A stretch of DNA of 62,387 bases, the filler included, from Dugesia japonica (Eukaryota): assembly GCA_001938525.1 (NCBI GenBank). It is 6 parts of 6 records of this genome, joined end to end, with 100 filler letters (N's around TTAATTAATTAA, not from the genome) between each part and the next. Parts side by side here need not be neighbours in the genome. Positions count along the whole stretch, not along the records: positions 25,395 to 34,382 come from MQRL01515411.1; 5 more parts are not named here. One strand, written 5' to 3'. Of the stretch, positions 1 to 62,387 are shown piece after piece. Position numbers and translations under genes: made by a program. The number at the start of each line of letters is the position of its first letter. Position 1 is the stretch's first letter. The notes beneath the pieces were generated by a model. That model searched no databases, was not told the origin of the DNA, and saw only the letters and a list, made by a program, of their open reading frames with translations.

Positions 1-56
1 AATAAATTATTTCAAAAATTATTACTATTATAAACCTTGAATAAATTAAAAAGTAA

Positions 57-192
57 AATCCTGACGAAGACAATATCGAATTGTTATCCAATATTCAAAC
101 CTAAATTTTGATCTAAGCTTTTATATTAAATGAATTCTATAAAACGATCAATGGTTAAGTCCAACAATTATTCTCGCAATAATTGCAATTGT
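57..192 (+). mobile_element. Penelope-like pseudo-LTR repeat with internally deleted minimal hammerhead motif
   Basis: AATC-CTGACGAAGACA-ATATCGAATT followed by GATCAATGGTTAAGTCCAACAATTATTCTCGCAATAATTG. Related sequence recurs at 830-940(-), 1057-1090, 6491-6635 and 37001-37060. Confidence 0.55.
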
Positions 193-461
193 TAAATTGA
201 ATCATTAAAATAATTTGTAAAATATAATTTTAAAATTTATTTTTGTACAGAAAGCGAATTTGAAATTTACAATGTGTTAAAAATAAAATTTTTAATTTAC
301 AATATATATTAAAATTTTCAATTTTTATTATAATTTGTAAAATTATCAAATTTCTGATTTTCAACCAAATATCTTTTTTTATTGTATTTTTAAAGTTTAC
401 GTTATTAAAATTGTAAATAAAATGACTTCATGAAATATTTTTCAAAAAGCTGATATTTTCT

Positions 462-1054
462 ATTTTTCGTTTCGAATATAAATTTTTAAATTTGTTTGAA
501 AAAAACAAATTTATATTCATAGTTTTGTTTTGTGAATAAATCTTTTATGGAAGCTACTTGTGAGTTCAATTCTTCGATGAGTTCTCCAAACTCAACTAAC
601 AGCATATATTAATATCATAACACGCAAAATTCAAAAACCTATTTGGAAATGTTTTATAAAACACTTGTACCGATAATATTAATAGTTTTTTCAAATTTGA
701 AAATTTATCATTTATTATCATTATTAATGAAGGACAAGGTTTAGAAAAGTTACCATAAATCAGAATAAAATTTTTATAAGTATAAAGTTATGTAATTTTT
801 TGACTGTAATTAAACAAATATCGTAACAAATTTAAAATAAAAATTTATTTAATATAAAAGTTTTGATCAAAATTTTTGGTTTTTTTATTGATATTGGATG
901 AAAATTCGATATTTCGACCTTGTCTTCGTCAAGAATTGACTTTTTTTTATTTTTTCGTTTCGAATATAAAATTTTAAATTTCTTTGAAAAAAACAAATTT
1001 ATATTCATAGTTTTGTTTTGTGAATAAATCTTTTATGGAAGCTACTTGTGAGTT
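462..1054. repeat. ~100-bp dispersed repeat, direct copies at ~462-566 and ~948-1054
   Basis: Near-identical TTTTTCGTTTCGAATATAAA...GGAAGCTACTTGTGAGTT twice; a diverged reverse-complement copy at ~2950-3075 and a short match at ~43030. Confidence 0.75.
903..937 (-). ncRNA. Minimal type I hammerhead ribozyme motif (Penelope-like element associated)
   Basis: Minus strand AATTC-TTGACGA-A-GAC AAG GTC-GAAA-TATC-GAATT: stem I AATTC/GAATT, CUGANGA core (C->U here), stem II GAC/GTC, GAAA, palindromic AUAU stem III, AUC cleavage triplet. Confidence 0.6.
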
Positions 1055-1465
1055 GTGTCCAACAATTATTCTCGCAATAATTGCAATTGTAAAAATTTAT
1101 GTTTGAATTTATAAAATCTTTTAAATTAATAAATTCCAGGAAATTTTTATTTAACTTTGCAACTTATTTGTACCAACAAAAGATGCTTTAAAATATTTAA
1201 AACTTTTTTTTAAAATTTTATTGAATTTCTATGATATTTTTGTAAAATAAAGATAAATTAAAAATTATATAAAATCGAATTATAAATTTGAAACATTTTT
1301 AATTAAAACTTTAAGCTAGTTCTAATACAAGTATAATGACAACTTGGACTTTAATATTATTTCAATAACAATTTTTATTTATATTATACAAAACCAAAAT
1401 TATGCTTATAAAAATCAGAAACTCATTGAATTAACTAATAAATAAAAGTAAAATAAAATTCTTAC

Positions 1466-1839
1466 ACTTATATTTTCTGATGATCGACTGGTTTCATGAC
1501 AGAAAACTTTTCTCTTGGAACTGTCATTCAAATAATTACCAGACTTAACACCATATGAAAATATTGATCTCCAACTATTTGATCTTTTTGTTTTTATATC
1601 AAATTTTTCTTCATTCATAAAAACATCGGAAACTTTTCTTGATTGCATTTTTTCATTTATTTTCTGTTTATTTTCTATTTCATGAATTAATTTAACAAAT
1701 GTATCTCTTTGTTCCTTTTCAAACTCTAAGTCTTCGCGATTTGCGAGTTCTTCAACGAGCAAGCAACTGAAATCCCTAATCGAATCTTCTAATTCATCAA
1801 AAATGCTATTGAGTTCTCTAAAAGATTTTTCTTGTAAGC
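1466..1839 (-). CDS. unc-76/FEZ: FEZ1/UNC-76 homolog, exon 5 (coiled-coil region)
   Basis: TTTTTTAG|GC acceptor, phase 1 matching exon 4. Encodes LQEKSFRELNSIFDELEDSIRDFSCLLVEELANREDLEFEKEQRDTFVKLIHEIENKQK, the FEZ-family ELEFEKE motif. Candidate donor AGT|GTAAG at 1465; no terminal exon found in the window. Confidence 0.88.
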
Positions 1840-2128
1840 CTAAAAAATATTTAACTTAAATCAGAAAATAAGCCAAGATAAGAATTTCAATATTATGACA
1901 ATATTCAAGGTTATAAATAATAACAATTACGGAAATAATAATAAAATTTTTGAGTTTTTTAACACAAATGTTCACAACAATAGATTATAGTATAGTATAG
2001 ATTATAAGAAAATAATCCGAATCTGATAAACATCCATTTAAATAAGATCCAATATAGGTTTGATTTATTTCGTTTTGTATTCAAATAAATAATCCACAAC
2101 AATTTATTAAATATAAATAATCTCAACA

Positions 2129-2230
2129 TATGTAAATTTGACGTGAATTTTGCAGAAATGACTTAAGTAGAGTTGAGATTACTCAACTCTACTTAAGTAA
2201 TTTCTGCAAAATTCACGTCAAATTTACATA
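2129..2230. repeat. Long near-perfect hairpin (49-bp arms, 4-nt loop)
   Basis: 2129-2177 is the reverse complement of 2182-2230 with one mismatch; loop ATTA. Confidence 0.9.
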
Positions 2231-2639
2231 CACGAATCAGTAACAAAATATAGACAATAAAATTTACTACCTAATATAAGTTAGCCTAAGTTTTACAGTT
2301 TTAATTTTAAAGAAATTAACAGCTTTTGAGCCAGAGATTCTAAAAGTCTACTAACTTCCAAAAAACGTTTTGCCGAAAATCTAGTTTTTTTTCAATCTTT
2401 CAATATTTATACTCTTAAAAAAATTTTATTTGCTTTTATTATATAATACATTATTTAGTTATAATTGTTTTAAAGGATATTTAACATATATGTATTTAAA
2501 TAAATACTTTGACTATTTACAGACACGTAACAATAATATAAAACATATATTAAAATCTATTGACAAAGTAAAAAAATTCTTATTTTCAATAAGAATTTTA
2601 AGAATTTTTAAGAATTTAAGAATTTTTCAATAAATTTTA

Positions 2640-3983
2640 CTGTAGATAATAAAGACAGTCAGGATATAAATCATATCTACAACTGGTTGCAAGAAATGTA
2701 ATTTTACAGTTGTTCTTTTGTAACTACTGATGGCCGTAAAACTTTTGTAATATTCAAAAGAATGACTATACCCAAAGGAGAATTTCTTAAGGGTGTTTTT
2801 GTTTCTTCAAATCCGAAAGGTTGGATGACAGAAGATACCCTTACTTCATAGGTCCAAAAGGTTTGGAAAAAGAGAACAGGCTCATTTTTTAATCCTAAAT
2901 CGTTACTTATACTCAGCTAAATGTCATCTAACAGAAAAAATCGAAAATGAACTCAGTTAGAGGAGTTTGGAGACCTCATCTCATCATTAATATCAAAACT
3001 CAATTCCATAGCAAAATTTATTCACAAACAAAACTATAACCAACACTATTTGTTTATTCAAACAAATTAAAATTCATGTTTTAATTGGTGATCGCTTTTC
3101 AAGTTTTTTTAAAGAATGTATTTTTCATTCAAACTTAAAACAATATTTTTACTTTATTATTTTAAAACGTAATTTAACTAAAACAAAATATTCATTTGTC
3201 CTTTAAATTTTTCATTCAAACGTAAAGCAAATTTTTACCTTATTATTTTAAACGTAATTTAAAATTTACAAAATACACATTCGTCATAAATTTTTCATCT
3301 ACAATTTAAAATATTTAAATAAAATATTTTAAGAAAAACGATCACCAACTACACAAACATTTCAACTGGCTTTTCAAAACATACTCACAAACTACAAAAT
3401 CTTTCAGCGATTGCTGTTATTCCATGTGGATTAACAAAACTATATGCAATAACCTGTTAACAAATCGTTTAAAAATAAATTAAGAAATATTTGGGAAGAT
3501 TGGATGATTGCTGGATATCATTCTTATACGAAAGGTGGCAACATGAAAAGATCTTATATTGATGTTTGTCAATGGATTAAGCAATTGTGGGATTGTATAA
3601 CTTCGGGGTGTATAAAAATGGATTCAGAAAAAACAACTGTTGAATTTTGTGAAGTTACAAGTAAGGCTTTCGAAAGTATTGATAAAAGTAATTCAAATCA
3701 ACCTGAAATTCCCGAAGATTTGATTGAAATTTTAAATTATACTGATATGGAAGAGGATGAAAATTTTGACGGATTTAATTGAATAAACCTTTTTATTGAC
3801 TTTGTTTTACAATTATACATAAAGTCTCAATAACCCTTTGACGTACTATTGCGCAATAAATCATTGACTACGTTAACATTTTTGATTGGATAACTTGATT
3901 CTCATGAATAACTCGCACAATACTTTTTCAGATAAAAAAGAGTTTTTATATAGATCGAGGGTTATCTTGGATACTTTAGGGTA
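2640..3983 (+). mobile_element. Decayed pogo/Tigger (DDE_1) DNA transposon, interrupted by nested inserts
   Basis: Fragments TTG..K.NFTVVL, NPKGWMTED, VQKVWKKRTGSFFNPKSLLI, then after an insertion AVIPCGLTKL, VNKSFKNKLRNIWEDWM..HSYTKGGNMKRSY..VCQWIKQLWD; stops and frameshifts. Confidence 0.8.
3083..3350. mobile_element. MITE nested in the pogo relic
   Basis: TIRs AATTGGTGATCGCTTTTC / GAAAAACGATCACCAACT; internal ~85-bp tandem units starting TTTTTCATTCAAAC. Confidence 0.6.
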
Positions 3984-4506
3984 ATAATAAAATTCTAAAA
4001 AATCTCGCCTCACATAATTAAAGTCATGTAGCATATCAGAGTGCCAAATGACACAATTTGAGAACTATTTGCTAAAGCTACAGATAAAATTATTTTACCG
4101 AAATTTCATTGGATTAGGGTAACTCTATTTCTCGTTACCAAAAGTAGATATGGCTTCCAATTCACAAACAATTACAATTCTATTCCTTGCGTAAAATCAA
4201 AAGCAAACCTTAAATAGTTTAATAATTAATTATTTTGTAATTCAATTAATAATTTCATTTATTAGAATAAATTCTCAAAATTTTGATATTATCTTGATAT
4301 TATTTTATCCATCAAGTACAAAAAAGGAAATAGTAAAAAAGATTAATTCTTATTTATCAAAATATTTATGTAAGAAATATTGAGAAATTAATATTGATTA
4401 TTTTGTCTAAGAATTCCATCTATTTCCATTACATTAATACATTACTAAGTTTCATTACAATTAAACAATGTACGGATATTTTCCTAACTTTTGTATTAAT
4501 TATGAC

Positions 4507-6086
4507 TAGGGCAATCCAAAAGTTGCAATTATTCTAGATAAAAGTTGCAAAAAAATGCAAAAGGTGCAAATATACAAAGTTTAAGGAGGGTATATTAATA
4601 AAGTGCCAAAAAAGTTGAAATTATTCCTATTTAAAAGTTGCAGAGAAATTAAAAAGTTGCAATCATCAAAAGTTCAAGACAACTTTTAGATTAATTTATT
4701 ATCAAAACAATGACTATTCAACNATGCAATCATAAAATTCCTTCCTATTTTCTACATCGTTTATTTTATTCTGCGATTCATTAAAGTAAACTGTAAAATA
4801 TTTGATAATGTTGTTCCTGTTAAATTTCTGTCATTTGCTAAAAGTTTTTTAAACATGGAAAAAAATGCAATTTAATTTTTAACTGTAATTGATTTATGTG
4901 GACAATTCGGCAAAAAAAACTATACTCCAATGGGGGTATTACATCATTTTGTAGCAAAACAATTGATTTAATATCATTTTTAATCAAATATGCTTGAATG
5001 TAAGGAACTAGTTTGACTGGATCTTCCTGGATGTTATGTTATTAATCTGTTATGTTATTATTTATGTTAATGTTATGTTATTATTATTAATGTTATTGAT
5101 CTCCTCATTTCCTGTTTTTATAGTTAATTCAGAATTTTCAAGCATATCTAAAATATCGATTAATAAAGAATAAGAACTTGTTATTGTTACGAGGTCTTGT
5201 TTAATACAAGGATTGTTTAAAGCCTTGCCTGCTCTTTGATAAAAAATTCCTTCTGGTTTTAAGCAATTAAATATCTTCATTATTTCAGGAAGATTGGTAG
5301 AGTANTGTATTGNAGCTTTTAACCAACTCGACCACCTCGTTATTATGACCAAAGGCGGTTTATTAATATCTATAAATAGAGATTGAATATACTTATTTTT
5401 ATGCGTGAACATTCTTAAAAGCTTTTTTAATCATTTTTATAACAATTACAGGATTAATGTTATCCTCGAGTTCCAAGCATGCAATAACAAACATTTTCCC
5501 TGGATTCTCAATAGTACCTGCAAGAACATAATAAATAGTACCTGCAAGAACATATTTCTTTCTTCAAATTTCAAATTTTTTTGTTTTTAAAATAGTTAAT
5601 CATCTCAATTCTTTGTTTGTCGAAGATTTTTTCTACATATCTTCTAGCTTGTGATTCAGGAATGGTTTGATTGTTGTTTTCTGTTAATAAAGCCTTCAAT
5701 TTGACGCTATTCAGTTTATACAAGGGAATATCAGCAGACAGGAATGCATCTCTGTAAAATTTTTGTTAGTATCTGTAAGAAACGACTGCTTTAAAATGTT
5801 GTCGCCTTTGCTTGATAGAAGAGCATCTTTGTGCTTTTGAGTATCCCTGTGCTTGTCGACAGTTGATTTACGATTGCAATCAACGTTTTTATTGCACAAG
5901 ATGCAATAAAACCTTCCGTTCACTCCTGTAATAAATTCTTTCTTATATTGTCTTACATACTTTGCTTGATTTGAAGCGATGGAGTTGGAATTAAATTTCA
6001 TATGGAGAATGTTTAAACAAAAATGTCTATTAAGTTGCAAAAATGTTAAGTTTTTGTTCAAAAGTTGCAAAAGTTGCGTTGCCCTA
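4507..6086 (-). mobile_element. hAT DNA transposon (internally deleted) with N-terminal BED/CGGBP-type zinc finger
   Basis: TIRs TAGGGCAA...TTGCCCTA flanked by an identical 8-bp TSD ATTATGAC (4499-4506, 6087-6094). Many AAAGTTGCAA subterminal repeats. ORF pieces FYCILCNKNVDCNRKSTVDKHRDTQKH and PPLVIITRWSSW (hAT TRW motif). Confidence 0.9.
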
Positions 6087-6490
6087 ATTATGACTTATAA
6101 CAATGTGTTATCCTCTATATTATTTTTTTTATTTTAAAATTAAATTTAAACTCTCATAATTTTATAATCTTTTAAATACATTTTATTTATACATTAATTT
6201 AAAAGCTTTTCAAATACTATTATAATGTTTGACATGCCTTTAATTATTATGAAATTAAGATTCACAGTAGTTAATTGTAATTAATACTAGGCGACTTTTT
6301 TTGAAAAATTCAAATTTAGAATACAGGGTCCGATTTTATTTCTGCCCGCTTTATTTCAATTGCCTGCTGTAATCTTGTTAATTGTTGACAGTAGAGAACA
6401 GAGTCAACAGTTTGACCTGATTGGAGTATTTGTTGGTAGATAATTCCTTTGTAATCCCACCAGAAGAAGAGCATGACCTTCCTTTTTTCA

Positions 6491-6635
6491 AGTCAATTCC
6501 TGACGAAAACGAAGTCGAAATATAGAATTATTTTCAAACACAAAAAAAAACAAATTTTGATCGAAGCTTTTATTTTAAATGTATTCTGAAAAATGATCAA
6601 TGATTACGTTCAACAAATATTGTTGCAATAATTGT
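6491..6635 (+). mobile_element. Penelope-like pseudo-LTR with minimal hammerhead motif (6495-6529)
   Basis: AATTC-CTGACGA-A-AAC GAA GTC-GAAA-TATA-GAATT, followed by the same downstream sequence as the copy at 57-192. Confidence 0.6.
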
Positions 6636-8265
6636 AAAACTTATTTTTTTTAGTTTAATACTTATTTTCTAATGTTGTAATTTATATGAATTTAGTATAG
6701 GGGCGTAGTTTTTAGTACATCTAAGAATTCTTAATGAAATTAATTAACTCCCACTTTAATTTTTAATTAAAAAGCATCCGAAAAATTTATTTATTAATAC
6801 TGTTTTATGAGAACACGAAATTTCAATGCTAATCTTATTTATCTTTAAAAGGACTTTAGCAAAAATAAAGCTAATTAAAAATTAAAAGTAATTATTTTAA
6901 ATAAAAATTATTTTGAAAATTATTCATTAAAATATAATATATGAACTAAATAAAATTTCATGTAAAAATTCCATCTCAATTATTCAATAACAAATCAAGT
7001 GTGTAGGATATGATTAGTCAATGAATTTTCATTACTTCAAATGTGTGGTTTAGCTAACCAATTTCAGATAGTATGCAATACACATGATCATTGCATTGAT
7101 TGCAATTAGTAAGACAAATATTGTAAAATATTTTATTTCACATTATTTATAAAATTTACATTAAATTTATATGTAATTTGAATAAATTTTGACATACATT
7201 TATTAGAATTCTAATAAATTGCTACATACCAATTATAAAAGCAATAAATTTTAGATTTCTAAAATTATATTAATGTAAAATTCTATTCAAAACAAAAAAA
7301 TTATTACTAAATTAATAAAATTTACACCAAATGATAAACAATGAATTTTTATTTTTCAATTTATTTAAAACTTGATAAAAAAAAACTTAAAAGATCTACA
7401 AAAGATAAATTGTTTTACCTAACAAATTAATAATAATAATGGAAGAGTGGGAAATTTAAAGTAAATACTAAAGTAAAACCAAAAACCAATTATTATATCA
7501 TCAAAACTTAATAACTAATATCTAAATATGTTTTAGAATTTCAATACTTTATTAAAGTCTGATCATCTAATTTTAAATAGGAATTTCTATATTATGAGAT
7601 TTAACTATTAAAAATAAATTTACCATTATGGGGTTACAGAAAGAAGCTCTCCTTGAGTGACTTGTTCACATTAATGTGAACAAAATATTTAAATGGTTTA
7701 ATTTTAAATCATAAATAATTTTAAATTATCATGTGAATTCGATAAGAAAACTTTTAATACAAACAACACAATTTAGAAGATTTATTTACTTGTTGGAAAA
7801 TGTTTGCTAATTATCGACTTTTAAATTAGATGGTAGGCAAAAGACGAGTGGAAACTAGGCGAATGTTTCTAATATTTTAAAGAATTTTACGAAGTATAAT
7901 TGTAAAATTTATTATTCATTTAAAATAATATTACACTAAGATATATAAGACTTTTAAAATAATTTAAAATGGATTGTTTTCTAAATAAATTTAAACATTA
8001 TTTTTAGAAAAATTAATGAGATTATACTGTTTTTTCTAATAATTTTATAAGTAGTAGGGAAAATTTTTATTAAAGTGTCTTTACATTCTCTTTTCTGTCA
8101 AAGGAATTTGGGTATATCTAACAGATATGTATATCCAATTACTTAATAATATAAAATGTTCTTGTAATATTCACGAACATGAGAATTAATTTTATATTTG
8201 AAATTATAACTGAATCTAAAAAGAATTAAAACCAAAACGTATTGCATAAATTAATGATTTACACC

Positions 8266-8895
8266 AATACCTTACTTTGAGACGTTTCGCATTGCGACGA
8301 AAAAAAATCGGCTAATAGTTTTGCGCCGTTTCCAACTATAACTGAAATCTTATATAAATATAAATAATTTTTTTTACTTTCACTGTGTGTAGCTGAAACA
8401 TTTTTGTAATGTCTAAATGTCAAATAACAAAATTATATAAAAATGTAAATCCAAAATATGTATACATAGTTTATTTTGATTTTTGTTAACAATTATGTAA
8501 GAATTTACATCACTTGATTTCAATTTGATAAAAGTTCAGTAAACGAAAACTTTGTTTTTTAAAATCGAACAAATGTTGCATCGTCCAATCAAAAAATTTC
8601 CAATAACGTTAGATTCTAATTTTTCATAAATATATGATTTTTTTTNNNNNNNNNNNNNNNNNNNNNNNNNNNNNNNNNNNNNNNNNNNNNNTAATGATTT
8701 CTTAACTTTAATATTCTATATAGAATAAATAAATTTATTAGAAACTGTAATTGTTTTTTTTTGAAAAAACCGTTTTAATTTAGCATTGGAACATTAATGT
8801 TTTAGTATAGTTTCATATAAAAAATTATTTCGAGTTGCGACGTTTTGCTTGCGACAATTTTTTTGGAACAAATTATCGTCGCAAAGTGAGGTATT
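8266..8895. mobile_element. Tigger/pogo-type non-autonomous element (MITE)
   Basis: TIR pair AATACCTTACTTTGAGACG / CGTCGCAAAGTGAGGTATT; subterminal TTGCGAC repeats; no ORF. Confidence 0.65.
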
Positions 8896-9163
8896 CAAAT
8901 TTGGAATTAATTTTGACCATATTTTATATCTTATGGTTTCATTTATAATAAGAAAATTATTATAGATGTAAAAATAAATATTAAGTTTTACTAGGAAAAA
9001 ATAAATAATATTCTAAACTTTAAATTCAAAAAATTTGTAATTTGTAAATAATCTCATTTTATAAATTGAAAACAGAAATATTAAAATTAATTTATAATAA
9101 AAAATTATAATTTTTCTTAATATAAAATTTTGGGAGTTTTTAAATTAAGTTAAAATAAAATAC

Positions 9164-9293
9164 TTTCGATCCACCCATTTGGACGAGAAAGAAGCAATTG
9201 CCTAAAATAGATAGCTTCTTGACTTCCTATGAAATCGGAGTGTTGAAGATCTGTTCTCAAATCTGTTATAGAAATTTCCATTCCGCTGATTCC
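9164..9293 (-). CDS. unc-76/FEZ: FEZ1/UNC-76 homolog, exon 4
   Basis: ATAATAG| acceptor after a 49-bp intron; open 130-nt frame GISGMEISITDLRTDLQ...RPNGWIE+A; donor |GTATTT; phases fit both neighbours. Confidence 0.78.
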
Positions 9294-9342
9294 CTATTAT
9301 TGATTCAAGATATAATAAATACTGTAAATAATACATTAATAC

Positions 9343-9492
9343 CATAATTTTATCTATTTCTTGGATTACTTCATCAGCAGTCTTAAGCGGTTCATAATCA
9401 CATGGTAAACAAGAAGTAACCAAAGAGTGATGATCCATTGCCAATGTCAATTCTTCGTCATCAGGCAAATCAAGATTTTGATTTAACATATC
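9343..9492 (-). CDS. unc-76/FEZ: FEZ1/UNC-76 homolog, exon 3
   Basis: TTTCAG|GAT acceptor; DLPDDEELTLAMDHHSLVTSCLPCDYEPLKTADEVIQEIDKIM matches the FEZ motif D.H..I..C...EPL.TA..VI.EI..MM; donor ATG|GTATT. Confidence 0.9.
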
Positions 9493-11734
9493 CTGAAATA
9501 TTATTAATTGTAATTAATTCTAATAAAAATGAGATAAAAATGTCCAGTTTGATTTTTTTATCAGTACAGATTATTCAAATTATTTTTTTAAAACAAAGAA
9601 ATTAAAGTTTTGAAATCAATATGTAAACTAAGTTGCGACAAAAATAAAATAATTTTTTAGAAAATTAGCGAAATTTTAAAAATTAGATGAACTCATTGAG
9701 ATAATATTGGAAAATATGAATTGAAAAAAATTCGAAAATTAGAATTTCTGAATAATTGAACCCGCTAAAATTTTTACCATTATATATAATAAGAAAACAA
9801 TAATAGAAATCATAAATGAGTAGAAAATACGGAGAACATTCTAAACTTTTCCGCTCACCACAAATTTCTCAACACATTCTAATTATGTAATCAAAACAAA
9901 ATTCATGCATGCATCTTTAATTAAAAATTCAAAGATTTTCAAGAAAACCTTGTAGATATTTTTTTAAATTTAGTTTATTGATTTATCTTTATTAATTGAT
10001 GAATTCATTTTGCAATAAGAATGTACTTAACCCCTCGAGAACGTCCATTTGAACATTCCGTTAAGTTGTCATACATTTTTTCTCAAAAATTAGAAAAGTA
10101 TTAAATTAAAACAATTGACAGGTAGATTTACTTTCGATTTTTTTCAATTTTTATGGTTACAGGTTAATCAAAAAGACAAAACTTTTTATTCAATGAATAT
10201 TACATTCCAAAAGACGAAAAAATAGAACCTTTAGTTAAAAAAACTGTCATATTCCGATCAAGATGTTGATCAAAGTGATATGAAGACATTCCTGAATTCG
10301 ATGAAATTATTGATTTCAAATAAATAATAATTTTTTCAAGTTATATTTAATTTATGCATCATTGCCAGGTAATCACACCAATAACATATTTTCTGTGAAA
10401 GTAAGCTCTAGGTTAATTTTTTAAATAAGCTTGGGAAAATATGGTATTTGGACTTCATTAATTCAAATAATTAATATTCTGTTACATATAAAATCTATTA
10501 AAACCAAAACATTAGATTTAAAAATTATTTAAAATTGAAATTTCCAATCCCTTAATTTTGTAATTTTTCTGACATAAATATAATTAATAATGTTTACTGT
10601 CAATTAAAGTTATTTTAAATCTAAAGGAAGTTCAATTGATAAATGATAATAAAAATAGTTCGAATCATTTTTAAGTCTGAAAAATAATTTTAAAAATACT
10701 TGGGATTATGTAAAAAGATCATTTGAAAACAAATGCTCAATTTTATTCTGTTTAGCAATATTTAATTCATGTAGAAATCTTGAAACTGATGAAAAAATAT
10801 CAAAACAATATTTTCATATTTTGCTAAAATTTTGAATTTACATATCAAGGGTCAAATTGTGAATACAGTTACANATATATGTTCACATAATATTAGAATA
10901 TATTTATATTTACATTATAATTGATGTTTTTAATAAAAAAAATTAATTCAATAGTGGTTGTTTAAAAATCAGGATCATATCGGTTTTTAATATTCAATAT
11001 ATTACAAATTATTTTATTTAAATTTCGATCACATCGAAATCAGTTGCTCAAAATTCAATTTTTGAAGCAAATTAGAAAATAAATCTGGCAATATTTTACT
11101 AAACATTAGGATTATATTCATAATATATTGGATTTTTTTTAATATTTTTTACATTTACTAAATCAGTTAAAATATAAAATACTATATAAAATACTAAATC
11201 TAAAGCAATAGAATATATATTAATTAAAATTTTAATTTAAATTAACAGGATTAACATTTTAACATTATTGGTGTTCTGATAATCAAATTAGAAATGTAAT
11301 ATTTCCAATAATTATAAAAATTTAAAAAAAAAATAAATACTATATAAAAAATAAAAGCACAAATATAAAAAAATTATAAGCTTATCAATATGATCTGTTG
11401 CATTTTCTAAAGAAACTATTTTGTTAATTATATTTTTTTTTAAATACTGAATAATAACCAATTGACGTGAGATAATATTTAAAAAAATCTTTATATATTA
11501 AATGAAATTTTGCATTATATTTCTTATGTAAAAAATTCATTTAGTAATTTCAAATTCAGAGTCTTAATTTACATCAAACAGTGAAATTCTCAATTTATAT
11601 TAAAAAGAATAACTGTTTAGTAATTAAAAATATATTTAGATCAATGAATCCAAAATAAATTTGAACAGTAATTATGCTAATTTAGAACAAATTTACTTAA
11701 GCAATTTTTATGGCTGAAATTGTACTTGATATAC

Positions 11735-11843
11735 CTCATGCTCACATAAATGAATAGCATTCTTAAATTCTTCATATGACCTAAAACTTTTCCAGTCCAA
11801 ATTAAGTGTCTTCTGTACAGATCCAGTCAATGACAACCACAAT
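11735..11843 (-). CDS. unc-76/FEZ: FEZ1/UNC-76 homolog, exon 2
   Basis: After a 50-bp GT-AG intron (11893-11844); LWLSLTGSVQKTLNLDWKSFRSY, the FEZ W..LT......DW motif; donor GAG|GTATAT. Confidence 0.85.
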
Positions 11844-11893
11844 CTAAGAAATGATATTAATAATAAGATTGAAATGAATTAATGTTTAATTAC

Positions 11894-12207
11894 TGATTTT
11901 TATCAACCAAATCTGATGAAAAATTATATTTCTCTGATATAGGGGAAAATGAATCCATTTTTTCATCACTACTAAAACATTCTGATATAACTGAATCAAA
12001 GTTGTTGACCAAATTTTCTAAAGAAGCTTGTAATGATTGGTGTTTAAAAGTTCCGAGATTATTTTTAAATAAATCAAGAGGAAAATTGCCATTTATTTCA
12101 TCGCTTAAATTATATTCATTACAAATGATATTTGAGGACTCATAGTCATCAAAATCTAATTTAGCGATGGGCGATAAAATATCATCCATTGTATTGTTTA
12201 CATACAT
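11894..12207 (-). CDS. unc-76/FEZ: FEZ1/UNC-76 homolog, first coding exon
   Basis: ATG at 12207 (alternative 12189); SLENLVNNFDSVISECF resembles the FEZ S.EDLV..FDEK...CF motif; donor CA|GTAATT. Confidence 0.85.
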
Positions 12208-13658
12208 TTAAATAACTATCTAATTACAACCTTGATTTTCAAGTAATTAAAACAATAATTTATAAATAAAAACCAATATTTTACAGTTTTTAAAAATACT
12301 CTTTTTTTAAATACTGTTTACATACATTACTTAAAAAATTCATATTTATATTATATTTAATTTTTCAGAAGTTAAAATGCATATAGGGAATTATAAATTT
12401 CTAAGGCTTAAAAAATTCAAAAGTTCCAAATTTCAGAAATTGTACTTATATTTTTATACAGCATTTTTTAATCTTTATCGATCTATGACCCAATATTGGT
12501 ATGGGGAAAAATTATTGTGGTTCAAATATATTTATTATAAATTATAACTTATAAGTATTAAACTTTAAAATTAAGCAGCGTTTTTAATCTATTAACTAAA
12601 TTTTTTTTCTGAAAGCTCAATATTAAAGTTTTTTCATACAAAATTGTGTATTTTATTGTTAAACTTAAAAATTTATAATTCTCTCAAGAATAAAACAGAT
12701 AAAAAAATTCCAAGACAAAATATATCAAAATTATGTATTAAAATTTATTGTTAAAAGAATTTTTAGATACTTAAAAGACATGAAAGAAAGGCTAATTTAA
12801 TATTACTTTTATCGATAGAAATCAAATACAAATTTGAAAATGGCATTTTGATATAGACAAACTTTTCACTAGTATTTTAATAACTTAAGCTTAGAAAAAA
12901 CGTGTGTTTCAGTTCATTTTACGAATTTTTTGAATGAAAAATTATCAAAAAAATTGAATTAACTCAAAAAATATCCGCTGACAGAACTTAAAACTGATAT
13001 TATCTAGTGTCAGAGTCTTTATTTTCGTGGGATTCTAGAGATTTTTCATGGAAACACTTTTGAAAGTCACTGGGTTAATTTCCTGCAAATTTTAATTTAC
13101 ACAAAGAATTAATCTAAATAAAAAATTTTGAAGATATTAAATTAGAAATTTTAAATCTTATTTGTTGGTTTTGATAACAACACAAGTCTGAACTTCAAAT
13201 CATCACAACTGGAACACTTTTATCTTAAAATTCTACAGGAATAGCAAGAACAAAGCTTGAAACAGTTTGCATGAATTCAATGAACTTCTAGAAAAAGGAA
13301 TTGCCAGAAAAAGCACTAGCACCTTGTTTGTCTATACACTCGGAATATGTTTTCTGTAGTTATTGTCGCGTTGTTATTTTTATTGTACTTGTACAGCAAA
13401 ATTTGCCGATACGTTCTTTTGTAATTTCTATTTCCAACATTCTAAAGAGAGAAAGTAACAAATATATTATAACCAAATTTTAATAAAAAGTAAGATAAAA
13501 AATTATTTAATGAGATTAATGTATATTATTGTTGGGCTGGAACAGCCAGAAAAGTAAAAGCTGTTTATCGAAATCAAATAATTAAACAAATACTACATAA
13601 ACAAATATACGAGAAGACAAAAGGAAGAATTAATGATAAAAAAATTGATAAAAGTAAT

Positions 13659-13860
13659 TGTTAGATATAATATTTAAACATATTTGTTTAAATATTATTA
13701 ATCGAGTTTACATTAATTAATTTTAAAGAGAAAAATCGAGATATTGATAGAAGACCTGATAGTAAACTGATGTATCAAAAACGTGATGGTAGAAATTGGT
13801 TCACCAAAATATCAATTCAAAATAAAAAATGCATAGGAAAATCCAGAATTAAATAATTTT
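13659..13860 (+). mobile_element. Collapsed Gypsy fragment (LTR start fused to protease-region pieces)
   Basis: TGTTAGATATAATATTTAAA matches the LTR start at 17853(-); the following sequence is the reverse complement of parts of 19790-20055. Confidence 0.65.
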
Positions 13861-14529
13861 TGAATAAAAAACATATAGAGAAACATATAGAGTTATCAAG
13901 CCCCGCTCGCAAGAATACAAAGTGAGTTACTATTTTGTTCTACTCGTTATCGTGAATTTATTGATTCAAAATAGTAACTCACTTTGTATTATCGCAAGGG
14001 GGGCGATAACTCATAGTTATTCAGTGCGCTCACATCAACCGCTTTATCTATTGGTTATCGTGGATTCGAAGAATTCGTAGCGGATCAGATTTTTGATCGG
14101 ATAAAATTTTTGGCAGGAAATTTAAAATTTTTTTTGTTTTATTTTCTCATTTTTTTATTATTTTTTTCTTTATCTTTTTTTTAGTTTTTTTGTTTAGATG
14201 ATGTATTTGAAATCGAAATTTATACTACTTTACTTTTTCTTAACTTCACCTCTACCATATGTAAATCTTAACCAATTTTTCAAAAGTATCAAATGATAAA
14301 CTGTAGAATTTAATATCACTACTATAGGTTATCTTACTTTTTTATATGTTTTATATTTTATTTTATTTGATGTTTCTGTATTATTTTTATATTTTTCTTT
14401 ACTAGTAACAGTTAAAAGCACTGTTGTTATTTTTTGTTAACATCAAGTATTAGTTTTTTCTCAATTTGTTTAAATAACTCATTCAATCCTAGATTGACTA
14501 TAAACAAGCATGGTTGAATATTAAAAGGC

Positions 14530-14640
14530 GAAATCCATTATGGCTACTTCTCAACTACCATCCATGTAAATTGGACTTTTAAGCTCAAGAATATAATTAC
14601 TACCAGTATTATTTGGATAAACTAGTGGACTACTATAACT
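14530..14640 (-). pseudogene. Maverick minor capsid (penton) N-terminal fragment
   Basis: SSPLVYPNNTGSNYILELKSPIYMDGS*EVAIMDF resembles the Polinton penton pattern S..YP.N..S.F...L..PI.L.G.WEV.L.E. Confidence 0.65.
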
Positions 14641-14689
14641 TGGTAAAAAAGTATAGAAATTATTTGATTTCATCTGAATTTTCGTCTTG

Positions 14690-14960
14690 ATGAACTATTT
14701 CTGATGCTAATATCTAACTTGGTTTTAGTATACATACCATTTTACATAGTATTGTTTATTCTTCCAATTCCCTTTGATTTAACTGGAACAGCATTTGCGA
14801 GTCTTTTGAATACAACAATATATATCAAAATATACTTTAACTTTTATTAATCTTTGAATATGGAATCATCTTCAATAGATCCATTTGCTATAAATCATCA
14901 ATACCATATGCTTTATATGCTCTTGTCGGAAATCCTTTTTCGTCTCTCGTTTTTAATTTA
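14690..14960 (-). pseudogene. Maverick integrase fragments (N-terminal catalytic part plus chromodomain)
   Basis: AYKAYGIDDL*QMDLLKMIPYSKINK..YILIYIVVFKRLANAVPVKSK resembles the GIDD.WQADL.DM..YS..N.GYKYIL..ID.FS.YA.AVPLKSK pattern; followed by YYVKW (chromodomain-like). Confidence 0.75.
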
Positions 14961-15099
14961 TGAGCTTATTTTATCATTTCTTCTTGAAAACCTGCTGAGT
15001 GGTTTTTGGATTTGTCCATATTGTCTTCATTTTTGTTTCCATTACAACATTTTGACGCGAATTTTAGGTTATAATTAGATAATGCTTGTAATCCAGCAA

Positions 15100-15559
15100 C
15101 AGTTTGATCTCTAGGATTTCTGAATATAACCAAGTATTGCACATTTAAATTGCGGGTTCTATGACTACTTTCTTGATGAAAAAGATTTTGAGTAATAAAT
15201 ATCACAGTAACATTACGATGCCTCGATATCTTTGTGAATAAATTATTGAAATTTCAATCTTTATTTGATTCCTGATAAAGATTATCAGCAACAATAACAT
15301 TACCTGGTCTTAATCTTTTGCTCCAATTTTTACCAAAACCATTTATAATTTTAAATTTAATATTACCAAATTCAGATTTAGTCAGACCATTTTTTGCATC
15401 TGCGCTCCTATATCAGTATTTGTTTTTAAATTTAGACTTGAATAAATTTTATTTTAATAATTGGCATACAAACAAAGTTTTCCCGCTACCACTAGGTCTA
15501 ACAATTTGATAGATTGCATCATTTTCTAATTTCTTAATCTTGTTTTTAGAATTTTTCAT
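15100..15559 (-). pseudogene. Maverick/Polinton A32-like DNA packaging ATPase (pseudogene)
   Basis: MKNSK...YQIVRPSGSGKTLFVCQLL (Walker A), VIVADNLYQE (Walker B region), FTKISRHRNVTVIFITQNLFHQ..RTRNLNVQYLVIFRNPRDQ; internal stops and a frameshift. Confidence 0.85.
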
Positions 15560-16388
15560 AATTTATCACATTGGTTATATTTGCTTAACGGATCTATTAA
15601 ATTAATTCCGTCAAAACCCTAATATTCCTCATTAATTCTTTTATTATGATAACTAATATTAATTTCATAGGTGAAGTGATGCAAGAAAATGAGCTTTCGA
15701 ATATGTAACCAATCTCAATTCAAGGTTAAAATTGACAAGTATAAGATTAATTTACAATTCTGAATGTGCAAAATCTAGGGTGGTTGATATATTATTAAAT
15801 AAATATACAATTATAGTTTTGTAGAACCCTTATAGTTATAGTCTTTCAGAACCTCTATAATATTATCTATATGCAAGTTGTAATAATTTTGTATAAATTA
15901 GCAAAAATATCCTACTGCTGGTTTTAACGAGAGTTATTTCCTGTTTTGAGATAGTCAAAATATAGTCATTTATATGTAAATCTGTTCTCAAAAGGAAAAC
16001 TAGTAATACTTGGACATAAAAATTAGAATTTTAAAGAATATGTAGATAACATTAAATCAGATTTACTCAATTTGATTGAAAAAACTTAGAAAATTCGCAA
16101 CACATATGCAATATAAGTACAACTTAAGTACAAATAATATCAATTTGAATTTAGTTATTTAATTTTCAAATAATTAAATATATTACGTTGTGGTTGTTTA
16201 TTATGCATATATAATATATTGCATTTCATCAGTTTCTTGTAAATTAAAAATGACTTCAGAAATATTCAAGATAAGTTTTCTAAAACAGATTTTAGTTTTT
16301 TTTAAAATTTATACTTTTGTTGGGGTGAAACACCAGATCAAGACAAATATAGTGGCTTAGGTAGACACGAAATTTGAAAGATCTACAT

Positions 16389-16488
16389 NNNNNNNNNNNN
16401 NNNNNNNNNNNNNNNNNNNNNNNNNNNNNNNNTTAATTAATTAANNNNNNNNNNNNNNNNNNNNNNNNNNNNNNNNNNNNNNNNNNNN
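16389..16488. other. Artificial scaffold-joining spacer
   Basis: 44 N + TTAATTAATTAA (stops in all six frames) + 44 N = 100 bp. Confidence 0.95.
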
Positions 16489-16570
16489 AATATTAATAAT
16501 AATATTAATAATAATAATGATAATATTAATAATAATAATATTAATAATAATATTAATAATAATTATAATG
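16489..16570. repeat. (AAT)n-type microsatellite
   Basis: AATAAT/AATATT repeats seen directly. Confidence 0.85.
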
Positions 16571-17120
16571 TATTTTATAATGCTAAATGCGCCACGCTTT
16601 TTGTATTTTAATAAAAAAATTAATAAGGTGTGAAATTTTTTCTTGTTAATTAAAACGAAAAAATTTATTTGAGGTCAACTGAAGTGTGAATTTTCACAAC
16701 TAAGTTTGTTTATTTTAAAGGTGTGAAAATTCGTACCTTAGGTATCAATGTCCTTTGGTTACATTAAGGTGTGAAATTTCACACCGTTTGTTGCTTACAC
16801 AAAAAGGCGTGAATGGTTATTACGTCACTTCCTGGTCGTGTGCACACTTAACCACTTATTCAATATGTAAAATATTGTAAGATGCTACTTTACACTTTCT
16901 ATAAAAATTAAATAAACATTGTCAAAATAACTAAGTGTTTTGATAAAAAAATAAATTAAATGTAATACGCCCAATAATAATAAATCATTCAAATAATAAA
17001 TTATTCTGATATAGATAAATATTAAAAATAATTTTTATTCTAGAAAATGGACCCTATAAATAATAATTCAGAAAAAAACGTAGTAATTTATTTTTCGTGT
17101 TAATATTAATTTTATAATAG

Positions 17121-17218
17121 ATTTATGAAAATTTTTCCGATGATGAGTTAATAGAATTCAGTATTGGTTGGACTTCAATACCTCTTTACGAAAATAACGG
17201 ACAATTAATAAATGCAAA
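17121..17218 (+). CDS. NPHP1: Nephrocystin-1 homolog, internal exon
   Basis: AATAG| acceptor; IYENFSDDELIEFSIGWTSIPLYENNGQLINA+AA |GTATAT, resembling NPHP1 [23 protein letters not shown]; phase 2 matches the next exon. Confidence 0.75.
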
Positions 17219-17753
17219 GTATATTTTATTATTTATGCATTTTTTTGGATTTTATATAATTTCAGTTATCATTTATCAAACAGATTTTTAAAATTTATTA
17301 TAATTATATTTTACAATAAAATATCCGATTGTTGGTAAGGGTTAATTTGTTTAAATTTTATGATGGATAATATCTAACACCCTTCCATCATTTAATATAT
17401 TTATTTAAAGGTCTGGCTTATCTGGTTACTGTGACTCTGAAACTACTAATTTGATTATGATTCGTCCATTTTTATTAATATAAGCACAATTCAGTGCCAT
17501 GCTTTCGCTCATTTTAGCAAATCGATGAACATTAACAGCAATTAAATGAACATGATTGGAATGCAACATTTTCTAGTACATCATTTTGTTACTGTGAGAA
17601 TGTTCTTGCAAACTATATGTATCTGATTAATTTTGGTCGATTCGCGGTTTCATTTATCATTAATTAAATATTTACATTCTAAATTAGTAATATGAAAATT
17701 ATAATTAATTATAATAGTAATATGTAAATGAGAGCCGAAAACATTATTAGAAC

Positions 17754-20055
<2,302 letters not shown>

Positions 20056-20874
20056 TTTCAATTTGTATGGTCCCTGTAACGAGTATTATTAGGAAAAGTA
20101 TATATCATGGCTTTTATTGATAAATTTAGTAGTTATATGTCATTAAATGTTAATAAAAGTGAAATTAAAAGACCGTATTGTAGTGAGACTAGCGGTATTA
20201 TTAAGTATCAGTTTAGTTTTAAATTCCATTAAATGAACAAAAATATGAAAACCAAATTTCCAATATTANAAGAAATGGAAACAAAAAACTTAAAACCATC
20301 AAAGATTGCCTTAGTTATGATTCATCAGAAAATTCATTTCTAAAAGAAGTTTATTTATATTTGGTTAAATTGTCATCAGAGTCTTCCAAATTTTCTTCTT
20401 ATTTCGGAATCTATTTCTATTTTTTGAATTTTCCCCAAATCGTTGAATCAAAAATGAAAATATAATACTTTATTTTAAATTTATAGAAATGAATTCACAA
20501 AATAATTTTTAAGTTAATGACAAAGATGTTTAATAACTGTGAAATGAGATTAATTAATTTACTTCTAATCAAATATTTAATATTATATGATTGTATTTTT
20601 GCTTGTATGTCTAAAAAGTCTGGCATATTTGACCTTTTGATGATATAATGGCCAACAGGGTCAATGGGGTAATTGTCATACCTGGCCCAAATATATAAAC
20701 ACGATTTTCAATTTTAAATAGTTTTTATAAGTATTTTTATTATATTAAAATCGTCTTATTCGATAATAATGAATCGTACTAATTTTCGGAGCATTAATCA
20801 TAATCATAAATTTACAGAGCTATGAATATCTTATTAAGAAATATTTTTTATTTATTATATAATATAATTTTTAG

Positions 20875-20951
20875 AAAAAGTGATTTTTTAATCAATGGTG
20901 GAACTCCATTTGAGAAAGGCATTGATGTTGATCCCTCTATTTATACTTTTG
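20875..20951 (+). CDS. NPHP1: Nephrocystin-1 homolog, 77-nt exon
   Basis: TTTTTAG| acceptor, |GTGAGT donor; KSDFLINGGTPFEKGIDVDPSIYTF matches the NPHP1 motif [21 protein letters not shown]. Confidence 0.85.
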
Positions 20952-21789
20952 GTGAGTCTAATTTAGTTTTCAAAGTAATTTAAAATAAAATAATTATTGA
21001 TAACTAAATGTTGTACATTGCTACGACTATAAATAATTTTCTTTTTATAGTTGTTTTATTATTTGTTAAAAACAACTTATTATTCCTGAGTTTGTTGTTG
21101 TTGTTTTACCTGTCATAACCAATATTTCTCTTTCGTTTATCCATACCGCTCTTGGTTTCTTTTTCCTTGTTTGTTGATTTTCGTTTTTGAATTTTCTACT
21201 CTTCTCTACTTGCTTTCATGGATTTTTCTAAGTCATCGGTTTCTTAATTATTGTTGTCTCCACTGCTTTGTTATCTTTATCAGATTGAGGGTTTTTTAGC
21301 TTAACAGTTTAATTTCTTTTTGTAGGACTCTTTCTAATTTTCTATCGAACCCCTATTTGCATTGCTTATTTTCAGAGTTGGTTGTTTGGCTTATTGTTTT
21401 TTTATGTCGATTTCTATTAGTCTCTCAAAGTGAATTTCGGTACCATCTAATTTAGTTTACAAAATCATCTAAAATAAAATAATTATTAACAGCCAAATGT
21501 TGCAATTTTTGCTTTTAGCTGTTTTTTATTTTTAGTGTTAGTTATGCTATCATGTTACTCGTTAACATGTGTTTATTGATGGCGTAAAGGATCAATTATC
21601 ACTTAAGTATATGGATTTCTAAATGCTTAAATTCATCCGAGAAGTTACTTAATTTATTTAAAATATTCCATAGCGATGCATTCAATTCAATTAATCATTA
21701 AATCATTCAAACTTACTAAAATATATACTTTGATTTCGCAAATATTTTGATTTTTCATATTTATCACTTAAATTTCTTCACTATTGATA

Positions 21790-24000
21790 TTTACAAGGTT
21801 CTATAGAATTACATGGAATTGTTTAGGGTTTTAAAGATTTTCCTAGATTTTTATAGAATTTATAATGCTTTGAGTGATTAANNNNNNNNNNNNNNNNNNN
21901 NNNNNNNNNNNNNNNNNNNNNNNNNNNNNNNNNNNNNNNNNNNNNNNNNNNNNNNNNNNNNNNNNNNNNNNTTTTATAAGGTTTTAATGGTTTTATTGAC
22001 AGTAAAGGATTTAACGGATTACATTGAAAAGTATAGCGTTCTTAAAATTTTTTAGGGTTTTCCAAATTTTGTCTAAGGTTTTTATAAGGATTTGCAAAAT
22101 TATATAATAAGGATTTAATGGTTTTCTAAGGTATTATAATGCTTTAATTCTAGTAAAGAATAGTATGTCTTAGAGGTTTTTATGATTTTAGGGTTTTTAC
22201 AGCTTTCTATATCGGTTTTATAGAGTTTATATGATTTATTAGGGGTTCTAAGGCTTGTATAAGGAATTTATAGGGATTTATTTAGCTTTATAAGGGTTTT
22301 CTGAGGAATTTTTAAATAGATTTATAAAGTATTATAAGAACTTTTATATATTTTTTTAGGAATTTCCTATTGTTTTTTATATTTAATAGAATTTTAGAGT
22401 ATTTTAAAGTCATATAAGGTTTTTGTATGGGTTTTTACAGTTTGTTGGGTTTGATAGGTATTTTATATGGATTTATAGAATTTTACAGAGTTTCCATGGT
22501 TTCCTTGGGATCTTTTTTATTTTTTCCGCACTCAAGTCAATAAAATGTTTCCAAAATTTACTAGAAGTTGATAAAATCTTTCATTAATAATTTACAATGT
22601 TAATAAAGCCGTAGAAAATTTCAAATATTGAAGTTTCCGGGAAAATTTTAAGATATTGATGTTGCTTGGAAGAATTTAAATATCGATATTCACAGGAAGG
22701 ATTTCTATAACATCAGTATGAAAATATAGTCTCTATATAAACATTATTATCATTATCATACATTATTAGTTTCTTCGTCTACAATCGAATTTCAAATCCT
22801 CACCAACCTGCAAGATTACTTGATCATTTGAGAGTACATTCATCTACTTAAACACTTTTTTCATCTACCAGCTTATATTTATTTGTTTGTCTATGCTGTA
22901 CGTTCATCACCACTTATGATCACGTAGTTGTCAATAAGCACATTTCATGTGCTCATCAGCCTGTAATATCAAGTTGTCGTCCATTAATGTATTTCGTGTA
23001 TTCGTTAGCTTATAAGATATTTTTATAATCTATGAGTACAATGTGTACACTCATCAACCAGGAAATTTGATATAGTTGTCTGAGTGCACTTATCAACACT
23101 TATGATCACTTTTTCGTCTATTAGGTTACTTCGTGCATTCATTATTTGTATCATCCCGCGCTGATCAACAATCTAGTGCTAATATAAACTAATATCAATA
23201 TTGTCAGACAAGTAATCTCAATATTGCCTGTGGAGCAACTAGGTTCAAATGATAATATTGTCCGCTGGTGAGTAGATTCAAATGACATAACTAGTTTTAT
23301 AACTTATGCACCTAATTCATTCATCATCATTAATTTAAATCTATTTAATCGTTAGCACAATCTATCTAGTAATTTCATTCGTATGCTTAATCGATTGCTC
23401 AATTTGTTTAATCATCCATTCAATTCATTTAAACTTTAAAGTTATTCTCTTCAATTCATTCTATTTAGTATTCAATCAATTAATGATTTAATCTAGTCAA
23501 TACATGTAAATCTGCTCTATTGAATTTTTATTCCATATAGTTTATTATAATACTCCTAAAATTCACTTAACCTATACAATCAGCTACTCATTCACTCACT
23601 CAATACACTTTACCTTCAATCAATCATACTTAGAATCCATATAATCTAGTCAATAAATTATTTAATTTTACTTTTTTAATTAATAATTAATTTTTAATTA
23701 TCAATCAACTTAAATTAGTATGGAATTTTCATTGCTTAATATGTATTTATGATGCACAGGTAGATGGATTAATATGTATAAAATTTCAATATTCCCCCGC
23801 GACCTTTTAATATTATTACTGGGTTTATTATTTTAATGAGTATGTTTGTTTATTTGGTTTATTGTATATATTAAATGACTCTATAGGGTTTATTGAGTAT
23901 ATCTTATAACTTTATTGGGTTTATTATGTGTATTTAACTAGTACAATTGAGTCTTTTGTGTGTATTTAATGACTCTAGTAGGTTAATTGTGCGTATTATA
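21790..24000. repeat. Mosaic of degenerate, strand-skewed minisatellites
   Basis: Successive blocks: TTTATA(A/G)GGTTTT-like (21790-22510), AATATTGATGTT-like ~33-mers (22550-22720), GTACATTCATC-like (22800-23180), TCATTCAATT-like (23300-23690), TTATTGGGTTTATT-like (23815-24000). Confidence 0.6.
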
Positions 24001-25294
24001 TTTTCTGATCTTTACTTTATTCGGTTCTGATTGTCTCCTTGATATTGATTGGTATTTTTTCTTCTAGTTTTAATTAATTTATTTATTTTCGTCCAAGAAA
24101 TAGTTATTTTCACTATTGTTGACATTTAGTTATTCCTCTGTATTTTCTAAATAAGCCTGTTTTTCCTTTCAGTATTGTTTGTTCTTATTTTACTTGCTCT
24201 GTCTTTTGTTCTACTCCAACATGATGATAAAAATTAATATTAAAATTTTGATTTATAATTCATATTAAAATGGTAAATACTTTCAATTTACTAGAATCAT
24301 TAAATTGTTATGTTTTAGATAGGTTAAATTGTAATTGTATTGGAAATTATTTAGGTAAGATAAGAAACATTTAAAAAGCCGCTGTTGTATAAAGATGTCT
24401 AAATTTTTTGTAAATGCTTAAAATTTTATTTTCTTAAGTTGCATTTATATCAAAGCTTAGCTTGTTGTTATTTACTTTTGAAATATTAAGTTGAATTTAA
24501 TTTTATTCGTTTTTAGAAATTAATCGTATTGTGAATAAGAAGTTCATTGTTATGCCCATTTTTATCGCATAAGTCCTCTCAAACTTTAAACGGTTGTGCC
24601 TCCGCCAATACCTTTGCTAAAATCAACTATTCGTTAAGTTTATGTTTATCGCAACCAAGTTGAGTAATTTTTAGGCGAAAGAAGCTCATGTGTGTTTGTC
24701 AAATCTTATAGGAAATTTTTCCATTTCAATTCGTGATTTTACACCTTCAGATTTATTTTTTAACTTCTTATTGTACTTTGCAATTTCGAGGTATTATTTT
24801 GCGGAAACAAGTCATGTTTATTTTGCTAAAATAAAATTATAATTTTCGTTTCAATCTACACAAAAATTAAAATTTCATTTAAGCAAAATAAATCATTCGT
24901 TTTTATTTTCGAAACATGCGTTCCTTCTATTATATTCATAATTCATATGCATCAATACATTTAAATAATAAAAAAGTAAGTTCTAAGGAGCTTGCGCAAG
25001 AAGGTAGTAAAAGAATAAAGTATCAGCTATCATCTTAAACCCAGAGCACTTAATATCAGTTTGGTATTTTATAAATGGATGTATAATGTATACCTAAATT
25101 TTATGACTAATTTAAAACGTTAAAACCCTGGGGGAAATATTTCAAACTTTTCGAAAAAATTAATGTTTTATACTATTTTTATTTTTGAACTTTTTATCCC
25201 CGGTCGCGTAACAGTTCCTATAAAAGGTGATGGGGCGCGTATTGGCTATTCTATATAAGAGAACTATTCTTGGTCTTCACAAAGCCTCTGAAAT

Positions 25295-25394
25295 NNNNNN
25301 NNNNNNNNNNNNNNNNNNNNNNNNNNNNNNNNNNNNNNTTAATTAATTAANNNNNNNNNNNNNNNNNNNNNNNNNNNNNNNNNNNNNNNNNNNN
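25295..25394. other. Artificial scaffold-joining spacer
   Basis: 44 N + TTAATTAATTAA + 44 N. Confidence 0.95.
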
Positions 25395-26295
25395 TTGAGT
25401 GGTCTCGAAACAAGATTAATTCTTCTTTGATGGAATTCATAAATATTCCAAAATTTGAAAAATGTTGTCATTAATATTGGAAATTATTTGTAAGAAAAAT
25501 TTACATTGACTTTTTTGATTGTCATTCATTTTTTAAATCGTAAAAATTATATGTATTAGGTGTACAAGTATGACACCGTGATTTTTACGATTTAAAAAAT
25601 CAATAATAATGAACAAAAATTANNNNNNNNNNNNNNNNNNNNNNNNNNNNNNNNNNNNNNNNNNNNNNNNNNNNNNNNNNNNNNNNNNNCTTCAAACAAT
25701 TCATGAAACCATACATAAAAAGTAATAAAACAAACATAAATACAAACTATCTTGCAAAATGAATAGTCATAAACCTATTTTCATCACAGCAGCGTGATAA
25801 ACTAATAAAAATCTGGATACCGATTAAAGAACATCATGTTGCGTAAAGAATTTTTACAAAAATCTTACGGTGAGTAATTATTATCACATGCAATTTTTAA
25901 ATAAAATATTCTACTGGTATTTCTAATATTTTGTTGAAAATTGATCAAACAATATAATATCATGATTTTATAATTCCGTAAAATTGTGATACAGAATAGT
26001 ATAACTTTCATTTAATTTTTATGCTTCTTTATTTCATAAATGTACTCATAAACGTCATAAATTATTTTTAAAATGTTCAGTTGTAAAACAAAAATATTTA
26101 TCATTAAAAATCAACAAAATAAAATTATGTTAATGTCGGAAAAATAAACTGAAAAATCTTTTGTTTTACTCATTACGCCGAGAAAACTTAAATAATATTC
26201 CAAAAAATATTATAACAGACCAGAAATATAAAACTAGAAACAGGAAAAGTTATTGATTTTACCACATGCTAAAACAATATATAATTATTTTATAC

Positions 26296-26441
26296 CAGAT
26301 TGTTTGAATGTAGTGGATTTTGTGCCCCAATACACAAAGAATTTGTCATTAGAGGAACACTAGAGGTCAGAGGCCAAACATTTTGATTATTAGTTGATAA
26401 CATAGTTTGTTGTGTTAATGGATATCTGACAGTTGATATTC
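26296..26441 (-). CDS. RBFOX: Rbfox/fox-1 homolog, post-RRM exon
   Basis: After a 46-bp GT-AG intron; open frame (G)ISTVRYPLTQQTML...NPLHSNNL; donor CTG|GTATAA; phase fits the previous exon. Confidence 0.72.
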
Positions 26442-26487
26442 CTAGAATTTTAATAAAACAAATTATAATATTTGATTCATTTAATAC

Positions 26488-26536
26488 CATTTTCAACTTT
26501 CTTTTTTGCTATCATTCGCGCTGTTGCCACATTTAT
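26488..26536 (-). CDS. RBFOX: Rbfox/fox-1 homolog, end-of-RRM exon
   Basis: TTAG|INVATARMIAKKKVEN+G|GTATT, matching Rbfox VNNATARVMTNKK. Confidence 0.9.
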
Positions 26537-26899
26537 CTAAATATTTAATTAAAATTGTTGTAAAAACAGAAAACACAGTAGAAATAAACAGTTTATTTTA
26601 TAATGAGAATTTTAATTAAAAAAATAGCTATATCTAATGCATTTTTGTTTTTAATTTTTGTATTATCATGTTAAAATTTCAATGGTGTATCNNNNNNNNN
26701 NNNNNNNNNNNNNNNNNNNNNNNNNNNNNNNNNNNNNNNNNNNNNNNNNNNNNNNNNNNNNNNNNNNNNNNNNNNNNNNNNNNNNNNNNNNNNNNNNNAG
26801 GATTAAAGTAAATTAAAATGTAACTATTATCATTAGTATTTTAATTTTAACTGCCTTAACAATAACCAAGACAGGTAAAAAGCTTAATTTTATTAAAAT

Positions 26900-27580
26900 A
26901 AAGTTTGGACTACAATTTTATCTTCTTCGACTAATCGCAAAATAACCGATTTGATCTGATTGAATTTGAAGCATTTATATAAATCCAAATTGTTAGTATG
27001 CAGTATCCTTTGTCATCATTCATCATTGAATGTGATCCAAAAAGCAACACTTATTTCTTTTCCTTCTTTATCTCTCTGCTCCAATAGTATCGAGACTGAC
27101 ATCTATATCTAATATAATTTTTTTGTTTATGTCTAGAAAACACAATATTGGCTCAGTCAAAAGTATCGTTTATTTCATCTGTCCATTCTAACTTCTTGTT
27201 GCTTGGTCCACTACATAACTGTTCTAAAATCCTTGATTTTCTTGTATAGTTCTCTAGAAACGTCCTGTAGTAATTACAAATTAATAAGAAACTTCGTAAT
27301 TTCTTCACACAGTTAGGTTTGCCAAATGTTTTTGTTGCTTCTAATTTAGACGGATCAGTTNNNAGCCCCATGACTGCTAATAATGTGTCCAAGAAATTTG
27401 ATTTTGCTTTGAAGAAGCTGACACTTTTCTGGATTTATTAATCCCGTAAATACTATGTGAAATACTTCATAGTGTTTATCTTTGAGCCATTTGTAAGGGC
27501 CACTCCAGCAGCATCCACGATATTTCAGAATAGGTCAATATTCCTAGCAGTAATGATCAAAGAATTGTTACAAATGAACA
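26900..27580 (-). mobile_element. Gypsy RT/RNase H fragment in the Rbfox intron
   Basis: KPNCVKKLRSFLLICNYYRTF...LEQLCSGPSNKKLEWTDE; closely similar to 48867-49181. Confidence 0.85.
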
Positions 27581-28249
27581 TTTCAGACTTATTTCCATAA
27601 GGACATATCCTCTTATTTCAGATGATCAGAATGTTATTTCCGAGTCATTTCAAGAAATAACATTAGAAGCGTATCTAAGTTTNNNNNNTCTAAGTTTAAT
27701 AAAATTTTGAAATTATTATGAGGGCCGAATAAAATCAAACAACGGACTGTACGTTGCACATATATAAATTGAAATTTATCAAGAATATTTATTTAAATTT
27801 GTTTTCTCTCCCTATATATACAGGTTTATNNNNNNNNNNNNNNNNNNNNNNNNNNNNNNNNNNNNNNNNNNNNNNNNNNCCTCTTATTTCAGATGATCAG
27901 AATGTTATTTCCGAGTCATTTCAAGAAATAACATTAGAAGCGTATCTAAGTTTTCAAGGTCTAAGTTTAATAAAATTTTGAAATTATTATGAGGGCCGAA
28001 TAAAATCAAACAANNNNNNNNNNNNNNNNNNNNNNNNNNNNNNNNNNNNNNNNNNNNNNNNNNNNNNNNNNNNNNNNNNNNNNNNNNNNNNNNNNNNNNN
28101 NNNNNNNNNNNNNNNNNNNNNNNNNNNNNNNNNNNNNNNNNNNNNNNNNNNNNNNNNNNNNNNNNNNNNNNNNNNNNNNNNNNNNNNNNNNNNNNNNNNN
28201 NNNNNNNNNNNNNNNNNNNNNNNNNNNNNNNNNNNTAATATCAACTTAC

Positions 28250-28342
28250 TTCTATTCTACGCCCTTCGACTTCTTTTCCGTTCAAGTCGTCTCTAGCTTT
28301 CGCTGCATCATCTCCATTTGCAAAAGTTACAAATCCAAACCC
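28250..28342 (-). CDS. RBFOX: Rbfox/fox-1 homolog, 93-nt RNP1 exon (second half of RRM)
   Basis: TTATTAG|GFGFVTFANGDDAAKARDDLNGKEVEGRRIE|GTAAGT; exactly 93 nt, phase 0-0; matches Rbfox [31 protein letters not shown]. Confidence 0.95.
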
Positions 28343-28482
28343 CTAATAAATCGAAATATTGTCTATCATTATAATTTCACATCAAAACAAACAATTGTCA
28401 CAAAAAATTACATTAATCAAAGCATAAAATTAAACTAAAAAACGAGTTAAATTTATGAAGTATTGTGAGAAAAAATAGATTT

Positions 28483-28713
28483 CATGCAAACCATGCTGCG
28501 AAAAAACAAATCAGAGGATAGAAGAATATAAACAATCACATAACAAACACTAGAATAATCACTCCATTTGACCACAAGACGGCTTAAAATGATTTAGATC
28601 TAGTATTTATTACAGGTATTAACACGAAATCTTATGAATAGTGGCAACTAATAGAAATGCTGAGTCTAGATATGATGCATCTAATCAGTTAATATGGTCA
28701 ATAAACGCATGCA
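28483..28713 (-). promoter_or_regulatory. Cluster of Rbfox-binding (U)GCAUG elements
   Basis: On the transcribed strand: TGCATG at 28713-28708, GCATG at 28496-28492, TGCATG at 28488-28483, in the intron upstream of the 93-nt exon. Confidence 0.6.
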
Positions 28714-30754
28714 ATAAATTCCCGACATGAACATCAACACAATTATCTATCAAAAAACCAAAACAGCATCTACTTCATTCCATATATAATATTAACTACT
28801 GCTAGATACATGTCCATTACTGGCATCAATATCAGAGTAGCAAGCTAATAAGAAATTGAACATTCCGCAGGCATTATATAGAAATACCGCAAAACGACGC
28901 AGAATCCATTACCTATATTCAATGAATAGTCCCTGAAAATTTCTGAAATTGTAATATTTACATAATTGACCAATGTAAACATATTAAAATTTAAATAGAC
29001 TAGCAACAAATCAATATTTTGTCAATAAATGAAAAATTACCGAATAAGCCTTTGAAATTTAATTTTAAATACTTAATAATAAAATAAATTGTTTTTCAAA
29101 AAATTTTGACTAAATTTTTAATTTAAATTTATAAAATTTTTCGTTAACATCCATCATTAAACACAAGTTAATTATATATTTATTGTGAGGAATAATTAAA
29201 GATGATTTTTTAAAAACAATATTAAATTTGATAAATGATTTTTTTAATGTCATTTATTTAACATTGTTTTGAGTTTTACGTGAAGTTAAAAATTGTTACT
29301 ATTTTATTATTGTAATTGTTTATATTAAAGTTCTTTTCTAAAGTTTTGTAATAAAATTTTATAAACAATTTGCTAGTAAACTTTTTCCTTATTGTGTAGT
29401 CAATTTATTTAGGATATCTAGTAAAGCTGAACAATCTAATTATATATTTTTTGAAATATTGAGAATAGTTTATGTCNNNNNNNNNNNNNNNNNNNNNNNN
29501 NNNNNNNNNNNNNNNNNNNNNNNNNNNNNNNNTTCTTTCCATAAACATCACACATAGTTCTAACGGCTTTGAGACAATAACTCCTCTAGTTAAATAAAAA
29601 TATATGTTGGAAAAGACCGTATTTTTCTATTTGACACTTCATTTTCTTTGAAAATAATTTTATTGAAATTATTNTCAAATTCAAAATTTNTAAAANAATT
29701 CATTTAAACAATTAAGATAATAAGATAACTTTAACATATGCATTTTAATATTGTATTTTAAAGCACAGTTGCTTTACAATAAAAAAAATGCTACGGAATT
29801 ATGCATGAACCTAATATATATTGAATAAATACAGTGATGTTTCATTATATAAGGAATAATATTTTGTTTAACTTCTTAAAATTTCGCTTCATTAAAATTC
29901 TGTTTAACTGGAATAGCATCATCGATATTAAAAGACGTTATCCGTTAGTTTTATATATGTGAATCAAGTGTGATAATTTTAGAAAATCAATCAACTAGTT
30001 GCATGCATAGTATTTAAAGCACGTAAATTAAGTTTTTAATTAAATTTNNNNNNNNNTAAAAATGAAAATGACAGTGATTATAAAATAGGATTGCTTATTT
30101 CTATTGGTCTTTTGAAATTAGTAACGTGCTTTAGATTAGTCACAAAATTCAATAATGTAATCAATCTTCAATATGAAAATTAACTTTTCAGTTGTTAACA
30201 AATAAACATTAATTTTAATTTTTTTCCTTACTTTAAAATCTAATCAAGTATTGTTGTCAAAGTTTTGTTACATTTTTTCCAATAATAATGAATAAGAAAT
30301 TAATAGAATTCAATTTAACAAAAATATATACGAAATCAATATAAAATATTAAACAGCAACTGTTTCCACTTAAAAAATTATGTTTTTAAATATACCTCGA
30401 TAAGTTTTCCATTTGAATTTTGTTCCAAATATTCATTTTTTAAATTTAGTACAAAATTTCAACGAGAATATTTTGTATACCGTTTAAAACAGTAAATAAA
30501 ATGATTAGTTGCAGGATAATCAAATTTCCTTAAACATGTCAAAAATCATTAAGATATTATATTTTAATTTAAAAACCGAACCAACTATCGTGGTTACCTA
30601 ATATTTTTAGCGCTAAAATTTTTAATTCTTTTTATTATTTTTAATATAAGATAGAGTTAAGTATTAAAATTTATTAAATATTTAAGTATTTGTGTAAATT
30701 TAAATACTTGTTTAAATTTATANNNNNNNNNNNNNNNNNNNNNNNNNNNATATA

Positions 30755-30776
30755 TGTGTGTGTGTGTGTGTGTGTG
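30755..30776. repeat. (TG)n microsatellite
   Basis: Seen directly. Confidence 0.9.
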
Positions 30777-32836
30777 TATCATTAAATTAAAATGATCACT
30801 TCGAAACAATCTTCGTTAAATTAAAAACCTAATTATCATTATTTGTTTCTTTTTGACAGACCAATAATAATATTGAATTATATGAATATGAAAAAAATAA
30901 AATTTCCACAAAGATTGTTATTAAATAAATAGGATTAAATCATTTTAATTATTATTAAACATTTCTTTGTTTTCCTAGTAATTAGCTTTTTGGAATTAAT
31001 TATTCAAAGTTAAAAAATAAAATCAGAAGCGAATGTTATTAGAAAAAAGTTGTTACATGGTTGTCGGTTTTCGAATAGAAAAATATCGATTTAAGAATTA
31101 TACTATACAAAGCATTTAATTTGTTAGTTAAATATATTTTAAATGAGCTTTTGAGGATATGAAATGACAAATGTTCAAAATTGAAAATGACANNNNNNNN
31201 NNNNNNNNNNNNNNNNNNNNNNNNNNNNNNNNNNNNNNNNNNNNNNNNNNNNNNNNNNNNNNNNNNNNNNNNNNNNNNNNNNNNNNNNNNNNNNNNNNNN
31301 NNNNNNNNNNNNNNNNNNNNNNNNNCAACTTCAAGAAATGTAATCTTTGAAATCGATAAACACTCATTAATCTAACGGATAACGCGGAATAGTATTACTA
31401 ACTCAATTAGCATCGCAAAAAGGCAAAATTTTGATGATCCTAATAACTGCAAAAAATTAGGTTATTAGGAATTTTTATAATTTGAATCACTCAAATAGTA
31501 TCACCATNNNNNNNNNNNNNNNNNNNNNNNNGTATCATTGATACTATTCAGTGCTATCCGTTAATTTATTAGTATTTCTTTATTAACCTTAATCCATCCC
31601 CTATATTGACTACACACTTGAGCATTTTCAATCTATATAGAAATATAAAAAATTAATTGGTTTTTTATATTAGGTTTATACTTAAATCCATAACATTTTA
31701 TTTGAATTAAAAATTTCATGAATTGTAACAAAAGTACAAGTACTGATCAAGAAAATATATTCCTCCATTATTCAATATTCTTTCACAAAAATCCGGTAAA
31801 TTGTCGATTCCTTGGCTCAACAAATCCTTTGGTTTCGAAGCAAAGAAGTTATCAAGCCAATTCCGAAGCACGGTGTCGTTATCAAAAGAGATTCCTTGAA
31901 TATTGTTACCAAGAGATCGAAACAGATGAAAGCGATGTGAAATAACCTCCCAGCCAAGACACTGAATAACTNNNNNNNNNNNNNNNNNNNNNNNNNNNNN
32001 NNNNNNNNNNNNNNNNNNNNNNNNNNNNNNNNNNNNNNNNNNNNNNNNNNNNNNNNNNNNNNNNNNNNNNNNNNNNNNNNNNNNNNNNNNNNNNNNNNNN
32101 NNNNNNNNNNNNNNNNNNNNNNNNNNNNNNNNNNNNNNNNNNNNNNNNNNNNNNNNNNNNNNNNNNNNNNNNNNNNNGCAGATGGGTACTAGGTTTCATT
32201 ATAGTAGATGCTTTTTCTTAAATAATAAACCATTCTTTTCTCTTCTTGGTGTTCTCATAAAGGCACCCTTTTTCATAACCAATAACAAAGTGAGACAAAA
32301 AGTGTCGACGTTATTGACAAGTTAGCAATATGACGCAAATGTTGACACGATTATTTTTATTCATTTTTGTCAAAGCATGCGGCACATATATACCAAATTT
32401 TTGAGCTACACAATGGTTTTTAAATGTCGAACGAATACAATGAAAAATGAATCCACGAAAATTTTTTTGTCAAGAATTCTATTAACTAAAAATATAAGAA
32501 ATTAAAAATATTGAATCTTAATTGAAGATTAAGATTTGACATCAATGGATAAATTTAGCAATTACTTTAGAAATATTTGTAATTTTAAAAAAAGAAATAA
32601 ACTTTATAATTTCACCAAATCACGTTTGAAAAGGCTTTAGTAAAGAGCACAAAACTTTACGATAATTTGCTTCAGTAATTTTATGATTTCAGAAGCAAAT
32701 GAATATTATTCAACTGATATGATTAAAAACCGAATTCGAAAATTTAAGGATAAATATATACTTACATTTCTTCATTTTATTGTTATTTCTCTTTTATTTA
32801 TATATAATTTATAAATTTTTATTAATTAATTATTAC

Positions 32837-32890
32837 TTTCGATCCACGTTCGTTGAAGATTATTTCAACATCGAGTAACTGTCCATAGGG
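32837..32890 (-). CDS. RBFOX: Rbfox/fox-1 homolog, 54-nt RRM exon
   Basis: TTTAG|PYGQLLDVEIIFNERGSK|GTAATA; LDVEIIFNERGSK is diagnostic of Rbfox. The upstream RNP2 exon was not found on this scaffold. Confidence 0.95.
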
Positions 32891-33069
32891 CTAAATATAA
32901 AAAAATTAAGAGAATAAAATAAAATTATTATTATTATTATTACACAATTCACTCACTGACTCACTCCAGAAGGATTAAGTTAAAAAAATATTTTAAGCTT
33001 TTCATTTTAGGCTTTTAAATGTTAAGCTTTGAAAGTTTAAGCTCATAAATCATAATTTATACACTTAAA

Positions 33070-33500
33070 ATTTTCCAGTAATTTTGGTATTCTCTATGAC
33101 CATTAATAAGTCCCAAAAGGCCAATAATTTGATAAAGTTGGCGTGTATTTTCTTGAACCAGTTTTTGCTCATGTCCAAGTCCACGTTGCACTTACTCGCT
33201 GCATAAATTATGGACTTACTTTATCAAGGAAAAATTGTTAATGATCATCACACTTACGAAAAACCCAATTCATTCACTGACTCATTCTGGAACGCTGGCA
33301 CACGAAAAATTGAAAATTTTGTATAAGTGTGTTGGAATTAGCAAACTAATATACTATAACGGTTAACGGATATTTGAATTAGTTTGGGATGAAAAGTAGA
33401 TGTGATTAACCGTAGCCTTTTGTGTGAATTATAAGTAAAGTTACTAAATGATGAAAGATAATTTACTCGCAATGTTGTGTATACCGAAATAACTCAGCAA
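33070..33500 (+). mobile_element. Helitron RepHel helicase C-terminal relic
   Basis: FPVILVFSMTINKSQ, FDKVGVYFLEPVFAHVQVHVALTR and, after an insert, TRNVVYTEI: Pif1-type motifs V/VI and the typical Helitron tail. Confidence 0.8.
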
Positions 33501-34382
33501 ATAAATGCTAACGTTTCATTGTATGAATATTAAATTTTACTCCTCTTTTTTTAATTCAAACCAAAAATAATTTTGCAAAATATTGTCAATTTCAGATTGA
33601 CACTTAAGAATAAATTAAAAAATTATGGGCGCCTGAGAAAAAAACTTGTTAATAATAATAATCATAATAAATGTATTTGCTAAGCGTAAGACCAATAAAC
33701 TATTTTAAATGATTTAATAAAAATATCTATCTATTATCTTAAATATCTATTTTAAAGCTGCGATGATAATAATTTTGATAAATTAGACAAATGCTTTGTG
33801 TAAATACCAAAATTGCAAAATATTTACTTAACAAAAGTTAGACTTAATAATTTGTTTTTAATTTAGTCAACCTTTAGTTTATATTTTATTAAACTTTTAT
33901 TCAAAAAATGATTTCTTTTAAATACATTAAAATAGTTTGGAAATATTTTGATAATCAAGTTTTGGTTTTCTTTAATAAGACTTTTTTTAAATGATCGAAT
34001 AAATGATCACTATATAAAACTTGCATAATGAAAATTTGTAAAATTTCTTCAAAATATAGAACAAAAAAATATCAATATTGGAATCCTAAATTAAAATTAT
34101 TTAATTTAATAAAAATTAATGTAAATTGTAATGTGATTTTTAAACAATCCGTTTTAAAACATTTTTTTTAAAAAATTTGTAATTTATAATTTTTTTGTAA
34201 CTGAATTGGGAAAAAATTTATTTAAATTAATTTGAAGAATATTGTTAGAGAGATCAATTTGTAATTAAATTATTATCCAAACTTTTACAAGTAAATAGTT
34301 GTTAATTCTACTTTATTAGAGATTTATTAGAATTGATGACACAAAATATTTCAACAAAGCTGTAAGCAAAGCCTTTTTGATA

Positions 34383-34482
34383 NNNNNNNNNNNNNNNNNN
34401 NNNNNNNNNNNNNNNNNNNNNNNNNNTTAATTAATTAANNNNNNNNNNNNNNNNNNNNNNNNNNNNNNNNNNNNNNNNNNNN
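34383..34482. other. Artificial scaffold-joining spacer
   Basis: 44 N + TTAATTAATTAA + 44 N. Confidence 0.95.
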
Positions 34483-35255
34483 AATATTTTTACTATAGCT
34501 AATAAGATTACTGATTTGAGATTATCATTCTTGTTATTATTATCAAGATTATTATTGTTATTATCTTTAAATTGTTAATGTTGTTAGTATTTGTCACCGT
34601 CATTAGCGATAGGAATTATTACGATAATTCAACTTACATTCATTTTATTACTATTAGTTTCACTCCTAGTTTAGTAATCGATTTTATTATTACGAGATCC
34701 ATCTCTTACACATGTCATCAATATCTTCCCATAATTCCCATTAGATCTATTGTCTTTTAAACCTATTATTATATTTAGCATTATTAAAATCCGATACATT
34801 ATCATTCATCTATAACCACTATTATTATTATAGTACTACCGGTAATCTTTTTAAGAATATAAATTATTATTATTCATTCATCATAATATTCTATATGTTT
34901 TTAGCTTATTGATATTTCTTTGATAAATTAACTAACTTATCAGTAACATAAAGCCATCATTAAATTACGGTAACTATNNNNNNNNNNNNNNNNNNNNNNN
35001 NNNNNNNNNNNNNNNNNNNNNNNNNNNNNNNNNNNNNNNNNNNNNNNNNNNNNNNNNNNNNNNNNNAAACTAATGTTTCTCATCACGAATATCCTCACCA
35101 TAGTTATAGTTCTATTCACCACATTACACTAAAACTTAAGTATCACCAATATAAGAGCAACGCAAAGAACACTTTTCCAAAATCTTCGTTTAGACTCACG
35201 ATCGTCCTATTTCATTAACAAATAATGAAATCCAGATTAAGAATGATTTAATCTG

Positions 35256-35659
35256 ATGCTTTTAGACATGGCCGAGAATGCACAACAGAATATGGCTAAC
35301 CAGCGACTGTTCCAGCTCAGACCAAGCCGAACATTTGGAACAGAGGTGCAACTAGCAGCTAGCTTTGATGAACAGTTAGCCACTACAAGTAATTGGTCAA
35401 GAGCCTGTCAAGCTCTTCAAGAAAAAATAGGGATGTTGGTGTTCGAGATAACACAACTCGTCGCCAAAACATTGAGTATACCCGGCGAGACACAGCACAG
35501 GGTATGAAGATATGGGAGTTATAGGCCGAGGTGGAATGGCTCCGGACAGAGAACAAACAATTGAGCGAGCGGATACACCCCCAACCATCAACGTCCTCTG
35601 CAACTTCTCCTACGATAAAAATCCGGGAGATTTTTGTGGATCTTTCCGATGACAATTAA
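35256..35659 (+). pseudogene. Unidentified GC-elevated intronless coiled-coil ORF, broken by one frameshift and one stop
   Basis: 83-aa ORF that continues in a shifted frame as ..KIWEL*AEVEWLRTENKQLSERIHPQPSTSSATSPTIKIREIFVDLSDDN*; AATAAA follows at ~35700. Confidence 0.4.
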
Positions 35660-35952
35660 TTAAAACTACATTTAAATTTCTTGTGCATTTTGTGTAAAAT
35701 AATAAAATTGCAACTATTTAATTTTTCCTTCTTTACGACTTCTATCGTCGATATATAATGAATCCGAATTACACGCATATGGTGCGCTCATGGACTTTTG
35801 ACGTCAGGCAAGAGTCACCGGGGCTGCAATCAACATACTCTCAGGACGAGTATTTAAATCCCAGTTTGCGGGTTGTGTGTGATATATTTTTTAGCCATAT
35901 CANNNNNNNNNNNNNNNNNNNNNNNNNNNNNNNNNNNNNNNNNNNNNNNNNN

Positions 35953-35986
<34 letters not shown>

Positions 35987-36040
35987 TAATAAAAATAATA
36001 AAAATAATAATAATAATAATAATAATCATAGTAATAATAA
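35953..36040. repeat. (ATA)n microsatellite
   Basis: Seen directly; the source of the poly-Ile ORFs in the track. Confidence 0.9.
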
Positions 36041-39000
36041 ATTCATGTAAAATGAAAAATGGAAATTACAGTTATTAATTAATTATTTAATTAATTACCT
36101 TGTTTTATTTGATAAATAATTAAGCAAAGTTTAAAAAAAATTATTTATAAGAGAAATAATATTTGTTAGTTTCATCTCTGACGAGTATCTGTCAGAGTTA
36201 ATTTCATTTTCATTATATTTCTTTTGAATTTTGTTTGATTTTTGTCATTTAATTTTATGTATTTATATACAATTTATTTATAAAAATATGACATCTAATA
36301 CACTATAGAAATATTACTAGTGGTTTCTTTAGTGTTTTTATNTTAAAAGCATTTTCAATTGTTATTATTGCTTAAATAACAACATAAATTCTTAGTTAAA
36401 AGCAGCAATTTTAAACAAAATGAATACTTAAGATAAAAACTTAAATACATTATTGATAAATTAAAATGGATATTTAAATCAATATTTAATTGATAAATGA
36501 ATTTGATTACGAGAAATGATTGTTAGAATATCATTTTGTTATTATATTACAATATTTGTAAATGAAATGAGTGAATCTCTGTGTGATGTTACGACGTACA
36601 TTAACATTATTACCAAATTCTATTCTCAATCGATTTTATAGAATAGTATTTATTTATTTATATTATAAAAAAAATCAAAATTAAAAAATTCTAAGTATAA
36701 TATATTTATAATATCTAAAAGACTTTTTTTTTAGTCAAAAAAAATCCTTTTTTTTGAAACTTTTTTGAAACTTTTTTGATTTAAAAATTAAAAAATTAAA
36801 ATCATTAAATTTTAAAAAAAATAAACCAATAAAANNNNNNNNNNNNNNNNNNNNNNNNNNNNNNNNNNNNNNNNNNNNNNNNNNNNNNNNNNNNNNNNNN
36901 NNNNNNNNNNNNNNNNNNNNNNNNNNNNNNNNNNNNNNNNNNNNNNNNNNNNNNNNNNNNNNNNNNNNNNNNNNNNNNNNNNNNNNNNNNNNNNNNNNNN
37001 AATCTCAAATCCGATCAATGGTTAAGTCCAACAATTATTCTCACAATAATTGTAATTATAAAATATTTTATTTAAATATTTATTATTTAAATGAAAAAAG
37101 AATTGTTTAAATTATATTGCTTTTGAATACATATTTAGTTTTTCTGGTTTATTAATAATTCTAGCAAGACTTTTTATTTAACAAATTTACTTCAAAATAA
37201 ATTTCAGATTAAATGTAATTTAGCAGAAATTTGAAATATTCATTATTAATATTTGTTTATATTATAATATTTTAATAATATTATTATTTCGAAAAATGAA
37301 ATAAAAATACGTAAATAAACTCGTTTTCAATGACAAATTATTTAACAAGCAAAGATCAAAATTTTATTTACAATATTTCCGCACAACTTTGAAATGAAGA
37401 TAGATTTTAAATAAATCTGAGTAAAATCAATTTTCATTAGATTTTAATTGTAATATAAAATTAAATGAACATTTTTTCTCGGTTAATTGCTGTAAAACAT
37501 TATGATAAACATATTTTTAAAATTGTTTTAAAAATAAAAAAAAATATAATTTTTTTAAAAAAAAAACCATTGATCTGTCAATAAATAAACTCGTTTTCAA
37601 CAACAAATATTTTTTTCATTTCAAAAAATTATTCAACAAGCATCGATCAAAATTACTGTTCTTTTATTTTCAATATTTCGGCATAGAATTTATTTTTTAA
37701 AAGATCAATGGATTTTTTTTTTAAAAATATTTTTAAAATTTTTAAACAATTTCATAAATAGATTTAAAAATATATAAATTGTACATTATTGATTAATTAA
37801 ATAATTACTAATTAATTGATTTATTTGGTTTTGTATAAAAACTACGATTTTATTTTGAGAAATTAAAAGCATTATCGCAAATTAAATAAGAATACCAGTT
37901 AAGATAATGAGTATACACAATTAGTAAAATTTTAACCATTCAAACTTCAAGCAATTACTTTTAATTTGAGAAATTTCAATTTTCTAGTTATTTCTTACAG
38001 TTTTACAACATTAGATCGTTCTTCAATTTATATAAATAAATAATAAATAATAATTATGCTAATCAATAACAAACCTTACATTACCTTGTGATTTATAGAC
38101 CTGAAAACTTATCCACTAAGAAATATTACGTTTGGTAGATTGTCAAATGATGTCATTTTGCCTTTCGTTGATTTTTATTTTAACAACTTGCCATAGATCT
38201 TTATTAGTTTCATTAAAATCATTCAGGCCACATTTTTCTTTCTAATATTTCTAGTTTTTAATCACGATTTATCAGCTTTAATTCAGTGAATAAATGTTTT
38301 TTTATTTAAAATAAATTCATAGAATACTTTTTATCTATTAACGGTTAATGGATTCGAGGTTAAAATAAAATGTGAATTACGAGAAGAAAATGTTATTTAT
38401 GAGNNNNNNNNNNNNNNNNNNNNNNNNNNNNNNNNNNNNNNNNNNNNNNNNNNNNNNNAAAGAAAATATTATTATTAATAAATCTCTATTTTTTTCAAGT
38501 TATTATTTTTATATTTGATATTTGTTTTAAACGATTAGTTATTTAATTGAGATATATTTATTGATTGTTGAAATTTAGTAACTTGTAACATGAAATAATA
38601 TTTGCTGTAAATTTTTTTAGTATTTATTAATAAATTTTTATAAATGCATTTTTGTTTATTGATTTTTATTGATTCATTACTGTGTGTTATTGATTATTTC
38701 TGTTTGAAATTCATCAATACGAGTTATAAAAAAAACAAGAAACAGTATTTAATTTAAATGTGGTTTCTAATAATAACGTGAAGGGTTAAAATTAGGAATG
38801 AAATTTAATAGAATCTTAAAAATAAAAAATTGTAACATAAAATCAGCTATGTAAAAAAGCAAATATAAAATTTATAATTAGCACCGTAAAACATCTAATA
38901 ATCCTCAAACATTTAGTTTTTTTTAATGAATTTCTTAAAAATAATAATTTCTCAATTTTAATATTATAAAATCTCTTGTTTTCTTTCATGTCAAAATAAA

Positions 39001-40303
39001 CCTATTTATACATTTTCTATTTAAATTTTAAACGATTTTTTAACTAAAGTTTTTATTATTTTAAATCTAAAAATTAAAATTTCATACGAATTAATTTAAA
39101 ATGCGTATTTTGAATATAATAAAAGTTGTATAAAAATACGCAGCAAAGATGTTCAAAACTAATGGGAAAAATTAAATGATTGGCTTAAAATCCAATTGTC
39201 AATCAGAATGATCAATTCCAATAGATCTAGATTAGTATGTATCTTTGGGAACTCAAAGATATTCGATAAGCGTCTTCTTGAAAATGAATTTCAAAAATAT
39301 TTATAATTCTTAATGAAATAATGATGATGACAATTCATGATCGATCAAACATGTTGGTGTTGATAAAGTTTCAATGGTTTATATTAGGATTAAGAATTTT
39401 CGAATTGCTTAAACTAAGAATTCAAAACCAATTTAAACAGTTACTGATCAGTTAAAAGCCTTTTAAGATATTTAAAAGTAGTTTCTCGCTTACTTAATTC
39501 AGAGTATTTCTTGCTTTAGTCTAAAGAATGTATTTAGTTTTCAATTGACACATTTCTTACTGATATNNNNNNNNNNNNNNNNNNNNNNNNNNNNNNNNNN
39601 NNNNNTAACAGCCGGGACGAAATTGACAAACTGGCAAGATTATAAATTATGTTTTCAATGTAAATACATACAATATGAGATATATAGGACGAGGTAGCAA
39701 TATTTGAAGTTATATTACAAACAAAGTTTGTATCATTATTTTTTGAAATAATTTTTAGTTTAATGGTCTTAGTTTAACGTAGCAAACGTGATTCGTTGGT
39801 GTAAATATTGGATCAAAGGAACCGCATAAATGTTAGTATTTAAATATATTTGAATTGTTATTTTTCTTTGGAGTTATTCTAATTTTTTCATTAATACTTC
39901 TCTATGAGTTAAGACACCGAACATTCTGAGAATATAAATTTATAAATTCCTTTGATAATTTTAGAAATAGATGATGTAGTGAGCATGAATAATGTATTAC
40001 TAATAGTGACAGATCTAACATTCTAATTCATACTAAAAAAAACAAAGCTATCCGATTCCTGATGTAAATAATAAAGAAATTTTAAACCGCTTTATATACA
40101 ACTACCACACANNNNNNNNNNNNNNNNNNNNNNNNNNNNNNNNNNNNNNNNNNNNNNNNNNNNNNNNNNNNNNNNNNNNNNNNNNNNNNNNNNNNNNNNN
40201 NNNNNNNNNNNNNNNNNNNNNNNNNNNNNNNNNNNNNNNNNNNNNNNNNNNNNNNNNNNNNNNNNNNNNNNNNNNNNNNNNNNNNNNNNNNNNNNNNNNN
40301 NNN

Positions 40304-40334
<31 letters not shown>

Positions 40335-40335
<1 letters not shown>

Positions 40336-41245
40336 TAAATTATTTTTACAAGATCTTTATTTAAACTTCATCTTTTTCTTTATTTTGTCTTGTGCACAAA
40401 CGTGGTTAGTACAGTGGGATATTTGCACAACCAATGCGGATAAATTAGGTTTTGATGAAAAGATTAAGCCAGCTGCAGACCACCAAACAGTTATCATCGT
40501 CTTATTTGGGTGAAGGTTTGGTTTAGGTATCTGTTTGGGCTTTTCATCAGCGTCTAGCCATTGTGCTGATCGTCAACGATTATCGTATGCAATTCACATT
40601 TCGTCACATGTGACAATGCGAGACAAAAAAGGATCAATTTTGTTCCGAATAATTAGCGAAAAACAAATTTATAATCTTGCATTTTCTTGTTTATCAGTCT
40701 AATCTTGTGGAACCCATTATCCATTTTCTTAACCTTCCCAGTATTTTTTAGATGAACAGAATTAGTCGATTTTGACACATTGAGATCTTCGGCAAGTTCT
40801 CTCACTGTTGGCGAGTGTTTACTTCAACAGCAGCTTTAAATTCAGCTTTACTTAAGCGAGAAACTGGTCTTCCACTGTCTTCATTTATCAAGCTCATGTC
40901 ATCATTCTGAAATTTTTTGAAGCACCTCTGCGTGGTACGTAGATTAGTACTGCCTTCGAGTCATGCAGTATTGATGTTTTTTAGCTGCCTGTGATGCATT
41001 ATGCTTGGGTTTAAACTCGTACAACATGTATGTTAAAATTTGTTGATCTTTCATCCTTAGGAAAGAATGAAAAATAAAATTTTATTTTCAATTAATATGC
41101 TTACTTTTACAATGTAAATATGGTTTTAAATTCCTGCTTTAATTTTATATATTTAAAAAAGTTGTGCAATCAATACTTATTGAATAAGTTTTATTTTGCC
41201 AATTCACTACTAAAAATACGACATTTCATACTGGACAACGTAATA
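40335..41245 (-). mobile_element. Mariner (Mos1/SETMAR-type) transposon, 5' half
   Basis: TIR TATTACGTTGTCCAGTATGAAATGTCG at the right end; ATG 41054; MLYEFK..HNASQAA, SGRP, TVRELAEDLNVSKST, FLSRIVTCDE, YDN, KPNLHP.KTMITVWW. Confidence 0.88.
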
Positions 41246-41685
41246 GTTTGAAATAGTTATATTATTAAATTTTTGTGAATAAAAATTTGCTTTGAAATTA
41301 TTATTGGTGGATTTTTATTTTGATTCAAGAATTCAAATTAGAAATTACTATTTGTGTAATCCTTATTTTTATAGTTTTATTACATTCATTTCTGTAATGG
41401 TTTTTTNNNNNNNNNNNNNNNNNNNNNNNNNNNNNNNNNNNNNNNNNNNNNNNATTTATATATCGTTTATTTAAAATAGTAAATAGATTTGTAAAGTTTG
41501 GTTTGTTAATTAGCTTTCAATATTTGTGTGAGAATTCTTATTAGAAACAGTATAGTTAATATTGATTTCTTAACGGAAGAATAATTATGTTAATAATGGA
41601 TAATAACAACTAAAATATATATTTAAATAAAAAATTTTGTATAATATATAATAAATTGCTTCGTTCGATATTTATTAGGTTGTAA

Positions 41686-41755
41686 ACAATGTTCTCTGCA
41701 AACTGCGCGCACGCGCGGCCACGCAAAAAAATATTTGCCGCGCACAGAATATAGT
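41686..41755 (+). mobile_element. Probable hAT-like terminus
   Basis: CAATGTTCTCTGCAAACTGCGCGCACGCGCGGCCACGC: CA(G)TGTT-type end plus a CpG-rich subterminal block; no partner end found. Confidence 0.35.
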
Positions 41756-44347
41756 CTGATAAAAATATAATTTTAACTCATTTTACTATATTATTTAAGT
41801 TGATTTTTTCTAAAAAAAAGATGTGCCAATTAAAATTAGTATTATTATAAATTATAATTATAAAAAATAGTTTCAGTTGAATAGTGAAGTAGCGATTTAT
41901 TTTTAAGTTCTTTGGTTTGAAAGAAGTTGTTGTTTCAGTGTCTGGTCTATATATAATGTCAATTGGTATAAAATTATGAGCGCCCAAAATTTCCCAAACT
42001 TTAAAAACTTTCCATAAGTAAAATTTTTCCTTCGCATTGCCGTCAAAAATTACAGGGAGCATTGGTTGTAAATAAAAAAAAGCAATTTTTAATCTTCAAC
42101 TTTAAATCAACAGATACCAGCTTAAACAAAATTTCATTAATCAATTTTCGCAGCTTTATTACCTCTTTTAAAATCGTATGAAAAAATTATCCTAATCTGT
42201 TTATTGATCATCTTTTCTAAAAATCCCAGGAATAATTATCAACAATTAAGTTGAATAAAATTTTTATTATATTATTTTAATAGGAAAATGTGGTTTAAAA
42301 TGACCACCTACTTTAGAATAATAAAACAAAAGTTTATTTAAAAATAATTATCAAAAACGAAAATTTCCAAAACCATCATATATTTCTTAACAACATTATA
42401 CTTAGTATTATAAATAAAATAATGTAATTCTTTCAGTGCTAAATTATTTTAAATAATGCGTTGCAGTTTATAAGATAGTTTTTTGAAAAAAATATTTAAA
42501 ATTTTTTGTCTTTAAAAACGGAATTTAGTAAAATCAAAAGTATATTTAAAATTATATCAAGAAAATAAANNNNNNNNNNAATTACTAAAATTTAAATTAT
42601 TGAATATTAAATTTCTTCGTAACGTATTTTTTTAAAAATTAAATATAATTTTAAAGCAAAGAAAATATAAAATGAAATGAACAAAAGATTTTTATTTAAT
42701 ATATTTTTTTTAAAAAAATAAAATATAATTTGAATATAAAAAATATAATATTAAATTTATACTGAAACATATTTTTTTAAAAAATTTAAATATAAATTAA
42801 AACGAATAAAATGTAAAATGAAATGAACAAAAGATTTTTATTTATAATATATTTTTAAAATTAAATATAATTTAAATATATAAAATATAAATTTAAATAT
42901 TTGATTTTTCCGTTTTTAAAAATAGATTTTTAAATTTGTTTGTTTAATTAACTAATGACGATATAGTTTTGATTTTAATAAAGTGTTGTAATGAATNNNN
43001 NNNNNNNNNNNNNNNNNNNNNNNNNNNNNCCAAACTCAACTAACAAAGTTCATACTTTTAAATGAATGGATCGATTACTATAGCTCTCTCGTCAAAGATT
43101 CGATTTAAATAAAATACGGCTGCAGTAACCGTATAACAGCTATAGCCGTTTTTTCCACCAATTATAATTTAACCGTATTTCATTTATATTTTATTGATAA
43201 TTCAAGCAGAAATAAATTATTTCTCATATGAAAATTATTATCCAATAAATTTTAAACAAAAGAACACGAATTATCATTTATTATTAATCTCATTAATAAT
43301 TATGACAATAATTTAAAAGGAAAAATGTTTATCAAGCTTATCTTATTTCCTATTAGATAATAATTTCGTGCATAAATTCAACAAATCGTTTCTGTTAATA
43401 ATTGAATAAAAAAATGAAAATTTAAACAAAGAAAAATGAAATTTTTCTCCTGTTACACTTCTATAATTAATTAATTTCGGTCTTTTGAGAATAATGTCCA
43501 CTGGGAATTAAAAACCTTGGTTTATTAGTATTTAATTACATAAGAAAATTTGATTAAAACAAATTATCTATATTTAGCATTATTTAATAGTGATTTCAAT
43601 TTTATTGTGAAAATAAAAATAAATTAAAATATTTACCTTATTTAATATTCTAGAATGCCGATTTTCTTTTGTTATAAATTCTAATAAATGAATAACTTTA
43701 TTTTGAAGTACATTATTAACGAGCATGAATTCATTGACCTAAATTTAGATTTTAAATGATCAAATTGATATCATAGAATTTATTATTAGATAAAATTTTT
43801 TNNNNNNNNNNNNNNNNNNNNNNNNNNNNNNNNNNNNNNNNNTCATATCTACATTTTAATTTGTCATGATATAAAATTTGATCATTCATTAAATTTTAAT
43901 CGAAATAAAAATTTAATTGTAATTTGAAATTTAATTTGTAATTTAAGGTTAAAAAATTATATATTAAAACAAACAAAAATAATTATAAAAGAGAATTAAT
44001 AATGTTGAAACTTTATAATATGTTGAACTATATTAATGGTATTATTTATAAGTGAATTATATTATTTGTTATGTATAATTTAATGTAATGATTATATATA
44101 ATTTAATATACAAGTTTAATGAATTGTTAAGTGTCTAATTTTTAAATACTTCTGAAGTATTTTATTTTAAATAAAAATTAATGATTGATTTGTTAAACTT
44201 TTATTATTAATTTTGGATGATAAAAGTACTTTGTTCAAGGGTTATGAGCAAGTATCCAGAATTTGATTTCATTAATAAAGAAACTCATAATGACATATAT
44301 TAGGGAATAGAATTAAGATAAATTATTTTTATTATTTATTAGTATCT

Positions 44348-44447
44348 NNNNNNNNNNNNNNNNNNNNNNNNNNNNNNNNNNNNNNNNNNNNTTAATTAAT
44401 TAANNNNNNNNNNNNNNNNNNNNNNNNNNNNNNNNNNNNNNNNNNNN
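44348..44447. other. Artificial scaffold-joining spacer
   Basis: 44 N + TTAATTAATTAA + 44 N. Confidence 0.95.
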
Positions 44448-45010
44448 GTTTATTTAGATATTTTGTTTAAAATCTTTCTCTGTTTACCAACAAATTGAGT
44501 ATATATCCCATTGAAATTACTGCTTGGAATTTTGTAAAAGGAATTTGACTAGTTTTTCCTTCGTTAACTGGTGACGAAGAATATTATCTGCTAATTTTTC
44601 AACTTTTGAAAAATTGAAATTGAAGATTCATTTAGTCTACTATATTTCAAGGCATTAAGTAAAGCCTTATCAAGATCTGCAAGTTTTGAAAATGCTTCTC
44701 CACATCTTGTTTCCAAATATTCAATCTTTGTATCCACTACTTCATATAATTTGGCATAATTTGATATAAAATATAATTGCAATAAATTCTTTTATAAATA
44801 CTCTTTTTAACTGATTCTGGATAATAAAAATTTCAAAAATCTGTTTGCTTCTTCAATAAATTCTTCAACATTTCTTTCTATCTCGGAAATCTTAGGTGTT
44901 GCAATTCAAGAGTTTAAGATTGTTGTGGTTGCCATGTTAGACTTTGAAATCGAATTAATTATGAAATATATTTATTATATAGTTTTTGAGGAATCAGTAA
45001 TTTAATAATA
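44448..45010 (-). mobile_element. Gypsy 5' end: LTR end, PBS and gag N-terminus
   Basis: CTAACA|TGGCAACCAC at 44940-44925; frame MATTTILNS*IATPKISEIERNVEEFIEEANRFL resembles the gag start at 61798. Confidence 0.65.
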
Positions 45011-45775
45011 TTTGAGCGCTTCAAATTATACACACACTCATAGGCATGCAACTCAGATGCAACACATCAACACGTGCCTGGGAATTTTTTAAACTACTTA
45101 AACCATTAAAATAGAGCAATACACTAAAGAAAACCTCTCCCACATAGCGTAACTATGTAAATAATACTAACTATAAATGGTAACTATGTAAATACTCCGT
45201 AACTATGTAAATAATAAATTAATGTTTAAAAAATTGATATTTTATTCATATCATATTAGAATAATTATAATAATTACAATTATGATAATAAGAAATTTAA
45301 AAATTAATAATTATATTGATTACTTAATCTTATATTATCATATTGTAATTATTATAATTATGCTAATATGAATTAGCATTCTTAAGTTTAAATGCATTTA
45401 TTATATGAAATTTAAAAAATCAATATCTTTATTGATTTTTTAATTTTATATTTACTAGATTGTATTAAATATTACAAATGGAGAATTAAAAATGGAGAAT
45501 TCCAAAATGATGAGTTTATTTCTTTTATATGTTAATTTAATGTAAANNNNNNNNNNNNNNNNNNNNNNNNNNNNNNNNNNNNNNNNNNNNNNNNNNNNNN
45601 NNNNNNNNNNNNNNNNNNNNNNNNNNNNNNNNNNNNNNNNNNNNNNNNNNNNNNNNNNNNNNNNNNNNNNNNNNNNNNNNNNNNNNNNNNNNNNNNNNNN
45701 NNNNNNNNNNNNNNNNNNNNNNNNNNNNNNNNNNNNNNNNNNNNNNNNNNNNNNNNNNNNNNNNNNNNNNNNNNN

Positions 45776-45890
45776 ATAGTAATATGGTCTATGATATTTA
45801 AAGGTTCCATAGTAATATGGTCTATGATATTTAAAGGTTCCATAGAAATCTGATCTATGATACTTAAAGGTTCCATTAATATGGTCAAAG
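45776..45890. repeat. 33-bp tandem repeat
   Basis: ATAGTAATATGGTCTATGATATTTAAAGGTTCC, at least 3 copies, running into an N gap. Confidence 0.9.
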
Positions 45891-46299
45891 ATGTCTAATA
45901 TGTTCTAAATAATATAAAAAATGTCATGTATTAAATAAGTAACAGTTGCCTTGAAATTCCTGACCATTTTGCGGATCTAAGTCTAATCAACTATTGACGA
46001 TGATGACTGATTGTTTTTNNNNNNNNNNNNNNNNNNNNNNNNNNNNNNNNNNNNNNNNNNNNNNNNNNAAACAATTGTAGTGGTGTTCAATTACGTCCGA
46101 ATGTGAACGGATAGAAACACTGCTACCGGCGATGTACATGCTGTAATCGAGCTTAGCCTAGTGAAAACGTCGCAAGCATATCGATAAGTTCAATTATGAA
46201 CGGACTCGAATTGGATGCTAAAGACCTTGATGGATTCGCTCCGTCAAACTGTACATGTCGGAGGAGGTAATGTAATGGTCCTATCTCATACATAAATAT

Positions 46300-46737
46300 A
46301 GTCTTCTAAAAAAAATTAAAATTCCCCCACCCTAAAACCCCAAAAAAACATTAAAATTTGAATTACCTACAAAATCCAACTAATAATTAAAATAATAAAA
46401 ATTTCATTAATTAAAATAAAAAAGTCCATCAATTAAAACAAAAAAATTTTTTTAATTAAAACAAAAAATTTTATTCTAAAAAAATAACAAAAATGATTTA
46501 AAAAAATATAAAATAAAAGAAAAAACAAAGATAAAAAAATTGATCTTATAAAAAAAATTTCCGATCAAAATTTTCTGATCCGATCAATAAAAAATTGGAT
46601 CCCAAAAATCTTTGAAAAAAAACAAGGCCAAAAATATGAGGACCGAAATTTGGGGACCATCGTAATGTGTTGGCAATAACTGCTTAAAAAAATTGTCCCA
46701 TTTTTCAAGTGGCGCTGTGCGCCACCATCTACCTACT
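46300..46737 (-). mobile_element. Maverick/Polinton-type terminal repeat (terminus at 46737)
   Basis: Minus strand begins AGTAGGTAGATGGTGGCGCACAGCGCC (AGTAG-type terminus). CCGATCAAAA..TCTGATCCG is shared in reverse with 14082-14101 of the Maverick relic. Confidence 0.6.
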
Positions 46738-48400
46738 AAAGTCGTTCATCTTTCTTCTCCTTTTTCCATATTCAAATTAATGGTTCATTCCACGGTGAAT
46801 TACATTTCCAAATAATACCGTTTTCCACCAAGTTTCGAATTATCTCTTCCATGTGATTCTCTAAATGCATTGGAATTCTATACGGTTTTACCTTTATTGG
46901 CTCACATATTGTCACAATTCTATGCTTCACAATGTGAGTTCATCCCGCATCACATTTTGATGCCATAAAAGCATTTATCCGCCGTTTACAAATTACCTGT
47001 AAACAATTGCCATCCCGCATTTCAATCACATTTTTTACTCGCTTCCATCTGTCATTTTCTGTAGCTTTTTTCCGAACAAAAAATGTTTTCTACTAATTCT
47101 CTATTAATTATCTCATTAGATAACTCCTTTTCCCTACTTAACTGAAATCCAAAAATACGTTGGAAATTTATCCCTACAATAATATCTGGAAACACATTTT
47201 TTGTTACTATAACTTCTACTTCCAATTTGCTCTCACCTAATTGCACCTCCAATCGTACTTTCCATATGATAACTAAACCCCTACCATTAACACAATGCAA
47301 TTTCATCTCACTAGGTATTACTCTTGCTTCTGGCTATATCTCCAAACATTTTTCGCTGATTACATTAATGCGCGTTCCCGGGTCCAAAAGACATTCTAAC
47401 TCAACTCCATCGATAGTTATCATCACTCTTGGTCTACCCTGTAATTTATCAAATATAATTTCTACTTCTTGTCCTCTTGACAACACAACTTATCCTTCTT
47501 CAAAAACCTATACACTTTTTCACAAACCTTTTCTCTATTTTCCCACGTCTTCACTCCTTGAGGATCCTCCTAACCCGTATTTACAAATAATCGGCTCCTA
47601 CCAACTCCTCTCTTGGCGGAGCCCTCCCATTTGGGTGAGATGACTTTGATCAATTTTCGTCTAACCTGTCCTCAAGTTGTTCCCCTTCATCTAACGCTTC
47701 AACTGTAAAAAAATATCCAAACCGATTTTTTTGTTTTCGTCTCTCTTCAGGTCTAAACTCTGTCCGATCATTTTTCCTAACTTCTTGGCAACTTTCCGCT
47801 TTATGACCTGCTCTACTACAACGGAAACATTTCAACTTTGAACATTCATTTCTTTTATGCCCCAAATCACCGCAACCGAAACATCTTCCTCGTTGATTTT
47901 TTCTACAATTCCTACTCAAATGTCCAGTTTGATGACATTATCATTATTATCTAGATTCTCCTCCAGGGCACTGTGCCCTCATATAGCTCTTCTTATGACA
48001 TCCTTAACATTCAACTGTTTTTGGTGATCTTCGAAGTTGCTCCTGTCTCCTTATTTGTCGACTTACTGGTCTTATTGTGGACTGGTGCCAATACTATTCA
48101 ATCTTGTAGTCTGACTTATGATCGCATGAATATGCCCTTTTCTCCCTTCTATTAATCTAATAAACCAAATGTTTCCTTAATTTCTGTTACCGTGGATATT
48201 TTTCTAAGTACTACTTCTCTCTGCAAAGTATTACTCTCAGATGCACTCACTAGAATTTTGGCTAACAACGCTTCTTTTGTCAAATCTTTGTGTGCAAAAA
48301 ATATTTTCTACTAGAGTCTCTGCTTTTTTAATGAATGTATCTAACTCCAGATTTCCTCGTCTGAATGTTAATAAACTCTTCAGGTCTTTTAAAATATCTT
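46738..48400 (-). mobile_element. Gypsy gag-protease-RT(N-terminus) segment
   Basis: CCHC knuckles CFGCGDLGHKRNEC and CFRCSRAGHKAESC; protease LECLLDPGT; RT start VKPYRIP..NSPWNEPLI*IWKKEKKDERL. Confidence 0.88.
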
Positions 48401-48404
48401 TTTT

Positions 48405-50705
48405 ATGCATAATGTCGATGAAATGCTGTATAAGTTAGATGGAGCCAAATATTTCGCTTCAATAGATTTGAAAAATGCGTACTACCAAGTAACCCTCGAA
48501 GAAGAATCTCAAGAAAAACGGAGTTTTCAATGAACCATGGACAATATTGTTTTAATAGAATGCTAATTGGTATCGCAGCGGCACCAGGGACATTTCAAGA
48601 GATGANNNNNNNNNTGGTAGGCGGAATCAATGAAGCCATGGTTTATCTTGATGACATCCTGATATTTACGAACAATAAAGATCAACACTTTGAAGTAATT
48701 GAAAAAGTATTGATCAAAATATTAAAGGCTGGTCTATGAAATATCCAGAAAAGTGTCAGTTTCTTCAAAGCGAAATCAAATTTTTTGGATATATAATTAA
48801 AAAGGATAGTGTCAGAACTGATCTGTCTAAAAAAAAGCAATAAGAACATTTGGCAAACCTAACTGTATGAAGAAGTTACGAAGTTTCTTAGGAATTTGTA
48901 ATTATTACAGGAAGTTTATAGAAAAATACGCAAGAAAATCAAGAATCTTAGAACAGTTGTGTAGCGGACCAAGCAACAAGAAATTAGAATGGACAGATGA
49001 AATAAACGTTACTTTTGAGAGTCTGAAGAAGTCTCTAATGACTGCACCAATATTTTGTTTTCCAGACATAAACAGAAAATTTATATTAGATACAGATGCC
49101 AGTTTTGCTAAAATTGGAGCAGTATTGTTTAAGAAAAATAAGGAAGGAAGGGAAAGAGTTGTTGCTTATGGATTATTTTAAATGAGGAGTCATGAAAAGG
49201 GATATTGCATCACACGAAAAGAATTATTGGCTTTTTATTATTTCTGCATGCACTTCAACCACTTTTTGTACGGTAGAAGATTTACCCTTAAAACAAATTA
49301 TAAAGCTCTAACTTTCCTGATGACGAGGAAAAAATCAATTACGTCACAAATTCAGATATGAGTTAATTATCTGAGTAATCTAGACATGGTTTTGGAATAT
49401 AGATAAGGAATTCAACTTGGTAATGTAGATATGTTATCTAACTCAAGATGTGAGTGTAGCTACAATTCAAATGTACAATGTCAAATGTCACATGAAGATG
49501 CCAAGAAAGGGAAGATTAAAACGAGAATACTGAAAATGATTGAAAAGGAAAAGAAGAGCAATTAAAAATTTCTGAGTAAACAGATTTAATCAAGAAAATA
49601 AAAATTTCCGATGACAAAATACATGAGACAATAGAAAAAATACATAAATTATTATGTCATGCAGGAGTTGAAAAGGTGTACGAATATATGAGAAACAAAT
49701 AAATTGCAAAGAATTTGTGAAGCCAAATACATAAGATAGTTCGAAGTTGTCAAATTTGTCAGAAGATCAAAGTAGTGACGACAGTAAATAAAAAGAAGAC
49801 AAATAGATTAGAAGCTACCAGTTTGTTTGAAGTCATATTCACAGATATATGTAGGCCAATGTGGGAAACAAGTGAACAAAAATACATTCTTGGTATATTC
49901 AAAAAGTACAGTATATATCTGGTTCTTATACCATTGCCTAGACAAGACGAGGAAACAATACAAAAAGCTATTTTTGAAAAGTGGATATTGAGATTTGGAT
50001 TTCCAAGAGAGATAAGATTAGATTGTGAAAAAGCATTTGAATCCAGAGTTATGAGAGAGTTTGCACTAAAGTTAGATATTAAACTTTGCTTTCCGAGTCT
50101 CTATCATCATAATGCAAACGGACAAATTGAAAGACAATTCAGGACAACTCGAGATTTGATTAATGCAACACTTCAGAAAAGAAAGACAACAGGTTGGGCA
50201 GATTTTTTAACAGAAATAGAATTTACAATGAACGCAACAAAACAGAAGACGACTGAAATGAGCCCAGCTGAGATCGTATTTGGAAAGAAGATTAGCAGAG
50301 AAAAATTATATGAGTCAGACGTTTCAGATAAAACTAAAGAAAGCACTTCAGATGGGAATGCAAATAGAGAATTCAAAGTGGGCGATTTTGTACTCATCAA
50401 GATATAAACAATAAATAAAAGTCAAGACAGATTTGAAGGACCTTATCGAATAATTGAGAGAATTCGTGAAATGCGGTATGTGGTACAAGGAGAAAATGGA
50501 CATGAATTAGAAAGAAATATGGAAAAACGTAGAAGTTTCTTAAGAAGGGGGATATTAGGAAATAATTATTATTTAATAATTTTAGCCAATAGAAAGTGAG
50601 TTAATTCAATTATTAGTTTCAATAGTTCTTTTCAATGANAATTATTTCCAAATAGCAGAGTTGTAGTAGTAAAATAAATAATGTCTCAAAATATTAGATT
50701 TGATT
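48405..50705 (+). mobile_element. Gypsy pol (RT-RNase H-integrase) with PPT and 3' LTR
   Basis: YFASIDLKNAYYQV, VYLDDILIF, FILDTDASF, HKLLCHAG..SCQICQK, IFTDI..RLDCEKAF..ANGQIERQFRT, FEGPYRI; PPT AAGAAGGGGGA ~50542-50552; LTR ~50553-50705. Confidence 0.92.
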
Positions 50706-50709
50706 TGCG

Positions 50710-51900
50710 CAATGAAGATTTTCTTAATAAGGGTTAATTCAGAGAAAAGTCTGTTCCTACGAAACGAAAAAGCGAAAGCTAACTACGAAATAGAAGCAAT
50801 TAAGAACTTTGGCAAACTAAAATGGGTTAAGAAGATGAGAAAAGTTTTTGGAACTTTCAATTACTATCGCAAATATATTAAAGATTATTTGAAAAAAGCT
50901 AGATTGCTGGAAAAACTGTGTAATGGACCGAGTAACAATAAGATTGAATGGGCGAACGAATTAGAAGTTGTTTTAATGGAATGAAAGAAGAACTAATGAT
51001 GTCTCCAATATTATGTTTTCCAGATATAAATAAAGAACTTATTTTGGACACGGATGCGATTTTCGACACGATTGGTGCAGTACTATCTCAAAGGGACAAT
51101 AAAGGACAAGAAAGAGTAATTGCATATGGGTTCCAGTCATGAGAATGGATGTTGTACTACATAGAAAGAATTACTCGCAATTTACTACTTTTGTATTCAT
51201 TTCTAACATAATTTATATTGGAAGAGATTTATCCACAGAACAGACCGTAAAGATATCACTTTTATGCTAAATACCAAGAAACTGATCACATAACAGTTTC
51301 AAGCTTAAATTAATTACTTGAGCGGTTTAGATCTAAAATTGAAATATAGAAAAGGATCGCTTAACAATGCAGATACGTCGTCAATGAGTAAATGAGATAC
51401 ATGTACACAATGTCGTATGTCAATTGAAGATACCAAGATTGGAAAATAAAAAACATGGATGTTTTTACATTGGAATTCTCTGCGTTTGAATGTAATTGTC
51501 CTTTTTAACCTGAATTTCAAAATCATACATACTTAGTTCATCAGTTCAGGAGCATTACTGTTTTGTATTTGGTCTTTTCAAATTCATCATCCATGTTAAA
51601 CTCTAATGGTATATGCTAATAATAAATTTCTTGAGAGAATATAATAGTAATTGCAATAGTTACAATTAGAAAACCATAAATTTCTTCCCCAATAAATGAT
51701 GCTTGTATTTCTTCACAAAGTAAAAAACCGCCATGGATTCTTTACTGATGATACAATACATTTTTCTGCATTCAAAAACTTCTTAGATCTGTAATATATT
51801 ACTTTTTTTCGTTATCTTGAATTTGACTTAAAACTGCTCCCATTGCAAAGTTACTAGCATATGTATCCAATACAAAAATTCTCCATTGGGCGTGTTGGAA
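50710..51900. mobile_element. Additional Gypsy pol fragments (plus ~50710-51460, minus ~51480-51900)
   Basis: RNase H MSPILCFPDINKELILDTDA...ERVIAYG on plus; FVLDTYASNFAMGAV-type fragment on minus. Confidence 0.75.
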
Positions 51901-51939
51901 TCATAATAATGTCTATTCATTGTCTAAAGGACTTATGAG

Positions 51940-52490
51940 GTGAGATGGATAGCTTTGTCTACATGAGGTGGTAGCGCGCTAGCACAGCGCATGAGTTATC
52001 GCAAATTAATTTTTTAGAGTGTTATAGGTTTTTGAGCAGTTGTTGGATTTTGGTGGTTGATAGTTTGTTGGAAAGGTGGTGTAATGGAAAATAAACTGAG
52101 TGGAAATTGAAGATTTTTAATCTATAATTTGATTGATTTATGTTTGTAAGTAGTATAACGTGGTTAAAAAACTTTTTCTGTCGGGGAATGATGTATGGGT
52201 GGAAAGACAATTAATTATAAGTGGTTAAAAGATTTAAATCAATATTTTTTAAGGGGTGGAGGTGGAGTAATGAATTTTTGAATTTAAGAAAAATGATGAT
52301 TTTATTTAAAACAATTTTTTTATCAGTCTTGATATTTTGCAAGGAAAGGGGTAGTCTAACATTCCCAGGCACCTGTCCCTGTGTTGCATCCCTATTACAT
52401 GTCTATTGCATTCATTGAAAATTCCCGGATACGTGTCGCTATATTGGATCTCTATTGCATGTCTATTGCATTCATTAAAATTTCCCAAAG
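51940..52490 (+). mobile_element. Second Maverick-like terminal region
   Basis: GGTGGTAGCGCGCTAGCACAGCGCATGAGTTATCGC resembles the 46737 terminus and 14004-14014(-). TTCCCAGGCAC..TGTGTTGCATC at ~52362 matches 45055-45085 in reverse. Confidence 0.45.
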
Positions 52491-52631
52491 TACCTATGTA
52501 AATTAAACACTGATAAAGCCTATATTACTATTTAAATAATAGACCTATAAACCTTATGCAGTCATAAAAATATTTACTTATAAATTTTTCATTCAGGCTT
52601 ATAAGTTATTTATATAGTAATTTTAAGTTAA

Positions 52632-53120
52632 ACAGGGTGTTCCAATTTAAGGTTACATTTTAAATTTTTAATAAAAGAAGTTAAAGGTATGAAATGTATT
52701 AATATATTTATTTACAATGATAGTACATATATTCCGGTTTAACAATGAAAAATAATTTCATGAAAGTGACCTTCTGCTGCTGCATAGCAAGCACCCATTC
52801 TTGCACAACTGAGGCTTAATTTCACTAATTTAATAGATGATATTCTCCTTAAGGTCGAAAATTGTTTGAAGATCACTAATATACATCTTTTCCTTTAAAT
52901 AATCCCAAAAAAAAAATCTAGAGGCGTTAGATCGCAGGATCTGGGTGGCTAATTGATGTTTGCATTTCGAAAATTAATCTTTCACCAAATCGTTCTTTTA
53001 AAAGGGTAATTGTTTCTTTTGCCTTATGAGATGTGACACTATTCTGCTGAAACCACGTGTTCTGGGTATCCATACATTTCAATTTATGAAACAAAGATTT
53101 TCCAATAATATTTCGATATT
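52632..53120 (-). mobile_element. Tc1/mariner-superfamily transposase C-terminal relic
   Basis: TWFQQN..TSHKAKETITLLKERF, PPRSCDLTPLDFFF.DYLKEK; terminal CAGGGTGTTCCAAT. Confidence 0.8.
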
Positions 53121-53675
53121 AAAGATATATGTAAAATAAAAGTATTTCAAAATTAAAATCGATATTTTATATTATGTAAAATTATAAAATTATAAAAATT
53201 ATTTAATGAAATTATATGTAAAAACAATTAAAGATATATGTAAAATAAAAGTATTTTGAAATTAAAAATCGATAATTTAAAAAAAATATTTTATTAAAAT
53301 TTCTCAGATTATTTGTTTGAATACTGTGAATTGTTCTTATTATTTTTATTATTATTTTTCATTATTTTTCACTTTCATCAAAATACTTGTAATAATTAAT
53401 AAAAAAGTATGGATAGTTGTGAGATTTTGAATTTAACTAATATGGCGACCAACGCATCATTGGACTTGCTAAAAGAAGCAATACACACTGGAATTTTCAA
53501 AATTGGGGGTGATGCCAAAAGATTTATTTTAAAGACGAAATATTTTAATATTGCCGGAACAAAGAAAGGCCATAGAAGTTTGTTTGTACTTGCTTTCATA
53601 TATAAAGAACTACGTGAAATCTCCCCCCATCTCATGCAAAATATAGAGACTTCCATCGTCTCTTGTATAAAATAT

Positions 53676-53744
53676 AATTTAATTTAATTTAATTTAATTT
53701 AATTTAATTTAATTTAATTTAATTTAATTTAATTTAATTTAATT
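53676..53744. repeat. (AATTT)n microsatellite
   Basis: Seen directly, runs into the spacer. Confidence 0.9.
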
Positions 53745-53844
53745 NNNNNNNNNNNNNNNNNNNNNNNNNNNNNNNNNNNNNNNNNNNNTTAATTAATTAA
53801 NNNNNNNNNNNNNNNNNNNNNNNNNNNNNNNNNNNNNNNNNNNN
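53745..53844. other. Artificial scaffold-joining spacer
   Basis: 44 N + TTAATTAATTAA + 44 N. Confidence 0.95.
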
Positions 53845-54086
53845 ACAAGTTGTATACCAATATCAAGTTTTAGTAAAATAAAAATAAGTATTGTTAAAAA
53901 ATTAAGTAGCTCAAAGTTTAATTAATAATTTCATTGAAAGTATATTGAGTATCAAAGTTCATCTGTCAAGTAATCTATCAAGAGCACAAATTTAGTCAAC
54001 AACCACGTTAAAAGGTTAAGAATAATTGAAAATTTTATTTAGAAAAATAAACCCTGCTGAAGTCACAAAAAAAAACACTAAAATAA

Positions 54087-54112
54087 CAGGGTATCCGCCA
54101 GGTAACGCTAGT
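54087..54112 (+). mobile_element. Possible Helitron 3' end
   Basis: Degenerate GC hairpin CAGGGTATCCGCCAGGT followed by CTAG-T. Confidence 0.35.
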
Positions 54113-54529
54113 ATTTTATATTATTAGTCGTTCATAAAAAGAAAAAAATGGATATGAGCAAATCCTTATCTAACGGTAAATCATATTTTATTATTCTCAA
54201 TCATATTTGAACTTGATGTAATAATTTAATGATGCTAATTTAATTTGCTAATTAATTTTATTTGAAACTTCATATAAGGCATTGTGCATATAATTTTATT
54301 AAAAAAATTTTAATTGTGATAAAATATTAGATATTCCAATAAGCAAATAGTACAACTTTATTTTGGTAATAATTATACGCTTATAAACAAATATTTATGT
54401 ATGTATTAAATTTAATTACTAGTGCCATAATGATTATTTCTGAAAACGGTTTATATATTACTTTTTTNNNNNNNNNNNNNNNNNNNNNNNNNNNNNNNNN
54501 NNNNNNNNNNNNNNNNNNNNNTATTAACA

Positions 54530-55810
54530 TCAATTGAGATCTTAAAAGTGTTTCATCAGACGATCATGACTCATTCGCTGTTCATTAATTGGAATCTAAA
54601 TATGTTAATCAAATATCAGATTCAAATGGCAGGTTTTTGAACAAAAGATAAAACTATTTGAAAAACTTATACTCCACTCAGTTTCAAAACAACAACCAAT
54701 AATATTTTGTGTAAAAACGCAGATTCAGCAAATAAAACTTAACACCTTGTCTATTTTAGAAACCTTTAAAGTTTTTTTATTTCAATATGTGTTACTTAAT
54801 AATAAGAGAAACAAACCGTAAAACAAAGCTGTATATACAAAAACCNNNNNNNNNNNNNNNNNNNNNNNNNNNNNNNNNNNNNNNNNNNNNNNNNNNNNNA
54901 GTATGATGCTTTTCTTGTAATTTTAATTACTGCTGGAGTACATCATTCAAATAATGAACACGTAAAAAAGATTTAAAAGTCGAATTCGTACCTACTTCAT
55001 CATACTGATATGAGGTCTAAACTTTTTTCGAAAATAATGACGTTTTTGTGATTTGACAACATAAACACTAGATCGAGTCGTTTACTGAATGATAAAGCAG
55101 CTGCTATTTTAGATTTTTTAATCATGTTAAACGTAAATGAATATACTTCATTACATCTGATTGCATTACAATTGATGCATAACTTTCACCGTTTAGAAAA
55201 CATAACAGGTTTATCTAATATATACCTTCAAAACATGAGGAATATGAAATAAAAGTTTGGTGATCTTGCTATTCAAAAACTTCATATCCTTTGCAAGGTC
55301 AAATTTACAAAGGTAAAGAAGGTGAAATTTGCGAAGTAAACCAAGGCGAGAAAGTTGCGATAGACTTATGTGCCATATATAAAAATACTGGTAGAAACAT
55401 TACATGTGATAACCTTTTCACCAGCCTGCTTCTTGATTGATTTTTGAAAGCAGCAAATTTATCTATGGTAGGTACAATACAATAAATAAGCTTTTTTATT
55501 CCTACCTAAATGAAAACTAGCAAAACTTTTGAAATTTATTTATTCTCATTTAATTTTTCTGATGATATTATTATGCGTTCATATTTACCAAAAAAAGTTA
55601 AAACAGTTATGTTACTACGATAAAACTGTGTCATCAGATTCGAAAAGAAAATTTGAGGATATTCAGCACTATAACAATACAAAAAGTGGGTTGACACTAT
55701 GGATAAAATGCTAAGTAGCTTCATCACTAAATGTCAAACACTCAGATTGCCAGTTGTATTTTGTTTCGATATAATAAATGTAGCAGCTCTAGCAGTATTT
55801 TTTGTGATAT
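54530..55810 (+). mobile_element. Decayed piggyBac transposase
   Basis: AFLVILITAGV, FDNINTR..RL.NDKAAAI, YIPSK, TSYPLQGQIYKGK, YKNTGRNITCDNLFTS, LSMVGT, YNNTKSGVDTMDKM; many stops. Confidence 0.88.
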
Positions 55811-55821
55811 ATTGTATATAA

Positions 55822-56850
55822 ATAGGGTGCGTCAGCCATTTGAGAACAAAACTCTGTCTTAAAATGGTATAATATTAGATTAATAAATAATCGATTAATT
55901 GCCGATTAATTAATTTAACAAAATATTTTTTTNNNNNNNNNNNNNNNNNNNNNNNNNNNNNNACAAAAACTTATGAAACGACACGCCGTTCCTGTTGCGT
56001 TATCTACAAAACACAGTGAATCTGAAATTGCAAATTTTTTCAATGTCGCCCAATTCTTTGTGTTTAAATTTAGAAAGGAACTTCTGGCCTCTAGCAAAGA
56101 TATGTCTTCTATATCTAAAAAAACATTTTCATTCAGACATTTCTAGAAATAATGATTTTGTTCAACAAGTCCTCGGTATCATTAATAAAAATTTTTGACA
56201 CTTCAATTAGAAACGTTTACAAACAACTGCATGTATCAGAGTCAGTAATCATATGTATCGTACATTGGGACTTAGAATAAAATTTTACGTAATGAACAGA
56301 GAACAATTGATGTCAGATAAAACCAAGAAAACCGTTTGGATTAAGATCAAAAGAACGAACGATAGAGGGTTTGTTCCAGTTTGTCTTAAGTTTCTACTAT
56401 CATGCATACCAGTAACAAAGGTCATACCCTTCCTCCGTACTTTTTCCCACAAGGACTCAGAATAAATCAAGGTACTAGAAATCTTTGTAAAACCTTGGAT
56501 TGAAGTAGCCTAAGGAAGGCCATACATGTTCCAACCGGACTTAGCTCTTTATCACACATCAATCAAAACAAAAGAATTGCTAGCGGAGAACTTTCACCAT
56601 CACGTCACCCAAAACCTATGGCCACTTAGTTCACTAGATTTAAATTTGAATCTTTCCTCTTGGTAATCGTTGAGAAGGAAACAAGAAAACATCCTCACAA
56701 TACCAAGAATTGTTTACGGGCCACTATTATAGGTAACAATATAGTTAAAATTAATGAAAATCTTCTAATAAATGCATGCGATCGTTTCAAAAGCCGTTTT
56801 AAAGTTGTAATTAAAGCTGAGAGTAGTTTTATTGAGTATAAATTCGGTGT
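55822..56850 (+). mobile_element. Tc1/mariner-superfamily (maT-like) transposon relic
   Basis: Starts ATAGGGTGCGTCAG; MKRHAV..SEIANFFNV; VLEIFVKPWI..GRPYMFQPD.A..HTS, NLWPLSSLDLN, VEKETRKHPHNTK..L, NACDRFKSRFKVVIKAESSFIE. Confidence 0.8.
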
Positions 56851-58687
56851 GTTCTTAAAATAATTATATTACTACATATTGTAAAAAAATATATTCTCAT
56901 TTCGCCAATAATACATAATATATAATAAATCATGCAAAAGTTTCTTAAAAGTAAACATAACTAATTTTAATAAAACAAGTAAGCTTGCGTCAAAATGAAT
57001 GACATNNNNNNNNNNNNNNNNNNNNNNNNNNNNNNNNNNNNNNNNGGACCATCGAATTAATTTTTTTAATTTTACAGCTATATATGTTTTGAAATTTGTT
57101 TTAATAAAATCAGTTGCTTATCCAATTTATAATATTTTAATTTACAAACAATTTGCAAATAATTCACTTAAATTTCACATAAAAATTAGTTATCTTTGCC
57201 GAACATTTTCCATGAAACCAAGTTTCTTGATTTTATAACTTTAAAATATTATTTTCAATATCACTCAAACTTCATCCAAACGGAAGTTGTCAGTTTTGCT
57301 ATCAGAAATGCAATTAATTTTTGAAAATTCTCATCAATTAAATTTGTAAATGTTTAATTACTAGATTTACTGTCAATCACTGATTCATTAATTATTTCCC
57401 ATAAATTTCATAATACTTCTTAACTTTTAATTTGAATTAATCAATATTTATTTATTTTTGTAAAATTTTAACTGTTTATAAATAAAAAAATTTAAAAAAA
57501 ACAATAATTATTCGATTTTATAATATTTCTGCTGAATCAATATTAATTATTTATTCCAAACTTGAATCTAATTACGGTAATAATTTCTATAATAATTACA
57601 GTAATAATATTGGTTTAGAAGCGTTTCCTTTGTTATTTTAGAAATTAAAAAATGTTTAATTATGTTGATAAATTAGGTCTCCAAATTTCAAACGTAATTG
57701 TTTTGTAAAAATGAAAAATCAATTATTTATACTTCAACATAATTATAGATATTTTATCTATAATCTACCACGCAAAACTTTAAGCAATTTTAATTTAAAT
57801 TCGTGTTCATTGTCATGCACAAGAAAATTTAAATCTAAAAATCTTGTGACGACATATTTGTTTGAAAATAAAGAAATGTATCAAAAATACACATAATAAT
57901 TGTTAGAAATANGGACTTCATAATTAATGTTTTCGTTTCTAGAGACCTCCATTATGATATGATATAAATACTGATTACGAGAAAATTACCGCTTCAAAAA
58001 TAGAACTTCAAAATACAAATGTCGCAAAGTAATACTAACTTTTGATATCCACTAAATTCACACAATAAAATTAAATCTAAATGATTAACATTTAAAAATT
58101 GAATACTCTATAGTTTATTTAAACAATTCAACCAAATTTACATATACAATTTAATTATCAAACATTACAAAATTCTTTCATAAAAATTAATTTATGAAAT
58201 TATGCTAATGTTTAGATAAAAGTTAAATAATAAGTTGTAAATGCACGTGAATAGGTTTCGAGACAATGAATAAGTCTAAAATCTAAAATAACACGTCAAT
58301 TAATTAATTTTATTAACCCACTGTAAATAGACTGATGTCGAAAAAGAAACTATCCAAAAATCTTTTAATGTTTTATGCCATAAAACTATCTATGCGCCAA
58401 AACTAACTTTCAATACAGGCCGTTAAAACATATACATGTCAGTTATATCTGTATTCTCCTTCAGGCGTTTACAGTAACATTTTGTAAAGGTACCGTTCTA
58501 CCAGTAAAGTTTAAAAAATTAAAAATGATTTAAAAAAAATTGCAAAATATGAAGAACCAAGAATTGTGAAAAATATAGATTTGTAAGAGTAAAATGAAAT
58601 TAATTGTGAAGAAGTGATAAAGAAAAATCGATTATAAATTCTATATAATTGATGTTACTCAAATGATCAATTCATAATTCATTTTCC

Positions 58688-61600
58688 AAATCACAACTAA
58701 TATTTTTAGACATAATTTATTTCATTACTACAACAGATATTTGATATAAGTGATTAGAGTCAATCAAATATTATTATTAAATCTAATCACTTTCTATTGG
58801 TTGAAATTATTAAATAATAATTATTTCCTTAAACTCCTTTTCATAAGAAACTTTCTAAGTTTTCCACATTTCTTTCTAATCGCAATCCATTTTCTCCTTG
58901 TACCATGTTAAGTAATTCTTCAATTGTTAACTTATTGTTAAAATCACCACTATTTTTAGACATAATTTATTTCAATTCACAACGCAATCTCAATTATATA
59001 ATTTTATAAGAATAGAACCATAAAAATATTTATCTACAATTTAATCTATTTCTATTGGCTTAACTAATTATTAATTTATATTTATTTCTTTCTATACCAC
59101 ATACTGTCTTTTATGAATTTTCTCAATTATTCGATAAGGTCCTTCAAATCTGTCTTGACTTTTATTTCTTGTTTCTACCTTGATGAATACAAAACAACTA
59201 TCTTTGAATTTTCTGTTAGTAATCACTTCTACTGTGTTTTCTTTAGTTCTATCTGAAATGTCTGACCCATATCACGTTTCTCTGCTAAATTTTGTTTTCA
59301 AATAAGACCCCAATTGATCTTTTTCCAGTCGTATTCTGCTTTGTTGCGTTCATTGTAAATTATATTTCCGGTAAAAAAAATCTGCTCAATCTGTTTCTTT
59401 TCTTTCCTGAAGTGTTGCATTAATAAAATCTCGAATTGTCCTATACTTTATAATGATAGAAACTCAAAAGACAAAGTTTAATATCTAGCTTCACTGCAAA
59501 CTCTCCCATAATTCTGGATTTAAAAGCTTTTCCACCATCTAGTCTTATTTCTCTTAGACATCCAATTCTCAATAACCTTTTTTCAAAAATAGCTTTTCGT
59601 ATTGTTTCCTCGTCTTGTCTAAGCAACGGTATAAGAGCTAGATATTTACTATACTGGTGTATTTTTTTCCCAGTCCACTTGTTTTCCGTATTAGCCCACA
59701 TATATCTGTGAATATGACTTCAAACAAATTGGTAACTTCTAATCATGATTCATCATTGAGTGTGATTCGTAAGCAACAACTCTTTTTCTGCCTTCTTTAT
59801 CTTTCAGTGACATACGCGCCAATTGCATCTAAACCAGACACCTGTATCTAATATATATTCTCTGTTTATGTCTGGAAAACACAATATTAGTTCCATCATT
59901 AGAGATTTCTTTAGACTCTTAAAAATATCATTTATTTCATCTGTTCATTCGTATTTCTTGTTGCTTGGTCCACTACACAACTGCTCTAAGATCCTTGATT
60001 TTCTTGCTTAGTTTTCTATAAACATTCTGTAATAATTACAAATTCCTAAGAATTCTTTTTGTCTTGTTAAGCGTGTGCATCCTACATCCCATTTCTCTGC
60101 CATAAAAGTATCTTCTTTACTTCCAATTATTTTCAATAACCGTTTATCGTCTCTAATCTTCAAAGAATTTAAGACTTTTGTCAATCGCTCTACATTTTCA
60201 ATTTGTCTTCCAAATTTTCCTTCAATAGTACAAATGTAATTTTCAATTTTTTCATCCGTTTTGCTATTGAACTTTTGCATAGGCTGGTATTCAAAATTCC
60301 TCTGCCTATCTATCTTTCTTATCAGATTTGGTGTCACCATTTTAGCAACTAAGAAAGTAATCTATTAGCAAATTTCATCAATTGTCAGTTCAGTTCTAAG
60401 TTTTCCAACAATTTCAAGTGTACTATTATTTGTCAAACGTAATCTTTCATCAATCATTTATAAANGTATTTCTCGTAATTTATTAAAACAACTGAAACTC
60501 ATAATGCTAATTCAGGTCCCTGTATCTAATAAAAATTCGACTTGATTTCCTTGAATTGATACCGTAAAACCTAGTCTGCCTAGCAATTTATGGTATGAAA
60601 TATTTGTTTTCTTTTCTGCTTCAATTGTTCCAACTCATTCTACTTTTCTATTATCCGCAAAATTCTTACTCTTTAAGAACCTGTAACTTTACCAATTTCA
60701 TCCCACTTTTCGACAGCTTGAGGATAATCACTTACTTTATTTAACAATGATGGTTCCAACCAACTGCCTTTTGGGTACTGCCTTTCGAAATCCCTTTTAA
60801 ATACTTCCTTATACCCATCGTTTGTATTAAAATTTCCATCTTCCATCGCATGTACTCAATTATATCGGTTTTTTGATAATATATTTTTGATAGTGTTTTA
60901 AATATATTTTTTTCTGAAGTCATAAAATTTCTCACTTGTTCTTTTCATTTTCAAATTAGTGTGGCACTCTTCTGCCCTATGTTTATCATTACCACATCGT
61001 TTACACCTCACTTCTTGACATAACCTTCTTATATGGCCAACATTTCCACAACAAAAACATTTTGTTGATTTTTTATTTGGACAAACTCGACTTATATGTC
61101 CTGTTTTAAGACAACTCCAGCATTCTACCACTTTTTTGTCGGACAATTTGCTTTAGTATGAACAATCTTATGACATAACCAACATTCGATATTTTGTTTT
61201 TCTTTTCTTTTATCCACATGTCTATTTACTGTATAATTTACAGGTTTCTGATAATTTCAACTTTAACTTTCGTGTAACGTCTAACTGCATAAACCTGATC
61301 TCTACTAACGTGTTTGTATCTTCAATTTCTTCTATATTCTCTCGTTTCCGCAAAGTCACTTTTCTTAAACTTTTTTGTTATCTGAAAAATGTACTAGAAT
61401 CTTTGCTAGAATTTTTTCCTCAGTAAAATCGTTATTTGTAAATAATATTTTTACTAAATCTTTTACATTTTTAAAATAAACTTGAATCTCTTCATTTCNA
61501 CGCCTGTAGTTAATCAAATTTTGAAAGCCTTTGATAACATTTTTCTTTTTCTCAAATGCCATATGTAAACGAACCTGAAAACCTTAGACTATTTTCTACA

Positions 61601-61995
61601 TTCTTTCATATTCTTCTTACAAAAATCATCATCTAACAAACAAAAGACTAGTCTCTCCTGCTGTTTCATTTGAATGATGTTTTTAGCTTCAAAATACAAT
61701 TCACACCGCTTGATAAAATTTTCAAAATAATCTCCTCTGCAGAACGCATTTGCCAATAACCTATCTGTAATAGAACCAGTATTTACCGCTTCAACCATGT
61801 TAGATAAATCTTCAATTGATAATTTATTTTCCTAATCACAACTAATATTTTTAGGCATTATTTATTTCACTACTACAACAGATATTTGATAAGATAATTG
61901 TAAGTGATTAGAATTAATTAAATATTTATATTCAATTTAATCATTTTCTAATAAATAATAATAACTTTTTATTTAATAATAATTATTTCCTTATA
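58688..61995 (-). mobile_element. Gypsy LTR retrotransposon with both LTRs, internally deleted
   Basis: Direct repeats ~58688-58832 and ~61798-61995; LTR end CTAACA then PBS TGGTTGAAGCGG; gag with three CCHC knuckles (CWSCLKTGHISRVC, CFCCGNVGHIRRLC, CKRCGNDKHRAEEC); protease FLLDTG; truncated RT/RNase H; integrase IRLDGGKAF and FEGPYRI. Confidence 0.9.
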
Positions 61996-62387
61996 ATTGA
62001 AAAGAAGTAATTTAGTCAAAAGAAATAAAGAAAACATTAAATTTTAAATAAAACTTCAGTAGCCTACCAAAGGTTTTAGTCTAAGAAATCATAAATCTAT
62101 TTTATAAATTTTTTAAAACTTAAAAATTATTATTTTTTTTAACCATAAATCTGTTTTAAACAACCAAAAATTTTTATTTAAAAATTTTTGTTTAGAAGCA
62201 AAGATCAAAGTTGCTGTTCTTTTTTTTCCATATTTTGGCATAGTCTTCTTCAGTAAATTATTATTACAAATTTTGACATACAGACAGATTTTAAATACAT
62301 CTGAGTAAAATCAATTTTAATTGGTTTTAATTGTATTAAACAATTAAATAAACATTTTCTCGGTTAATTGCTGCAGAAGGGTGATTC

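Follow-up and report, generated by a model that had tools for sequence, protein, structure and literature searches.

Rbfox proteins set the splicing programmes of nerve and muscle, and their dose matters. Among the genes for RNA-binding proteins, those of the SR and hnRNP types carry ultraconserved poison exons, which are typically longer cassette exons, are targets of NMD and are self-regulated. To our knowledge, self-control of Rbfox outside vertebrates has been described mainly as skipping of a 93-nt exon that encodes part of the RRM. This 93-nt exon is reportedly exon 6 of Rbfox genes, with the 54-nt exon as exon 5.

The closest described system to the one considered here is exon 5* of Rbfox2, a 41-nt exon of mammals and birds located in intron 5, the intron that precedes the alternative RRM exon 6 (PMC3126832). 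Inclusion of exon 5* is enhanced by Rbfox3, and the exon accumulates when NMD is blocked by emetine, a translation inhibitor (PMC3126832). Rbfox3 also enhances exon 6* of Rbfox2 (71/74 nt), which likewise builds up on NMD block (Dredge & Jensen 2011, PMC3126832), and the action of Rbfox3 on both exons has been restated in a 2026 review (PMC13542418). Two further systems involve other splicing outcomes. Skipping of the 93-nt exon, in the account of Damianov & Black 2010 that is given in PMC3126832, yields an in-frame dominant-negative protein without half of the RRM. In C. elegans, FOX-1 acts on several GCAUG and GCACG sites in intron VI of xol-1, resulting in intron retention or the use of an alternative 3' splice site (PMC7787662).

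The window analysed is the whole 62,387-nt stretch of DNA from Dugesia japonica. An Rbfox-type gene on its minus strand is partly contained in positions 25395-34382. The 54-nt and 93-nt exons of this gene together encode an Rbfox-type RRM, and the 93-nt exon, searched singly against Pfam, matches RRM_1 (E=3e-9). The two exons are separated by a 4494-nt intron that harbours an alternative, stop-bearing exon with two acceptors. The parts of this splicing unit are as follows, with a slash for each splice boundary.

32890-32837, minus strand: 54-nt RRM exon, phase 0, translating to PYGQLLDVEIIFNERGSK; its donor feeds three alternative acceptors.
28942-28913, minus strand: major poison exon of 30 nt, acceptor tttcag/A at 28942, seen from loose ends of the 54-nt exon.
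28932-28913, minus strand: minor form, a 20-nt micro-exon, acceptor ttttcag/G at 28932, seen from loose ends.
28912-28911, minus strand: GT of the poison-exon donor, TAG/GTAATGG, used in the joint 28913>28342.
28912-28343, minus strand: 570-nt intron from the poison exon to the 93-nt exon, retained in most upstream-acceptor transcripts as judged by sense-strand depth.
28342-28250, minus strand: 93-nt RRM exon, the RNP1 half of the domain, translating to GFGFVTFANGDDAAKARDDLNGKEVEGRRIE.
Near 26536-26486 and 26443-26293, minus strand: two later exons, 3' of the 93-nt exon, placed by eye.

RNA reads with loose ends at 28246 mark the splice from the 93-nt exon to the exon that follows. A stretch of N at 28014-28235, immediately 3' of the 93-nt exon, masks any Fox site there.

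The original prediction was a 20-nt poison micro-exon with an acceptor at 28932 and a donor at 28913. The minus-strand text, ...aatttcag/aaattttcag/GGACTATTCATTGAATATAG/gtaatgg, matches it exactly, with the 20-nt unit at precisely 28932-28913. The GC-richer block that was said to begin here is real as well, GC being 0.28-0.32 over about 28245-28994 versus 0.16-0.22 deeper in the intron. A premature stop before RNP1 had been foreseen and is found in every variant, with at least two exon junctions further downstream. In the 30-nt form, AAA TTT TCA GGG ACT ATT CAT TGA is read in frame as KFSGTIH-stop. Inclusion of only the 20 nt causes a frameshift, and the stop then lies five codons into the 93-nt exon: GLFIEY is followed by AG+G GGT TTG GAT TTG TAA, that is R-G-L-D-L-stop, a junction translated by eye rather than from a joined spliced model. 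Forms that retain the following intron stop at once, as KFSGTIH-stop or GLFIEYR-stop.

Two other kinds of small exon were considered. A neuronal coding micro-exon (3-27 nt, frame-preserving) is ruled out by the in-frame TGA of the 30-nt form and the frameshift of the 20-nt form. A recursive splice site or exon is ruled out by the acceptors, which read cag/AA and cag/GG with no GT directly following.

Use of the sites was read from raw stranded RNA reads of oligo-dT libraries, in runs X20, X21, X22 and X24 from three studies; five RNA runs of the species were found (2026), of which these four were used. Reads were mapped to 28236-29673, and the 54-nt exon is therefore visible only as loose-end sequence. 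The joint 28913>28342, a GT..AG junction that skips 570 nt, occurs in every run: X20 has 2 such reads, X21 has 9, X22 has 8 and X24 has 1. The end of the 54-nt exon is attached at 28932 in 4 reads of X21. Both junctions expected of the micro-exon, 28913>28342 and 32837>28932 (the latter as loose ends in X21), were thus seen, and the exon is really spliced.

Acceptor 28942 is nevertheless the major one and 28932 the minor one: the 54-nt-exon end is attached at 28942 in 9 reads of X21 and 23 reads of X22. The canonical junction, recognised by the terminal 30 nt of the 54-nt exon at 28342, has 49, 62 and 15 reads in X21, X22 and X24. Together the two upstream acceptors take 13/62 (21%) of the 54-nt-exon donors in X21 and 23/85 (27%) in X22. 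The 20-nt exon of the original prediction therefore exists and is used, but only as a minor form, since the main acceptor defines a 30-nt exon that already contains a TGA in frame.

Sense-strand reads cover 28343-28955 to a depth of about 23-29. The 93-nt exon reaches 116-132, and upstream of 28956 the depth drops to 0-5. Depth over the block is thus about 0.2 of exon depth, on the strand of the gene. Block depth and joint counts together indicate that about two thirds of upstream-acceptor transcripts keep the 570 nt and about one third splice them out. Hence the predicted donor is used, but most of the transcripts concerned do not end the exon there. The donor at 28913 is weak and used inefficiently. 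The interval 28343-28912 behaves as a retained intron in that it persists in polyadenylated RNA from which the adjoining upstream intron has been removed, and read starts in the mapped region 28236-29673 show no clustering that would mark an internal promoter. Unproductive isoforms have a steady-state share of about 20-40% in poly(A)+ RNA in study P10. Their share varies between samples; by run it is about 0.2 in study P10 and about 0.03-0.1 in X24.

The reads also differ from the window at some positions. At 28649 and 28694 the window has T and A, and all X20, X21 and X22 reads have C and G instead. These mismatches are strain differences, and they fall in the middle part of the block, which is unconserved in the relative L001 described below. 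At 28743-28744 a few reads (3/25 in X21) carry an insertion of 4-5 nt (GAACA / CAAC), which may be an allele or an alignment artefact at a low-complexity spot.

Repeats are present on both sides of the 93-nt exon. Nested inverted repeats lie in the RRM-splitting intron, at 29781-29818 / 31666-31703 and at 29936-29965 / 31355-31384. The outer arm, which starts TATTAGGTT..., we take to be a mariner-type terminal repeat. The adjoining ORF at 31716-31871 (minus strand) has an ending that to our eye resembles mariner transposase; a Pfam search of this ORF gave no match to back a mariner transposase. RNA reads at 29388-29579 all contain mismatches and continue into inverted-repeat sequence at 29563, and they probably stem from other repeat copies. 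Downstream of the 93-nt exon, near masked stretches, 27609-27742 and 27880-28013 form a direct repeat of 134 nt with 96% identity, 271 nt apart. A 79-residue ORF at 27153-27392 (minus strand) presumably resembles the stretch of a gypsy-type retrotransposon between reverse transcriptase and RNase H. Pfam at E up to 1 returned nothing for this ORF, and it is regarded as a remnant because stops surround it.

Conservation could be followed in one distant relative. The 31-residue exon was searched against 1.84 billion representative proteins, yielding P0040, a read-through ORF with 87% identity within the exon. Its source contig, L001 (1053 nt, GC 0.36), includes 920 nt of the intron upstream of the 93-nt exon. 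Unconstrained intron is about 52-53% identical between L001 and the window, that is, not alignable. The coding 93-nt exon has 76% DNA identity, and of the 27 residues conserved in it, 17 are encoded by different codons. By comparison, identity is 88% over 28955-28905, a segment that takes in the exon together with its two acceptors and its donor, and the donor itself is unchanged. Beyond the donor lie further conserved stretches and Rbfox-type motifs:

28912-28838, minus strand: conserved flank after the donor, 66/72 aligned bases (92%) the same as in L001.
28789-28706, minus strand: another conserved island, 81% identical to L001, with a UGCAUGC at its end whose GCAUG is kept.
28499-28468, minus strand: conserved GCAUGGUUUGCAUGA doublet; the island is 81% identical to L001 and the doublet itself identical.
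28712-28708 (UGCAUG), 28496-28492 and 28487-28483 (UGCAUG), minus strand: GCAUG sites, from a scan of the sense strand.
28865 and 28780 (GAAUG) and 28845 (GCUUG), minus strand: conserved secondary Rbfox motifs, from the L001 alignment.

In L001 the longer form of the exon is 31 nt and reads NSLTGTVH-stop, with the same CAT TGA in frame, while the shorter form is 18 nt and reads GPFIE-stop. A 3-nt indel between the two acceptors distinguishes L001 from the window and leaves CAT TGA in frame, and all forms contain stops in both species. The splice sites, exon and in-frame stop are thus kept, at 88%, in this one related species. As judged from this relative, the acceptors, donor, stop, 75-nt flank and GCAUG sites appear more constrained than the adjacent coding exon. 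The single comparison with L001 likewise points to strong purifying selection on the elements of the module.

The nature of the conserved block was examined further. Relative to L001 the block contains 1- and 2-nt indels, which rule out a coding reading. Rfam at E up to 1 gave no match for the block. Its fold has a z-score of -1.0 and compensatory pairs are absent, and a predicted hairpin that would hide the 28913 donor was rejected on these same two grounds. The block is not repeated within the piece 25395-34382. Exact-pattern scans of metagenome contigs with the conserved block sequence gave no match, and a profile word search found no second relative carrying the intron. P0151/L002 and P0152/L003 were discarded; they are compact loci with closely spaced genes and were taken as bacterial. 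In L004:10001-10258 and L005:971-1234, which represent the nearest other clade (ANGDDA[LI]KARDDLNGRVVDGRKIE), the match to the window is confined to the coding exon. The 54- and 93-nt exons are fused there and the intron is absent, and therefore the poison-exon site cannot exist in these sequences.

The three downstream (U)GCAUG sites of the original prediction are present, 201, 417 and 426 nt past the poison-exon donor, and all three are kept in L001. The latter two form a doublet 141-154 nt upstream of the acceptor of the 93-nt exon. Within the 570 nt, 3 GCAUG were observed versus 0.75 expected (P about 0.04), a count only modestly above chance. The most conserved stretch, 28912-28838, is without a primary GCAUG. 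GAAUG and GCUUG are secondary Rbfox motifs that are active at high protein levels.

The original prediction had recognised no such micro-exon in described Rbfox genes, which does not hold given that exon 5* of mammalian and bird Rbfox2 (41 nt) occupies the equivalent intron (PMC3126832). Both exons lie in the intron immediately upstream of the 93-nt RRM exon, if the reported exon equivalence is accepted. Both introduce premature stops on inclusion, and each is conserved between species along with its splice sites. Exon 5* is enhanced by the Rbfox family and has been read as auto- and cross-regulation by AS-NMD, two features that we infer for the present exon. The two differ in that the present exon measures 30 or 20 nt, with two acceptors 10 nt apart, and that its major form has its own in-frame stop, whereas exon 5* causes a frameshift. 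In addition, most upstream-acceptor transcripts here also keep the downstream 570 nt, and the gene belongs to an organism outside the vertebrates whose genome is very AT-rich.

The remaining systems share fewer features with this locus. Skipping of the 93-nt exon involves the same architecture of 54- and 93-nt exons and Fox-type GCAUG near the 93-nt exon, and it is also an autoregulation that disables the RRM. However, that event is an in-frame skip giving a stable protein, while here sequence with a stop is added. The xol-1 case, which is dose-sensitive, resembles this one in having several GCAUG-type motifs in one intron, retention or another 3' splice site, and a non-productive mRNA. There the target is another gene and not the transcript of the regulator itself, and a poison exon is not involved. 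As in the SR and hnRNP genes, a stop-bearing alternative exon is found in the gene of an RNA-binding protein, and the exon and its flanks are better conserved than nearby coding sequence; NMD targeting and self-regulation are putative for the present exon.

The locus contains a conserved unproductive-splicing module in the RRM of Rbfox, which is most likely a negative-feedback dose sensor, and this reading is held with moderate confidence. The splicing choice itself is observed: the donor of the 54-nt exon pairs either with 28342 or, about 590-600 nt further upstream, with 28942 as the major and 28932 as the minor acceptor. When an upstream acceptor is chosen, the weak 28913 donor is joined to the 93-nt exon in about one third of cases, giving the 30- or 20-nt poison exon, and in the other cases the 570-nt piece remains in polyadenylated RNA. 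Rbfox may bind the conserved GCAUG sites, and possibly GAAUG and GCUUG, between the poison exon and the 93-nt acceptor. Such binding would act from downstream to help define the poison exon, impede the normal acceptor some 150 nt away, or both. More Rbfox would then lead to more dead-end RNA, either degraded by NMD or held in the nucleus.

Several lines of evidence are consistent with such a sensor. Conservation of the poison exon together with the (U)GCAUG sites is the pattern predicted by Rbfox-driven feedback. The precedents of Rbfox2 exon 5* (PMC3126832) and C. elegans FOX-1 (PMC7787662) count in its favour, as does the activity of the secondary motifs at high protein levels. Against it, the steady-state share of 20-40% in poly(A)+ RNA exceeds what would be expected of an efficient NMD target, and the unproductive share differs by run (about 0.2 in P10 versus about 0.03-0.1 in X24). 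The GCAUG excess is modest (P about 0.04) and the conservation comes from a single relative. Furthermore, the distance of two of the three GCAUG from the poison donor is 417-426 nt, with the 93-nt exon only about 150 nt away, and these two sites could instead serve skipping of that exon.

The last point leads to an alternative in which the module is real and conserved, another factor drives the choice, and the GCAUG sites serve the known autoregulation of the 93-nt exon. The doublet indeed sits 141-154 nt upstream of the 93-nt acceptor, a position usually tied to exclusion (10.1101/2025.10.28.685214), and a skipping isoform that depends on Fox sites occurs in mammals and Drosophila according to Damianov & Black 2010 as relayed by PMC3126832. 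The absence of a primary GCAUG from 28912-28838 fits another factor too, although this conserved flank does carry the secondary motifs GAAUG and GCUUG. The first UGCAUG, 201 nt downstream of the poison donor, is in the classical enhancing position, and in vertebrates it is the Rbfox family that drives the equivalent cryptic exon. The two roles of the GCAUG sites are mutually compatible. Control by another factor is a possible but rather doubtful explanation. It may also be asked whether the product is the purpose, namely a truncated Rbfox protein with the N-terminal region, RNP2 and the short tail KFSGTIH that would act as a competitor unable to bind RNA. The isoforms are abundant enough to suit this (a poly(A)+ share of about 20-40% in study P10), dominant-negative Rbfox isoforms without a complete RRM have precedent (PMC3126832), and the tail ends in ...GT(I/V)H-stop in both species. 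Yet the likeness of the tails follows nucleotide conservation, which continues at 92% for 75 nt past the stop into non-coding sequence, and the minor acceptor yields a different tail. A stop ahead of several junctions, or of a 600-nt retained intron, is moreover the usual signature of decay or detention, making a functional truncated protein improbable.

Splicing noise would require that cryptic sites in a long AT-rich intron are used occasionally and without function. In a crude consensus scan of the 4.5-kb intron, 6/317 AG..GT pairs score equal to the 28932/28913 pair, which from sequence alone is thus unremarkable and not beyond chance. Nonetheless, in one study 21-27% of transcripts use the sites, which are seen in 4/4 runs. 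The acceptors, donor and flank are 88-92% identical to L001, compared to about 52% for neutral intron, and synonymous sites have largely changed. The 76% identity of the coding exon argues against L001 being a very close relative or a contaminant from the same species. Noise is accordingly very hard to reconcile with the data, and a negative-feedback sensor of Rbfox dose is the reading carried forward.

The kind of element is already known, as an Rbfox-driven, NMD-coupled poison exon in the RRM-splitting intron has been described in vertebrates. New here are the non-vertebrate case, the tandem acceptors and an in-frame stop kept across species, along with the predominance of the retained-intron form and a flank that is better conserved than coding sequence. 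The gene model for this locus should include a non-coding isoform at a substantial level. The two acceptors, the weak donor, the near-invariant 75-nt flank and the three GCAUG provide a map of cis-elements in an animal where RNA interference may be feasible.

These results raise the question of whether Rbfox limits its own level through unproductive splicing, and whether the 570-nt piece, where retained, serves as a reserve of detained introns or is destined for decay. They also raise the question of whether the solution is ancient or has arisen twice in the same intron. That the module and vertebrate Rbfox2 exon 5* share one ancestral autoregulatory element is an unlikely but consequential proposition. 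If true, lineages with fused 54- and 93-nt exons would have lost the element, and control of Rbfox dose by unproductive splicing of the RRM would predate the split from vertebrates.
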